A stretch of 64,000 nt of DNA from positions 3,584,001 to 3,648,000 of the forward strand of contig OZ252149.1 of NCBI GenBank assembly GCA_965248755.1, read 5' to 3'. Position numbers and translations under genes: made by a program. Under the pieces are notes generated by a model. The model was not told the origin of the DNA. It saw nothing but the letters and a program-made list of their open reading frames with translations, and did no database searches. Source of the stretch: Candidatus Latescibacterota bacterium (GTDB taxonomy: Bacteria; Latescibacterota; CBDEFO01). Below, one piece after another: positions 1 to 64,000 of the stretch. The stretch's first letter is position 1. Every line of letters starts with the position of its first letter.

Positions 1-839
1 GCACAGGGTTAGAAGTGACGCAGTTAGGCTACGGCGCGATGGCGATTTCACATACTGAAGATCCCGGGAGCATCATAAATGCAGTGCTTGACTCGGGCAT
101 CAACTTCATCGACACCTCACCCGATTACGGCTTGAGCGAGGAGCGCATCGGCGCCCATATCAGCCATCGTCGCGAAGAATTCTATCTGGCCACTAAATGT
201 GGGTGCAACATCGGCCCCGACGGGGCCCGGCAAGATCCTGGCCACCTGTGGACGGCAGATCGGCTGCAGAGGAACATTGACCAGAGCCTGGAGCGCATGA
301 AGACCGACCATGTGGACGTGCTGCAGATGCACAACCCTTCTGTGGAGCAGGTAGAGCAGGGCGGACTCGTGCAGGCCCTTCAAGAGATTCGAGAGTCAGG
401 GAAGACCCGGTTCATTGGTGTATCTTCCACGGCCCCGGATCTTCTGGCCTTTGCACGTATGGGCGTATTCGACACATTTCAGATTCCGTATTCTGCCCTG
501 GAGCGCAGGCACGAGCAAATGATCCAGGAGGCGGCCGATCTAGGGGCTAGCATCATCATTCGCGGCGGCATCGCCAAGGGGCATAGCGAGAGCGGTGACC
601 GCTGGACAAAGTGGGATCGGGCCGGGCTGAACGAGCTGATGGGCGATATGAATCGCTACGAGTTTGTGCTGCGCTTCACGCTTTCGCATCCGTCCTGCCA
701 CACTACCATCGTGGGCACCGCCGATCTGGATCACCTTCAGGCTAACGTGGCGGCAGCCAAGGCCGGGGCGCTTCCGACCGATGTCTATGAGCAGGCCAAA
801 GAGCGCCTGACTGAGATCGGGGAAGAGCCGGAGCTTTAG
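1..839 (+). CDS. Aldo/keto reductase, 5' end cut by window edge
   Basis: Frame is open upstream of GTG15 (TGLEVTQLGYG). AKR motifs IDTSPDYG, YLATKCG, DVLQMHNP, TRFIGVS. Confidence 0.9.
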   Translation, partial: TGLEVTQLGYGAMAISHTEDPGSIINAVLDSGINFIDTSPDYGLSEERIGAHISHRREEFYLATKCGCNIGPDGARQDPGHLWTADRLQRNIDQSLERMKTDHVDVLQMHNPSVEQVEQGGLVQALQEIRESGKTRFIGVSSTAPDLLAFARMGVFDTFQIPYSALERRHEQMIQEAADLGASIIIRGGIAKGHSESGDRWTKWDRAGLNELMGDMNRYEFVLRFTLSHPSCHTTIVGTADLDHLQANVAAAKAGALPTDVYEQAKERLTEIGEEPEL

Positions 840-923
840 GGTCCGCTGGTGATAGAAGCGGCCTGTCCGTCGGCAGGATCCGGGGACGCGATACGACTAC
901 AATTATACGACTACATTTATAAG

Positions 924-2300
924 ATGAAATTGCACCTATTTGTTGCAGTTTGCTCTATTCTTTTGTCTACTCAAGGAGCTGCAGATATGGAGGCTGGCTA
1001 TAGAGATCGGGTACTTCCCTCGATGGATGGGGAGCCGATGTCGCTGGGACAGTACCGGGGCAGCAGGATTCTTCTGATGGATTTTGCCTCCTGGTGAGCG
1101 GGCTGCCGCAGGCACATACCAGGCTGGTATGGACAGGTGAAGCAACTGGTAGAGAACAGGCAGCTCGTCGTAGTGGGGCGCATCCAGGAACAGCATCCGG
1201 AGAGATGCCGCCTCTTTATGCAGTGGCAAGAGATGGACTGGCCGATTATGATCGATCCGTTGAACCTGCTGGAACTTACGGCTGTTCCCATTGTAACGGC
1301 CATTGATGAGTACGGAATAGGGCATGAGATTGCGCAGGAAAACTTTGAGGCGGAATTCATCCACAGGGATTTTGCGCCGCCTGAGCAACTTCAGGATCCT
1401 CTGGTAGCAGAAAGACCGGATCTGAACGTCCTGAAGGGCCAGACTGCTGCAGGTGGAGCTGAGACCTGGGGAGAGTACGGTGCAGCCCTTTATCTATGGG
1501 GAGGTATTGAGCGCATTGATGAGGCGGTGGAGGCCTTTCGGCAGGCTCTGGACCTGGAAGGAGGCGATGGGCGCTGGCACTTCCGCCTGGGGGTTTGCCT
1601 GCGGCGGCGCTATGAAAGTGAATACCGAAAGGCAAACGATTTTCAGGAGGCTGTGATAGAGTGGGGCCGTGCCCTGGAGCTGGACCCTAACCAGTATATC
1701 TGGAGACGGCGCATTCAGCAGTATGGCCCGCGTCTGGACAAGCCTTATCCGTTCTACGACTGGACAGAGCAGGCGCGAGAAGAAATCACGGGACGGGGTG
1801 AGGTCCCGGTGGAACTGACAGTTGAACCTGCCGGCGCCGAATATGCAGCGCCATTAGTAGATTTGGAGATCGGTGAATCAGCGGTGCAAAACCCCGATCC
1901 AGATGGCCGGATACGGCTGGATGAGGAGGGTCTTATTCAGATAGAAGTGGTCTCTGTGCCGGCGGTCATCCCACCGGGCGGCAGTGCACGGATACACGTG
2001 ATATTCCGTCCGAACCAGGCTGTAAAAGCTCACTGGAATAATGAAGTCGAAGACCTGAAACTATGGGTAGATCCCTTGCCTGGCTGGGAGCTGGAACAGA
2101 AGCTTCATATCGTAAAGAATCCATCTGAACCTGTAAGTCGTGAGACGCGCCGGCTGGATTTTGAACTGAGGTGTGCGTCAGAAACGCAGCCAGGAAAGGT
2201 GGCTCTGCCGGCGTACGCCCTCTACTTTGTGTGTGAAGATGTGGACGGAACTTGTCTGTTCAGGAGGCAGGATGTCAGAATACCGTTGCGGGTACGTTAA
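924..2300 (+). CDS. Secreted selenoprotein: TlpA/thioredoxin-like UxxC domain + TPR + DsbD-N-like C-terminal domain
   Basis: ORFs 849..1097 and 1137..2300 are in the same frame, separated only by TGA 1095-1097. Read-through gives FASW-U-AGC-RRHIP. Signal peptide from ATG924; C-terminal YFVCEDVDGTCL. Confidence 0.85.
1098..1136 (+). promoter_or_regulatory. Candidate bacterial SECIS element
   Basis: Perfect stem CATACCA(1115-1121)/TGGTATG(1125-1131) with a G-starting loop GGC, 24 nt after the UGA. Confidence 0.7.
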
Positions 2301-2341
2301 TAGATGGATTCACAAGCAACACATCGTGGTGGGGAGGAACT

Positions 2342-3265
2342 ATGACAACAGCAATTGAAAGACGCCCTTACGGCAGGACAGATGAGCATGTGAGTGTCGT
2401 GGTCCTGGGTGGCGGCTCTCTCGATAAGCACTCCTTTGCCGACGGCGTGGCCACAGTGCGCCGGGCGCTGGAGCTGGGCGTCAGCTATTTCGATACCTCT
2501 CCTTACTACGGCAGTGGACTATCGCAGGGAATCTATGGTGTGGCCCTGTAGGAACGAACGGAAGAGTATCTTCTGGCGACCAAGCTCGGATTTCTAGCCA
2601 GCCCGACCCGTTACCGTTCGCGTGACGCCCTGCGCACACAGCTTGATGAGAATCTGCGTTTACTGCGTCGTGACAGCGTGGGCACACTACAGGTGCACGA
2701 AGCCATGTTTCACTGCTGCTGGTCCGATGATGCTGCGCACAGCGCGCACGCACACATTCAACCTGAGTACGATTACGATTTTACCAGCGCGCCCATAATG
2801 CAGGTTCTAAGAGAAGCAAAAGCGCAAGGTTTATGTAGATTTATCGGGATCACGGGAAACAGTGCAGACCGAATTGCCCGTGTGCTGCGCCACGTGGAGG
2901 TGGATGCGTGTCTGGTCGCCTATAACTACTCGCTTCTGTCGCGGCAGGCGCGTCGGACAGCATTGCCTTTGGCTCGCGAAAAGGGAGTAGCTTTCATCGC
3001 AGCCGGGGTGATTGACTCCATCGGAGCTGATAAGGGGGAGAGTCCCGATGTCCGCTTGAACGACCTGCAGAAAGTCTCCGGCCTATCTCTGGTCGCTCTG
3101 ACGATCCGCTACTTGATAGCCGATCCAGCTATTACAACGATTCTGGTCGGCGCAGCGACGCCTGCCGAGATTGAAGAGAGCGTCGTCGCAGCCCAGGCTG
3201 GCGCACTTCCGCTTGACTTACATCAGGCCCTTGAAGAACTGGAAACGTCTCCTGACCCCGACTGA
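2342..3265 (+). pseudogene. Aldo/keto reductase with in-frame TAG at 2549-2551
   Basis: The same frame continues after the TAG with YLLATKLG...TLQVHE; RBS GGGAGG before ATG2342. Confidence 0.8.
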
Positions 3266-3329
3266 ACCCCCGATTGAATCTACCGGGGGGTCGGGGATCG
3301 TTTCCAGGAAAGATTGGGAGGAATTAATC

Positions 3330-4278
3330 CTGACAGCAGCAATTGAAAGACGCCCTTACGGCAGGACAGAGGAGCATGTGACTGTCGTGGGCCTGGGTGG
3401 CGGCTCTCTCGATATGCAATCCTTTGCCGACGGCGTGGCCACAGTGCACCGGGCGCTGGAGCTGGGCGTCAGGCTATTTCGATACCTCTCCGGCCTACTG
3501 CCAGGGGGCTTCACAGGTAATACTGGGCAACGGGCTGGAGGGGTGCACGGAGCCATACCTGCTGGCAACAAAGCTGGGCTACCTTGCCGCGCCGGAGGAT
3601 TTCCGATCATGGGATGCCCTCCGCGCCCAGCTCTGGGAGAACCTGCGTGCGCTCCGCCGTGACAGCGTGGACACGCTGCAGGTGCATGAGGCCGATTATC
3701 CCTGCTGGTGGTCCGAAGGCGCAACCGGACGCGTTCAACCTGAGGATGATTTCGATTTTGACAACGCCCCGGTCATGCAGGTTCTGAGAGAGGCGAAGGA
3801 GCAAGGCCTGTGTCGTTTCATCGGGATAACTGGAAACAGTGCTGACTCCGTTGCCCACGTCCTGCGACACGTGGAGGTTGACACCTGTCTGCCCGCCTTC
3901 AACTATGATATGATATGGCGGGGGACCCGCCGCCAGGCTTTACCGGTCGCGGTTGAGAAGGGGGTGACATTGATCCTGGGTGGTGCCTTTCAGAATGCGC
4001 TTCTGACGGAGGTTCATGCCGAGTGGCTGAGTTCTCCCCCGGATTCCTGGACGCCCGAGATTCTGAACCGTTTTGAGCGGCTCTATGCGCTACAGAAGGA
4101 CTGCGGTCTTTCGCTTGTGACCATGGCCGTGCGGTTTCTAATGGCGGACCCAGCGGTCACAACGATTCTGATAGGGGCTGCAACGCCTGCCGAGATCGAA
4201 GAGAGCGTAACTGCAGCGCAGGCTGGTCCTCTCCCGCCCGACCTGCATCAGGCTGTTGAAGAGCTGGGAGTTCCGTAG
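3330..4278 (+). pseudogene. Aldo/keto reductase paralog with +1 frameshift near 3472
   Basis: gtcaGgctatttc versus gtcagctatttc in the upstream paralog. N-terminus in the frame of ORF 3171, remainder in the frame of ORF 3397. CTG at the position of the paralog's ATG. Confidence 0.8.
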
Positions 4279-4497
4279 GGAACTGCTGGATGCCGCTCAC
4301 CGATCTGTGGATGTCCGCTAAATTCCCGCCTCCACAACATAAACAAAGCGTGCTTATGAAGAAGCCAGCAGAAGCTGATCCCCGATAGATTTAATCGGGC
4401 TTCAATCGGGGACGTATTAAGCAGGAAGAGTCGTAGTGTTCCCTGGAAAGCAACTTCGATTAAGCAACGCTATTTGTTGGAGCCCTCTCTCCTCCCC

Positions 4498-5193
4498 TCA
4501 AATCTGTCCTGCACACCACTGAATGCCCCTTTCCACGATTTTGCGGAAATTCGGGTCCACGTATGTCTTATCATCGTGCCCCGACTGAAGGCAGAATACA
4601 CGGGATTCTTTGAAGGTTCTCACCCAGCCGATGGCTTTCATACTTTGAGGGTGATTGACAGCCAGCAAGATGTCGCTGTCTACCTCCGGTTCATTCATGA
4701 TATAGGTCTCGTCGGTCATCTCCCATGCTTCCAGCCCATGTGTGATGGGATGGTCGGGATTGGCGATCTCGACTTGCAGGTTCGGAACTATGTGAGCGCC
4801 GGAGAGTTCTCGATTCTGAATGCCGACCAGGTCTGACCAGAGGGGCCACGCCGTATAGGCCAGGAGAGCATGATGGTGGATGAAGATTCCCTGCGAGTTC
4901 TTACCGATCTGCTCCAATATGCCTTGTATTCTGCCTTCATAGCCTTTCCCCCCTTCGGCAGGCATGCTCTGAGGGTTGTAAATCTGCTTCCGATCCACTA
5001 TATCCGCAAAGAGAACGACATCATATTCGTCTCTCACGCGTCCGGCATCGTAGACATAATCTTCCACATGCTGAATATAGCAGTCGGCATCTGGAAGGCT
5101 TCGGAATACAGTGTGGAACCCAGGCACGTCGAAGGCATGTCCTCCTGTAACTACGGCAACGGTTGTCTTGTTTGTCTTTGGCAGGCTGCTCAT
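4498..5193 (-). CDS. ThuA-like (class I glutamine amidotransferase-like) domain protein
   Basis: VTGGHAFD, HPITHGL, DETY, RVFCLQSGHD motifs; RBS AAGGAG before ATG5193. Confidence 0.8.
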   Translation of the reverse strand: MSSLPKTNKTTVAVVTGGHAFDVPGFHTVFRSLPDADCYIQHVEDYVYDAGRVRDEYDVVLFADIVDRKQIYNPQSMPAEGGKGYEGRIQGILEQIGKNSQGIFIHHHALLAYTAWPLWSDLVGIQNRELSGAHIVPNLQVEIANPDHPITHGLEAWEMTDETYIMNEPEVDSDILLAVNHPQSMKAIGWVRTFKESRVFCLQSGHDDKTYVDPNFRKIVERGIQWCAGQI

Positions 5194-5843
5194 GAGGACT
5201 CTCCTTAATCCGTTATTAGATCTATCGGGGGAAAGCAAGCCCGTAGTCAGCAGGTAGGTAGAGCTTCTACTCAAAGGGGGCGTATCTGGATCTCTTAAAG
5301 TAGCCCAGGAGGCAGCGAGGTTATTAAGCAACTGACCTGGAAGAAGCTGGTGATCAAGAGTAAGTTCTACAAGACATTGAAGATCAAGACCTTTAAAGGG
5401 TTAGAGGTCAGTTATGTAGCACCCTAACATGTTAGAGATCAAGACCTCCAACGAGTTAGAGATCAGGGGTATATAAGTACTGACATATGATACAGCTTAA
5501 AGAAGCGTAACGTGCTTAACAAACGGGGGCTTGCGATTTTAGATGAAGGGGAAGCCTGTGCATACGGTGTAGACGGTGTATACCCTTACTATATGTTTGC
5601 TGTACAAAAACATTTTTTATATACAAACATAGTACATAGGTCTACACGGTCTACACACTTTGGATGGCCTCTTCCCTTAAACCTGTTCCCAGGTAGTAAA
5701 GAGCGTCATTTTTTCTGACTTTCACGAACTTCTCCCCCAGCTACTCTGCAAATACGTTTTTGCTCTTTGCCCTGAGGTGATTTCTATCGCATCATTCCAC
5801 GTGTGCTCTGTACGCCGATCCGGGTTTCAGGCTGCGCTGGCTG

Positions 5844-7067
5844 TTACGTGTCCCAGCCTGAGATGAAGTTTTCGACACTTAAATCCGCCGGCACCTGGTT
5901 GAAGTAGTAACGCGTCGAATCGCCCTGGAAGCCGGGCGCCCACTGATCTTCTTCCGCCTGGAGGCTGTCGTCCACCGATTTGAACCGCTCCCATAGAATT
6001 TTGGCCTCTTCAGGCGAGAAGCGATCCGCGAGCAGCGCGCCCCACTGGAGGGTTATCGGATGCACGCTGGTAGCCCAGGTGCGCTCTTGCTCGGGCAGGC
6101 TGTCGAAGTCAGGGCGCTTGAGGTTGTTTATGCGCTTGGCGATCTTGCTCAGGAATATGGTCGACTGGCGCTTGCCCTTTTCGCCCCTGCCTGGGTGCAG
6201 CTTTTCGAGCCTGGCATGGTACACGGCGGCGCCTTTTTCAATGGCAGCGCGGAGCACGGATTCGGTGTGGCCCAGCATCTGCTCGCTGCGCTGGGCCCAG
6301 CGTTCCAAGGTCACCTGGGCTGGGGCAGACAGGTGTTCGAGGTAGCTCAGATTCGGGTAGTAGGTGAAGGTGGAAAAGCCGCCGTGGATGGTGCGCCGCA
6401 TCTTGGTGCTGTAGTTGCTGCCCCAGTGCAGGATGGGTAGGATGTAGACCACGCCGTCGCCGGCCGTGAGATGCGTCTGGACACCGCCGGGCAAGTTCAC
6501 GCGTGGGTCCTCGTTCAGCAGCCGGTCTTCCTGCTCTGTGTTGAAGCGGTTGTGACTGCCGGGCACCACCCACAGCACATCATCGTCGTAGAGGGGGATG
6601 TTCCACTGTACGTACCGGGGGCCATTCTCGATGATGTCCTCTGCGTAGCCCTGCAGCGGGGCGCTGTAGGGCGGATAGAAATCGCGGTGCCATCCCCGGT
6701 GGTTCGCCGTGCCGTGGTCGCGCGAAGGACTGCACATCAGCATCATCTCAGTGATCGCCGCATCCGCCACTCCCAGCAACTGGCTGCTGACACCTTGCGT
6801 GTTTTCGTGAAGCCAGACCTCGACAGTCTTGGCGGTCTGTGCATCTATCTGATCACTCAGGCTATGCAGGTTCAACCGCGGCTGGGCCGAGGTATCCCAC
6901 GCACCTCCGGGCGGATCGTCCGGGTTGCGTTCGCGCGCCCAGATCGCCTTCTGTTTTTCGACCATCATTTCGTAACTTGCGCGCAGCTCGTCCAGCTCGT
7001 CCGGCGGGATGACGTTGCGCAAGATGAGATACCCTTCTTTCAGGAATCGGTCTCGATCTACGTGCAT
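5844..7067 (-). CDS. Phytanoyl-CoA dioxygenase (PhyH) family protein
   Basis: FLKEGYLILRNV, WHRD, VVPGSH, ILHWG: Fe(II)/2OG facial triad pattern. Confidence 0.8.
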   Translation of the reverse strand: MHVDRDRFLKEGYLILRNVIPPDELDELRASYEMMVEKQKAIWARERNPDDPPGGAWDTSAQPRLNLHSLSDQIDAQTAKTVEVWLHENTQGVSSQLLGVADAAITEMMLMCSPSRDHGTANHRGWHRDFYPPYSAPLQGYAEDIIENGPRYVQWNIPLYDDDVLWVVPGSHNRFNTEQEDRLLNEDPRVNLPGGVQTHLTAGDGVVYILPILHWGSNYSTKMRRTIHGGFSTFTYYPNLSYLEHLSAPAQVTLERWAQRSEQMLGHTESVLRAAIEKGAAVYHARLEKLHPGRGEKGKRQSTIFLSKIAKRINNLKRPDFDSLPEQERTWATSVHPITLQWGALLADRFSPEEAKILWERFKSVDDSLQAEEDQWAPGFQGDSTRYYFNQVPADLSVENFISGWDT

Positions 7068-7180
7068 TCTACTGCCTCCTTAGCTAATATGTATTGGAAG
7101 ATTCAGGCGCGTCGGCCACTTGCGACTGGAACGTATCGCCACGTACCTAGCTATCGGGGCAGGCACGACGTACTGTCTCG

Positions 7181-8800
7181 TCACAACGAAAGACGGTCAA
7201 GGATGTTCCGTGTGACCCGTTCGACCACTTTGTCCCCACCGCGAAGTCCATTTGCCCACGAGGTGCAACCCACGGTAACCACCGTGCCGCCGCGGCTGTA
7301 GGTTCCGAGCACCGCCGCACCTGGGTAGGGGTGAGGTTCGCCCCCCTCCGGGTGCAGCGTCTCATTCACCAATTCGATGGAGTCGTCATAATCGGTCAGT
7401 CCTGCCGGTGCTGTGCCGAGAATCTGAAACGTCTCCGGTGTACCGTCGCGCTGTGTGGGAATGGGCAGTCCATCTTGAAGCTCGAACTCGCATCCGTCAC
7501 ATTCGTAGCTGACTATACTGTCCTGAACGCCCAGGAGGTCATGTAGTTTCAGACCGGTCCCCTCAAAGATCCAATGATCGGGACGATGTATTGTGTATGC
7601 GCCGGGCTCGTCCACAAACTGGTCAAAAAAGCCTGCATAACCTCCGTAGGCAAAGCTGACACCGGTCAGGTAATTCTCGGGTCGATTGATGAGGCGGTGG
7701 CACCAGAGCGTGCTGAGCTGTCTATGGTCACCAGTTTGATAAACAGGGTCTTGTCTATAGGCTCTCTTCCAGCAGACCAGTGCTCTGCCGTTGTCTTGGC
7801 TGCGCACCTGCCACCACATCACATTTCCGCTGAAAAAGGCCACGTTTCCGCCGGCAGCGATGTACGACTCAAGGTGATCCCGCATAGACGATGACCAGTA
7901 CTCGTCGTGTCCTACACTCAGCACCAGGCGGTAGTGCTCAAGAATATCGTGGTGGAATTCAAGGTCCCCGTTGATTGCGAAGTCAAGCGAATACCCGGCT
8001 TGCTCGGCCCAGGCTACGAACGGCTGCTCCCAGTTGCGCCATCCAGCCCCCCAGAATGTTGTGCCGTCATAGACGTGAAGCTGCCCTTCCTGAAGCTTCA
8101 CATGGTAGGCTGCAGGACCCGTGCCCAGGTTATCATCAATCCTCCAATGTCTGCCCGGTTCGACCGTCGTGATGCTACCGTGCGTTGAAAGCCTGATGCC
8201 GGGGACGTTGTACGCTGCCATCTGTTTCCGGAACTCCTCTTGAAGGCGCTCGGAGACATTTCGACCTTCTAAGAGCTCCTGACGCTCTTCATCCATACGA
8301 AATAGGAGCAGTCCATCTACGCCGGGAAGGCCTGCATACGGGCGTTCGAAGGAGACTCGGTTTCCTGGTCCGTCGGGCCCTCGATAGAGACTTGAGCCGC
8401 CCCATGTGTTGTAAGCGTTGTATGTGTTCGTGGTTAATTGGATAAGGATAGGGGCATCGCGGCCGGGATGGGGTGACCGCACCACGAAGAACGCCTGTCC
8501 TTCGGAAGTGGATCCATCCCTGCCTGTCGCTTGCATGATCACACTGTAATAGCCTGAGGGCCAATCCACGGGTACAGATATTTCTTTGGCCCCAGGCCAT
8601 TGACACCCATGCGTCGATGCGTTGCAGGGGACAGGATGTTGTGCTCCGGTCAGGCCGTCTTGTGTCCAGACGACGTGTCTCTGTGCTCCCACACGAGCGA
8701 TCTGGATCGAGTAGGCATCCGCATTCGTAGAGATGTGGAATCCGATCCGTTCCCCGGCCTTTACGCTTAACGGCCAGACATAGCCTTTGATCCGGAGCAT
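7181..8800 (-). CDS. N,N-dimethylformamidase large-subunit-like domain protein
   Basis: WPSGYY, TYNAYNTWGGSSLY, VSFERPY, LSVGHDEYWS, FFSGN, YECDG motifs. Confidence 0.75.
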   Translation of the reverse strand: MLRIKGYVWPLSVKAGERIGFHISTNADAYSIQIARVGAQRHVVWTQDGLTGAQHPVPCNASTHGCQWPGAKEISVPVDWPSGYYSVIMQATGRDGSTSEGQAFFVVRSPHPGRDAPILIQLTTNTYNAYNTWGGSSLYRGPDGPGNRVSFERPYAGLPGVDGLLLFRMDEERQELLEGRNVSERLQEEFRKQMAAYNVPGIRLSTHGSITTVEPGRHWRIDDNLGTGPAAYHVKLQEGQLHVYDGTTFWGAGWRNWEQPFVAWAEQAGYSLDFAINGDLEFHHDILEHYRLVLSVGHDEYWSSSMRDHLESYIAAGGNVAFFSGNVMWWQVRSQDNGRALVCWKRAYRQDPVYQTGDHRQLSTLWCHRLINRPENYLTGVSFAYGGYAGFFDQFVDEPGAYTIHRPDHWIFEGTGLKLHDLLGVQDSIVSYECDGCEFELQDGLPIPTQRDGTPETFQILGTAPAGLTDYDDSIELVNETLHPEGGEPHPYPGAAVLGTYSRGGTVVTVGCTSWANGLRGGDKVVERVTRNILDRLSL

Positions 8801-9119
8801 GCCTTCTTGAATGCTATACGTGAACCCACCCTCCTTCTTTCAATTCTCCGGGGTCAGTGCAGGTGGCATTGACCCACATGTGCGGAGCACGGTTGACATG
8901 GCGGGCTGCCATCGTTTCAGATACAGTGTTGCCGATCCTGACAGGAGCATCCAAGTCACTATGCCTGTCTCCACCTAAAAGTTCACCGAATAGTGAGCAG
9001 GACAAATCCCAATGGGATAGTCCACTGCGGGTGCGACTGTATCATCTGTATTATTCTTCAGCAGAGATACAATTGTTGCGATACTATCGGCCACACCTAA
9101 ATATGGTGCGCTACACAGC

Positions 9120-9902
9120 TTATTCGTCCAAGACCTCATCGAACTCGTGACTGCCGCGGTCGAGTACGTCCTTGAGAGCGAAATCGCCGCCATAGCTCAG
9201 GAACTGGGCTCCTAATTCCCGGTATTGGGCTATTTTCTCAGGCGTGGGGGCCGGCATGCCCCAGGCTTTATCGTGTCTGCGAGCGGCCTCGGCAACCGTG
9301 GGGATGGCATCCTCAAGGGTGATCGGCGGCCCGTCCGTCTTCTGTCTGAGACGCAGTCCCAGATCGGCCGGCCCTACAAAGAGGACGTCTATTCCCGGTA
9401 CGGCTGCTATTTCATCCACATTTTCGAGGGCCTCCCTCGTCTCGATCTGCAGAACTACGAAGGTTTCCTGGTTGGCGTCAGTAGTGTAGGTGCTGTCAGG
9501 ACGCCAGACTTCAAAGCCGAAGTCTGCATCGAGACCCGCTCCATCCAGGCCGCGGTTACCGAGGGGCGGGAACTTCACAGCGGTTACGATGCTCCGAGCG
9601 ATATCCACATCCGAGGCAAAGGGGATCATCACACCGGCGGCCCCGTCCTCCAGGTAGCGATAGAGGTGAGTACGACTCACGCTCGGTGAACGCACCATGC
9701 AGTCTATATCGTTGGCGTGACACATCGCCAGCAGGGACTGAACCTCGCGGGCAGACATTGCGCGGTGTTCCAGGTCCAGCCAGATGACATCGTAGTTGAA
9801 ATGGGCCGCATGACGTACAAAAAACGGCAAGTAATGCCCCAAGTTGCAGACTCGGGCACATCTTCCCTCACGAAATTTCTTGAGCGCTTTGCTTTTTCTC
9901 AT
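9120..9902 (-). CDS. HpcH/HpaI aldolase family protein
   Basis: WLDLEH, KFPPLGNRG, LQIET, LFVGPADL. Confidence 0.9.
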   Translation of the reverse strand: MRKSKALKKFREGRCARVCNLGHYLPFFVRHAAHFNYDVIWLDLEHRAMSAREVQSLLAMCHANDIDCMVRSPSVSRTHLYRYLEDGAAGVMIPFASDVDIARSIVTAVKFPPLGNRGLDGAGLDADFGFEVWRPDSTYTTDANQETFVVLQIETREALENVDEIAAVPGIDVLFVGPADLGLRLRQKTDGPPITLEDAIPTVAEAARRHDKAWGMPAPTPEKIAQYRELGAQFLSYGGDFALKDVLDRGSHEFDEVLDE

Positions 9903-10137
9903 TGTTATCTTCCTTTATGTCCATCTACAGATCTTGATTCACCTTGAAGTCTTCAATGATAACATCCACTTCTCTGATAGACTTCAGCCGGCTTGTGGTG
10001 GGTTATGTGTGCTGCTTATCCTTGTACGGCATCGGAGATTAAGAATCTGCGATTAAGAATCGGAGATTATGATCGAGATCCGCCGTATCGGACGCTGATT
10101 TCTCCTGAGTTCCCATTGTTCGGATGGCAAGTCGCAC

Positions 10138-10357
10138 AACTATAATGGTGTTGCCAAGAGGTCTTGAGTCCTGCCAGACGGACTCCAATGGAAGATAAGG
10201 CAGGAAATAGTGGATGTCAATAAGATTCTTCAGTCGAAAGTCTTTCCAAACTACTCACTTTAGTTAAAATGGGCACTTTTGTAAATGACCAAAGACACAG
10301 CCCGTCATTGATGTCTGACGGGCTGTGTATTCAATGCTCTATGAGCTTTTGTGGAAA
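10138..10357 (-). repeat. Copy 1 of a ~215-nt promoter/attI-like module
   Basis: Colinear with 10997-11210. Contains TTGACA(10220-10215)-17 nt-TATCTT on the minus strand and a hairpin at 10295-10328. Confidence 0.75.
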
Positions 10358-10359
10358 TT

Positions 10360-10999
10360 TGTCTAAATGTCAGTAGCTAGCGTCCATGTTGAACAAATTG
10401 TTAGGTGACTTATAGTGGGTTCCTAAACGTAAGCGCAAGTTCGATCGCAAGCTGCAGATAACGCCTAGTTTGTCTGTTTGTGGGCTGGAAATCTCTCGCG
10501 TGGGCAGCTTCATTCCGAAGTACTCTTAGATCCTCGAAGAGCGGAAGAACCGTCTTGGCGTAATTACCTGTATTAATCAGGGAAATTGCTAATTTAAAAG
10601 GTGGAGCTCTACGGTTAACATCGACATCATATCTTGCGGCTGCCTCAATTAAGGCAGTCTCAACTTCGATCCAAGCTTCGAGAAGTGCAGCTCGCGGTGA
10701 TTCCTCAGATATGCGAAGTAACTGAGCGTATCTCTGATCATATGGTGATGGATAAATTGGTTCTTTGTGGGTTAGCTGTCGCTGTTTGGTTCCTTCGAGC
10801 GCTTGTTCCGCTTCTGCCTCAGCTGAAGCGAGCCCTCGCTCGAACTTAGCCTCTAGGTCTTTGTACTTAAGCTGACTCACACGTCCAAATAAGTCGCGTA
10901 TTTCCCCACGAAATAAATAGCCCAGCCAGATCACAACGATCGGCCAAGCTAGAGATTTGATTAACTGAACTACTAGATCCATGGAGGCAGTCACCTAAC
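10360..10999 (-). mobile_element. Integron-type gene cassette with truncated attC
   Basis: Core GTTAGGT just before the ORF; inverse core ACCTAAC followed by aatttgTTCAACatggac right after the stop. The two ends are perfectly complementary over 11 nt (GTTAGGTGACT/AGTCACCTAAC). Confidence 0.65.
10410..10982 (-). CDS. Hypothetical protein: N-terminal TM helix + HEPN-like domain
   Basis: Hydrophobic LAWPIVVIWLGYLF; R-x4-H motif LRNEAAH near the C-terminus. Confidence 0.6.
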   Translation of the reverse strand: MDLVVQLIKSLAWPIVVIWLGYLFRGEIRDLFGRVSQLKYKDLEAKFERGLASAEAEAEQALEGTKQRQLTHKEPIYPSPYDQRYAQLLRISEESPRAALLEAWIEVETALIEAAARYDVDVNRRAPPFKLAISLINTGNYAKTVLPLFEDLRVLRNEAAHARDFQPTNRQTRRYLQLAIELALTFRNPL

Positions 11000-11210
11000 T
11001 TTGTGTGTTTGCGAAGTGTTGAAGGCATACAGACAGACTGCAGGGGAAGATAAGAAAGAAAATAGTGGATGTCAATGAAAATTTTTCAATCCAAAACCAT
11101 TGTAGACTGCCCACTTTGTCTAAAGTGAGCAGTCTTGTAAATGACCAAAGATAGAATCGTCATTGCCGTCTAATGGATATATTTTAAATACGCTGTGAGC
11201 TTTTGTGAAG
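10997..11210 (-). repeat. Copy 2 of the promoter/attI-like module, directly upstream of the cassette
   Basis: TTGACA(11075-11070)-17 nt-TATCTT; palindrome TGCCCACTTT-gtct-AAAGTGAGCA; ends in CAAACACACAAAGTT. Confidence 0.75.
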
Positions 11211-11331
11211 AAGGGCTCAGAAGCTTATCTCATCAAGCCCGCGCTCGCGCCACTGGAACTGGTGGTCAAGCTGGTGGCGTGCCAGTCCAGGAATTCGAGA
11301 GAAATCTCGTGGACTTCGATCTGGGTGACCT

Positions 11332-12450
11332 TTATTGCCTGTTCCTTGTAGTGAAGCGGGACGCTCTGACCTGCGCTAATCCGTCAATCTCGGCATAGTA
11401 AGTCAGGAGTACAGTCCCGTCCGGCAAGGCGGTCAGATCCGGGGTGCCGAAGGTGAATCCGGGCAGGGCGTCCCACACGCTGTCCTTCTGATTCTGGTCG
11501 CCCACCTGCAGGGGCTGGGCCAGCATTCGCTTTTGATCCGCGTCCCACATCTGCAGGGACTCCTCCACCGGCCAGGTCTCCCCTCTGTCGCGTGACTGCC
11601 AGAGGCGGATACCCTGGGGAGGCCAGCGGTAATTGCTGGCCGCTAGTACGGTGTCGCCAGCTACGACCAGTGGCGCCGTGATCTGGCCCAGGTGGCCGAC
11701 TGGACGGGCTTTAGACCAGGTGCGGCCCTGGTCGTCGGACACAGAGCGGTGCACCTCTACGGTCTGCTCGTCGCTCTGGCGGAAGGTCCATAGCAGGGCC
11801 AGCATCTGGCCGTCGTCAAATAGGGCGAAACGGGCATCGCACAGGCTCAGCTGAGCGGTGGGATCGAAGACGCAGTCGTGCACCGGTTCGAGGGACTCCC
11901 CGTGGTCGGAGGAGAAGCTGGCGCACATGCCTAACTGGCCGCCTTCGTGGGGGCGCTCCCCGGGAATGAAGATCCGGCAGTCAGGCAGGAGCAGGGGTTT
12001 GGAGGCGCCGAAGGGTTTGCCAACAGTGGCTTCATCCACGTACTTGCATGGGTTCCACGAGCGGCCGCCATCCGTGCTCCTGGCCAGGGCTAACAGGCGG
12101 CGCTGAGTAAAGCCTTCCTCACTGAAGATGTAGACATCCGGTCTGGTGACCTCCACGATTCCAATGACAGCTAACAACGAACCGTCGCCGCACTTGCAGA
12201 GACCCCCGCTGACGGCCGCCTGAGGCGGATTCAGGTGTTGTCCCGCAACTACAGTCACTGGATCGGACCAGGTCCTTCCCAGATCGGTCGAGCGCTGTGA
12301 CACCAGGACGCCGTCGTAGGAGTGCTTCTGCTGCCCGCGCCGGTAGAGGCAGACGATGGAGCCGTCGGCGCCCAGCGTGGTCAACGGGTAGGCGCAGGTG
12401 AGCTCCCCGGAAGGCGAAACCCTCCGGTCGTGAAGGACTTCAACTTGCAT
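11332..12450 (-). CDS. BNR/Asp-box (sialidase-like) family protein
   Basis: Asp boxes RSTDLGRTW, RSTDGGRSW, SDDQGRTW, SRDRGETW. Confidence 0.85.
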   Translation of the reverse strand: MQVEVLHDRRVSPSGELTCAYPLTTLGADGSIVCLYRRGQQKHSYDGVLVSQRSTDLGRTWSDPVTVVAGQHLNPPQAAVSGGLCKCGDGSLLAVIGIVEVTRPDVYIFSEEGFTQRRLLALARSTDGGRSWNPCKYVDEATVGKPFGASKPLLLPDCRIFIPGERPHEGGQLGMCASFSSDHGESLEPVHDCVFDPTAQLSLCDARFALFDDGQMLALLWTFRQSDEQTVEVHRSVSDDQGRTWSKARPVGHLGQITAPLVVAGDTVLAASNYRWPPQGIRLWQSRDRGETWPVEESLQMWDADQKRMLAQPLQVGDQNQKDSVWDALPGFTFGTPDLTALPDGTVLLTYYAEIDGLAQVRASRFTTRNRQ

Positions 12451-12665
12451 GGTTGTTTCCTTTCTTTAAGTCCTGAGCGCCTCTTGGGGCCAAGCCTCTG
12501 TGCACACAGGCATCTATTTTTACCCTGGCTAAGTCTTGCATGTCAAGAGTTCCTCTGGGGAAGAAGGCTCCCAAGCTCCTCAGTTCCCACAGCTTCTGCA
12601 TTATGTGTTCCATGTAAGCGACTAGGTAAGCAACTGGATCGGCGTCAGTGCGATTCAGCCGTGAT

Positions 12666-13549
12666 TTAATTAGGAGGGAGACTCTGACCCTTGAGAGGGA
12701 GACTCTGACCCTGTCCTTTGCGGGCAATGGACTTTTCCAGCGCCTCCAGAACCGCCAGCAGTGCCAGCAGGATCTCCGCGGTCTGATCAGTTTTGCCGGT
12801 CCTGAACATCCGCACAAAGGAGCGAACTCCTGGAAGAAACATGCTCCCGTCAGGATCAATGCTCCGGTCGATGCGGCCTTTCTGGCCGATGAAGCTCAAA
12901 TGGAAAGCTGTCCCCCTCCCGATCAGGTTCATGGTGGCCAGCTTTCCGTCTTTGAAGGCCAGAGTGGCCACGTGATGTTTCCCGGTCCCTCTGCCGATTT
13001 GTGCATGGGTCACCTCGCGTCCGACCAGTTCCAGGATCATCTCCACCTGGTGGATACCGTAGAAGAAGATTCCTCCGTGCTTGGACTTGATGTCGCAGGG
13101 TCCGGTGGAGACCACTGCGTATATCTCTCCCAGCTTGCGCACCTGCTTTCTCAAATCCAAAAAGGAGGACTGCAAGGGCCTCACCGAATAGGAGCAGATT
13201 GGCACCCCCTGTTGGGCTGCCACGCCAGGAAGCGCTTGGCCTCGGACCTGGTACAGCAGAACGGCTTGTCGATGAAGAGCGGCATCCCGGCTTCCAGTAG
13301 GGGCCTGGCCGCTTGCAAGTGGTACTTCCCGTGGACGTGGGCCGCCAGAGCGGCGTCTACCACCCCGATCAAGTCCTTGGGCTCCTTAACGATATGGGGA
13401 ATCTGGCCGTCTGCCGCCGCCGCCCGCGCCTGAGAAGCAGTTTCCCCCCATACATGGTTCACCCGCACCCCGCGGATTCTCTTCCCCACGTTTATCAATC
13501 GGGCGAACGCCACGGTATGAGCGTCCCCGACAACGCCGATGTTCAACAT
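12666..13549 (-). pseudogene. Gfo/Idh/MocA oxidoreductase, frameshifted near 13222
   Basis: N-half MLNIGVVG...LFIDKPF is in one frame; C-half (FFYGIHQVE) is in another. Confidence 0.8.
12674..12711. repeat. 21-nt-period tandem repeat GAGGGAGACTCTGACCC x2
   Basis: Direct inspection; encodes the C-terminal GQSLPLKGQSLPPN. Confidence 0.8.
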
Positions 13550-13868
13550 GCTCAACTTCCAAGTACATCCTGCCCCAAGCCTACGCAAGTACGAAGTCTG
13601 GTTGTAGTCTATACCCCGGATGCAAAGGGGGTCCAGTCCTGCCCTGCAGCAGAAATGTAAATGTAAGATGGAATCTTCGTCACCATCCGTATGTGTAGAC
13701 CTTACCGGCAGGTCTCCGCTTGAACCCCGATTTAACTGGGGCTGGGGGATCAATCAAGCTGACGGCTCAGGCCTGGACTATTCTTTAAGCTTATGATTTT
13801 AGGCTCCCATGACTGTCCCCGACAGGGAGCCTGGCGCAGGCTTTAGTCCCTCTCAAGGCAGAGCGAGA

Positions 13869-14789
13869 TCAAGCCGAGACCACTTCTAAGATCCTCTTAA
13901 TCTTGTTTACTTCCTCGTCTGCAAGAGGCAGGAAAGGCCTTTTAACTGTGGGGCCGCAGATCCCAAGGCAAGAAAGAGCCGCTTTAACTCCGCCGATAGC
14001 CGATCCAGATGTCAACGTTCCAGAGACCTGTAGGATATCAAAGGCAGTCATCAACTTGTCCTGCAGAAGAGATGCCTTCTGGATGTCGCCGGCAGATGCC
14101 GCCTCATATATCTCCACAGACAGCTTTGGCGCCACATTATTTGCGGTCATCACCGCTCCATCCGCACCTAAAAGAATGCTGGCAGCAAGTTGAGACTCCT
14201 CCCCCTGGAAGACCTTGAAATCTTGCGAACCTCTAAACATTCGCAGCAGCTCCTGAAACTGCTCGAAGTCGTTGCTGCTGTCCTTTATCCCTACAATCCT
14301 GTCCTCCTCGGCTAATTGCCCAACAAAGTCTGGCGTCATGTTAAAATTCGTGGTAAATGGGTAGTTATACATGAATATCGGCAAATCCACGGCTGACAGA
14401 ACATCCCTGAAATGGCTTATCACCTCGGGCGCTGTATGCGTAAAATAGTATGGCACCATGAGAATGATGGCATCTGCCCCTGAGTCTGCGGCGATCCTGG
14501 CATTTTCTATCGTCTTTTTGGTGCCGATATCAGTTACGTTTGCCATGACCGGAACCTTGCCGCTTACTTCATCCACTACGACCTCTATGATCCGTTGTCG
14601 CTGAGCGGTCGTGAAGGTCGCAGACTCCCCAGTTGTCCCCAGCACGAAGAGTCCATGCACTCCAGCATCCAATAGATACCGAATCAAGCGTCTCATTCCC
14701 TGCTCATCAAATTCCTCATCCTCTGTAAGTGCTGTGGCTATGGGTGGATAAATCCCCTTCAACCTCGCTTTAAATTCTTCTAAATTCAT
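13869..14789 (-). CDS. Dihydrodipicolinate synthase (DapA-like) family lyase
   Basis: LGTTGE, YNYP, VGIKDSS. Confidence 0.9.
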   Translation of the reverse strand: MNLEEFKARLKGIYPPIATALTEDEEFDEQGMRRLIRYLLDAGVHGLFVLGTTGESATFTTAQRQRIIEVVVDEVSGKVPVMANVTDIGTKKTIENARIAADSGADAIILMVPYYFTHTAPEVISHFRDVLSAVDLPIFMYNYPFTTNFNMTPDFVGQLAEEDRIVGIKDSSNDFEQFQELLRMFRGSQDFKVFQGEESQLAASILLGADGAVMTANNVAPKLSVEIYEAASAGDIQKASLLQDKLMTAFDILQVSGTLTSGSAIGGVKAALSCLGICGPTVKRPFLPLADEEVNKIKRILEVVSA

Positions 14790-15110
14790 TGGTTACACCT
14801 CCCAATCGTTAATATCTCTCAGATCTCTGTATTTCGGTGCGATATCCGACGTTCGGATATGCAGCCTTCTGCTGAAAGATCACTGCCGGTGTCTCAGCAT
14901 TTTAGCCCTTGAATTTCAGTTCTCAGAACTTTAAGTTTATGTAAACTCCTGCACCAAAGGCCATTCGATTTCTGGCTTAGTTAATGCCGATTTTCGACCC
15001 CTTCGAAGAGCGTTTGGGCCAGGCGTTGAACTCGTTCTTGCCTGCCTCAATTCCATCTATAGACAGCGAAGCCAACACGCCCTATTTGTCTGTCGAACAT
15101 GTTCTTCCTC

Positions 15111-16340
15111 TTATTCCGGGGTCTCAAACTTCAGGCGTAGAATCTTGTCATCGTTTGGACGCAATTCGGCTCGTCCATCGGTGTTGCTGGTCAAAACGTA
15201 GAGATGGCCGTCCGGTCCAACGGTCACGTCACGCAGACGTCCGTAGATTCCGTTCTTCGGGTCGCGAGCAAACCAACGTTCGATATTCGTCACCTTGTAG
15301 TCTTCGTTATCGTCCTCAAACTGGATACGAATCAGTGCTTGACTTCGCAACGTGGCAACGAAGAGGTCTCCGCGGTAAAAGGTCATGCCGGCGGGAGGGA
15401 CAGAGGCTTTTTTCCACATCGCGATGGGATCCCGGTATTCAGCGATGCGAGGCGCGCCGACGACATTGGGCCAGCCGTAGTTGGCCCCTTTCTCAACGAT
15501 GTTGATCTCGTCGCGGTGTATGACGCCCGGCCATTCACCAGATGGTCCGTGTTCTGAGTTAAACATTACGTCCGTTTCGGGATCCCAGGCCAGGCCCTGG
15601 ACAACACGGTGTCCATAGGTAAAGATCGGGGAGCCTGGGAAAGGGTTATCTTCCGGAATCTGGCCTTCCGGTGTGATGCGAAGAATCTTTCCTGCCCATG
15701 AGTGGAGATCCTGGGAGAGCGGCTGGTTCCAGAGATCGCCAGTCCCGATATAGAGCATCCCATCTGGGCCGAATCCGATCCTGCCGCCAATGTGAATATT
15801 GTGACCAGGTATGTTGTCCAGAATAACGCTCTCAAGAGCACCCGTATCACCGTGATGGAGCAGGCGAATGACACGATTGACCAGTTGCTCATCCTTTTGA
15901 TAGGTATGCATAGCGTAAATGTAGGGATGCTGTGTAAATTGGGGATGCAGGGCCAATCCCATGAGTCCCGCATCGGCGACGTGGGCTACTTCATCGAGCT
16001 TGATGTAAAGCTGCGGCTGGCTCTCCCCACGGGGAATACGTTGAATCTGCCCGCGTCGCTCCGAAACAAGGGCATCGCCGTTTGGCAGGAAAACAAGTGA
16101 CCAGGGGATCTGCAGGTTCTGCACCCAGGTTTTGACGCTGACCCCTTCCACTTCTGGGTGGAAAACATCGGCCACGGTCTGCGGCACTTCTCCCCGGATG
16201 GGGTCACCGGAAACGCTGCTGGATAGGGACAGCGCTACCACGATAGCCACAACGTGCTGGAAGATGCTCCTGATTGATCCCCGATTGAGTCTATAGGGGG
16301 ACGGGGACAAGCGTGGGAAGTTGAGAAAACCTTTTTTCAT
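15111..16340 (-). CDS. PQQ-dependent glucose/sorbosone dehydrogenase family protein
   Basis: PWSLVFLP, HIGGRIGFGPDGMLY, GHRVVQGLAW, EHGP, GANYGWP, GRLRDV; GGAGG before ATG16340. Confidence 0.9.
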   Translation of the reverse strand: MKKGFLNFPRLSPSPYRLNRGSIRSIFQHVVAIVVALSLSSSVSGDPIRGEVPQTVADVFHPEVEGVSVKTWVQNLQIPWSLVFLPNGDALVSERRGQIQRIPRGESQPQLYIKLDEVAHVADAGLMGLALHPQFTQHPYIYAMHTYQKDEQLVNRVIRLLHHGDTGALESVILDNIPGHNIHIGGRIGFGPDGMLYIGTGDLWNQPLSQDLHSWAGKILRITPEGQIPEDNPFPGSPIFTYGHRVVQGLAWDPETDVMFNSEHGPSGEWPGVIHRDEINIVEKGANYGWPNVVGAPRIAEYRDPIAMWKKASVPPAGMTFYRGDLFVATLRSQALIRIQFEDDNEDYKVTNIERWFARDPKNGIYGRLRDVTVGPDGHLYVLTSNTDGRAELRPNDDKILRLKFETPE

Positions 16341-16435
16341 CGGAGGAACCTCCATTTCAACATTTGCCAGGATTTTCTTAAGAGTCAGCCCTCTAAATGT
16401 TGAGGGTTATTTTGGTATTCCGTCCTTATCTCACC

Positions 16436-17404
16436 TTATGAGGATAGAAAGACCCGGTGCCCCTCCTGGGCGGAGGCTTCCGCGGCCAGGCTGATGCGGA
16501 TGGCCTCCAGCGCTTGATGCATATCCTGGCGCCAGAGCGGCTCACCTCCCCTGATCTCCTCCAGGAACTGGGCTTCGAGGGAACGTCCATCTTCACGGGA
16601 GACCTGAAGTTCCTGCACACCCTCAGGAGTAGACCGAGACCAGCGCCCATCGCGACGGATCAGGGTGCCGCCTGTCAGCACAAGCCTCTGAAACTCTTCT
16701 GCCTCCTGGATCGCAATGCCGCCGGCCCACGTCCAGTGGCCCGATCCTCCCTGCGCGAATCCTACGGTCGCGGTATTGACAAACCGCTCGTAGCGCCCTG
16801 CTTGGTTCAATCCCACGTATTCCGCGTGGCCCTCCACCCATGCTGCCGGCCCGAAGAGGTCCACCAGCGGATAGATGTGGTAGATGAAAAAGAGCACAGG
16901 CGGTCCCGAAACGTTCAGATTGAACAGCGTGTCCGATCCTCGACCCGGCGTCAGCCGCACAAAGACCGCCGTCAGCAGGTCTCCCAGGGAGTTGACCTCC
17001 TCTTTGAGACTCTGGTGTACCGCCGAGAGGGTCTCGTCGTGCGCTACCCGCAGGACACATCCGGAGGTTCGGGCCAGATCCACCAGCCGTTCCCCTTCGT
17101 CCAGATGACGGGCGAGCGGGTACTCCAGCAACACGTGCTTTCCGGCTTCGAGCGCCGCAAGCGCCATAGGACCGTGGCTCTCGTTGTGGGTGCAGATGAG
17201 TACGGCGTCCACATCCTCCCGCGCTACGAGATCCCGCCAGTCGGTGAGCAGCCCTAGACCGTAGCGTTCGGCCAGCGGGGGTCCTGTCTCCGGGTTGCGG
17301 GCGGCAAGTGCCACCATCTCACATCCATCCAGGCGGGAAAATGCGCCCATCCTGCTGGTTGCCATCCCGCCGGAACCCACTATCCCGATTCGGATCCTTT
17401 CCAT
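16436..17404 (-). CDS. Gfo/Idh/MocA family oxidoreductase
   Basis: IGIVGSGG, AGKHVLLEYPLA. Confidence 0.9.
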   Translation of the reverse strand: MERIRIGIVGSGGMATSRMGAFSRLDGCEMVALAARNPETGPPLAERYGLGLLTDWRDLVAREDVDAVLICTHNESHGPMALAALEAGKHVLLEYPLARHLDEGERLVDLARTSGCVLRVAHDETLSAVHQSLKEEVNSLGDLLTAVFVRLTPGRGSDTLFNLNVSGPPVLFFIYHIYPLVDLFGPAAWVEGHAEYVGLNQAGRYERFVNTATVGFAQGGSGHWTWAGGIAIQEAEEFQRLVLTGGTLIRRDGRWSRSTPEGVQELQVSREDGRSLEAQFLEEIRGGEPLWRQDMHQALEAIRISLAAEASAQEGHRVFLSS

Positions 17405-17494
17405 AGATCTAGCCTCCTACTGATTTGAGCCAGAATCCATCACGCACCAAAGAGAAAGACTGCCAAGTCGGTTATCTGTCCTCTGGCAAGGATC

Positions 17495-20101
17495 CTACCT
17501 TATCAAGACCAGCTTCCTTGCCTGCACAAAACCATCCGCCTCCATCCGATACAGGTACACTCCGCTGGCAAGGCTCTCTCCATTGTCATCTTCAGTGTTC
17601 CAAACCACGGAGTGACTTCCTGCATCCATCTCCTTATCCACCAAGGTGGCCACCTTCTGCCCCATCATATTGAACACAGATATGTTGACGTTGCTCCGGA
17701 TCGGTAGATCGTAATGGACAACAGTCTCAGGGTTGAACGGATTAGGATAGTTCTGAGAGAGGGAGTGAGTCTCTGGTATGACAGCCAACGACAGCTCTGT
17801 CCGCTCGGTCACCGCCGGTATTAACCCTTCGTTGAGCTGGACATCGGTAACACTTATGAGGTCATCGCCCAGCTTGTCACCCACACCAGGTAAGATCTCA
17901 AACTCGATATAGGCTATGTCTCCACCGCCTTCTACTGGATCAACAGAGGCGAAGGCTATCCTAACCTTATCGTCCTGGATGTTACTCTGGAACATAAATG
18001 ACGATAGTAAATCCGAAGGAGACGCGCTCATCGCCCTCAACTTTGATGCGTCATAGCTTATAGATATATCCGCTCCGAGAACTCCTGACATATCGTCTAT
18101 GGAAATAGGAACACTTATGCCTTTTTCGGGTGCTTCAAAGCTATTGGGGACACTGACTACGCGCGGTGCGACATCTGCGATCTTCGCAAGACCATCGTGT
18201 CCGAGGAATGGGAGTCCTGGGATCAACTTTAGCAAGAACCGAAGAATGCGAGAAGCATCAAAGGATGTCACTTCTCCGTTACGAGTCACGTCACTGACCG
18301 CAAGGAATAGTTCTACATCCCCTCCGAAGAATTCGCCTATTATGTCCCTAATCTGGATTGAATGCATCAACACTAAAGCGGCGTCGAAAGCCCTAATCTC
18401 ACCGTTTCGGCTAACGTCTCCTACAAGTTCTACTGTGATACCACCGTCAAACTTAATCACAGGTGGAGCACCCTCGTTTATAATCACCTGATCTACGAAT
18501 ACATTGATCCTTTGACCAAATGAGATCTGAGGGTTCACTTGAAACACCGCAGATGCCAGGATACCTTTGGCAGTGTCAAAAAGAGGAAACGGAGAAGCAA
18601 AAACTATTATGACTTCGCCAGGTTCAGGGGAGCTAAAGCCAAAACCATCAGACAGAAAACTATGCGCAGTGTTCGGGAATGCTCGCAAGAACTGTAAAAT
18701 GGCGGGATTGAAACGAAGTATAATCTCGCCTGCTACTACATCTTGACCTGTCAGATCGGAGGCAAGAATAGGAACTACAGCCTGCCCTCCGGGAGTTGCA
18801 ATCTCTTCACCGACCCCAACACTGACTGAGATTGCTGTCTCGAACCCAGGAAGGCTATCTATGTGACTTTCTGCGCCAAGGTTATCCGTTGCTGTGATGT
18901 CCACATAGAAAACTCTGGGATGATCACCGGGAGTAACCCACGGCTCGCTTGCCCAGTATCCATCTGCCGGATTTCCGTCATCGTGTAGCCCATCGTCAAA
19001 AAGGGTCAAATGCACAGGGACAAAGGTCGCATCGTTCGGATCCCGCACTACAACATACACTGAGTCTATGCCATCTACATCAGTGACATGAGCGAAGACC
19101 ACTACAGAATACCCGAGTGGGACAAGCGGTCTGGAAACGGATACATCGGCTATACGAGGCTCAACATTAAGAAACTCAAATGCGTTAAATAGCGTGTCTG
19201 CCAAACCGTTAGGATTAATGACTATCAAGCTGACAGTTCCCGCAGGATGAGCAGGAGTTGTGATAGTAATGATGGTATCGGACAGTACGACTACCTCTGT
19301 TGCTGTACTATCGTCGAAAGTAACAGTCGCTCCACTCCGCAAAAAGCTCCCTGCTATTGTCAAAGGTGTACCGCCCAATTCTGTGCCAGAAATAGGGTTA
19401 ATAGATGTGACAACAGGAGGAGGAGGCATAGTAGAGAGATTCAACAATACTGATACATTACCGCTGCGCCAATTAGCCACAGCCAAGTCATTATCTCTAT
19501 CTCCATCTAAATCTGCACTGAATACTGATATGGGGCCATCCCCGGCGGTATAGTCCACCCTATTTGCGAATGTTCCATCTCCGTTGTTCAATAATATTGA
19601 CACAATATTAGGGCTGTTAAGATTAGCCACAGCTAAGTCGTTATCTCCATCTCCATCTAAATCCGCGCTGAATACTGAATAGGGATCAAACGCAACAGCA
19701 TAGTCTACCTTAGCTGCAAATGTACCATTCCCATTATTCATCAACACTGACACATTGTTGCCATCCCTACCAGCCACGGCTCTATTAGCCACAGCTAAGT
19801 CATTGTCCCCATCGTCATCTAAATCCACACTGAATACTGAATAGGGAGCATTCCCAACATAGTCCACTTTAGGTGCAAATGTTGCATCTCCATTATTCAA
19901 CAGTACTGATACATTATAGCTGTCAAAATTAGCCACAACCAAGTCCTTGTCTCCATCTCCATCCAAATCTGCACTGAATACTGATGTAGGATTATCTCCA
20001 ACAGCATAGTCCACCTTGGGTGCGAAAAGACCCTGTGCATAGGCAGGCGCATTCAGAGCGACCAACAGGATCAGAGCTGTATACAAGATTTCACGTCTCA
20101 T
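17495..20101 (-). CDS. Secreted protein: FG-GAP repeats + IPT/TIG + cohesin-dockerin-cohesin + FlgD-Ig/T9SS-A-like tail
   Basis: Signal peptide; ADLDGDGDNDLAVAN x4; LFDDGLHDD; GDVSRNGEIRAFDA/DVTRNGEVTSFDA dockerin; SQNYPNPFNP...LASGVYLYRM. Confidence 0.8.
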   Translation of the reverse strand: MRREILYTALILLVALNAPAYAQGLFAPKVDYAVGDNPTSVFSADLDGDGDKDLVVANFDSYNVSVLLNNGDATFAPKVDYVGNAPYSVFSVDLDDDGDNDLAVANRAVAGRDGNNVSVLMNNGNGTFAAKVDYAVAFDPYSVFSADLDGDGDNDLAVANLNSPNIVSILLNNGDGTFANRVDYTAGDGPISVFSADLDGDRDNDLAVANWRSGNVSVLLNLSTMPPPPVVTSINPISGTELGGTPLTIAGSFLRSGATVTFDDSTATEVVVLSDTIITITTPAHPAGTVSLIVINPNGLADTLFNAFEFLNVEPRIADVSVSRPLVPLGYSVVVFAHVTDVDGIDSVYVVVRDPNDATFVPVHLTLFDDGLHDDGNPADGYWASEPWVTPGDHPRVFYVDITATDNLGAESHIDSLPGFETAISVSVGVGEEIATPGGQAVVPILASDLTGQDVVAGEIILRFNPAILQFLRAFPNTAHSFLSDGFGFSSPEPGEVIIVFASPFPLFDTAKGILASAVFQVNPQISFGQRINVFVDQVIINEGAPPVIKFDGGITVELVGDVSRNGEIRAFDAALVLMHSIQIRDIIGEFFGGDVELFLAVSDVTRNGEVTSFDASRILRFLLKLIPGLPFLGHDGLAKIADVAPRVVSVPNSFEAPEKGISVPISIDDMSGVLGADISISYDASKLRAMSASPSDLLSSFMFQSNIQDDKVRIAFASVDPVEGGGDIAYIEFEILPGVGDKLGDDLISVTDVQLNEGLIPAVTERTELSLAVIPETHSLSQNYPNPFNPETVVHYDLPIRSNVNISVFNMMGQKVATLVDKEMDAGSHSVVWNTEDDNGESLASGVYLYRMEADGFVQARKLVLIR

Positions 20102-20279
20102 TATCAGGTCTCCCTTTCTATACCAACCAGATGTTGTTGTGGGGGCTCCGTCATCACGACCAGAGTAAGAATAAGACCCAGTTGTGACATCTGCAGTCAC
20201 AGTGCTCCACGACTCTGCCCTCTATTCTTTGTATGTCCGTAATGTAGAGTTTACGGACATACTTAAGCTCTCATCTCCG

Positions 20280-20465
20280 GCGAGGGATTGAAAAAATACT
20301 TGAGGCTCTCCTCGGACACATACCATTTAGTCCCCAACTTTTGTTCCTTGATCCTACCTTATTTAATGTACTTGCGAAGAGTAATCGGGGTTATGTCGAA
20401 AATCTTAGAGAGCTCTGATATTCAATAGAGCTCCATTCCTCACACCTTGATTGAAATAGCTACTC
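20280..20465 (-). pseudogene. Excisionase-like HTH remnant with internal stops
   Basis: Manual translation: MELY*ISELSKIFDITPITLRKYIK*GRIKEQKLGTKWYVSEESLKYFF. Confidence 0.6.
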
Positions 20466-20553
20466 ATCTCCTTTTATCACAAGGCTACAGGCGTTCAGCG
20501 CATCAACACCAACTTCTGGATATGCACCAATCCATTTGTCTCTAACGGTACAA

Positions 20554-21141
20554 CTATCCTGTCCTGCCGAAGTTATCCAGAAAGATCATAAAGTCGGATA
20601 GACCGATCTCTCCATCATTATCCAAGTCAAATGTAGAATCCCAATCGGCTGAACTGGTCGTTGACTCGAATCCTGCGGGAGTAGCGTGCGTGAACTGCAC
20701 ACTGGTAACCACCCCCGTGGTCTTACCTAACTCTTCGGCTCGCTGGACTATGTTTTTCAGCGGTACCCCGGCTGTATCCACGCCGATGGCACCATTATGG
20801 GTCTTGACGTCGGTCGCCATGGCGGTAGCCGCAGCTGCCGAATCGGTGGGTCTTTGAGGGTGATAATCGAACTGACTCCAGGCTTCTTGAGGGTCATAAC
20901 TGCCTCCGCTGGGGTAGGTGCACATGGCAAATTGTACTGGAAAGCGCTCGTACACCTGGACGCCTGTCTGACCATGCTGGTATATGCTCGCAGCATCAAC
21001 GTAATTGTAGCCCCAGCCATCGCAGATCAAGACAATAACGTTTGTGGGAACATTTGGGGCAGAGGCGCAGCCACAAGATCCAGCACAAATTGAGGAAGCA
21101 AAAACTATCGTTTTGAATAGGTTTTTTGCCCAATCTTTCAT
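20554..21141 (-). pseudogene. Internally deleted alkaline phosphatase fused to a half dockerin/EF-hand tail
   Basis: NVIVLICDGWG, TDSAAAATA, THATPAGF, then abruptly FDLDNDGEIGLSDFMIFLDNFG. Confidence 0.75.
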
Positions 21142-21326
21142 TCCTTCCCTCTTTCATATGAAACGTCCGCGTCTGCTCGATTCAGGTATTATGTGATGGC
21201 AATTCAGGGAATCCATCCTTTTTGTTTATAGTAGCTTATGTGCTCCCTTAAGCTACATATCTCAACTTTGATGAAAGCTACCAACGATGCCAAGATGCAA
21301 GTTTGCTCTGAAGCTCCTAAACCTGA

Positions 21327-22193
21327 TTACTCTCTACTATCCCTGGGCAGCTTGTCTCTCTGGACTATGGGGTAGCTCAAAGGGAGGTACCATATAAACT
21401 CCCTCTGGGTAACGTCTCCCAGGTCCTGGATGACAAGTTTGATGAACTTTGTATCGCTGTCTATGATGGGTTTTCCGTCCTTTGTCTTATTTGGGAAGAA
21501 GACCCTGTAGTCGTCGGTATCGTGGAGTCTATCCGAGCGTGGCCTGTCGAATTTGTACGGATAGGGATCGTCTACCCCGCTGGGGGAATATCTATTCCCC
21601 TTGTCATCCACTAAAAAGGTATTTCTCCCTATCCACCTTATATAGGGGGCTGTTTTAGCAATTCTGTTCTCCAGATGTACTGAAAAGACAAGTCTGCTGT
21701 ACAGGGCGTATCCCCATCTTTCGTCGTAGCGGTTCCTCAGGAAGTTATACTTTACGTCGTATATCTCATCTGTGAGGCGATCCACATAGTGTCTCTTAAA
21801 GTTGAAGAACTTTTGCATATCTATGGGATTCAATATATCCAGTGAGCTGTCCACATACATTAGATATTGATAGTATATGTTATTTATGTCCGTGCCGTCC
21901 GTTTCGGGGTAATCGGCGTTTATGAAGGATTTGATAGTCTGACTTATCTTGCTGTTTATCTCGGATCTCTCCCATTTTTTTCGTTCTGCTTTTCGGCATA
22001 GGCTTGCGATCTCAAAGGCGAAGGTCCTGAAGGTGGCCTGGACGTAGATTCCCCCATCTTCTGACCCTTCTGTCACAATCATAAACGTCCTGTCGTAAAC
22101 GTCCTCCCAGTATCTTTTGAGATTTCTTTGGCATCCGTACAGTATTACTGTTAAAGCTGCAAGTGCGATTTTGAGTAATGTGGAGGCTTTCAT
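21327..22193 (-). CDS. Hypothetical lipoprotein
   Basis: Signal peptide with lipobox LYGC; long ORF. Confidence 0.7.
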   Translation of the reverse strand: MKASTLLKIALAALTVILYGCQRNLKRYWEDVYDRTFMIVTEGSEDGGIYVQATFRTFAFEIASLCRKAERKKWERSEINSKISQTIKSFINADYPETDGTDINNIYYQYLMYVDSSLDILNPIDMQKFFNFKRHYVDRLTDEIYDVKYNFLRNRYDERWGYALYSRLVFSVHLENRIAKTAPYIRWIGRNTFLVDDKGNRYSPSGVDDPYPYKFDRPRSDRLHDTDDYRVFFPNKTKDGKPIIDSDTKFIKLVIQDLGDVTQREFIWYLPLSYPIVQRDKLPRDSRE

Positions 22194-22341
22194 GGCAAGA
22201 TCAAAAAAGAGGTGGAGGCTACTTTGTTAGGGGGATGGGAATGACAGAAAATCGGGGTTTTGGGAGTTAAGATACCTCTACCCACTGCGATTGTCAAGCA
22301 AAAAAGCCCCATCAGATGTGACGTGCACTGGGAGATGAAAT

Positions 22342-22368
22342 AAAAAACCCTGCGGAGAGTCCGCAGGG
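22342..22368 (-). terminator. Intrinsic terminator after rplI
   Basis: CCCTGCGGA-ctc-TCCGCAGGG followed by T6 on the minus strand. Confidence 0.8.
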
Positions 22369-22436
22369 CATGACTTCAAGTAAGAGTAGATAGAACATCC
22401 TCTTTCCTCTGTCTACCGTATGCAGCCTACTGTCTA

Positions 22437-22880
22437 CTATTCTTTGACTACCCAGACTTTCAGTTTCCCCTCTATATCGGTGTGCAGCCTTATTGGCACT
22501 GTGTAGACTCCCAAGGCCTTTATGGGCTCGTCCAGCATTATTTTCTTGCGGTCTATGTCGAATCCCTTTTCCTTCAAAAGTTCCGCTATGGTCTGGCTGG
22601 TAACCGATCCGAAGACCCTGTCCTGCTCACCCACAGCTACCATGGCTGTGCAGGAGATCGAATCTAACTCTTTGGCTAAAAGGTCGGCGTTCCTCTTTTC
22701 TTTGCTTAAAGAGAGCTCTCTTTGAGATCTGATCTCTTTGTAAGTCGCCATGTTCGACTTTGTGGCTTCTAGTGCCAGATTTCTGGGGATAAGGTAATTA
22801 CGGGCGTAGCCGTCGGACACGTCTACAAGTTCTCCCGATTCGCCTAACTTATCCACCTCTTCCTTGAGAATAACTTTCAT
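22437..22880 (-). CDS. rplI: 50S ribosomal protein L9
   Basis: MKVILKEEVDKLG...GYARNYLIP, VFGSVT. Confidence 0.97.
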   Translation of the reverse strand: MKVILKEEVDKLGESGELVDVSDGYARNYLIPRNLALEATKSNMATYKEIRSQRELSLSKEKRNADLLAKELDSISCTAMVAVGEQDRVFGSVTSQTIAELLKEKGFDIDRKKIMLDEPIKALGVYTVPIRLHTDIEGKLKVWVVKE

Positions 22881-22922
22881 TTGATTATCACCTCTGGATG
22901 CTGAAAGCAAAGGCCTAAGCAG

Positions 22923-23231
22923 TTACTCGACGCTATCGACCCCAAACGGGAGCAGCGCCAGGTGCCTTGCCCTTTTTATGGCCAATGCCAACACGCGCTG
23001 ATGTTTGGCGCAGGTGCCCGACGTCCTTCTGGGTATTATCTTGCCCCTGTCTGTAGTGAATCTGGCCAGCTTCTGCATATCTTTATAGTCGATTAATTCA
23101 TCCTTTTTCTCACAGAATCTGCATAGCTTTCTGGCCCTGCTCAGACCCATACCTTTTCCTCTCGAACCCGGTCTACCCTCCTTCTTTTCGTCCCTCTTCT
23201 TGAGACTCTTCTTCCGTCTTGGAGTCGGCAT
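22923..23231 (-). CDS. rpsR: 30S ribosomal protein S18 (start uncertain: 23231 or 23150)
   Basis: [32 protein letters not shown]. Confidence 0.95.
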
Positions 23232-23664
23232 CTGTTTTTTCCTCGCTTTCTTGCTGATCGGTCTCACCTGCAGGAACTGTCTCTGCAGACTCTCGTTTTT
23301 CTTCCTTAGTTTCCTCCTGGGTGGAAACTCCTCTTGACGATGTGCGCTTTGGATTCTTCAAGGTGTACTCCATCTTTTTCTTATCCAAAGTTACGGTCAG
23401 GTGCCTCAGCACATCAGGATCCAGGCGGAGCTGGGTATCTAAATCGCTAATAAGTGTCCCCTCTGCCTTATAGAGGACGTACGCATATACGCCCTGTCCC
23501 TTCTTTTTGACCCGGTATGCCAGTCTTTTTGTACCCCAGTTTTCCTGTCTGATTATCTCGGCCTTGTTCGACTTCAGGAAGTCTTCAAACTTTTTGATCT
23601 TCTGCTCCACTTGAGCGCTTTCTAACTCTGCGTTGATGATAAACGTGGTTTCGTAATTGTTCAC
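23173..23664 (-). CDS. rpsF: 30S ribosomal protein S6 with long acidic tail
   Basis: [24 protein letters not shown]. Confidence 0.95.
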
Positions 23665-23870
23665 TATTTATCCTCCTGTGGACGTTGGGCTCTGCGTATG
23701 CTTCAGAGCCAGGGGAAATGAGTTTTGTAGACAGTAGACGGCAAGGGCAGACACACGGGTCTACCCCTACAACAGATGAGTGTAGGGGCTGGATTACCCC
23801 AGCGCTGGGAGCGAGAGATCCCCGATAGAGTCATTCGGGGACAGGCCTCGCCTCTACGTCTGTATTCTAT

Positions 23871-25838
23871 CTACTTGATAAAGAGCGGCGCCAACACCAG
23901 CGACACCACCGACATAAGCTTGATTAGGATATTCATCGAGGGGCCTGAGGTATCTTTGAATGGGTCTCCGACAGTATCGCCGACTACAGCGGCTTTGTGC
24001 GCCTCTGATCCTTTACCCCCTAAATTTCCAGCTTCGATGTATTTTTTTGCGTTGTCCCATGCGCCTCCTCCGTTTGCCATCATAAGCGCTAAAAGGACGC
24101 CTGATAATGTAGCACCTGCAAGCATCCCGCCTAAGGACTCAGGACCTAAAAGCCAACCTACGACAACGGGCGAAAGCACGGCGATTATTCCCGGCACTAT
24201 CATCTCCCTTAGAGCGGCGGTGGTGCTTATCGCCACACATCTTGCCGAGTCGGGTTTGGCGCTCCCCTCCATAAGTCCGGGGATCTCTCGAAACTGTCTC
24301 CTGATCTCCTTGACCATCAAATCGGCCGCCTTGCCCACAGAGGTCATTGTCAGTGCAGCGATCAGAAAGGGAATGGTGCCCCCGATAAAAAGGCCGATCA
24401 CCACATCTGCGTCGGCTATGTTGATCTGTGTCAGATCCACCGCTTTGGTATAGGCGGAAAAGAGCGCAAGCGCAGTCAGCGCTGCAGATCCTATCGCAAA
24501 GCCCTTTCCCATTGCGGCTGTGGTGTTCCCTAAAGAGTCGAGACTGTCGGTGATCTTCCTCGTATCCTCTCCCAGACCTGCCTGTTCGGTTATGCCCCCG
24601 GCGTTGTCAGCTATCGGCCCGTAAGCGTCCACAGACATAGTTATCCCCACGGTAGAGAGCATCCCCACAGCAGATATCCCTATCCCGTAGAGACCTGCAT
24701 ACGTGTAGGCCACGTATATCGCCGCGCAGAGAGTCAGTACCGGGAGCACGGTGCTTTCCATAGCCACCGCAAGTCCAGTTATCATATTGGTTGCAGCTCC
24801 GCTTTCGGAAGATTCGGCGATCCTTATTATGGGTTTCCCAGATGTATAGTACTCCGTAAACCATCCTATCAGGACTCCCGCAAGACATCCGGAAAGGAGA
24901 GCCCAATAGACGGTTATATCGAGGGCGTCTATTCTCTTTATTACGTAATAGGCGGCTATCAAAAGCAAAACGGCACTTGTATAAGTTGAATATCTTAAGA
25001 CCGAGGCGGGATTTAACTTGTCAAAGACCTTTATAGATAGTATCCCGATGCCAGATGCCACAAGGCCGATCATAATCACGATTATAGGCAACGACATATG
25101 CTCAAGCCCTGGGCTCATCGTCGCCCCTATGACGATAGTGGCGATTACTGACCCCACGTAAGATTCGAATATGTCGGCTCCCATTCCGGCGGTATCTCCC
25201 ACACAGTCGCCCACATTGTCGGCTATGACTCCGGGGTTTCTGGGATCGTCCTCTGGGATTCCGGCTTCCAGCTTTCCTACCAGGTCTGCACCTATATCCG
25301 CACTTTTAGTGTATATCCCTCCACCGACCCTTGCAAAGAGGGCAATCGAGCTTGCGCCCATAGCAAAGCCTGTGATAACCGATGGGTCCGTGTCCTTAAA
25401 TAGCATAAAGAAGATGCCTATCCCAATAAGCCCCAGGCTTGCCACCGAAAGTCCCATAACAGATCCGCCCGCAAACGCCACAAGGAGCGCCTTGGACTCC
25501 CCTTCTTGATTTGCCGCCTGGGTGGTCCTTACGTTTGCTCTTGTGGCGGCCTTCATCCCGAAGAACCCGGCTAAAATCGAACAGAGTGCCCCGCATACAA
25601 AGGCTATCGCTGTGAAGTCATTTATAAACTTAAAGAGAAGCGCAAATACAACAACTATGAATATAGATAGGATCTGATACTCCTTTTTTAGAAACACCAT
25701 AGCGCCTTTGTGGATCAAGTCTGAAATCTCCACCATTAGGTCTGTGCCCGACGGCTGTCTTTTAATGTACCAATAGATCAAACCAGCTAATATTAACCCC
25801 GCAACACCTAATATCGGAGCCCAGTCGGTGGTTGCCAT
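23871..25838 (-). CDS. hppA: Membrane-bound pyrophosphatase, K+-dependent type (probably Na+-translocating)
   Basis: [36 protein letters not shown] has Ala at the K+-dependence position. Confidence 0.95.
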
Positions 25839-25864
25839 TTTCCCTCCACTCTACAAGTAGACAG

Positions 25865-25900
25865 AGCGTACGGCCCCTGTATAATTAGGGGCCGTACGCT
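25865..25900. repeat. 14-bp perfect inverted repeat between pth and hppA (REP-like hairpin)
   Basis: AGCGTACGGCCCCT-gtataatt-AGGGGCCGTACGCT. Confidence 0.8.
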
Positions 25901-25911
25901 GCATCTGTCTA

Positions 25912-26472
25912 CTAACCGTTAAACCTGCTTATGGCTTCTTCGATGCCGCATTTGATGAAGCATTTTACAGCTTCTGCGGACCTTCTTATCATATCTTCTA
26001 CTATGTCGGCTTCGTCGTCACCGAAATCACTCAAGACGTATTCGGCTGTGTCCATACCTTCGGGCGAAGCGCCTATGCCCAACCTGAGGCGCGGGAAATC
26101 GTGCGATTGCAGCTTTTTGATCACAGAGGAGAGCCCTCTGTGTCCTCCGTCGCTGCCTTTTGCCCGAAGTCTTATCTTGCCCAAGGGGAGATTAAGGTCG
26201 TCGAGGATTACTAAAAGGCGGTCTAATTCGAGGTCCAAATCCCACACTAACTCTTTTACGACGACTCCCCCTCTGTTCATTAAGGTGAGAGGTTTGACAA
26301 GAATAAAAGAGAAACTTTCTAACTTTCCCCGTGCTATCAAAAACTCCCCTCTGCCAGTTCTCCAGTGGCCCTTGAGATTCTCTGACAGCAGGTCTACTAC
26401 TTTAAATCCCAAATTGTGGCGGTTATTTTCGTACTCCTTACCCGGGTTGCCCATCCCGACGACCACGTGCAA
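25912..26472 (-). CDS. pth: Peptidyl-tRNA hydrolase
   Basis: GMGNPG, RHNLGF, GSDGGHRG, RLRLGIG. Confidence 0.95.
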   Translation of the reverse strand: MHVVVGMGNPGKEYENNRHNLGFKVVDLLSENLKGHWRTGRGEFLIARGKLESFSFILVKPLTLMNRGGVVVKELVWDLDLELDRLLVILDDLNLPLGKIRLRAKGSDGGHRGLSSVIKKLQSHDFPRLRLGIGASPEGMDTAEYVLSDFGDDEADIVEDMIRRSAEAVKCFIKCGIEEAISRFNG

Positions 26473-26473
26473 T

Positions 26474-27142
26474 CTAACCTTCCTCCTCGGATTGCTCTTC
26501 TTCCTCCTCGCGGGGTCCTCTTCCGACTAATTCGGGTTCTTCTAATATCTCCTCCGCTTCGACCTCTTCTTCTTCTACCTTAATGACGGTCGGCGGGAGC
26601 ACTGAAACTACCGTCGTATCGGAATCGGTAGTTATACGTTCGTCTTTCTGGAGCAGATCCTCAACATGGATGGAGTCGCCTATGCTAAGATGGGACACAT
26701 CTATTTCTATGTGATCGGGAATTTCCGTTGGGAGGCAACTCAAGGTCAGTTCGTGGACAAGGTGCTGGAGGACACCACCTTCATTTGTTACGCCCTCAGG
26801 CTCACCCACAGTATGGACGGGAATCTGGACTTCAAGCTCCTCTGTTAATGAGACGTGCATAAGGTCCAAATGTAGGAGATCACCGGTTATGGGATTACGC
26901 TGAGTCTCTTTAATTATGGTGGGGATGGACGACCTTTTTCGGCCGACAATCAGATTTATTACAGATGTTCTACCTCCCGAATGTAGAAGAGTTTCAAGCT
27001 CTTTTACGTCAACAGAAAAGGGGACAGATTCTTCCGCCCGCCCGTAGTAGATTCCCGGCACGTTCCCATCTTTTCTTAATTTCTTGGCTAGCTGTTTTCC
27101 GGACCGATCTCTTTTTTCCACTTTTAAAGCAATATCTGACAT
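26474..27142 (-). CDS. rplY: 50S ribosomal protein L25/Ctc
   Basis: LRKDGNVPGIYYG, LHLDL, GVTNEGG, acidic tail. Confidence 0.95.
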   Translation of the reverse strand: MSDIALKVEKRDRSGKQLAKKLRKDGNVPGIYYGRAEESVPFSVDVKELETLLHSGGRTSVINLIVGRKRSSIPTIIKETQRNPITGDLLHLDLMHVSLTEELEVQIPVHTVGEPEGVTNEGGVLQHLVHELTLSCLPTEIPDHIEIDVSHLSIGDSIHVEDLLQKDERITTDSDTTVVSVLPPTVIKVEEEEVEAEEILEEPELVGRGPREEEEEQSEEEG

Positions 27143-27169
27143 ATCCTCTCCTCTCCCATCTCCAGCTGT

Positions 27170-28123
27170 CTACTTAATAATGTGGCTGCTCGGCGAGGAT
27201 TCGAACCTCGATAGACGGCTCCAAAGGCCGTAGTCCTGCCATTGGACGACCGAGCAACTTTTCGACCAGAAAGTATCCGCTTTCAGGCGATCTTCGGCTC
27301 TTTGGGCATCATCTTGTGATCCAAATATCCCATACACGGTCGAGCCGCTCCCCGAAAGGGAGGCACTTAATGCCCCGCAGGAGATCAGCTGTTCCTTTAT
27401 CTTAAAGATTTCGGGATAGGTCTGGTAGACTACGTTTTCAAAATCGTTTTCAAGGTGTTCGTACAAACACCTTGTGCCGCACTTATTAGCGAGCATAGAA
27501 TTTAAAAAACTAACATATTTTGTATCGTTTGTCAAGTCAAACGTTGACTCCGTGGCAATTTTCTTTCGATCTATCTCTTGGTACGCCCAGGCGGTCGAAA
27601 TCTGGATCCCAGGGTAGACTAGGACGTAGAAGGCGTCGTCGCTCCAGGAGATATAGTTCAGGATCTGACCCCTTCCCGATGCGATGGCTGTCCCGGGCTG
27701 CAGGAAAAAGGGCACATCTGAGCCCACACCAGACGCTAATTGGAAGAGTCCCTCGTAATCGAGGCCCAAATCCCAGAGCCTGTTGGCAGCTCTTAGAGTG
27801 GCAGCGGCATCTGAACTTCCTCCCCCGAGTCCCGCGGCCTTCGGAATGTTCTTTTGTATCGTTACCGAGACGCCCCTTCTTATCTTCAGGGTATCTTTGA
27901 GACTGGAGAGCGCCTTATGGACAAGATTCTGGGAATCGGTCGAAAGCGTCGGATCGGAGCAGACTATCTCTATTTCCCCGGAGGGGACCTCTTCTAAGAT
28001 CAAAAGATCGCATAGGTCTATGGTCTGAAGGACCGAGGCTATGTCGTGATAGCCGTCCTTGCGTTTTCCTTCGATCTTGAGACCCAAGTTTATCTTTGCG
28101 TATGCCTTTTCCTCTATTTTCAT
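27170..28123 (-). CDS. ispE: 4-(cytidine 5'-diphospho)-2-C-methyl-D-erythritol kinase
   Basis: AKINLGL, AGLGGGSSDAA, GSDVPFF, NDFE, LSGSGST. Confidence 0.95.
   Translation of the reverse strand: MKIEEKAYAKINLGLKIEGKRKDGYHDIASVLQTIDLCDLLILEEVPSGEIEIVCSDPTLSTDSQNLVHKALSSLKDTLKIRRGVSVTIQKNIPKAAGLGGGSSDAAATLRAANRLWDLGLDYEGLFQLASGVGSDVPFFLQPGTAIASGRGQILNYISWSDDAFYVLVYPGIQISTAWAYQEIDRKKIATESTFDLTNDTKYVSFLNSMLANKCGTRCLYEHLENDFENVVYQTYPEIFKIKEQLISCGALSASLSGSGSTVYGIFGSQDDAQRAEDRLKADTFWSKSCSVVQWQDYGLWSRLSRFESSPSSHIIK
27183..27256 (-). tRNA. tRNA-Gln(UUG), nested in the 3' end of the ispE ORF
   Basis: Acceptor stem TGCTCGG/CCGAGCA, anticodon loop CT-TTG-GA, GGTTCGAATCC T-arm, encoded CCA. Confidence 0.95.
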
Positions 28124-28208
28124 ACCCTATCTACTTCCTGCTGGGCGAACCCATGTGTTCGCCCCTACATATCTGAAGGGATAGGCAGACTGCCCTACCC
28201 ACTATCCA

Positions 28209-28709
28209 CTATCTTGTTGATACCGATACGATAAGCACAGCCAGACTGATGACCGAACTTACGCTTGATATAATCGTTACAACTCTTCTCCATCCCTTGG
28301 AAGAACTATAGGGAAGTATAATAGTATCCTCTGGCAGTAAGGGTGGTATGAGATTTGCATCGGCCGTTGCGATAAATCTTTTCAAGTCTATATGTATGAT
28401 CTCTTCCCTGCCGTCCAGAGTCCTTATTATCTTTATTTTATCGAGTTTTGCGTCATCTGTAGGTCCTCCTGCAAAGGACAGCAGGGACAGTAGATCGGTA
28501 TAGTCCGGGACGGTGTATCTGCCCGGGCGACTGACCTCGCCCCATACATTGACATCCATCGTCAACATATCATCGAGCCCCGGCGCTAGTCTGTAATAGG
28601 ATGGGGTACCTGTTTGGCCTCTTTCTATGCTCTGAGCAAGTGCATTATCAACGAGCGGTGCAATCTGGATGATCAATAGCACAACCGAACATTGCATAAT
28701 TCTCCTCAT
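28209..28709 (-). CDS. SLBB-domain (polysaccharide export-like) protein
   Basis: VNVWGEVSRPGRY, AGGPT, signal peptide and C-terminal TM. Confidence 0.8.
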   Translation of the reverse strand: MRRIMQCSVVLLIIQIAPLVDNALAQSIERGQTGTPSYYRLAPGLDDMLTMDVNVWGEVSRPGRYTVPDYTDLLSLLSFAGGPTDDAKLDKIKIIRTLDGREEIIHIDLKRFIATADANLIPPLLPEDTIILPYSSSKGWRRVVTIISSVSSVISLAVLIVSVSTR

Positions 28710-28767
28710 AATAATCTCCTCTTTAGGAATTGCAGATAGCAGGAAAGAAGGTATTCCTACTGTCTAT

Positions 28768-28880
28768 AATGTAATAAATGTAAAGCAGGTTGTCAAAGAT
28801 TAAATTGACTGTATCGAGGTTACGTACCTTCAAGATTTCCATTGATTCCTATTGACAAAAGTAAAATGGAGCATTAGATT
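28768..28880. promoter_or_regulatory. Divergent sigma70-type promoters
   Basis: Minus strand TTGACA(28796)-17-TACATT; plus strand TTGACA(28852)-17-TAGATT. Confidence 0.6.
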
Positions 28881-29131
28881 AGGGATAACTGCAGTCTCGA
28901 AAGGGACGAACGTTGATGCCTCAGATATTTGGGCAAAGAGAGATGTTGGAGTTTTCCCAATGGCACGAAAGTCGAAGCCCAGATAAGCCATGTGAGAATA
29001 ACCCATGTCAGGATAACCCATACACAAGAGACAGTTGCGCGGCTGCGGGAACGAAGTGCTTTGACTCTGGGTCAAAGGAGCTAGCTCTCAGAGCAGCCCC
29101 GTACGTGGCCACCATACCGTAACAAGAAAAT

Positions 29132-30478
29132 ATGGAGGAAACTATGATATCCCGGATAACAGCTATTGCTATCTTATTCGGTTTTGCTATGTTCAACAAG
29201 ATGAGTTATGCTCAAGATTGGGTGGAGATAACCCCTGCAGACGCCGAGACACCAGCAAGAATAAATTCCACAGCAATTTATGATCCCTTGGATCATCGAA
29301 TGATTATGTTTGGCGGCAAAGGCTCCTCGGGAGATCTAAATGACGTCTGGTCATTTGATTTGAATTCCGAGCGCTGGTCACAGATTACGCCTTCTGCTGG
29401 AACTGCTCCTGCCCCAAGATTTACTCCGGTTAGTGTTTATGACCCGGAACGTCATCAGTTGATTATGTGGTCCGGTCAGGGATCTGTCTTCTTTAATGAT
29501 GTCTGGGCATTTGATCTAACCGACGAAACCTGGACTGAATTTGATCCCCCGGATCCTAAACCTAACATCCGTTATGGCGCAGCATCTATCTTTGATCCAG
29601 CGTCGCGGAGTTTGGTGACTTTTGCCGGATTTACGAACGAAGGACGCTTCAACGATACCTGGAGATTCGATGTAGAGAGCGTTTCCTGGACTGATATCAG
29701 TCCCTCGGAAGGAAGTCCGCTCAAACGTTGTCTGCATTCGGCCAGCTTCGACGCCTCTGGGGGCCGTATAATCATGTACGGTGGTCAAAGTTCGGGGGCG
29801 CTGGGAGATATCTGGGCATTCGATTTAAGTCAAGAGACCTGGTCAAATTTAACTCCGGAAGAGAGTCCTGAAGGTCGCTACTTTGCAACGAATATTTACG
29901 ATGCAAAGAACCATCGGGTTATCACTTTTGGCGGAAATGTGGGCGGCAATGTAGGGAGATCAAACAAGGCATGGGCATTCGATTTGAGGGCGAATAGCTG
30001 GGACGAATTGGCGGCTACGGGGAGTCCACCCAAGCCGCGGGATGGTGCTACAGCGATCTACGTCGAATCCGAAGACCGTATGGTGATCTTTGGAGGGAGC
30101 GCCGAAGGAGGCGTGCTCCTTGCCGACATATGGTCATTGAACAATCTTTCCCAGAGCGGACCTACGGCAGTGGTGGATGTTGATGAGACTCTTATACCGT
30201 CCGAGTACGTTCTGTACCAGAATCATCCAAACCCTTTTAATCCCACAACAACCATAGGGTACGAATTGCCCAAGTCAACCGCGGCTGTACTGAAAATTTA
30301 CGACCTGCTCGGACAGGAGGTCAGAACATTAGTGAATGAAACTCAGACGGCGGGGTATAGATCTGTTACCTGGGATGGGAAAGATAACTTGAGACAGAGC
30401 GTGAGTTCAGGGGTTTACGTCTACAGACTTGAAACGAGTGAATTTGTGAAGACGAGGAAGCTTCTGTTGATAAAGTGA
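29132..30478 (+). CDS. Secreted Kelch-repeat protein with FlgD-Ig/T9SS-A-like tail
   Basis: Six FGG...DVWxFD...W repeats; QNHPNPFNP...SGVYVYRL. Confidence 0.85.
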   Translation: MEETMISRITAIAILFGFAMFNKMSYAQDWVEITPADAETPARINSTAIYDPLDHRMIMFGGKGSSGDLNDVWSFDLNSERWSQITPSAGTAPAPRFTPVSVYDPERHQLIMWSGQGSVFFNDVWAFDLTDETWTEFDPPDPKPNIRYGAASIFDPASRSLVTFAGFTNEGRFNDTWRFDVESVSWTDISPSEGSPLKRCLHSASFDASGGRIIMYGGQSSGALGDIWAFDLSQETWSNLTPEESPEGRYFATNIYDAKNHRVITFGGNVGGNVGRSNKAWAFDLRANSWDELAATGSPPKPRDGATAIYVESEDRMVIFGGSAEGGVLLADIWSLNNLSQSGPTAVVDVDETLIPSEYVLYQNHPNPFNPTTTIGYELPKSTAAVLKIYDLLGQEVRTLVNETQTAGYRSVTWDGKDNLRQSVSSGVYVYRLETSEFVKTRKLLLIK

Positions 30479-30541
30479 AGACCAGCGGAAGGTAGGTATG
30501 AGGTAGGACGCCTCGACCCCTCCCTGTATAGGTGAGCTACT

Positions 30542-30742
30542 TTGGACAAAGAGATAAAAATCTGGTATGATAAAGAAGGAGACTACCTTGAAGTCATCTT
30601 TGAGCCAAGGGCCGGGTACTTCAGGGAGACGGAAAACGATGCAGCAACGGAAAAAGTTGACCAAGAGGGAATCACTATCGGTTTTCCCATCCTGAAAGTG
30701 AGCGCACTAAAGGGACAAAAACCACTCTCAATCAGCCTATAA
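30542..30742 (+). CDS. DUF2283-like small protein (orphan TA-type antitoxin)
   Basis: IKIWYDKEGDYLEV...GITIGF pattern. Confidence 0.65.
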   Translation: MDKEIKIWYDKEGDYLEVIFEPRAGYFRETENDAATEKVDQEGITIGFPILKVSALKGQKPLSISL

Positions 30743-30918
30743 AGCAACGTCACCTGACAGGGATTCCTGTAATAATGGGGAAGTAAACAAGTTACGCGCC
30801 ATGTTCTTTCTTGTGTGATGAGAAAACCATAAGGGAGCAGGAACACCACTCGAACCTCACCTCAATTTACATACATCGATCGACATTCACGATCTTTCTC
30901 CTGGACAAGCCATACTCC

Positions 30919-32172
30919 ATGAATAGCAGAATCATATTAAGTATCTTGGTCTTGGGCATTAATATCTGGGGCGCCAGCGCGCAAGCACAAGAGGGGATTG
31001 AAAACGTAAAAGCGATGGAATATTTCTCATCAAGTTATAAAGAGGCTCGGGGAAAGTTCCTTCTTGCTGTCCAGGGGGTGGGTGCCAGCATTGAGAGTTT
31101 CGAAAACCCTAATACCGGGTCGGAAGGTGAACAACTCTTTACCGATGTGGCCGTAATAGGGCCGAAGGATGCCAAGAGCATTCTGGTGTTGAGCTCCGGC
31201 ACACACGGCGTGGAGGGTTTTTGCGGCTCGGGCATTCAGACAGGGCTCCTGCGCGAAGGGATTGCATCACGTCTGAAACCCGATTTGAGCATCGTAATGA
31301 TCCATGCCATAAATCCCTACGGATTTGCCCACATGAGAAGGTTCAATGAAGACAATATCGATTTAAACCGCAACTTTGTAGACCATTCAAAGCCTTATCC
31401 AGAAAATCTTGGATATGAGAAGCTGGCAGACGTTATTGCACCTAAATCCATTTCCTTCTGGTCCGAAGCCGTTTCCTGGTCTCATCTCCTGTGGTACTGG
31501 GTAAAATACGGAAAAGCTGCATTGGCGCAAGCAGTAAGCGGCGGTCAGTATTCACACCCGGAAGGTCTCTTTTACGGCGGGAGGTTCGAGACTTGGTCGA
31601 ACAGAACAATTAGGTCGATTGCTGATCGCTTTCTTTCTAATGCCGATCGTGTAGTTGTAATTGATTTCCATACAGGTCTCGGCTCGTACGGAAACGCCGA
31701 GATCATATTGAATGTTCCGGTAGAATCGTCTGCTTACAAGCGTGCTAAGGCGATGTGGGGAACTGAAAGGGTAAGATCAACAGTGGCAGGTAAGTCAGTT
31801 TCCCCCCATATTGGGGGCCCACTTAAACTTGCCTTTCCCAAAATGCTTCCAAACGCGGAAGTTACAGCGGTGAGCCTGGAATACGGCACATCGCCGCTGA
31901 TGGAAGTTTTTAGAGCACTGCGGGCAGAAAACTGGCTTCACCATCACGGGGATCCGCACGACTCACGCTCCCAAGAGATCAAGGCAGAATTGCGGCGCGT
32001 ATTTTATCCGGACAAGAAAGACTGGAAGGAAATCGTTTGGTCTGTGGCGGGACAAGTCGTGGATCAAGCGCTGGCCGGTATTTGGTCCAGTCAACTGGAT
32101 TCACAGCAGGCGCCGCCTGAACAGACGCTGCATTTGAGCCGGCCTACGTCGGGCATCCTCCGGTGTCAGTAG
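30919..32172 (+). CDS. DUF2817 / M14-like metallopeptidase
   Basis: SGTHGVEG, NPYGF, NEDNIDLNRN, IDFHTGLG, LEYGT. Confidence 0.85.
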   Translation: MNSRIILSILVLGINIWGASAQAQEGIENVKAMEYFSSSYKEARGKFLLAVQGVGASIESFENPNTGSEGEQLFTDVAVIGPKDAKSILVLSSGTHGVEGFCGSGIQTGLLREGIASRLKPDLSIVMIHAINPYGFAHMRRFNEDNIDLNRNFVDHSKPYPENLGYEKLADVIAPKSISFWSEAVSWSHLLWYWVKYGKAALAQAVSGGQYSHPEGLFYGGRFETWSNRTIRSIADRFLSNADRVVVIDFHTGLGSYGNAEIILNVPVESSAYKRAKAMWGTERVRSTVAGKSVSPHIGGPLKLAFPKMLPNAEVTAVSLEYGTSPLMEVFRALRAENWLHHHGDPHDSRSQEIKAELRRVFYPDKKDWKEIVWSVAGQVVDQALAGIWSSQLDSQQAPPEQTLHLSRPTSGILRCQ

Positions 32173-32228
32173 ACAGCGAAGAGAGGAAGTGTCCCTACCA
32201 TATGTCTACTATCTACTTTTAGAAAGCC

Positions 32229-35200
32229 ATGAACAGAAACTATATCCCATTCACATTGTCATTCGTTTTACTGTTTGGATTCATAAAATGCGGTGACGTA
32301 GAAAAAAAGGCAAAACAAGTTCAACGCTTTCCCGAGGAGGCTTACCGCCACAATAACTTCGGCATCGCATATCTTGAGCAGTACAACTACTCCGACGCCG
32401 CCTCCGAATTTGCTAAATCCCTCTCTATCGCCCCCAAATATCCAGATGCGCAGATAAATCTCGGCATAGCAAAGTTTAATATGGGCAAGTACGATCTGGC
32501 GCTCTTAGAACTTGAAAAGGCTCTCCTGCTTTCTCCCGACCATCCGAACATCTACTATGTGATCGGCCTAATATACAAAGCACACGCAGACTATCAAGGT
32601 GCCGCCGGCAACTTCGAAAAGGTTGTCAAACACGATCCATTTGACCCTTTTGCGCACTACAATCTGGGTATTTGCCTTTCAAGGCTTGGAGAGATTGAAA
32701 GGGCTGTGGAGGAGCTTGAAAAGGTAACTTCACTGGATCCCAACAATTCATCGGCTCACTACAACCTGGCCATGGAATTCAGACGCTTAAATAAAACGGA
32801 AGACTTCAAAAGGGAGATGGAGATATTCACAGGTCTCCGAAAGAAGGGGATAGCAACTTCGGTGGGATTGGGATATTTAGAGCAGGGCAGATATGCAGAA
32901 GCCGTGAGTCGGACAGAGACAGTATCTGAAGAGCTAGAGGATTCGTCTGTAGAGATCAGATTCACAGATGTCACATATATAAGTGGGCAGGAAAGTGGGG
33001 TCGAGCTAATCTCGCCCAGGAGAAAGGGGGAAGATGTCCTGGCTACTGGAATTAGAGGCTCATTCGGAGACTACGATAACGACGGGGCTTTGGACATCTT
33101 CATCTTCGGGAGACTCTACAGAAACAAAGCGGACGGGCAATTTGAAGATGTGACAGAAGAGGCCGGATTGAAGGACACCGAGTCCATCTCAACGGGCATC
33201 TTCGGGGACTACGATAACGATGAAGATCAGGATTTACTTGTGGTCAGTAGCGGTGCAGTTATCCTGTACAAGAATGACGGAGACGGGCAATTTGAAGATG
33301 TCACACAAAGCGCCAATTTACGTAGGCTGCAGGGGAGCGATGCCCTGATCCCCGACCCCCGACCTCATCGGGGACATGTCTTTGCTGACTACGACCACGA
33401 CGGCGACCTGGACATCTACGTCGTCAATGCAGACGGGAAAAATGCACTCTACAGGAACAACGCTAACGGGAGATTTACCGATGTGACCGATGAGGCTAAA
33501 GTGCCGGGAGGAAAGTGGAGCACAGACTGCGTCTTCTTGGATTACGACAACGACAGAGATGTGGACTTTTGTGTGGCCTCCTACGATGGATCCGTAAACC
33601 TCTACAGCAACGACAGAGGGGGGACCTTCACGGACGTTGCCAAAGAGTCAGAACTTTCCGAAGTAAGGAAAATACTCGACATATCGGCAGGGGACTATGA
33701 CAAGGACGGATACATAGACCTCCTTTTCACTTTAGAAAAGGGTGCAAGTCTCTATAGGCGCAGTCAAGAGAGCAAAAGGCTCTTCGTCCTCGACCCGGTC
33801 TCACACACGCTTTCTGCAGACGCGGAACCTGGATCGGCTTATAAGCTTCTGGATGTGGACAACGATGGCGATCTGGACATAGTGTCCCTCTCGTCCCAGG
33901 GTGTGCGGCTCTTTAAGAACCAATGGGGATCCAGGAAGACATCCCGCGATTGTGGCTTTGCCGACCCTGTCCCCATCTCTGATAATATAGCGCCCGCTGT
34001 CAGCTATCAGATATCATCGGCGGATTTTGACAACGACGGGGATATAGACCTATTAGTCTCCTATGCAGATACTACAAAGGCGGGTGCACTCCTCCTTCGC
34101 AACGACGGCGGGGAGAAAAACGGCTATCTCAAAGTTCATTTGAAAGGCCTGAACAGCAACAAAGACGGCATAGGCGCAAAGGTGGAGATAAAAGCGGGGG
34201 GGCTGTCGCAAAAGCTCGAACTCAGAGGGGATCGGAACGGTCGTACAGTCCACTTCGGCATCGGGAGTAGAAAGAAAATAGACTTTGTAAGGATCCTCTG
34301 GCCGGGTGGAGTCAGACAGACCGAACTGGATCCGTCACCCGATTCCCTCCTCTTGTTAGAGGAATTGGACAGGAAGGGCACATCGTGTCCTATCGTCTAC
34401 GTCTGGAACGGAGCTGAGTATCAGTACATAACGGACATCCTTGGAGGAGGCATAATATCCTACCTCATCTCCCCGGGGGAGTACTACTACCCCGACACGG
34501 ACGAGTATATCAAGATCCCGGGGGAAATATTCAAACCCAAGCAAGCAGACAATGGACAGGAGAGATTGCTTCGGGGTTTTGCCCCTCGCAATGACCAAAA
34601 GGAAAAGACAACCGAACTGTCATCGCGAACCCTATCGACTGTCATTGCGAGCCAGGCGAAGCAATCTCGTGGACGGGGGACAGGCGACGGGGGACGGAAT
34701 GTAGAAAGAGGAGAATATTCCATCCAGTTTGCCAATCATTTGGAGGAGGTCATCTATCTGGACAAAGTGGAACTTCTGGCAGTTGACCATCCGCAAGGGA
34801 CTGAGGTCTATCCCAACGAGAGGCTTCTCTCGTCGCCGCCCTATCCCAGATTCAAAGTCCACGCCCTTTCCGATCCCCGCGTGCCCTTCAAGGCTTACGA
34901 TCAAGATGGAAACGACATCCTCCCTTACATCAGGCACAGAGACAGGAAATACCCCTCGAACTTTGAGCTCTTATCTCCCCAGTTTCACGGATACGCAAAA
35001 GAGCACAGTATTATCCTCGAACTGCTGCCGCCAAAAGACGAGATTGGTTCTGCTTCGCAACTCCTGACGGGGTCGGGGTTTTCACCCCTCGCAACGACTG
35101 AGGCCCGCGATGTCATTGCGAGCGAAACGAAACAATCTCGTAGACAGCAAACAGTAGGCAATCGCGCTACTGGCAAGGTCATTCTGGTCCTGTACGGTTA

Positions 35201-35972
35201 CGCGGAGTATTCCCATTCGACATCCAATCTGGCTGCGGCACAGGCTGGAATAGCTCTTCTGCCTCCTCGGCTGGAGATAATGGGAGCAGACGGAAGGTGG
35301 AAGACTATATCTGAGGATATGGGCTATCCCGCAGGAGAGCCGAAGGAGATGGTGGTAGAGATCATAGAGGATCCCCGATTGAATCTATCGGGGATAGATC
35401 GGGGGTCGGGGACCGACTATAAGATAAGGATCACCACCTCAATGCCCATCTACTGGGATCAGATCCTATTCGATATAATAGACGATCCGATACCCACAAA
35501 GGTGACGAGGCTTTCTCCCGTAGTGTCTGATCTCCACTGGAAGGGCTACGCCAGCTACTACTCCCCCGACGGACGAATGCCCAAGGTCTATGACTATTCA
35601 AAGATTAAGGGTTCTGCCCCCTGGATGGATCACACGGGCCGATACACCAGGTATGGGGATTGCCTTCCCCTTTTGACGGCGATTGATGACCAGTATGTCA
35701 TATTGTTCCACGGCGACGAGATCACGCTTAACTTCGACGCCTCCGATCTTCCACCCTTAGAAGATGGCACCGTGCGGGACTTCTTCTTCTTCGCGGACGG
35801 GTTCGGGAAGGATATGGACAATAACTCCCCCTATTCCCTCACAGTAGAGCCGCTGCCGTTTCACAGTATGAGCAGTTATCCATATCCTGAGGCTGAAAGC
35901 TACCCTTACGACGAACAGCACCTTTCCTATATCTATCAATACAATACGAGAGTAGTAAGCAGCAGAAAGTAG
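32229..35972 (+). CDS. TPR + FG-GAP + ASPIC/UnbV (CRTAC1-like) protein with repeat-derived insertions
   Basis: TPRs, DYDNDGDLD repeats, NKDGIGAKVEI, HFGIG, ILWPGG, TSCP, KDMD. Confidence 0.85.
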   Translation: MNRNYIPFTLSFVLLFGFIKCGDVEKKAKQVQRFPEEAYRHNNFGIAYLEQYNYSDAASEFAKSLSIAPKYPDAQINLGIAKFNMGKYDLALLELEKALLLSPDHPNIYYVIGLIYKAHADYQGAAGNFEKVVKHDPFDPFAHYNLGICLSRLGEIERAVEELEKVTSLDPNNSSAHYNLAMEFRRLNKTEDFKREMEIFTGLRKKGIATSVGLGYLEQGRYAEAVSRTETVSEELEDSSVEIRFTDVTYISGQESGVELISPRRKGEDVLATGIRGSFGDYDNDGALDIFIFGRLYRNKADGQFEDVTEEAGLKDTESISTGIFGDYDNDEDQDLLVVSSGAVILYKNDGDGQFEDVTQSANLRRLQGSDALIPDPRPHRGHVFADYDHDGDLDIYVVNADGKNALYRNNANGRFTDVTDEAKVPGGKWSTDCVFLDYDNDRDVDFCVASYDGSVNLYSNDRGGTFTDVAKESELSEVRKILDISAGDYDKDGYIDLLFTLEKGASLYRRSQESKRLFVLDPVSHTLSADAEPGSAYKLLDVDNDGDLDIVSLSSQGVRLFKNQWGSRKTSRDCGFADPVPISDNIAPAVSYQISSADFDNDGDIDLLVSYADTTKAGALLLRNDGGEKNGYLKVHLKGLNSNKDGIGAKVEIKAGGLSQKLELRGDRNGRTVHFGIGSRKKIDFVRILWPGGVRQTELDPSPDSLLLLEELDRKGTSCPIVYVWNGAEYQYITDILGGGIISYLISPGEYYYPDTDEYIKIPGEIFKPKQADNGQERLLRGFAPRNDQKEKTTELSSRTLSTVIASQAKQSRGRGTGDGGRNVERGEYSIQFANHLEEVIYLDKVELLAVDHPQGTEVYPNERLLSSPPYPRFKVHALSDPRVPFKAYDQDGNDILPYIRHRDRKYPSNFELLSPQFHGYAKEHSIILELLPPKDEIGSASQLLTGSGFSPLATTEARDVIASETKQSRRQQTVGNRATGKVILVLYGYAEYSHSTSNLAAAQAGIALLPPRLEIMGADGRWKTISEDMGYPAGEPKEMVVEIIEDPRLNLSGIDRGSGTDYKIRITTSMPIYWDQILFDIIDDPIPTKVTRLSPVVSDLHWKGYASYYSPDGRMPKVYDYSKIKGSAPWMDHTGRYTRYGDCLPLLTAIDDQYVILFHGDEITLNFDASDLPPLEDGTVRDFFFFADGFGKDMDNNSPYSLTVEPLPFHSMSSYPYPEAESYPYDEQHLSYIYQYNTRVVSSRK

Positions 35973-36117
35973 GTGGGGAAGCGAGGCGGTATCCCTGGTG
36001 ACGAGATCACTTGGCTATCCTCGAAATGTTCAGTCGGGGATAGCAATGACTGAGGCAAAACCAACCAACGTCGTAGCAAGGGCTGAAACCCCGAGGCAAT
36101 CTCACCTGTGTATCTAT

Positions 36118-36300
36118 TCAGGCTTCCCACGGATCGTATTCTGCCTTTTTCAAAAAGCCCAAGACATTCTCTCTGGCAATAAGATACCTTTTCTCCGGTT
36201 TGTAGGCAGAGAACCTGCCAGACGCTATCAGATGCCGCACGTGCCTCTCTGAACACTTCAAAGCGCGTGCGGCTTCCTGGACCGTAAGGAGTTCTTTCAT
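36118..36300 (-). CDS. Excisionase-family HTH protein
   Basis: LLTVQEAARALKCSERHVRHLIASG. Confidence 0.8.
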   Translation of the reverse strand: MKELLTVQEAARALKCSERHVRHLIASGRFSAYKPEKRYLIARENVLGFLKKAEYDPWEA

Positions 36301-36305
36301 CCGAA

Positions 36306-36788
36306 CTACGTACCGCCCTTTTCCGGGATTAGACTTTCTTCATCCCATCTCACACAGATGAATAGGGCCGCAAGACCGTCCTGCTGTTCCCATCTGTACG
36401 GAATATCGGCTTTCTCAAGCTGATGGGCCGCAAATGCTAATTCCTCCTTTGGATACCAGTCTGTCAATTGATACAGGATACGTGGAGCTCCTTTCTCCTC
36501 CGCGTCCGCGGTGAATCTCCCACTTTCAAGCAGTTTTCTTATCCCATCCAGGCCGCCCTTTCTCCTGTAAGCCGAGCCTTTACTCTGCAGTTCCTTGATA
36601 ATCTGTACAGTCTCTATGATCTCCTCTGGATAGTAAAAGCGTCTCCCCTTCTTCTCATATTTGACGGTCCCTTTAGGGATCAAGCCGGCCCTGACGTAGT
36701 TTCCCAGAGTCTGATAGTTGATCTTCGCCCTTTTGCATATTTCATCACCGCGCAGTAAGCGGTGTGGGTGCTCTGTTGCCTCATCCAT
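36306..36788 (-). CDS. MerR-like HTH protein
   Basis: EICKRAKINYQTLGNYVRAGLIP...RRFYY. Confidence 0.7.
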   Translation of the reverse strand: MDEATEHPHRLLRGDEICKRAKINYQTLGNYVRAGLIPKGTVKYEKKGRRFYYPEEIIETVQIIKELQSKGSAYRRKGGLDGIRKLLESGRFTADAEEKGAPRILYQLTDWYPKEELAFAAHQLEKADIPYRWEQQDGLAALFICVRWDEESLIPEKGGT

Positions 36789-37026
36789 TTAGTCTACCAC
36801 CTCCTTGCCTCTTGTTGAGGCCACAGCCTGTCCAATTTCAAAGCGCATCTCGTCTGATACCTGATAATCATCATCCGAAGGAGGTACAGACTCCGGTATG
36901 ACCTCCTGCAGAAATATCATCCCCTGGGTCTCAAGCCAGATGACGCAGTACTCCTGCTGGTCGTCATCAGAAACACATCCCATATATTGTGTCCCGCATA
37001 CCTCGAAATCACTCTTTAAGTGCATT
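36789..37026 (-). CDS. Small acidic hypothetical protein
   Basis: GAGGAG RBS before ATG37026; abuts the next gene. Confidence 0.5.
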
Positions 37027-37319
37027 TGACTCTCCTCTCTTTGAACAGTAGATAGCACGGAGCCAGATTGCTTTGCTTTGTTCGCAGTAACAGTTTTTCA
37101 CTTTGCTCCTTCCTCATTATGACGGATAATTCCCCGAAGCAATCCCCGACCCCCGAATGAATCTATCGGGGGTTCAATCGGGGACAAGCAACAGGAGACA
37201 GTGCCCCCGTCTACTCGGCGAACACGGTGGGTGTGCTCAAAGGGCGAGCGGACTTTGCCCCTACACAGAACGTTGCATCTGTGGGGGCAGACGCGCTGTC
37301 TGTCCGGGCCTTTCCGCGT

Positions 37320-38489
37320 CTACTGACCACCGTCTACCTGTAGTTTGACATCTCTTTCGAAGACTTTCCGCAGCAATTTGTCGTAATTTTCTTCGATGAA
37401 CTCAGCCATAAACAAGTTGGGGACATTCAGTGCGACCTCATCCTCAGATATCTTATCTATGTAAAGCCCTGAAAACCACGTTAGGTATGACTGATGCTTG
37501 ATTTCCTTTCTGATCAATTCCTTATAGTGGTCCCATTCGTTTTTGTGAGGGGATCGGTCAATTTGTCTTTCCCTTTCTAACTGTTCTTCCTTTAGCTTGG
37601 CTTCACGAGTTCTTTCACGTTCCTCCTCTTGAACTTTTAGTTCCTGTCTTTTGCGCTCCTGTTGATTCTTTCTTTCTCTTTCTTCTAACGCCATGCCGAT
37701 CGTGTGTTCCACCAGTCCGAAGTGTCTTGGAGAGCAGTTGTCACGCGCCCATTTTGCGGCGTATTCTACATCTCGGAGGCTGTATCCCATCTTCTGAAGC
37801 TTATTTACGGTTCCTATGCCAAGAGTCATAAAGGATTTGGATACATCATCCGGGCTGTTTTTACGGTAGAAGTGGGTGATTATTTCTCTTTTGCTTTTTT
37901 CAGGTTCATCAACAGCCTTCTTGAGACAGAGGTGGGTTCGTGCGTTGCCTCTTGAAGAATCATCAACATCATCTTTGACGTAACCGATGCATCCACAGGC
38001 TGAGTCTAAGTCATCCTCTGGGTGCCCGTGCATGATGTTGTCTGTTTCTAAGTCGTCTATTCCTAAGTCGTCTGTTATATTGTAAGGAGGGGACAGTTCT
38101 GTCACTTCTTGAGGGGACAAAGTTGTCACTTCTGGAGGGGTCACTTCTGACCTGTCTTGACCTTTTACAACAGAAATTACCGCGTTTCGACCCAGGCCTT
38201 GTTGCTTTACAGATACGAGTCCAACGTCTTTGAGCTCCTTAAGTCCTCTCTTTATAGTTCTCTCAGACCTTCTGAGGACTTCAGCTATCTTTTTGTGTCC
38301 AGCAAAACAGCTATCACCCCAGTCCCACTTTAAAATAGCAGCATACACAAGCTTTGCATTGTTGGACAGACCATCCACAGATAGGACTAAATCTATCGGC
38401 ATCTTGGAGAACTGTTCACCTCTACCATTCTTGCTGCCCCCATTTGCACGGTCACCTGCCATTATGGAAGATGTGGAGTTGAAGGTCAT
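37320..38489 (-). CDS. Phage/plasmid-type replication initiator: N-terminal wHTH + C-terminal DnaA domain-I-like module
   Basis: LSNNAKLVY...SERTIKRGLKELKDVGLV; C-terminus QSYLTWF...VPNLFMAEFIEENY; internal iterons. Confidence 0.75.
   Translation of the reverse strand: MTFNSTSSIMAGDRANGGSKNGRGEQFSKMPIDLVLSVDGLSNNAKLVYAAILKWDWGDSCFAGHKKIAEVLRRSERTIKRGLKELKDVGLVSVKQQGLGRNAVISVVKGQDRSEVTPPEVTTLSPQEVTELSPPYNITDDLGIDDLETDNIMHGHPEDDLDSACGCIGYVKDDVDDSSRGNARTHLCLKKAVDEPEKSKREIITHFYRKNSPDDVSKSFMTLGIGTVNKLQKMGYSLRDVEYAAKWARDNCSPRHFGLVEHTIGMALEERERKNQQERKRQELKVQEEERERTREAKLKEEQLERERQIDRSPHKNEWDHYKELIRKEIKHQSYLTWFSGLYIDKISEDEVALNVPNLFMAEFIEENYDKLLRKVFERDVKLQVDGGQ
38087..38158. repeat. Three 24-bp tandem iteron-like repeats inside the rep gene
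   Basis: GAGGGGACAGTTCTGTCACTTCTT / GAGGGGACAAAGTTGTCACTTCTG / GAGGGGTCACTTCTGACCTGTCTT. Confidence 0.8.
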
Positions 38490-38571
38490 CTTTTACTCCT
38501 TTTTTTATGTAGGGCAGGCGCTGATCTGCGCTAAACCTGGTACTGCGCATACGTACAGGTCTTCATGCTAT

Positions 38572-38742
38572 AATGTAATGAATATTTGTTCTTCTGTCAA
38601 GTGCTAAAGGTGTAAGCGAGTGACTGTCGGTTCACGCAAGGGCAGTTCCACTGCCTCGTCAGGTCAGATCTCGGTGAGGCTTTCAGCCTCTACGTCCGAC
38701 CCGAAAAAAAGCCTTGACACTCTGCAAATTAGTTGGTAAACT
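38572..38742. promoter_or_regulatory. Divergent sigma70-type promoters for rep and ssb
   Basis: Minus TTGACA(38600)-17-TACATT; plus TTGACA(38714)-17-TAAACT. Confidence 0.6.
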
Positions 38743-38859
38743 TAAGCGGTTACAAGGATAAGAATTAAGCATCGAAAAACAGGTGGCAGCGGCAAACAGG
38801 GAGGGAGAGGAAAGAGCGTCTGCTGACTGCTGTCCACTATTCTTAAGGAGTGTAGAAAG

Positions 38860-39384
38860 ATGGCACGCGGAACGGTAAACAAGGCTATACTTATAGGGCG
38901 CTTAGGCGCAGATCCAGAGTTGAGACATACCACCGGAGGGACACCGGTGGCAAATTTTAATATAGCCACAGATGAAGGTTGGACCGACGGCAGTGGTGAA
39001 AAGCAGGAAAGGACCGAGTGGCACAGCATTGTGGCGTGGAGCAGATCAGCAGAAATGTGCAGTGAGTATCTTTCTAAAGGCAGCAGGGTCTATATCGAGG
39101 GCAGGATCCAGACAAGATCGTGGGAAGGTCAGGACGGTGTCAAGAAGTATAAGACGGAAATTGTAGCTCGACACGTCGAGATGCTAGATACGCGGCAGGA
39201 GGCGGAGCGCTACAGAGAACAGGATTATAGGGAGGCACAAGCTCCATCCTCCCAGGAGGAAGGGACTCCTGAATCACAGCAAGACAAGCAAGGTTCTGAT
39301 AGACGGGAAGAGCGTGAGACCACTCCAGGCGAGACAACCGAACCGTCTGTTTCGGAAGAAGAGGACGATGACCTTCCGTTTTGA
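38860..39384 (+). CDS. ssb: Single-stranded DNA-binding protein
   Basis: [20 protein letters not shown]-terminal DDDLPF. Confidence 0.97.
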
Positions 39385-39531
39385 GTGAGTGAGCAGGTCC
39401 CCGAAAGTCCCCGATAGGTTCAATCGGGGATAGATTTGACTGAAGGCAGGGAAAGGCAAGGGCAGACCAGTGTGTCTGCCCTGAAAATAACTTAGAGGCG
39501 AGGTAAACTCGCCCTTAAAGACAGGGGACAG

Positions 39532-39632
39532 ACCATCCAAGAGTGGCTGTGCCACAAGGACATCAGCACCACCATGATTTACACCCATGTCCTGAGTAAA
39601 AGCGGCCACGGAGTCCAGAGCCCCGTCGATGG
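39532..39632 (+). pseudogene. C-terminal remnant of an integron integrase (IntI)
   Basis: Translates [33 protein letters not shown], matching the IntI tail consensus ([26 protein letters not shown]). Confidence 0.8.
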
Positions 39633-39645
39633 AGGGAAAACAAAA

Positions 39646-40020
39646 ATGAGAAGGTTCATTACAGCAAGTGCTCTTTTGTGGACGATGCTTCTTTTCGTCG
39701 GATGCGGTTCTGTACAGTCGATCAGATTGCCGGAGACTGACGATATGTTAGTAACGTCTGAGGATATTGACCTGCCCTATGAACCTATTGGGATGATCAA
39801 CGCTTACAGGATAGGGTTCTATCTTTTCGGGGTTGTGGACATAAACTCGCCGGATTCTGATGAACTTCTTATGGATCTTTTGAAAAAGCAGCTTATCGCC
39901 GAGGCGCGCAAGCTCGGAGCAGATGGCATAATCACGGTCAGATATTCCCTGGATCATCCGAGCTTCTTCAATTGGGACACAGAGTCGAGGGCCACTGGAA
40001 CGGCTATAAAGTTCAAATAG
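39646..40020 (+). CDS. YbjQ-like/heavy-metal-binding-domain lipoprotein
   Basis: Lipobox [29 protein letters not shown]. Confidence 0.7.
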
Positions 40021-40082
40021 TTTTCAGGAGTGGAAGAGGTAAAACGCCAGGTCCAGGCTACAGCTACGGGCTAAAAATCGGC

Positions 40083-40252
40083 TTATACAGACTGCATAAA
40101 CCCAAGCGCGCTGAGATTGCGCCAGACGATGGATTATGGAAATTCAAGGCATTAAACTCCTTAACGGCCAGAAGCTCATCAGGTTTAGACAGCAGAAAAA
40201 GTCAACTTTGGCAGGTTAAGCCTGCTGTGGCAGCGTAATGCAGACTGTATAA
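40083..40252. mobile_element. MITE with 17-bp terminal inverted repeats
   Basis: TTATACAGACTGCATAA ... TAATGCAGACTGTATAA (15/17 complementary). Confidence 0.65.
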
Positions 40253-40320
40253 TCATAGTTAGATCGTGAGGGGGTCCGTTCAAGGGTAACAGGTGGCAGC
40301 GGCAAACAGGGAGGACAGCA

Positions 40321-40749
40321 ATGAAAACAGTCAAGGATTTATTAAACGACAAGGGTTATGCTGTCTGGTCCATCGGGCCTGGTGAATCGATTTATGACGC
40401 AATAGACCTGATGGCTAACAAAGAAGTCGGCGCCCTATTGGTTGTGGAGGGTACGAAGCTGGTTGGCATAGTTTCAGAGAGAGACTATGCGCGGAAGGTC
40501 ATTCTCAAGGGACTTTCCAGTAAAGACACAGAGATCAGGGACATCATGACAACGCGCGTGGTGTATGCTCAGCTGGAGCAAACTATTGAGGAGTGTATGG
40601 CCTTAATGACCGAAAAGCGTATTCGACACCTGCCGATCCTGGATGGAGGAAAGTTAGTCGGAGTCATTTCCATAGGTGACCTTGTGAAATCCGTTATTGC
40701 TAAACAGCGATTCACAATTGCACAACTGGAACATTACATCACTGGATAG
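40321..40749 (+). CDS. CBS-domain protein
   Basis: GIVSERDYARK, RIRHLPI, GVISIGDLVK. Confidence 0.92.
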   Translation: MKTVKDLLNDKGYAVWSIGPGESIYDAIDLMANKEVGALLVVEGTKLVGIVSERDYARKVILKGLSSKDTEIRDIMTTRVVYAQLEQTIEECMALMTEKRIRHLPILDGGKLVGVISIGDLVKSVIAKQRFTIAQLEHYITG

Positions 40750-40862
40750 CCGAGCGCTCTGACACTTCCGCCGAGAGGCCCCCTGCTCACGCACATCTTG
40801 GACATAGAACCCAAGGCGCTATAGTGGAGAGACAGATTGACGCTGTGGTTCCGTTGAGACGA

Positions 40863-41052
40863 TTACAAGAAGGACATTGGAAAAGCCAACACGCTTGGAA
40901 ATTTCAGGGTTTCGACTCCAAACGACGAGACGCTCAGGAGGTGCATAAGGAAGAAGACGGCCTACTTTAGCAAGGTTTATGCCTGCCACGGTAGGTTGAC
41001 GCCTGCTGTGCACGTTAATGCCTGCTGTGGCAGGTTAATGCAGACTCTGTAA
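40863..41052. mobile_element. Degenerate second copy of the MITE
   Basis: Shares GGAAATT..GG....ACTCC, ACTTT.GCA.GTT.A and GCCTGCTGTGGCAG..TAATGCAGACT with 40083-40252. Confidence 0.55.
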
Positions 41053-41061
41053 TCATAAGTT

Positions 41062-41988
41062 ATGCTTATGAACTATCTAAAGTGTCCAATCTGTGATTGT
41101 GCTGCAAAACAGAAGGAACGTATAGTTGGGAAGTTTAAGCTTGGGAAGTTTAAGCATGAGAAGTTTAGGCTTGGGAAGTTTAAGCCAAGAGAGTTTTCGA
41201 TCTATCGGTGTTCTCACTGCCATTTTGCGTTTGTCGGCAACCCAATATTAGATTATGAACAGATCTACACAGAGGAATATTATCGCGGTCAAGGTGCTGA
41301 TCCGCTGGTGGATTATTACTTTGAGCTTGAACATCCAGAAGAAACGATCAGACAGTATGAATGGAGGGGCCTCGTCAGTGTGGTTCAAGATCTCATAACC
41401 GTTTCCCCACAAACGCGGTGGTTGGACTACGGATGTGGCAATGGAGGTCTTGTCAGGTACGTTCATCAGAAGAGATTAGCCGAAATCTATGGTTTTGACG
41501 AAGGCGAAATCGTTACCCGCTCAAAGGCCCTCGGTATTCCCTTGCTTGAGTCTGTTCAGCTTGAAAATATGAGCAAGAAGTTTGATATTGTTACGGCCAT
41601 TGAAGTATTAGAACATATTTCTGACCCCATCCAGATTCTCGAAAAAATCAGGCAGTTGATTAGACCCCAGGGACTATTCTTCTTCACTACAGGAAACGCC
41701 AGGCCCTTTCGGCACAAGATTACAAAGTGGTCCTATGTGATTCCCGAGATCCACACTAGCTATTATGAGCCAGAAACACTCTTTTATGCCCTGGAGAAGA
41801 CTGGATTCAAAGCCGAGTTTACCAGATGGCTGCCAGGTTGGTCGGACATCATTCGTTTCAAAATCCTTAAGAATCTGGGAATAAGGAGAAAAAATCTATT
41901 TGAAGCGGTGTTGCCATGGGGTTTACTGACGAAGCTGGCTGATCAGCGATATGGAGTAACGCATCATCCTATAGGGTGGGCGAAATAG
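41062..41988 (+). CDS. Class I SAM-dependent methyltransferase with Zn ribbon
   Basis: CPIC...CSHC, WLDYGCGNG, FDIVTAIEVLEHI. Confidence 0.88.
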   Translation: MLMNYLKCPICDCAAKQKERIVGKFKLGKFKHEKFRLGKFKPREFSIYRCSHCHFAFVGNPILDYEQIYTEEYYRGQGADPLVDYYFELEHPEETIRQYEWRGLVSVVQDLITVSPQTRWLDYGCGNGGLVRYVHQKRLAEIYGFDEGEIVTRSKALGIPLLESVQLENMSKKFDIVTAIEVLEHISDPIQILEKIRQLIRPQGLFFFTTGNARPFRHKITKWSYVIPEIHTSYYEPETLFYALEKTGFKAEFTRWLPGWSDIIRFKILKNLGIRRKNLFEAVLPWGLLTKLADQRYGVTHHPIGWAK

Positions 41989-42755
41989 AGCATATCGAGG
42001 CGCTACAGTGGGAGGTCTCACAAGATTGTTGTCTTTCGTGTGGGTCAGCGTCTTAGACCCTTTCTTGGCCGGTGAGACTACTTCCTGAAGCGTTATGAAA
42101 TTAAATAGAAATTCAATTGGGATTGACACGAACTAAGATGGCAGCTTCAACTTCCGTTCGAAACGGACTTGTAGTCTAGCAAAACATACAGTGTAATTAG
42201 AATGAATGAACCTTTAGTACAGTGGACGTTATTAAACAATTTCGAGTTCTTATCCAAATCATTGGATTTTAGAATTGCAAGGAAAAGAGGTCAGGAAATT
42301 ACAACTGATTTTGGGAGGATTGATTTTATTGTAGAAGATTTCAATACTAATCAGATGATTGTCGAATTGGAAACAGTTTTAAACCAGAAAAACAAATTAG
42401 AATACTGTTTTAAGCAGCTGATTAATTACAAAAATGTGCGTTTTACTGACCAAACAGAATATTGCCTATTATATGCCTCTGAAACTAATGCAAACTCAAG
42501 ACTTCGTATTCATAGGTTTGGTAAAGCTAATAATATTCTAATACGAACTTATTCCTTAAATGATATTAAGGGGCTTTACACATCAACTTTAGAAAGGCTA
42601 AGTCTGAGCTTTGGATTAGCTTTGCCGAAACCTAAAACTTACACAATCTCCTATTTAAGATGGTTAAATAAGATTCTAAAGCCGTTTGATGATTTCACTA
42701 AGGATAATCATACCGCTCCCCTTGACAGAGCGACAAATATTTCGCAAATTGGGGT

Positions 42756-43085
42756 TTGAGAAGGGAGGTCAAGGTGTCGAGCCCCGAAGTGAAAGATGGT
42801 AAGCGCTGGACGGCGACCCGTAAGGGAGAGATTGTGTTGGCTCTTTTGAGAGGAGCAGATCTATCTGAGGTGTGTCGTAAGAATGGAATTAGCCAGTCGC
42901 AGGCGTATGCTTGGCGTGATAGTTTCTTAGAAGGGGGCCAGGAGAGTCTGAAGTCTCGGCGTGGTCGCAAGGATCCGAAGGAGCGAGAGGTTAGCCGGTT
43001 GGAGCGCAAGGTAGGGCAGTTGACGCTCCAGTTGGAGATACTCGAAGAGGTAGCCCGTCTAAAAAAAACGAAGCGGTTGCCTTGA
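42756..43085 (+). CDS. IS3 transposase OrfA (HTH)
   Basis: EVCRKNGISQSQAYAWRD; A8 slippery run at 43061-43068. Confidence 0.88.
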   Translation: MRREVKVSSPEVKDGKRWTATRKGEIVLALLRGADLSEVCRKNGISQSQAYAWRDSFLEGGQESLKSRRGRKDPKEREVSRLERKVGQLTLQLEILEEVARLKKTKRLP

Positions 43086-43945
43086 GTGGGCGGTTTTTGG
43101 GTCGAGGCTATTCCCGCAAGGTGGTAGCTTTGGCTTTGGGTTTGCATCGTTCGACTCTGTATAGGTTTAGGGATAGAGGTGTCAGTTCTTCTGTTAAAGA
43201 GCCTGTGATAGATGAGGAGCTTGCTTTTCGTATTCGAGGGATACTGGACCAAGAAGAGGCATTTGGTCACAGGCGGGTTTGGGCGCATCTTCGTTTCAAG
43301 GAAGGGGAATGTGTCAACGTTAAGAAGGTTCATAGGATAATGAAGCTTAAGGGGTGGCAGTGTAAGCTGTGGAATCGTCCCGGGAGAAAGGGGCCACAGG
43401 TTGCCCAGAAGCGTTCTGTGGTGGATAGTCCCGACAGTTTGTGGTCGAGTGACTTGACAAAGATTTACTGTGGAAAAGATGGTTGGTGTCCTCTTATTGC
43501 GGTGGTGGACAACGGAAGCCGGGAGGTTCCTGGGTATCGTTTTAGTCGAAAAGGGAGGGCACTGGAGGCCACAGATGCCCTGGATCGGGCCGTGATCTCT
43601 CGATACACTTCCAAGGAGGCTGTCCCCCAGGGTCTCACTTTGCGCTCTGACAATGGTTCCATCTTTTTGGCTCGGGCCTATTTGGCCAGTACCGAATATT
43701 GGGGAATTCGTCAGGAATACATACCAAGTGGTAAACCCGATTGGAACGGTGTTGTAGAGCGTTTTTTCAGGACCCTCAAGCAAGAGTGTGTTTGGCTTCA
43801 CAAGTTTGAATCCTTTGAACAGGCTGAGAAGATCATATCTCAGTGGATCGATAATTACAACAAGAACAGGCTTCATTCATCCCTGGGATATAAGACCCCA
43901 AAAGAGTGGAGAAAACAATTTTATCTACTACCCCAGGTTGCTTAA
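43082..43945 (+). CDS. IS3 transposase OrfB (DDE integrase core), -1 frame
   Basis: WSSDLT, LRSDNGS, ERFFRTLKQE, RLHSSLGY. Confidence 0.92.
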   Translation: MSGRFLGRGYSRKVVALALGLHRSTLYRFRDRGVSSSVKEPVIDEELAFRIRGILDQEEAFGHRRVWAHLRFKEGECVNVKKVHRIMKLKGWQCKLWNRPGRKGPQVAQKRSVVDSPDSLWSSDLTKIYCGKDGWCPLIAVVDNGSREVPGYRFSRKGRALEATDALDRAVISRYTSKEAVPQGLTLRSDNGSIFLARAYLASTEYWGIRQEYIPSGKPDWNGVVERFFRTLKQECVWLHKFESFEQAEKIISQWIDNYNKNRLHSSLGYKTPKEWRKQFYLLPQVA

Positions 43946-44556
43946 TTGGTGTCGCTTTCCTGGGAAGCAGTACATAATTTGAATGTAAATGAAGTAGCTA
44001 AGTACTTCACTTCCCCAAAGTCAACGAATTTCAGTTGCTATTCTAGATTGGCATTAGATCTTGAAATGATTAGTAAAGAGACAAACTCTTATGTACTTAC
44101 ACAGAACGGCAGGGACTATGTCACTAATTTTAATCCTGAGATCCATGTTGCATCTAATCTCTCTTCAATTAATCTGACTAATGAGCAAAAGAAGGTTTTG
44201 TTGAGAGTAATCACAAATGGGAATTGGACTCTCCACAAGGTCAGCATCTACTGGTTTCTACGCTTTATGGAAGTTACAAATGGTGAATGGATACCTAATT
44301 TTAAAGAATTCGATGCATCCAAGCTTGATCTTGTCAATGGCTTGTTCGGGGTCAGTTACAAAATCAGAACCATGTATGAATTCTTAAAGTTTGTCTGCAA
44401 TTGGTGTTTAGAGTTGGGGTTAGTGGAGAGAATTAAGACAAATTCAACCTATGATAGAATCTACCTAACCCCACTAGGAATTGAAATAAATAATATTTTC
44501 AGTGTTGATCTACAATTGAAAAAGTCAAGGCTTAACCTAAACTTCACATATTTAGA

Positions 44557-44841
44557 ATGATGGACCGTGATGAATTGTTAGAAGACTACATTAGAGAGAA
44601 TTATGAGGTTTACGACAGATTCACTTTTGATTATGTCTTTAAGAGACTCTTAAAAGATGGTTATAGCCATGAAGAAGCCAAAGATGTCATACTGAATAGC
44701 TGTGCTTTGAGCGCCTTAGTTCTACAGAAGAGAATCCACAACGACTTCTATTTGGAAATCAATGAAGATGATGTGATTTCTGCTGATTTACTAGAATTAA
44801 GAAACGAAATTTATAGAAGACACTTCTCCAACAGAAATTAG
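44557..44841 (+). CDS. Hypothetical protein translationally coupled to the nuclease
   Basis: ATGA overlap with the upstream stop; same AT-rich composition. Confidence 0.6.
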   Translation: MMDRDELLEDYIRENYEVYDRFTFDYVFKRLLKDGYSHEEAKDVILNSCALSALVLQKRIHNDFYLEINEDDVISADLLELRNEIYRRHFSNRN

Positions 44842-44854
44842 CAAATTTAAATAC

Positions 44855-44933
44855 CTTACTGTTCCCCGAGACGAAGCGACAGATATTTTCCAAAGTAAAG
44901 CGGGGCAAGCGTGTCGCTTTTGTTAAGCTTACA
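44855..44933. mobile_element. Miniature relic made of IS3-like ends
   Basis: tactgttcccc..agcgacagatattt resembles the IS left end at 42711; gtgtcgcttt resembles the right end at 43949. Confidence 0.55.
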
Positions 44934-44973
44934 TTTATTAAAAGACTTTAAGTGCTCAAAGGACAAAGTGGAA

Positions 44974-45269
44974 ATGGCTGCACAGTACGTCCTTAGCAAA
45001 TACATCGACCAGGCAAGAGGACAAGCTGTATACGATAAGCTCGAAGACGGCACATTCACAGGTCATATTCCTCCCTGCAAAGGGGTCGTAGCATTCGGAG
45101 TAACGTTGCGCAAGTGTGAGGATGAACTGCGATCCAGCTGGAGGATTGGATATTGGTAGGTCTCAAAATGGGGCATTCTCTGCCGGTGATTGGAGGTATT
45201 GATCTAAGGGTGGAACCGATAGGTGCATCGGTGGACACATGTAATTGTCACGCTACATATCAGAGGTAA
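44974..45269 (+). pseudogene. HicB-family antitoxin, frameshifted near 45138
   Basis: LEDGTFTGHIPPCKGVVAFG...ELRS then, in another frame, LEDWILVGLKMGHSLPVIGGIDL. Confidence 0.75.
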
Positions 45270-46037
45270 ATGTTAGGCGACATATATTTCTTATCCGATG
45301 CTCACATAGGCCTCGAGGAGGAGAAGACCGAAGTCATCAAGCAGGAAAAGCTCATTTCCTTTATACGGGGTTTAAAGGGGAAAGCCGAGGTTCTCTACAT
45401 AGTGGGGGACCTCTTTGACTTTTGGTTTGAGTACAAGACCGTCGTGCCCAAAAGGGGACTTAAGGTCCTCTTTGAACTTGAAAGGCTGATCGAATCTGGA
45501 ACAAGGGTTGTGTATATAGCGGGAAATCACGATCTTTGGGGTGATACGAGTACCGTTGGTTCGTTCTTATCTGATGAAATAGGGATTGAGTTTAGCCCCG
45601 ATCCTGTAGACGTGTGCCATCACAGCTTGAAAATTCACATCGCTCACGGCGACGGTCTCTCCGGGAGTAGGGGAGACAGGCTCGTAAAATGGATACTCAA
45701 AAATCGCGCCTGCATCCGACTCTTTAGACTGCTCCATCCCGATCTTGGGAACCTGGTGGCCAAGCTTGTGTCAAAAACCAGCAGAGACTCACGCCCCCCG
45801 ACCCCCGATTTAATCGGAGGGGGGGCAATGGGAGGCTGGAACGACTTCAAGGAAATCTATGTCCAAGCGGCAGAGGACAGACTTCAAGAGGGCTTTGATG
45901 TAGTAGTATTCGGGCACCTTCATATCCCCTTGGTGGAAGAGTTAGAATGCGGAACTTTGGTCATCTTAGGTGACTGGATAAGGCACTTTACCTACGGTAT
46001 TCTACAGGACGGAAAGATCAGCCTGAGGGAGGTATAA
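45270..46037 (+). CDS. lpxH: UDP-2,3-diacylglucosamine diphosphatase (LpxH-like)
   Basis: SDAHIG, GDLFDFW, GNHD, HGD, GHLH, LGDW. Confidence 0.8.
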   Translation: MLGDIYFLSDAHIGLEEEKTEVIKQEKLISFIRGLKGKAEVLYIVGDLFDFWFEYKTVVPKRGLKVLFELERLIESGTRVVYIAGNHDLWGDTSTVGSFLSDEIGIEFSPDPVDVCHHSLKIHIAHGDGLSGSRGDRLVKWILKNRACIRLFRLLHPDLGNLVAKLVSKTSRDSRPPTPDLIGGGAMGGWNDFKEIYVQAAEDRLQEGFDVVVFGHLHIPLVEELECGTLVILGDWIRHFTYGILQDGKISLREV

Positions 46038-46194
46038 GTAACGCAGGGGTGAGATTCCCTCGCCAGGTAAACAGGGCACCAGCTACGATACCTTGAGTGC
46101 CCGATTGAATCTATCGGGGCTTCGGGGCGAGTGCTCCTCGCAATGACCAAAAACAACAGTCAACAACGACTGGAAGCCGTAGCCCCCGTGAATA

Positions 46195-46340
46195 ACGCCC
46201 GAAGATTCGGTCCGGACTTTGACGATGCTTATCAATATGTTGCAGCTGAGAAATAGGATCTAACTATCGTCAGTTTTTACGGGCACTTTGATCGCACCGA
46301 AAGGGGGAGAAAGACCCCGCCGGAGCTTCTGACAGGGTAA
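46195..46340 (+). pseudogene. PIN/VapC toxin C-terminal remnant
   Basis: Translates RFGPDFDDAYQYVAAEK*DLTIVSFYGHFDRTERGRKTP. Confidence 0.7.
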
Positions 46341-46432
46341 CAAGATGTAAGGGCTGCATAACTCGACCCCTGAGTTCAGATATGGGAGGTTCTGGCCTGT
46401 CCACCCCTGATTGAGTCTATCTCTAATTGAAC

Positions 46433-47416
46433 CTATCGGGGGATGCTTTCTACTGCCTTTTGCAGTGCCCTCATATCCTCAGGCATATCGGACGAGAAAG
46501 AAAGATGCCTCTTTGTCCTTGGGTGGACAAATCCTAAAGTCTGTGCGTGGAGGGCTTGACGAGGCATTAACTTGAGCAACCTTCGGGCGACAAGTTGAAA
46601 TTTGGAGGCGATCCCCTTTACCTTTTTCTCTCTGCCACCATAGAGGGGGTCTCCAAATATGGGGTGACCTATAAAGGAAAAGTGGACTCTTATCTGATGC
46701 GTCCTTCCCGTTTCAAGCTCAGCGGTGACTGAGGAGATAAAAGCGAACTCGTTTTCGATGTGGAACCTTGTGGCTGCGTATTTGGAGGAATCTGCCCCCA
46801 TCACAGACATCCTCGTCCGCTCTTTCCTGTGACGACCTATGGGAGCTTCGATCCTATTTGACTGATAGGAGCTTATCTTTCCCCACACAAATGTCCTGTA
46901 TTTCCTCGTGATGGATCTTTCTTTAAGCTGTTCTGAAAGGCAGATGTGGGCGCGGTCGTTCTTTGCCACCATCAAAAGACCTGATGTGTCCTTGTCCAGC
47001 CGGTGGACGATTCCGGGCCGCAGCACGCCATTTATGCCTGACAGGTCTCGGCAGTGGTATAAAAGGGCGTTGACCAGAGTGCCGGTGTAGAAACCTGAAG
47101 CAGGGTGTGTGATCATCCCTGCCGGTTTGTTGACTACAACGAGGTCTTCGTCCTCAAACAAAATATCCAGAGGGATTGCCTCTGGAGTCAGATCGTAGGC
47201 TGTGGGATCTGGGATCTCAACTGATATTATATCTTCGGGTTGTACAGCCCAACTGGGCTTTTTGATCTGAGCGTTATTTACCTCAACAGCTCCATCTTTG
47301 ATCAGTTTCTTGATTTGGGAGCGGGAAATGCTCAAATCGCTTTCTGACAGGAATACGTCAAGTCGTATCCCTCTGCACTGGTTCTTTGAGACTTGGAGCT
47401 CTGCTTTTTTCCCCAT
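46433..47416 (-). CDS. rluD: RluA/RluD family pseudouridine synthase
   Basis: S4 domain, VNKPAG, VHRLDKDTSG, TGRTHQIRVH, RQALHA. Confidence 0.9.
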   Translation of the reverse strand: MGKKAELQVSKNQCRGIRLDVFLSESDLSISRSQIKKLIKDGAVEVNNAQIKKPSWAVQPEDIISVEIPDPTAYDLTPEAIPLDILFEDEDLVVVNKPAGMITHPASGFYTGTLVNALLYHCRDLSGINGVLRPGIVHRLDKDTSGLLMVAKNDRAHICLSEQLKERSITRKYRTFVWGKISSYQSNRIEAPIGRHRKERTRMSVMGADSSKYAATRFHIENEFAFISSVTAELETGRTHQIRVHFSFIGHPIFGDPLYGGREKKVKGIASKFQLVARRLLKLMPRQALHAQTLGFVHPRTKRHLSFSSDMPEDMRALQKAVESIPR

Positions 47417-47891
47417 CCTCCACGTCCTTCCTTACAAAGTAAACGGCGGCCAGGAGGATAACACCCGCTGTGACCCACATATCGGCCATATTAAAGATGT
47501 ACCATCTTACATCGTTTATGCCTACATCCAGAAAGTCAATAACTTTTGAGAGTCTGATCCTGTCTATCAAATTGCCCAAGGCGCCGCCCAGGATCATAGC
47601 GAGCGCTATTTGGGTGGTGCCTCGATCCGTTGTGGGGCGCCATATCAGAAAACATACGAAGATTATGGCAAAGGCCGACAAGACGATGTGTACGGTATTT
47701 CCTCCAAGGGACAATCCGAAGGCGGCCCCCTCGTTATAGATGTAGGTGAGTTTGAAAAGGTCCCCGATGACGCTAATCGAATCACCGGGTCTCATATACT
47801 TTGAGACGATTACTTTGGACAGCTGATCCAAAATAAGCGTTGCCAAAAAGACCCAGAAAGCGTCTGATATATTTTCTGATTTTTCCCTCAT
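47358..47891 (-). CDS. lspA: Lipoprotein signal peptidase
   Basis: DQLSK, NEGAAFG, GGALGNLIDR, VIDF, FNMAD. Confidence 0.95.
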   Translation of the reverse strand: MREKSENISDAFWVFLATLILDQLSKVIVSKYMRPGDSISVIGDLFKLTYIYNEGAAFGLSLGGNTVHIVLSAFAIIFVCFLIWRPTTDRGTTQIALAMILGGALGNLIDRIRLSKVIDFLDVGINDVRWYIFNMADMWVTAGVILLAAVYFVRKDVEDGEKSRAPSLKEPVQRDTT

Positions 47892-48054
47892 GGCTAGTAG
47901 ATAGTAGATAGCGTGCAGTAGGCGAAGATTCGCGTGTATGCCCTACAATACGGATAAATCGGGCGGATCACTTCAGAGGTTATTTCCATCAGCCGCCCCA
48001 CTTCGTGGCTTGTTGCGAAATCTCCCTGTCCACTGATGATTGGGATTGCCCCTA

Positions 48055-48426
48055 CTATCTACTTTTTTCCTCCTCAGATTTGCACTTTATACACTTGGTG
48101 GTGTGAGGGACAACTTCGAGCCTGTCTTTGCCAATTTCCTGGCCGCATACTACACATGCTCCGAAGGTCCCCTCTTCTATCCGTTCGAGCGCCTGCTCCA
48201 AATGGTGCAGGTAGTTGCCGTCCAGCGACACGAAGTGCGAGGTCATTTCTTTTTTCATTGCATCTGTGCCCTGGTCAGCCATGTGCCAGGAATACGAAGA
48301 TTGGTCCGCTGAGGAGTCTCTGGCGTTTCTCTTTACGGAGTCTTCCATGGCTCCCAACTGTTCGGTTATTTCGTTCTTTCTGGCTATTAGGAGCTCTTTG
48401 AAGTGTTGCAGGTGTTTCTTGTTCAT
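48055..48426 (-). CDS. TraR/DksA C4 zinc-finger protein
   Basis: HMADQGTD, CVVCGQEI..RLEVVP..TKCIKC. Confidence 0.9.
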   Translation of the reverse strand: MNKKHLQHFKELLIARKNEITEQLGAMEDSVKRNARDSSADQSSYSWHMADQGTDAMKKEMTSHFVSLDGNYLHHLEQALERIEEGTFGACVVCGQEIGKDRLEVVPHTTKCIKCKSEEEKSR

Positions 48427-48573
48427 AAAGACTGGGCGTAAAAACTGTCTGCTTTAGATGGCAGAGGGAATGCCCTTCCCCTTTCTGCTAATGTTGAATG
48501 GATAGTCAACAAATTGATAACGTACAGCCAATAGAGAGGATCTCTGTCCACTCTCTACTTGTTCTGTTAAAGA

Positions 48574-51500
48574 CTACAAGATGCGCTCTACAGAGATTAT
48601 TACGTCTTGCCCATTTACGTTTTCCTTTTGGACCGAATCCCCGCAAGGTGGGGCGCCCACCTCCTGTGGGGAGCCCACTCCGTGTTCGTCACAGGCTTCC
48701 AAATTTATGCACAGTGTCTCAGTCTTTATATAATCCCCAAAGTTTGCTATTGCACTTTTGAATTTGTCGCTTGATCTATATTTGATCTTTATTCTATCTG
48801 AGACCTCAAAGTCACAGGCTTTTCGCATATTCTGGACCTTGTGCACAAATTCCCTTGCAAATCCTTCAGAGATCAGTCCGTCCGAAAGTCTGGTGTCCAG
48901 GGCCACAAGGAAGCTCTGATCCTCAGCCACAGCCATGCCCTCCCTGGGGGAAATCTCCACCTCAGCTTCCTCGGGGGTTATAGTTATCTTTTCTCCCTCG
49001 ACTTCTATCTGTATATCCGAGCCCGATTTGAGCCTATCGACGGCATCAGAACCGTCCACACTTTCCAAAGCGGACTTTATTTTGGGCATTAAGTTTCCGT
49101 ATTTGGGACCCAGGGCGCTGAAGTTGGGCTTTATAGAGTAACGGACTAAATCCACCGGATCATCCAGGATCTTTATCTCTTTGACGTTGAGTTCGTCTTT
49201 GACGATCCCTTCTAAGTTACCGAGGCCGTCGGTTGTAGCTTCGTCTTTGAAGACGATCAGAAATTCGCTCAAAGGCTGTCTTATCTTCAGTTGGGTGTTA
49301 TTTCTGATAGATCTTCCGAGTCCCGTGACCCGGATCGCTGCTCTCATCTGGTCCATTAAATCTGCCTCTATCAGACTCTCGTCGGGCCTGGGGTATTCGC
49401 AGTGGTGGACGCTTTCGGGCATGTTCCCGTTATCAAAACGGACTGCCGACTGGTATATCTCCTCTGAGAGGAACGGGAGCACGGGGGCCAATATCTTTGA
49501 CAGGGTCGAGATGCACTCGTAGAGGGTGGTGTATGCGGCAAGTTTATCTGTGTCGTTTTCGCTCTTCCAGAATCTCCTCCTGCTCCTCCTGACGTACCAG
49601 TTCGAAAGCTCATCTGTAAAGTCCCGGGCGCCTCTGACCATGGAGGCTGTGTTGTAGTCATCCATGGACTTGACGGAGTCAAAGATCAAGAGGTTCAGCT
49701 TGGATATTATCCACCTGTCTAAAAGGTGCCTTTGGTCTACCGGGGGGGATTCCCTTTTCGGGTCGTATTTATCTAAATTGGCGTAAGTTATGAAGAACTT
49801 AACCGTGTTCCAGAGCGTCAGAAGTTCGCGTTTGGCATCGTCCCCTGCAGAGTAGCCGAAGTTGAGGTTTATGACCGGGTTTTGGAGGGAAAATATCCAT
49901 CTCATAATGTCCACGCCCATCTTTTCTGCGGCGTCTTTGAACCATATAGCATTGCCTTTGCTTTTGTGCATCTCCTCGCTGCGTTCGTCCCGCACCTGAG
50001 CGTGTCCGAGGACGGTCCTGAAGGGCTCTCTATTTTCCAGGACAGTGCTCATTGCCAGAAGGGAGTAGAACCAGTTTCTGAACTGTCCCGCAAACGATTC
50101 TGTTATGAAATCTGCGGGGAACCACCTGTCCCAGTATTCCCTGTCGCCTCTGTAGTTGAGCGTCGAGTAGGCAACTATTCCGGCGTCCAGCCAGGGGTTG
50201 CCCACGTCTTTTATGCGGGTGACCTTCTTTTTGCACTTTTTGCACTCTATTTTAACAGCGTCCACCCAGGGTCTGTGCGGGCTATTGCCCTCAAAATCCT
50301 CCCATCCTCCGACAGCCCTTTCCTCTAATTCCTCTTTTGAGCCAATTACGTCGAAGTGTCCGCATTCGCATTCGTATATTGGTAGAGCCAATCCCCAGTA
50401 CCTCTTTTTGGAGATGCACCAGTCGTGCATATTTTTGAGCCAATCCAGCTCCCTTTCCAGACCGAAGTCGGGTATCCATCTTATCTTTTTGGATACGTCC
50501 ATTATCTTGTATCTGAGCTCGTCCATATATATGAACCACTCATCTACGAGCCTGAACACGAGCTCGCTGTCGCATCTCCAGCACACAGGATAGCGGTGTG
50601 TGTAGTCCTCGACTTTGTAAAGAATGCCCCTCTTTTGCAGGTCTTCTATAATCTCCTCGCTGGCGTCCTGGGCGTTCTTGTCCACAAGCCAATCGAAGCC
50701 TTCGATGTAGTTTCCGAATTCGTCTAAGGGCGCTATGACCTCAAGGTCCTCTTCTTTGCTCAGAGCGAAGTCCTCTTTACCGCATCCGGGGGCAATGTGG
50801 ACGATGCCTGTGCCCTCAGTTTCGCTCACTTCATTCCATGCTATGACTCTGTGCTCTACTCCCTTCTGAGGGGGAAGGGCGTCGAAGGGGCCACTGTAGG
50901 TCAGACCTGAGAGTTTCCGTCCGGTCATCTCCTCGACGACCTTAAAGTCTCCATCTATGGAGGCATCCAATCTGCTTCTGGCAAGGTAGTAGTAATCGTC
51001 CCCCTGCTGTACCTTGACGTAAGTCATCTCAGGATGGACTGCGGCTGCGACGTTGGATGTGAGCGTCCAGGGCGTGGTTGTCCACAATAAAAGGTGTTCG
51101 TTCGGTCTATCCTTCAGTGTGAACTTGACGTATGGGCTCCTGTGGGCAATTTCCTTGTAACCTTCGGTGACGATTTCGTGCTCAGACAAGGCTGTGCCGC
51201 ACCTTGGGCACCAGGGCATCACGTCCGTGCCCTTGTATATCCATCCATTTTTGTGGCACTTTTTCAGGAAGTGCCATATGGAGTAGTTGTTCTCGTCTGA
51301 CATAGTGTAGTAGGAGTTGTCCCAGTCCATCCAGTAGCCCAGTCTTACCGATTCCTGCGTCTGTATAGCTGCATATTTTCGTACGCGCTCCTTGCACTTC
51401 TGGACGAATTCTGCGATGCCGTATTTTTCGATGTCCAGCTTGGAGTTGAAGCCGAGTTCCTTTTCGACTTCGACTTCGACCCACAGTCCCTGGCAGTCGA

Positions 51501-51753
51501 ATCCGTTTTGGTACCTCTGGTCGCAGCCCTGCATAGCTTTGTAGCGCTGGAATATGTCTTTATATGCCCTTCCCCATGCATGATGCACGCCCATAGGGTT
51601 ATTGGCAGTTATGGGACCGTCCAAAAATGAGAAGCGTTTGTTTCCTCTGTTTTTTTCTCTTAGTTTATTAAACGCATCAGTTTGGCTCCAAAACTTTAAG
51701 ATGCGGCGCTCCATTTTGGGGAAGTCTAATTCGCCTGGAAGTTCTTTGAACAT
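48574..51753 (-). CDS. ileS: Isoleucine--tRNA ligase, type 2, with non-canonical GVHH and EMHKS motifs
   Basis: DGPITANNPMGVHH, WTTTPWT, GTGIVHIAP, DWCISK, NWYVRRSRRRFW, EGFAREFVHKVQNMRK. Confidence 0.96.
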   Translation of the reverse strand: MFKELPGELDFPKMERRILKFWSQTDAFNKLREKNRGNKRFSFLDGPITANNPMGVHHAWGRAYKDIFQRYKAMQGCDQRYQNGFDCQGLWVEVEVEKELGFNSKLDIEKYGIAEFVQKCKERVRKYAAIQTQESVRLGYWMDWDNSYYTMSDENNYSIWHFLKKCHKNGWIYKGTDVMPWCPRCGTALSEHEIVTEGYKEIAHRSPYVKFTLKDRPNEHLLLWTTTPWTLTSNVAAAVHPEMTYVKVQQGDDYYYLARSRLDASIDGDFKVVEEMTGRKLSGLTYSGPFDALPPQKGVEHRVIAWNEVSETEGTGIVHIAPGCGKEDFALSKEEDLEVIAPLDEFGNYIEGFDWLVDKNAQDASEEIIEDLQKRGILYKVEDYTHRYPVCWRCDSELVFRLVDEWFIYMDELRYKIMDVSKKIRWIPDFGLERELDWLKNMHDWCISKKRYWGLALPIYECECGHFDVIGSKEELEERAVGGWEDFEGNSPHRPWVDAVKIECKKCKKKVTRIKDVGNPWLDAGIVAYSTLNYRGDREYWDRWFPADFITESFAGQFRNWFYSLLAMSTVLENREPFRTVLGHAQVRDERSEEMHKSKGNAIWFKDAAEKMGVDIMRWIFSLQNPVINLNFGYSAGDDAKRELLTLWNTVKFFITYANLDKYDPKRESPPVDQRHLLDRWIISKLNLLIFDSVKSMDDYNTASMVRGARDFTDELSNWYVRRSRRRFWKSENDTDKLAAYTTLYECISTLSKILAPVLPFLSEEIYQSAVRFDNGNMPESVHHCEYPRPDESLIEADLMDQMRAAIRVTGLGRSIRNNTQLKIRQPLSEFLIVFKDEATTDGLGNLEGIVKDELNVKEIKILDDPVDLVRYSIKPNFSALGPKYGNLMPKIKSALESVDGSDAVDRLKSGSDIQIEVEGEKITITPEEAEVEISPREGMAVAEDQSFLVALDTRLSDGLISEGFAREFVHKVQNMRKACDFEVSDRIKIKYRSSDKFKSAIANFGDYIKTETLCINLEACDEHGVGSPQEVGAPPCGDSVQKENVNGQDVIISVERIL

Positions 51754-51815
51754 CTGTGGTTCCTCTAAGTAAGTAGACAGTAGTCAGTAGACAGGGGACA
51801 CCTCACCCATTCCTT

Positions 51816-51938
51816 GAGATTGCTTCGGGGTTTTACCCTTCGCATTGACTAAGGGTCGAAGCCAAGGAACTAAACTACACAAACTGTTATTGCGAGCCTT
51901 TAGCCCAGAGCGAAGCAAAGGGTCTGCGAAGCAATCTC
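51816..51938. repeat. GAGATTGC..GCAATGAC / GTCATTGC..GCAATCTC paired palindromic element
   Basis: One of about 8 copies (34562, 35040, 36003, 37065, 46052, 51816, 52791, 54389). Confidence 0.8.
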
Positions 51939-51942
51939 CTAT

Positions 51943-52764
51943 TTAAATTTCCTCTATCACCCTTTTCATCAGCCTTGTGAGCTTTGGCTCAGCTTCGTTT
52001 GCCACCTTTATGATTTCATTGATGTCGGCAGGCCTCAGGGCATCTGGAAGGCATGAGTCCGTGATGATGGAAAATCCGAGCACCCTCATTCCCGAATGGA
52101 CAGCCACGATGTCCTCAGGGACTGTGGACATACCTACAACATCTGCGCCTATGGACCTTAGAAATCTGTATTCTGCGGCGGTCTCCAGATTAGGGCCGGG
52201 GACTGCTACGTAGACGCCCTTCTGGTATTTGATCTTCTCATCTATTGCGATTCTTTCTGATAGACAGATCAGTTCTCTTGAGTAGGGCTCGGACATATCG
52301 GGGAATCTGGGGCCAAGTTCGTCGTCGTTGAGTCCAATAAGGGGGTTGTCGCCCAAGAGATTTATGTGGTCGGCTATGATCATAATATCGCCAACTGAAA
52401 ACTGTGGATTCATCCCGCCGCAGGCGTTGGATACGATGAGTGTCTCTGCACCGAGGGCTTTCATCACCCTTACAGGGAAGGTTATCTGTTTCATCGTATA
52501 GCCTTCGTAGTAGTGGAACCTGCCCTGCATAGCCACGATGCTTTTTCCCGATAGCATTCCGAAGATGAGTCTCCCACTGTGGGTCTCAACCGTTGAGATA
52601 GGGAAGTGAGGTATCTCCTGGTAGGGGATCGCAAGTTCCCGCTCTATCTCATCGGCAAGGGCACCCAGGCCCGTGCCCAAAATTATGCCTACAGAGGGAG
52701 TAGAGTCAGTCTTGGTACGGATTAATTCGAGCGCTTTGTTTATGTGTCTTCTTAAATCTGTCAT
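51943..52764 (-). CDS. Purine-nucleoside phosphorylase (trimeric type)
   Basis: ILGTGLG, GRFHYYEG, NACGG, GPNLET, VGMSTVPE. Confidence 0.93.
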   Translation of the reverse strand: MTDLRRHINKALELIRTKTDSTPSVGIILGTGLGALADEIERELAIPYQEIPHFPISTVETHSGRLIFGMLSGKSIVAMQGRFHYYEGYTMKQITFPVRVMKALGAETLIVSNACGGMNPQFSVGDIMIIADHINLLGDNPLIGLNDDELGPRFPDMSEPYSRELICLSERIAIDEKIKYQKGVYVAVPGPNLETAAEYRFLRSIGADVVGMSTVPEDIVAVHSGMRVLGFSIITDSCLPDALRPADINEIIKVANEAEPKLTRLMKRVIEEI

Positions 52765-53098
52765 TTAGTCCTTTTATAAGGAATTGTTTCGAGATTGCAT
52801 CGCAGACCTTTCGCTCTAGGCTAAAGGCTCTGCGCTTCAGCTTGCAATGACATTGTTTGGCTTCGATCTTCAGTCATTCGTAAGAGGCAAAACCTGGGGG
52901 GTCGGAATTGCTGTCTGACGAAGCAATCTCCCTGTCTGCTGGGCAAACACATGGGTTTGCCCCTGCATATGTTACTGTCTACTGGGCGAGGCGCCGTGGG
53001 CGCTTCGCTGGGGAGTGGAGACAGCAAAGCACGAAGTGCCATCGCCCCTACTGTCTTTTGCCTTTCCCTGCCCCCGATTGAATCTATCGGGGGACTGT

Positions 53099-53368
53099 CT
53101 ACTGTTTGCTGTCTACTGGGCGAGGGAACCTCGCCCCTACTATCTCTATAACTTTGTAGCGGCTATTTTGACCCGATACTATGGAGATCTTCGATTTTGG
53201 GATATTCAGTTCTTTGGAAAGCAAGTTTAGGACTTTGCTGTTTGCCTTGCCCTCGCTCGGAGGAGCGGTGACCTTGATTTTCAAAGTTCCGTCTTTGTCC
53301 TTCCCTACTATTTGATCCCTTGAAGAACGGGGCAGAACCGTTACGTTCAGCCTTATTGGGACGGTCAT
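53099..53368 (-). CDS. DUF167/YggU family protein
   Basis: APPSEGKAN, ISIVSGQNSRYK. Confidence 0.88.
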   Translation of the reverse strand: MTVPIRLNVTVLPRSSRDQIVGKDKDGTLKIKVTAPPSEGKANSKVLNLLSKELNIPKSKISIVSGQNSRYKVIEIVGARFPRPVDSKQ

Positions 53369-53952
53369 GTCTCTTCGTCTTGGGTTTCAGTCATGGACAC
53401 TTCGTCCGCAGGTTCGGTGAGAATCTCCATTCCCTGTTCGTCATCGAAGTTAGATTCTAAAAGTTCTAATTGAGCGCTCAGATGGGACTTTAATTTGGCC
53501 GTAAGGGAGTTTCTGTATCGCTTAAGCTCCATAATGTCCCTTTCGAGTTTAGTTTCAATATCCGCGCCTTCTCTTTCGATTTGCCTTACTTTTTTCTCAG
53601 CTTCATCTATCCATTCGTTCCCTTTCTGTTCGGACTTTTTAATAATATCTTGGGCTTCTCCCCGGGCCTCTTTAACTATCAGTTCCGCCTCTTTTTTTGC
53701 GTTCTGCCGCGCCTCTTCTGCCGTAGCTTGAGCCGTAAGCAGGGTGTCTTGAAGGGTCTTTTCCATCTTCCTGTACTCTCCGATGGCCGACTCGAGGACA
53801 TTAGCGCTTTCTTGAAGGGTGGCGTTCTCTTGATTTAGTCTTTCAAACTCGTCTGCGACTATCTCTAAAAAGGCCATAACCTCTTCTCTATCGAACCCGC
53901 GCATGGCCTTTCTAAACTCCTGCTTCCTTATATCCAAAGGAGTAATCTTCAA
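53365..53952 (-). CDS. DivIVA-domain protein
   Basis: ITPLDIRKQEF...RGFDREEV, then coiled coil. Confidence 0.9.
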   Translation of the reverse strand: MKITPLDIRKQEFRKAMRGFDREEVMAFLEIVADEFERLNQENATLQESANVLESAIGEYRKMEKTLQDTLLTAQATAEEARQNAKKEAELIVKEARGEAQDIIKKSEQKGNEWIDEAEKKVRQIEREGADIETKLERDIMELKRYRNSLTAKLKSHLSAQLELLESNFDDEQGMEILTEPADEVSMTETQDEET

Positions 53953-54038
53953 GGTCAACACCCCATTTTTATGTAGACAGCATACAGTAGACAGCATACA
54001 GTAGACAGGGGCACTTCATCCCTCCTGTTCACTGTCTA

Positions 54039-54323
54039 CTAAATGTTTATGGATCGCAAGATGAGTTGTATCACATATATAGCGACAATGACGATTATCG
54101 GCGAAAGGTCTATTCCCGTGCTCCACATGAGTCTTGGGAACTGCCGTCTTACAAACGACAGTGTCGGTTCTGTTATGTTGTATAAAAATTGGACTATCGG
54201 GTTATAGGGATCGGGATTCACCCACGAGATAAGGGATCGTATGATTATTATCCAAATATAAAGATGTAAAATACTGTCGATGATCCCAATGAATCCGTAG
54301 AAAAAGCCTCTAAGATCAAACAT
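54039..54323 (-). CDS. YggT family membrane protein
   Basis: ISWVNPDPYNPIV, TEP, IDLSPII. Confidence 0.9.
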   Translation of the reverse strand: MFDLRGFFYGFIGIIDSILHLYIWIIIIRSLISWVNPDPYNPIVQFLYNITEPTLSFVRRQFPRLMWSTGIDLSPIIVIVAIYVIQLILRSINI

Positions 54324-54518
54324 TTTGTTTTTCTTCCGCTAGTTTCACCTTTTCCATTTGCGGGGAATGGGGGAGGTGCCCTGTCTATGAGATTGTTTCG
54401 GGACCAATTCCCCTAGCAATGACCAAAAGCCGAAAACGGACCGTTTTATTGCAAGGCGCCGTGCCCGCTTTCTTGGGGAGGCAGAAGCCCACAAAATGGG
54501 CTAAGCTATCTCCTCTGG

Positions 54519-55238
54519 CTACGTGTTTAGCTGTCTTGAGCCAAATATCGCAGTTCCTATCCTGACCATATTGGAGCCTTCCTCGATTGCGATTTCAAAA
54601 TCCGCCGTCATTCCCATAGAGAGGAGCTCCATATCTGTGTGGGGGATATGTGCTCTTTGGACTTCTTCTTTTAGTTTCCTCAGGTTCACAAAGCAGGGTC
54701 GCACATCTTCCGGGTTCGGAAGAAACGCCCCCATTGTCATCAATCCTTTTATCTTCAGGTTATCAAATCTGCTTATAGCTCCCAAGAAATCAATGACTTC
54801 CTCAGGTTCGAGTCCGAATTTGGTCTCCTCCCCTGAGGTGTTGACCTGGACCAGGGCAGGGGCGACCACTCCCATAGCTTTTGCTTTATCGTCTATTTCA
54901 TGGGCGAGTCTTATGTTTTCCACCGAGTGTATAAGGTCGAAGATCTGTAGAGCTTTCTTAACCTTGTTTCGCTGGAGGTGTCCCACCAGATGCCAGCTTA
55001 CGGGCGGATTTTCGCCATAACTCTCTTTGCTGATGGCGCTCCGTTTGCTTTCGGCTTCCTGGACCCTGTTTTCGCCTATGATCCCAACTCCGGCCTTTAG
55101 AGCTTCCTCTATTTCCCGTGCCGTCTTTGTTTTGGACACGGCCACAAGCGTGATGTCATCGAACGACCGCCCTGAGCGCCCCGCGGCTTCGGATATCCTG
55201 TCCTGGACTCTCTTTAGATTCTCAGCGATCTCGGGCAT
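54519..55238 (-). CDS. yggS: PLP homeostasis protein YggS/PLPBP
   Basis: LVAVSKT, GENRVQE, HLQRNK, LSMGMTAD, VRIGTAIFG. Confidence 0.95.
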   Translation of the reverse strand: MPEIAENLKRVQDRISEAAGRSGRSFDDITLVAVSKTKTAREIEEALKAGVGIIGENRVQEAESKRSAISKESYGENPPVSWHLVGHLQRNKVKKALQIFDLIHSVENIRLAHEIDDKAKAMGVVAPALVQVNTSGEETKFGLEPEEVIDFLGAISRFDNLKIKGLMTMGAFLPNPEDVRPCFVNLRKLKEEVQRAHIPHTDMELLSMGMTADFEIAIEEGSNMVRIGTAIFGSRQLNT

Positions 55239-55697
55239 AAGTCCATCACCGCCTAAGTGTGGGTAAGATATATAATATACTACAAATTTAGGCTTTTGCA
55301 ACAAAAAAAATGGAGAGGTACTATCCTTATAGAAAATCATGAACTCTACGCTCATAGATAAAGCAAAATCTGATGTTATTCCGAGAAGGGAAAAGACCTT
55401 GCTTTTCGGGTCAGTCGAAATTATATTATACTTGTAGGGGCTATTATAACTGACACAAGCAGTTACGCAGGTCTTATCCCACTCCAAACGCAAAATATGA
55501 GGCGACATTTTGGTGACATTCTTAACATCTAAAGGAGGAAATTGCCCTGAATTGGTAAGAGTTCAAACCGACTGGGTCAAATTGGACAAAAGAGGTGGGC
55601 GTAGCCAAAGAGAATGGAACGCGCCTCTCTTATGACTTATGAATTTTAAGATTGCGCTTCAGACCAAACCCTATAACCAATTAGAAGGAAAGAGACG

Positions 55698-56558
55698 ATG
55701 AAAAGATTGATGCTCAGCGTTCTATGTCTTTCGGCGTTCAATGTATATGCTCCAGATACGCATGCTCAAGAAGAGAACCAACCGGTATATGAGTGGAAAC
55801 ATAGCCTAATCGGGGCGTTGACCTTGACACAGGTTTCGTTTGCCAATTGGACGCAGGGAGGTGAAAACGCCATCGCCTGGACATTCTCTATTGATGGCAA
55901 ATCTGTTGATGACCGTCCCAAGATGAACTGGTCAAACTCCTACAAATTTGCCTTCGGCCAAACCCGGTTAGGGGATCAAGGACTCCGGAAGACCGATGAT
56001 AAGCTTGATCTAGAGACGGTCTTTACACATAAATTAGGCTCCTATGTTAATCCGTACTTCGCAGCGACGCTTAAGACGCAGTTCGCCGAGGGATTTAAGT
56101 ACGACAAAGCTGGGGGAAAGACCGCAGTATCCGAGTTTTTCGACCCGGCGTACGTTACCCAAAGTGCTGGAGCAGGTTACCAGCCCCTGAAGCAGATAAA
56201 GACACGCTTCGGCGTCGCTGTCCGGGAGACCATTACACGCAAATTTAACGTCTATGCCGATGATCCCAAGACAGCCGAAATCGAAAAGATCAAAGTGGAG
56301 ATCGGTCTGGAGTCGGTGATAGATATCGAGTGGAAGCTTCACGAAAGGTTCCTTGTTGTGTCCAAACTCGAGTTATTCTCCAAATTCGAACAACCTATTG
56401 ACGATCTTGTGGTTCGCAATGATAACACTATCTCCCTGAAGATGAGCAAGTATACCACTGTGAATCTCAACGTTCAGCTCATCAACGAGGAGAAATCGAG
56501 CCCGAAAACACAGGTCAAGCAAGCCCTCTCATTCGGATTGAGCTATTCGCTGTTGTAA
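55698..56558 (+). CDS. DUF3078-like outer-membrane protein
   Basis: Signal peptide, NWTQGG, RKTDD, FFDPAY, C-terminal LSFGLSYSLL. Confidence 0.7.
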   Translation: MKRLMLSVLCLSAFNVYAPDTHAQEENQPVYEWKHSLIGALTLTQVSFANWTQGGENAIAWTFSIDGKSVDDRPKMNWSNSYKFAFGQTRLGDQGLRKTDDKLDLETVFTHKLGSYVNPYFAATLKTQFAEGFKYDKAGGKTAVSEFFDPAYVTQSAGAGYQPLKQIKTRFGVAVRETITRKFNVYADDPKTAEIEKIKVEIGLESVIDIEWKLHERFLVVSKLELFSKFEQPIDDLVVRNDNTISLKMSKYTTVNLNVQLINEEKSSPKTQVKQALSFGLSYSLL

Positions 56559-56600
56559 CTGCTGACATTGCCAACAGCCTTATCAGGTAAGTTTAAAATA

Positions 56601-57473
56601 ATGCAATGTACAATCTTCTTGTTGCTGTTAGTCGCCTTGAATATGCCTGCCTATGCACAGGATCTTTTCGGACCTGCGACCAACTATCCTACCGGGGATA
56701 GTCCCGAATCAGTTTTCATTGCGGATTTAGATGGCGATGGGGATAATGACCTGGCTGTGGCGAATTGGGGATCCTTTGATCCCGACTCAAGAAAATACAT
56801 CAATAGCAGTGTGTCAGTGCTGCTGAATAATGGAGACGGGCAATTTGCACCTAAGATGGACTATGAAACAGGGACCAATCCCCAGTCAGTTTTCATTGCG
56901 GATTTAGATGGCGATGGGGATAATGACCTGGCTGTGGCTAATCGGTTCAGCGATACTGTGTCAGTGCTCTTAAATAATGGAGATGGGCAATTTGCCACTA
57001 AGGTGGACTATCCTGTTGGGATTGATCCGTTTTAAGTTTTTAGCACGGATTTAGATGGCGATGGAGACAATGACTTAGCTGCGGCTAACAGGTTTAGCGC
57101 TAACGTTTCAGTGCTGTTCAATAATGGAGATGGTACATTTGCAGCTCATATGGACTATGCCACTGGGTCTAATCCTACATCAGTTCTCATCACAGATCTA
57201 GATGGCGATGGAGATAATTACTTGGCTGTGACTAATAATCGCAGCAACACTGTGTCAGTGTTGTTGAACCTTTCCCGCCCGGTTGATCTCCCTGGCCTTG
57301 CAGGAGATTTCGACGGGAATAATGAAGTAGATCTCGCTGATTTTGTGCGTTTTCTGGATGTGTTCGGGGCGGCGGCTACTCCAGCTAATTCTATATTCGA
57401 TTTGGATGGTAACGGAGAGATAGGTCTGTCCGACTTTGTGATCTTTCTGGATAACTTTGGCAGGACACAATAG
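56601..57473 (+). pseudogene. FG-GAP repeat + dockerin-like secreted protein with in-frame TAA at 57033-57035
   Basis: Both ORF pieces are in the same frame; TAA occupies the TCA(Ser) position of the other repeats. Confidence 0.8.
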
Positions 57474-57574
57474 TCTTATAGTTGTTAACTGACCAGGGAA
57501 GTTGGTCTTGATGAAATAGGCTTGCTTGGCTTCCGTCTTGAGTCATTGACGAAGATATGCGAGGAGCTTAAGAT

Positions 57575-57796
57575 ATGATCCGAAAGTCTGTTAGCTCAAG
57601 TAACCTACACTCAGTTGGTTATGACCCAGAATCCCAAACTTTGGAAATAGAGTTTAATAACGGAGGCATTTACCAGTATTATTATGTACCAGAATCCGTA
57701 CACAATGAACTGATGTCGGCATCTTCCCATGGTAAGTACTTTCATCGTCATATCAAAAACAAATATCGTTGGACAAGAATTCGAAAGGGGAGATAA
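57575..57796 (+). CDS. KTSC-domain protein
   Basis: [12 protein letters not shown]...LEIEF.NG.IYQY..VP...[11 protein letters not shown]...IK. Confidence 0.92.
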
Positions 57797-57800
57797 GTAA

Positions 57801-59753
57801 ATGATAATAGAATCAGTCCGTGTTCGAAATTTCCGTTGTATTCGCGATGAAACGTTGCCTTGCGAAGAACTTACAGTGCTGGTTGGCCCAAATGGCTCTG
57901 GGAAATCTTCGTTTCTACAGGCTTTATATTTGTTCTACACACCCGTGGCAAAATACACTGAAGATGACTTCTTTGGTAGAGATACTTCACAGGACATTGT
58001 AATTACAATTACGTTCATTGATTTGACAGAGGATGAAAGGGAGCTTTTCCGGAGATATCTGGAAAGCGGAAAATTAACAGTCGAAAAAGAGATAAATTGG
58101 CCTCAAGCGAAAGGAAACCAAAAATATTACGGAACAAGTTTGAAAAATTCTGAGTTCGATCCTTTTCGATCAGCAAAAGGAGCTATACAACTAAGGCAGG
58201 AATATAATAAACTACGTGAAAACGGATACTCTGATTGGCCCAATTATAAGAATAAGGACGACGCCGAAAAGGTGTTGCAGGAATGGGAGGAATCGCATCC
58301 TGACCAATGCTCACGTCAGCGGGATGAAGGTCAATTCTTCGGATTCAAAGAAGTCGGTGAATGTCATCTCGAGCGTTATACACGATTCATTTTAGTTCCA
58401 GCTGTTCGTGATGCATCTGACGAGGCAGCAGACAGAACAGGAACACTTTTAACAGAGATTATGGACTTGGTTGTACGAAGCGCTCTTGCACAACGAGAGG
58501 AAATAAAGGAATTTCAAGAAGGAGCCCAAAAACGGTACGAAGACATAATGGATCCAGCTAATCTTGCAGAATTGAAAAGAGTTGAGCAGGACCTGAGTGA
58601 TACACTTAAAACGTATGTCCCAGATGCGGGAGTTCAGTTAAAATGGTTAACCCAAAATGTTATTGAAATTCCAATGCCTAAAGCTGATATTAAACTTATA
58701 GAAGATGGATACCCCTCAGCGGTGGAATGCACTGGGCATGGCCTGCAACGTGTTTTTATCCTTACTATGCTTCAGCACCTTGCTACTCTGCAGTTACCTA
58801 TACAGGAAGGCTCGGAATCTTCTCTCAGTATCTCGAGCCTCATTATAGGTATAGAAGAGCCAGAACTTTATCAGCATCCCAATAGGCAGCGTAATCTGTC
58901 TAAAATCCTTCTCGACCTTGCGTCTAAAGATATAAAAGGTGTGGTGGAACGCATACAAATCATCTACACTACACATTCGCCATTATTCGTAGACATTGAC
59001 CGATTCGAGAAGGTGCGCGTACTACGTAAAATGAGTAAAGGGAGTGACAAACCAAAGGATACAGAATTGACCTTTACGAACCTCAGCCAAATTGCAAAAA
59101 TCATTGAAAAAGCGGACGAAAAGCCAGAAGGTACGTACAGTGCTATCACGTTGAAATCTCGCCTTCTAACTCTCATGACCCCTTGGATGAATGAAGGTTT
59201 CTTCGCTGATCTTGCTGTTTTGGTGGAGGGAGAACAGGACCGAGCTGCAATACTCGGGGTAGCTTCAGCACTAGGATCTGACTTGGAGAGTACGGGTATT
59301 TCAGTGATTCCCTGTATGGGTAAAAACAACTTAGATAAGCCAACAGCAATTTTCAGGGAACTTCATATTCCGGTATATGTTATATGGGATAGTGACTGTG
59401 GAAAACCCGGCGCACAATCAGAAGATAATCATAGATTATTAAGACTATTTGGCGAGAAGACTGAAGATTGGCCTGAGAAAGTAACAGAACAGTTTGCTTG
59501 CTTCAAAAAGACTCTTAAAGAGACTTTATGTACTGAAATAGGTGAGAAACTATTTGATGATATTTTAAAGGAAGAGTGTGATCGTTTATGTTTGGACAGG
59601 AGCAAAGACGCATACAAAAACCCTAAGGTTATTCAGAACATTATTTATGAAGCTCGTAAGAAAACGAAATCAAGCGAAACTTTGGAGAAGATAATTTCTA
59701 AGATTGATGACATGAGAAAACGAGGCAATCAAGCAGCTTCTCCAGGGGGATAG
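57801..59753 (+). CDS. OLD-family ATP-dependent nuclease (ABC ATPase + TOPRIM)
   Basis: GPNGSGKS, GHGLQR, IEEPELYQHP, TTHSP; TOPRIM LVEGEQD and WDSD. Confidence 0.88.
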   Translation: MIIESVRVRNFRCIRDETLPCEELTVLVGPNGSGKSSFLQALYLFYTPVAKYTEDDFFGRDTSQDIVITITFIDLTEDERELFRRYLESGKLTVEKEINWPQAKGNQKYYGTSLKNSEFDPFRSAKGAIQLRQEYNKLRENGYSDWPNYKNKDDAEKVLQEWEESHPDQCSRQRDEGQFFGFKEVGECHLERYTRFILVPAVRDASDEAADRTGTLLTEIMDLVVRSALAQREEIKEFQEGAQKRYEDIMDPANLAELKRVEQDLSDTLKTYVPDAGVQLKWLTQNVIEIPMPKADIKLIEDGYPSAVECTGHGLQRVFILTMLQHLATLQLPIQEGSESSLSISSLIIGIEEPELYQHPNRQRNLSKILLDLASKDIKGVVERIQIIYTTHSPLFVDIDRFEKVRVLRKMSKGSDKPKDTELTFTNLSQIAKIIEKADEKPEGTYSAITLKSRLLTLMTPWMNEGFFADLAVLVEGEQDRAAILGVASALGSDLESTGISVIPCMGKNNLDKPTAIFRELHIPVYVIWDSDCGKPGAQSEDNHRLLRLFGEKTEDWPEKVTEQFACFKKTLKETLCTEIGEKLFDDILKEECDRLCLDRSKDAYKNPKVIQNIIYEARKKTKSSETLEKIISKIDDMRKRGNQAASPGG

Positions 59754-59829
59754 GGGGGAGGGACTACACATTTTCGAGTGGACTCTGCATTATGCTGGAG
59801 TGCTGCTATAACGTTAGTGGCGAACGGGA

Positions 59830-60136
59830 TAAGGACAAGTACCGCTGGCACGAGCTTGTAAGCCACGATAGACTCAATCGGGGGGATGTTTTCAATCTTG
59901 CGGTAGAGCTACAGTGGAATCAGCGTGTCAAGGATATTACGCCCCTTTGGAGAGGGGAGGAGTACGGCGTAATCAATCTGCAGGATGGGGGCGTCTTTGA
60001 CGGAGTTCAGGCTACATATTCTCTAAAGACCAATCTGGATCTGACCCTCGGAACGCTCCTGTTTGCAACGTCAAACGGAGATAAGTTGGACGCCGCACAT
60101 AAAATCCACTCCGCCCAACTTGCCTGGTATTTTTGA
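59830..60136 (+). pseudogene. C-terminal fragment of an outer-membrane beta-barrel-like protein
   Basis: Amphipathic strands ending AQLAWYF; no credible N-terminus. Confidence 0.4.
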
Positions 60137-60248
60137 TAGCAGATAAGAAACTATCTTGGGCGAGCCGCCGTGTCAGGGAAAGTCAGGTTGACGTAGCGGA
60201 GCACGAAGTGTCCTTGCAAAGACAAAAGTTAAAAGAAGTCCTTCATAT

Positions 60249-60327
60249 GTAGGGGCAGACCCACGTGTCTGTCCCCGATAGATTCAATCGGGGATCTGAT
60301 TGGGCGAACACATGGGTTCGCCCCTAC
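60249..60327. repeat. GTAG-type REP doublet with a nested 21-nt palindrome
   Basis: GTAGGGGCAGACCCACGTGTCTGTCCC ... GGGCGAACACATGGGTTCGCCCCTAC enclosing CCCCGATAGATTCAATCGGGG. Confidence 0.85.
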
Positions 60328-60509
60328 GGGGCAGTGTCATAAAAGCTCTCTAAAATCGTCATCCTGAGGTGGCTTGGCCGCTTTGCTTGGGCGGCAGCAA
60401 TCCACGAAGTCGGCGAAGCTATCCCATAGACAACAGACAGGGCATATCCCTCCCAGGGCATATGTCTCCTTTCCACATCTGCCGTCCACTCTTTGCAATC
60501 CACTTGTTA

Positions 60510-60974
60510 TCAGCGTAGCTTTTCAAGCTCTGCGACGATCTGGTCGACTGTGATCGTATTGTCCGCAGGGGAGTCCTCTACGTTCTTGAAGGCTATTTTG
60601 CCATCTTTATCTATGAGAAACAACGCCCTCTCGGTGAATCCCTCTGGCTTTGCCACGCCGAACCTCTTGGCTACAGAGAGGTCCATATCCGAAAGGAGGG
60701 GGAACTTTATCCCGCCAAGGTGTTCGCTCCACGCATCATGGGAAAAGAGAGAGTCTCTATTTACGGCGATTACGGCTGTTCCTGTGCCCACCAATCTATC
60801 TAAGGATTCGTTGTAGTCCGGTATCTGCACAGAGCAGACAGGGGAGAAATCCAGCGGATAGAATACTAACATCACGTTTTTCACGCCTTGATAGTCGCTG
60901 AGAGTTATCTCGGTGTCTCCTGTTCCCTTGAGAGTGAAGTCAGGGGCTATATCTCCGATGTTTAATTCTGCCAT
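60510..60974 (-). CDS. Peroxiredoxin (AhpC/TSA family, single Cys)
   Basis: APDFTL, FYPLDFSPVC, LLSD, ERALFLIDKDG. Confidence 0.9.
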   Translation of the reverse strand: MAELNIGDIAPDFTLKGTGDTEITLSDYQGVKNVMLVFYPLDFSPVCSVQIPDYNESLDRLVGTGTAVIAVNRDSLFSHDAWSEHLGGIKFPLLSDMDLSVAKRFGVAKPEGFTERALFLIDKDGKIAFKNVEDSPADNTITVDQIVAELEKLR

Positions 60975-61066
60975 ATCTATGTCCTCCGTTCTTGAGTATT
61001 TGACTGTTGAACTGCTGTTTAAGTCCCTGATTTAGGGGGTTTTCTCCGGGCTAAAGCGAAAAAGCC

Positions 61067-62157
61067 TTAGTGGTCTTTCAGAGGATGGACCTCAAGCTCG
61101 TCCAATCTGAGATATCCTGTCCCCTCGATCAAAAGGCCGACTCTTCCGGCTATAGGGGCATCTCCGTGTCCGTGCACGACGAGATTTTCATCTTGACAGC
61201 CCCTAAAGTTCTTACCGCTGCTGACGGCGCGGTATCGGCGCCATCCTCCCTTTTCGGGGAGCTCTTTTTGACTGAAGATCTTCTCTGACTCCGTGCTGCA
61301 TCCGTCCGAGGATGGTTTTGTCACCATGGGTGATAAGAAAGTCGTAGTTTCGGGTGTCCTGTACGTGGTGGACGAGTCCGACTGTCCCTTTAGAAGTAAT
61401 CTATGTTCAGCATCAGATCGATCTGCCGTCGCCAAATACAGAATCCAGAACGGTCAGGCGTCGCACCGGTGAGTCCGACTCCAGGACCAGCACTGTTTTC
61501 GGTGCTTCCACCGACGTGGAGAGAGTCGAACCGTCCAAAAATGAGAAGTACTGTCCGAAAGCCGCATCCGAATCCGCCTCAAAATTGCAGCGGAGCGTCC
61601 CATCGCCGGTTACGGTCGGACTCGAAGTGACAGATGTTCTGCTGCAGTATCTTTCTCTGTCTCCCTGTGAAAGACTCCTTCGGGAGCTTCAATTACAGGT
61701 CGGACGCCGACTCCCATTTCGTAGACGAGGCCCGCCGCGCTGTCCAGTTTCGTAAAGCAGGTAAATTCCCGCTACGCCTATCAAAAGAGCGGCGATCTGG
61801 AGTTGGCTTCCAGCGGACTTTCCGGCTGTAAGCTGATCCAACACCACCAGCGCAAGCCGAAGAATAGCATAGACGCAGAAGAACCGCAGCGTGTAAGTGG
61901 CCCAGTCCGCGTGCTCGGCCAGTACCTCCAGCATCTGAGGAAACGGACTTGTGGCTTCGCCTGCGGCTCTTTGGCCGGTCAGATAGGTAGGAATTAGAAA
62001 GAGCGTTCCCGATGTTATCATCCCCGTTGCGGTGTGGCGGATCCAAGGCTGAGATCGCCCAAAAACGGCCACAAGGTCGAATAGAAACCCCTACCATGAG
62101 GAGCGCCAGTGGAAAATGCACCAGCACAGGGTGAATGTTCGGTAAATGGCCCGGCAT
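61067..62157 (-). pseudogene. Fragmented DUF2231-like membrane protein
   Basis: NIHPVLVHFPLALL start; membrane segments and C-terminal portion spread over several frames. Confidence 0.55.
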
Positions 62158-62210
62158 GCTAACTGTTTGAGAAGACAGGGAGGAGTGAGGTACCCTGTCT
62201 TCTGTCTACG

Positions 62211-62408
62211 CTATTTCGGCGGGTTCTTTACGATCTCCCTTAAAAAGTCGCTGGCGGAGTACTCGTTGCATTTTGCCCATTCAGTGACCTGCTGAAGGAT
62301 CTCCGGCCTGCTCTTTTCTTCTTGTACCAGATCGTGCAATATCTTTTCGATCTTGTCTTTTCCCAGAATCTGGCTTATCTCCCCTGGAGTAAGCCAACCG
62401 TTTGCCAT
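62211..62408 (-). CDS. Small hypothetical protein
   Basis: AAGGGG RBS before ATG; co-oriented with the upstream gene. Confidence 0.55.
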   Translation of the reverse strand: MANGWLTPGEISQILGKDKIEKILHDLVQEEKSRPEILQQVTEWAKCNEYSASDFLREIVKNPPK

Positions 62409-62534
62409 CTTTATTCCCCTTTTGCTTACAGGAGGCAGAGGAAGATGCGTCCTGTCTATTCCCGATAGTCCCCGATACGTTTAATCGGGGATAGATGCAA
62501 TCAGGGGCTACAGTCCCCTTATGTATGCGGATGG

Positions 62535-63608
62535 TTATGATTCGGATATGAGTCTTGTAATGTCGTCGCCCACCTGTTGAGTGGCTGAAGTTCCGCCGAT
62601 GTCCGCTGTTCTTATCCTACCTTCGGATAGATTGCGCCTGACGGCGGACCCAATGAGGTCTGCTCCATCGTTTTCTCCGAAGAATTCGAGCATCATCTTT
62701 GCGGAAAGGATAGCGGCAATCGGATTTACGAGTGCTTTGCCGACAAGGTCGAAGGCAGCGCCATGAACGGGCTCGAACATGGAGGGGAAGCGCCTCTCGG
62801 GATCTATGTTGCCGCTGGGGGCAAGTCCCATGCTCCCTGCGATGATGGCTCCTATGTCAGTCAGGATGTCGCCAAAGAGGTTTGAGGCCACGATCACATC
62901 GAAATCCTGCGGCCGCCTGATCAGGTCCATACAGGCGGCATCCACCAATAGAGTTTCGGTCTCTACATCTGGATAGTCCCCGGAGACCTCCTCGAAGACC
63001 TCGTCCCACATCACCATAGAATATGCCTCGGCGTTCGATTTTGTGATAGACGTCACCTTCTTCTTTTTGTCCCTCTTTCTGGCAAGCTGGAACGCATATT
63101 TCATAACCCTCCTACAGCCCCTCCTCGTAAAGACAGCCGTCTGCACGGCGACTTCGTCGTCCATCTGCATATAGACTCTGCCTCCGCAGTCTGAGTATTC
63201 CCCCTCAACGTTCTCCCTTATTACGACAAAGTCTATATCCCCTGGGCTCTTGCCCGCAAGCGGAGATTGAACACCTTCGTAGAGATAGGATGGTCTTAAA
63301 CATACATACTGGTCGAATTTTCTCCTTAAGGGGAGGATCAGCCCATTTAATGTAATATGATCTTGAATGTCGACATCGCCCACAGCGCCGAAGAATATTG
63401 CGTCGTATTTGGATGCAATCTGGATGCCGTCCTCAGGCATCATCCTTCCTATCCTCTTAAGGCGATCCGACCCCCAGTCGAACTGTGTAAGCTCCAAACT
63501 CAAGCCGTTCACTTTTCCCTCCACAGCCTTCAAGACCTTTAACGCCTCAGCGGTGACTTCGATGCCCACCCCATCCCCAGGAATCACAGCTACTTTGTAT
63601 TCTGACAT
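62535..63608 (-). CDS. Tartrate/isopropylmalate dehydrogenase family protein
   Basis: IPGDGVGIEV, RENVEGEY, TKSN, ASNLFGDILTD, SMFEPVHG. Confidence 0.9.
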   Translation of the reverse strand: MSEYKVAVIPGDGVGIEVTAEALKVLKAVEGKVNGLSLELTQFDWGSDRLKRIGRMMPEDGIQIASKYDAIFFGAVGDVDIQDHITLNGLILPLRRKFDQYVCLRPSYLYEGVQSPLAGKSPGDIDFVVIRENVEGEYSDCGGRVYMQMDDEVAVQTAVFTRRGCRRVMKYAFQLARKRDKKKKVTSITKSNAEAYSMVMWDEVFEEVSGDYPDVETETLLVDAACMDLIRRPQDFDVIVASNLFGDILTDIGAIIAGSMGLAPSGNIDPERRFPSMFEPVHGAAFDLVGKALVNPIAAILSAKMMLEFFGENDGADLIGSAVRRNLSEGRIRTADIGGTSATQQVGDDITRLISES

Positions 63609-63871
63609 ATAGATCTCCGTTTTGCTTGTTTGATAAGCAATAGAATATGGCATCGACTAGACACTTAAGAAAGATAGGAAAAAGATGTGTTCATGTAAAG
63701 GGATTTTTCCCAGGGTTCAGTAAATCTGGAGTCCATCTTCTTTCCGCTCGTGCTTTTGCCCTTGACTTTAAGGAACTAATACCTTATGTTCAGACCGATT
63801 GCATAGTAAAGTAGACATAAGCAAGTGGATGGGTGGTCTCGTGTTATGTGTTAATTATGGAGGTAGAGCAA

Positions 63872-64000
63872 ATGATCACCGAAGATGCAGTTTGGAATCA
63901 ACTGAAAGAACTTAAAGATAAGATGTTCGGGACACCGCTGAGCGTTGTGGATATGGGATTGATTTACGACGTTAAGGTCCAGGACAGGGATGTACACGTC
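63872..64000 (+). CDS. DUF59/SufT-like metal-sulfur cluster assembly factor (cut by window end)
   Basis: MITEDAVWNQLKEL...SVVDMGLIYDVKV; GGAGG RBS; TTGACT-17-TATGTT at 63762. Confidence 0.75.
   Translation, partial: MITEDAVWNQLKELKDKMFGTPLSVVDMGLIYDVKVQDRDVHV

Follow-up and report, generated by a model that had tools for sequence, protein, structure and literature searches.

Between positions 924 and 2300 of the window (the whole 64,000-nucleotide stretch analysed here, from contig OZ252149.1 of a Candidatus Latescibacterota bacterium), two open reading frames follow one another in the same frame, separated by a single TGA codon. The question raised by this locus is whether it holds two genes, a broken one, or one gene in which the TGA is read as selenocysteine (Sec), and in the last case what the product might do. 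An initial annotation had proposed the last of these, with a possible electron relay inside one exported protein. Thioredoxin (Trx)-fold selenoproteins with a UxxC motif are the commonest kind of selenoprotein, and new families of them are regularly reported. Our comparisons indicate that 924-2300 is a real, mis-annotated selenoprotein gene, its product being an architectural variant of this known UxxC Trx-fold kind.

The in-frame TGA and its probable decoding

The frame consists of 57 codons, the TGA, 400 further codons and a TAA (Table 1). The TGA stands in the context F-A-S-W-TGA-A-G-C, so that the proposed joining of two ORFs at the first Cys of a Trx motif is borne out, and reading it as Sec gives a chain of 458 residues; in the Cys-containing TlpA-like genes of the same genome, a C aligns to the Sec column. 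A contig of run X1 (which may itself be the source of the assembly) covers 900-2320 with 0 differences, and TGA, rather than the TGC or TGT that sequencing reads might have revealed, is what the contigs show. The codon is also present in L015, a separate assembly that is 95% identical, and in 77 further loci; the TGA is therefore not an assembly error. RNA evidence amounts to no more than two short contigs from a relative. It is very likely that the two apparent ORFs form a single gene, whose product would be a 458-residue, probably exported selenoprotein, and on this comparative evidence Sec decoding of the UGA appears practically certain.

Table 1. Features of the locus, in window coordinates
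Feature	Position	Strand	Basis
Single CDS, 458 codons if the internal TGA is Sec	924..2300	+	One-TGA full-length frame in 78 relatives
Predicted signal peptide (MK, hydrophobic core, QGA-A), cleavage site approximate	924..983	+	Hydropathy peak 2.7
TlpA/ResA-type thioredoxin-fold domain, residues ~22-150	987..1373	+	Pfam AhpC-TSA, 29 bits
In-frame TGA, inferred Sec58, position 1 of U-A-G-C	1095..1097	+	Frame and homolog alignment
Resolving Cys61	1104..1106	+	TGC/TGT in 79/79
SECIS-like hairpin of bacterial type (stem of 6 bp, loop AGGCU), 23 nt downstream of the UGA	1115..1131	+	Conserved pairing
Pro122	1287..1289	+	Invariant in alignments
TPR unit, residues ~163-267	1410..1724	+	Pfam TPR_2 over cut-off; VIA Z 11-13 to TPR proteins
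Ig-like beta-sandwich, divergent DsbD-N homolog, residues ~333-458	1920..2297	+	AF2 strands; HHalign
C437-x6-C444 pair in the last beta-hairpin, inferred second redox centre	2232..2255	+	79/79 TGA-bearing genes

All four Sec genes that had been named as a check are present in the genome: selA (546 bits), selB (366 bits), selD (365 bits, itself with one in-frame TGA) and selC, i.e., a tRNA-Sec of 72 bits with anticodon TCA. selA is present in 73 of the 79 genomes behind the best 80 of 554 family loci, in 55 of 59 further carriers, and in 44/46 carriers versus 227/355 non-carriers of a Planctomycetota sample, figures to be read against a high background (selA is common in these phyla regardless of the family gene, at 68-72%), the non-independence of kin and the incompleteness of many genomes. 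The co-occurrence supports Sec decoding, short of proof. Elsewhere in the genome, at G000:C1:3726182 (+), lies another likely selenoprotein gene with the motif TTW-U-PLCG and a similar, AGUCU-loop hairpin 20 nt downstream, which may resemble the DUF3179 family.

According to PMC13188914, a bacterial SECIS element has a loop of 3-9 nt with a G in its first two positions, a stem of 4-16 bp, a distance of 16-37 nt from the UGA and an MFE <= -7.5. The hairpin at 1115..1131 agrees with this consensus as given there (AGGCU, 6-7 bp, 23 nt, -8.4 kcal/mol), which answers the SECIS check suggested earlier. Its stem is formed by 1115-1120 and 1126-1131, or has 7 bp and a GGC loop if A1121 and U1125 pair, and the loop starts 23-24 nt past the UGA; the 7-bp hairpin with a G-led loop about 24 nt downstream, described in the initial annotation, is thus present and is also conserved in relatives. 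In the window sequence alone, its stability is at chance level (-8.4 kcal/mol for 1110-1145, z -0.99; -6.2 kcal/mol for the bare 6-bp stem), and a lenient genome-wide hairpin rule passes 1601 of 16272 TGAs, mostly noise. We judge the hairpin to be real because it is conserved across relatives, not from stability alone. The 6-bp stem pairs at 96.6% over 79 sequences, compared with 17-60% when the partners are slid, and RNAalifold recovers the same stem unaided. The codon of Val65 in the stem is GTG in 77/77 genes versus 39% of Val codons elsewhere in these genes, and this column is the tightest of 66 four-fold columns (median 0.50). In the window's lineage two G-C stem pairs have become A-U, with the amino-acid changes V>I and H>Y as the price; these compensatory changes count as one lineage, not two events.

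A different account would take the TGA as a true stop, so that the locus would be a pseudogene or a pair of small genes, or would have it read as Trp or Cys under an altered code. Database records would fit a stop: all 120 listed homologs cover 76-87% of the query and, where aligned, start past the TGA, 143 of the best 150 representatives are without the Sec column, and in-frame GTG/ATG starts occur downstream of the TGA. The same records are what splitting by standard gene callers, as foreseen, would produce. A stop would, however, interrupt the Trx fold right at the catalytic residue, and would do so at one and the same codon in many phyla; the codon at this column is always TGA, never TAA or TAG (79/79). 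Decoding as Trp or Cys was rejected: the tRNA-Sec is the sole TCA-anticodon tRNA among 47, and TGA still terminates 37 of the 79 family genes, so it is not globally reassigned. We regard this account as very improbable.

Domain layout and the C-terminal cysteine pair

The three-domain reading of the earlier annotation holds in the sequence and structure comparisons. A hydrophobic N-terminal stretch similar to the predicted signal peptide occurs in 73 of the 76 genes scored. The Trx domain matches the PDB sequences of Etrx2, ResA, TlpA and CcmG, and its model superposes on ResA (2f9s) with VIA Z 12.6 and an rmsd of 2.3 A over 126 residues; Pro122 presumably occupies the cis-Pro position expected of a Trx fold. 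The TPR unit (Z ~12), with the TPR of NrfG among its fold matches (Z 11.4-11.6), continues into a strongly conserved PNQYIWRRR...KPYPFYDW segment. For the AF2 model built from 148 sequences, pLDDT is 93.3 and pTM is 0.91, and pLDDT values under 50 are confined to residues 1-20; this model supersedes one with less N-terminal alignment depth (pLDDT <50 there). The pTM suggests a rigid packing, which may hold both sites apart in the model. No transmembrane beta domain, as a complete DsbD/ScsB transporter would have, was found in the sequence or the model of the 458-residue chain.

We take residues 333-458 as a divergent DsbD-N (nDsbD/DsbD-alpha) domain on the basis of profile comparison. In HHalign, 155 family domains aligned to 37 PF11412-positive domains at 96.6% (E 6e-10, 119 columns) with both Cys in register, and the score was 57.6 versus <=12.9 for 30 column shuffles, the reversed profile giving 0.5%. 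A shallow-alignment HHalign run gave 4.9%. Pfam PF11412 (DsbD_N) itself matched 0/36 members at E<=0.1, its profile had no match over the whole genome, and the C-domain profile found nothing among PDB sequences. An nDsbD structure was absent among the best 50 fold matches, lists that are filled by TPR and Trx folds and are not counter-evidence. The Cys spacing is x6 in the family versus x4 in 26 of the 37 DsbD-N domains and x5 in E. coli.

Spread of the family and its non-Sec forms

A scan of GTDB genomes found 554 confirmed loci of this family, which is carried by hundreds of uncultured bacteria, and the locus-level counts given here rest on the best 80 of these. The initial annotation had suggested checking homologs for Cys or TGA at the Sec column; TGA is present in 78 of the 78 informative loci and Cys in none, the two uninformative loci being L065, which is cut by the contig end, and L025, a chimera. 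The motif [FW]ASW-U-xGC is kept in 79/79. L025:3750-5230 is an in-frame fusion, without the Sec site, of a signal peptide and an alpha/beta-hydrolase start (VYIHGGGW) with the family protein from about residue 85, for which recombination and assembly error are both possible. In an evenly drawn sample of Acidobacteriota (phylum of G004), 22 of 401 genomes carry the gene, with an in-frame TGA in 21/21 matches spanning the column; in the Planctomycetota sample (phylum of G050), drawn likewise, the figures are 46 of 401 genomes and 45 of 46 matches. Sixteen of these regions, largely from more distant matches, were fetched; 14 of them have TGA exactly at the column, 1 has Ser and 1 gave no reading. 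The search of residues 28-100 for full-length Cys relatives, a weak test, returned only the window's own protein among 5 candidates, and no C-x-x-C form of the family was seen in any search; selenoprotein finders that depend on Cys homologs would therefore tend to miss the family. Family records are almost always truncated "TPR/hypothetical" entries without the active site, so its function is invisible to annotation.

In a sample of 121 genomes from the window's own phylum, only 2 carry the gene, both belonging to the window's genus, while selA is present in 87 of 121, which suggests that the gene was gained laterally. The GC content around 924-2300 is 52-57% versus 49% genome-wide, and there are tRNA genes for Gln at window 27183-27256 (-) and for Met at G000:C1:3579803-3579879, about 4 kb ahead of the window start; higher local GC and nearby tRNAs are compatible with an acquired region. 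A cluster of aldo/keto reductase genes surrounds the locus (window 3-839, 2343-3265 and ~3330-4278). In the copy at 2343-3265 the frame is broken and contains a TAG, and the following copy likewise has a broken frame; in L015, copies of the first type are intact.

No conserved operon was found, as no neighbour is kept in >9 of the 81 stretches compared. Five of the 80 loci (L030, L040, L055, L070 and L094) carry a gene for a Prx-like FYRGxW-U-PYC selenoprotein 1.4-1.7 kb past the TGA, and a sixth, L092, has the same gene type at +5 kb; this downstream UxxC Prx-like protein is a candidate client. selA lies within 4 kb of the family gene in L036, L050 and L081.

Among the best 150 representatives, 7 are full-length and stop-free. 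Six of these have Ser at the Sec column (five S-x-x-C and one S-A-S-S) and one reads C-E-G-S; a stop-free match in G901, a near-copy of one Ser form, makes an eighth non-Sec row. The C-terminal Cys pair is kept in 0/8 of these rows, the sole Cys form (C-E-G-S) retaining the first C-terminal Cys only. Both Cys are kept in 12/12 distant TGA forms and in 133 of the 134 truncated entries with the C-terminus covered. The possibility raised earlier that homologs carry a non-Cys residue at the column thus has no case in the main family and is realised in a minority with Ser that is also without the second centre. A tree was built by a quick method from 85 rows, taking every second one of 125 eligible representatives and excluding the trait columns; its deep support is weak. 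On this tree, the 8 non-Sec rows require 4 changes, at least 2 of them forced by strong branches, i.e., 2-4 separate lineages. Y258, Y275, H370 and C444 are lost in 7/7 non-Sec forms and the core fold residues W371, W381 and R409 stay; these forms have diverged overall, with 21 of 146 conserved columns kept in <=1 of 7. The Ser forms look like decayed or non-redox offshoots. The sole Cys form, P0219 from a Planctomycetota MAG (HVS10026.1), retains a single Cys in each domain, in C-E-G-S and at the equivalent of C437, which is the pattern of a natural "trapping mutant".

The two redox centres have been lost together in evolution, and electron transfer between the two ends of the protein is likely on this pattern. 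Joint loss lends indirect support to the relay idea, and we hold it to be quite probable that both centres are redox-active and coupled.

Proposed electron flow and related systems

In DsbD, according to PMC2631958, the disulfide between Cys103 and Cys109 of nDsbD (Ig fold) is reduced through Cys461 of cDsbD (Trx fold), which has a pKa of 10.5 and is poorly nucleophilic before docking. PMC3322552 describes CcdA as a membrane-only class whose carriers deliver to Trx folds, and a route CcdA -> Trx -> alpha by way of separate proteins has been proposed there. For plant SOQ1, in which an NHL scaffold accompanies a Trx domain and a C-terminal domain (CTD) resembling nDsbD, the flow proposed in bioRxiv 2021.03.16.435614 is CCDA -> Trx -> CTD -> target. 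The present genome has a CcdA-type, DsbD_TM-only gene at G000:C1:933439-934713 (-) (PF02683 70.9 bits, 246-residue frame), which adjoins a Cys TlpA gene (WCGPC) and is a candidate electron donor. Because of these precedents and this gene, we favour a soluble relay from a gamma-like to an alpha-like domain. The best reading, which we consider somewhat better than even, is that the protein would be a likely exported, Sec-armed DsbD gamma-to-alpha relay with a layout like that of SOQ1; for the direction of flow, from the Trx to the Ig domain, our preference by analogy is likewise modest.

In such a relay, SelB and tRNA-Sec would decode the UGA by means of the hairpin 23 nt downstream, and the chain would be exported through its signal peptide. 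A CcdA/DsbD-type membrane carrier would then reduce the Se-S bond of U58-C61, and the selenolate would attack the disulfide between C437 and C444, in the way that Cys461 of cDsbD acts on Cys103-Cys109 of nDsbD. The reduced Ig domain could pass electrons to envelope clients, e.g., the neighbouring UxxC Prx-like proteins, with the TPR unit and the YIWRRR/KPYPFYDW segment serving as scaffold or client dock.

Two other accounts accept the selenoprotein and differ on its working. The protein may be an exported Sec-TlpA with a single redox site, acting as a reductase, isomerase or chaperone, in which the C-terminal Cys pair would be a structural disulfide of a binding domain. Exported Ig-like domains often contain structural disulfides, NEW3/NPCBM_assoc weakly matches 7 of 36 members, and among the Ig fold matches shown a glycosidase domain ranks first (Z 10.5), all of which would suit this account. 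A structural disulfide is unlikely to vanish along with Sec, yet the pair is gone in all eight non-Sec rows while W371, W381 and R409 stay, and its two Cys are in register with the catalytic pair of DsbD-N; we consider a purely structural role improbable.

Electrons may also flow the other way through the same selenoprotein, the DsbD-N-like Cys pair recharging the Sec site and the U-x-x-C reducing a client held by the TPR unit; an apocytochrome, a Prx/Msr or a metal-chaperone site could be such a client. The joint loss of the two centres is as compatible with this direction as with the favoured one, and the closest matches of the Trx domain, ResA, TlpA, CcmG and Etrx, are reductases that face clients. 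TPR units bind clients, the TPR of NrfG being among the fold matches here, and nDsbD reduces CcmG/TlpA-type proteins according to PMC3322552. The Ig domain would, however, require its own upstream Trx-fold reductant, whereas CcdA-type carriers feed Trx folds (PMC3322552) and the carrier of this genome is CcdA-only; moreover, where Sec occurs in DsbD-N-containing frames, it is located in the gamma-like Trx part. Reverse flow is thus unlikely in our assessment, though it carries more weight than the structural account.

The pairing of a Sec-Trx site with DsbD-N recurs in other frames, in agreement with the relay from the Trx to the Ig domain. Among 39 DsbD-N loci examined, 30 are from Planctomycetota, and in 4 of these the DsbD-N frame also contains UxxC within a C-terminal Trx-type motif; 3 loci encode a fusion of DsbD-N with a Prx-like domain that bears U-P-[YF]-C. 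L147, L149, L153 and L156 (Planctomycetota) have long DsbD-N frames with the C-terminal motif FTGxx-U-x-x-C; these are likely complete DsbD proteins whose gamma domain contains Sec, and may belong to the GOS family "Trx-like 2" (cd02953). L092 (- strand, ~1260 nt upstream of the TGA), L099 and L101 carry a Prx-like F[FYH]RSADW-U-P[YF]C motif about 130 residues before a DsbD-N domain, and one GOS read appears to carry the start of such a Prx-like/DsbD-N fusion.

The family shares with DsbD and with CcdA plus TlpA/ResA systems a Trx-fold site and an Ig-fold Cys pair homologous to DsbD-N, here joined in one chain. Unlike DsbD, it is without a membrane domain, runs in the order Trx to Ig with the TPR between, has a TlpA-type Trx domain, and has Sec in place of the attacking Cys and a Cys spacing of x6. 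Like plant SOQ1 and human NHLRC2, it places a repeat scaffold after the Trx domain, followed (in SOQ1) by an nDsbD-like domain with a Cys pair; it differs in having a helical TPR for the NHL propeller, Sec for Cys and a predicted bacterial envelope setting, so that the likeness is an analogy of layout.

The UxxC entries in the accessible part of Table 1 of PMC13188914 (119 families) include "Thiol-disulfide isomerase-like" (cd02966), "Redoxin family" (PF08534) and "Prx-like thiol:disulfide oxidoreductase" (PF00578). The family resembles the UxxC Trx-fold selenoproteins described there in its TlpA/redoxin fold, its UxxC and a SECIS right after the UGA; compared by listing, none of those entries has a TPR or a UxxC/DsbD-N layout, and members may sit under generic names. 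Our literature search found no description of a Trx(UxxC)-TPR-DsbD-N architecture, though BSepDB may file members under generic names. TPR is not mentioned in the accessible parts of PMC1088965, PMC9312934, PMC13326102, PMC12013277, PMC13745706, PMC2398784 and PMC7539508. GOS Dataset S1 contains two ASWUAGC reads, each from a short protein with a single domain; four other family signatures do not occur in it, and the signatures are also absent from the deep-Sep supplements. No NCBIfam family was matched over its cut-off, the best being NF041054 at 52.8 bits against a cut-off of 300. NF041054 was the best NCBIfam match for 18/18 members tested, and it had no match over the cut-off in the 5 genomes searched. 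This "ResA-like WAxxUGC motif-containing protein" resembles the family in a ResA-like Trx domain followed by a region matching the TPR part (residues 22-264). The family differs in its motif, W-U-A-G-C rather than WAxxUGC, and in a C-terminal Ig domain that NF041054 leaves uncovered; ordinary Cys TlpAs of the same genome score equally high on the Trx part of NF041054.

More broadly, and tentatively, with a little less than even confidence, the family may represent a widespread, essentially selenium-only gamma-alpha relay of the envelope, a layout counterpart of SOQ1/NHLRC2, in which loss of Sec leads to no Cys fallback, both centres being dropped while a non-redox scaffold survives. Together with the Sec-bearing DsbD gamma-like domains and the second, Sec-Prx/DsbD-N fusion, it might then point to an unrecognised reducing network, based on selenium, that operates in the envelope of Planctomycetota, Acidobacteriota and their kin. 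If the relay is real, it would provide a single soluble protein in which the effect of Sec on interdomain thiol-disulfide exchange can be measured, and a simple bacterial model for the putative mechanism of SOQ1/NHLRC2.
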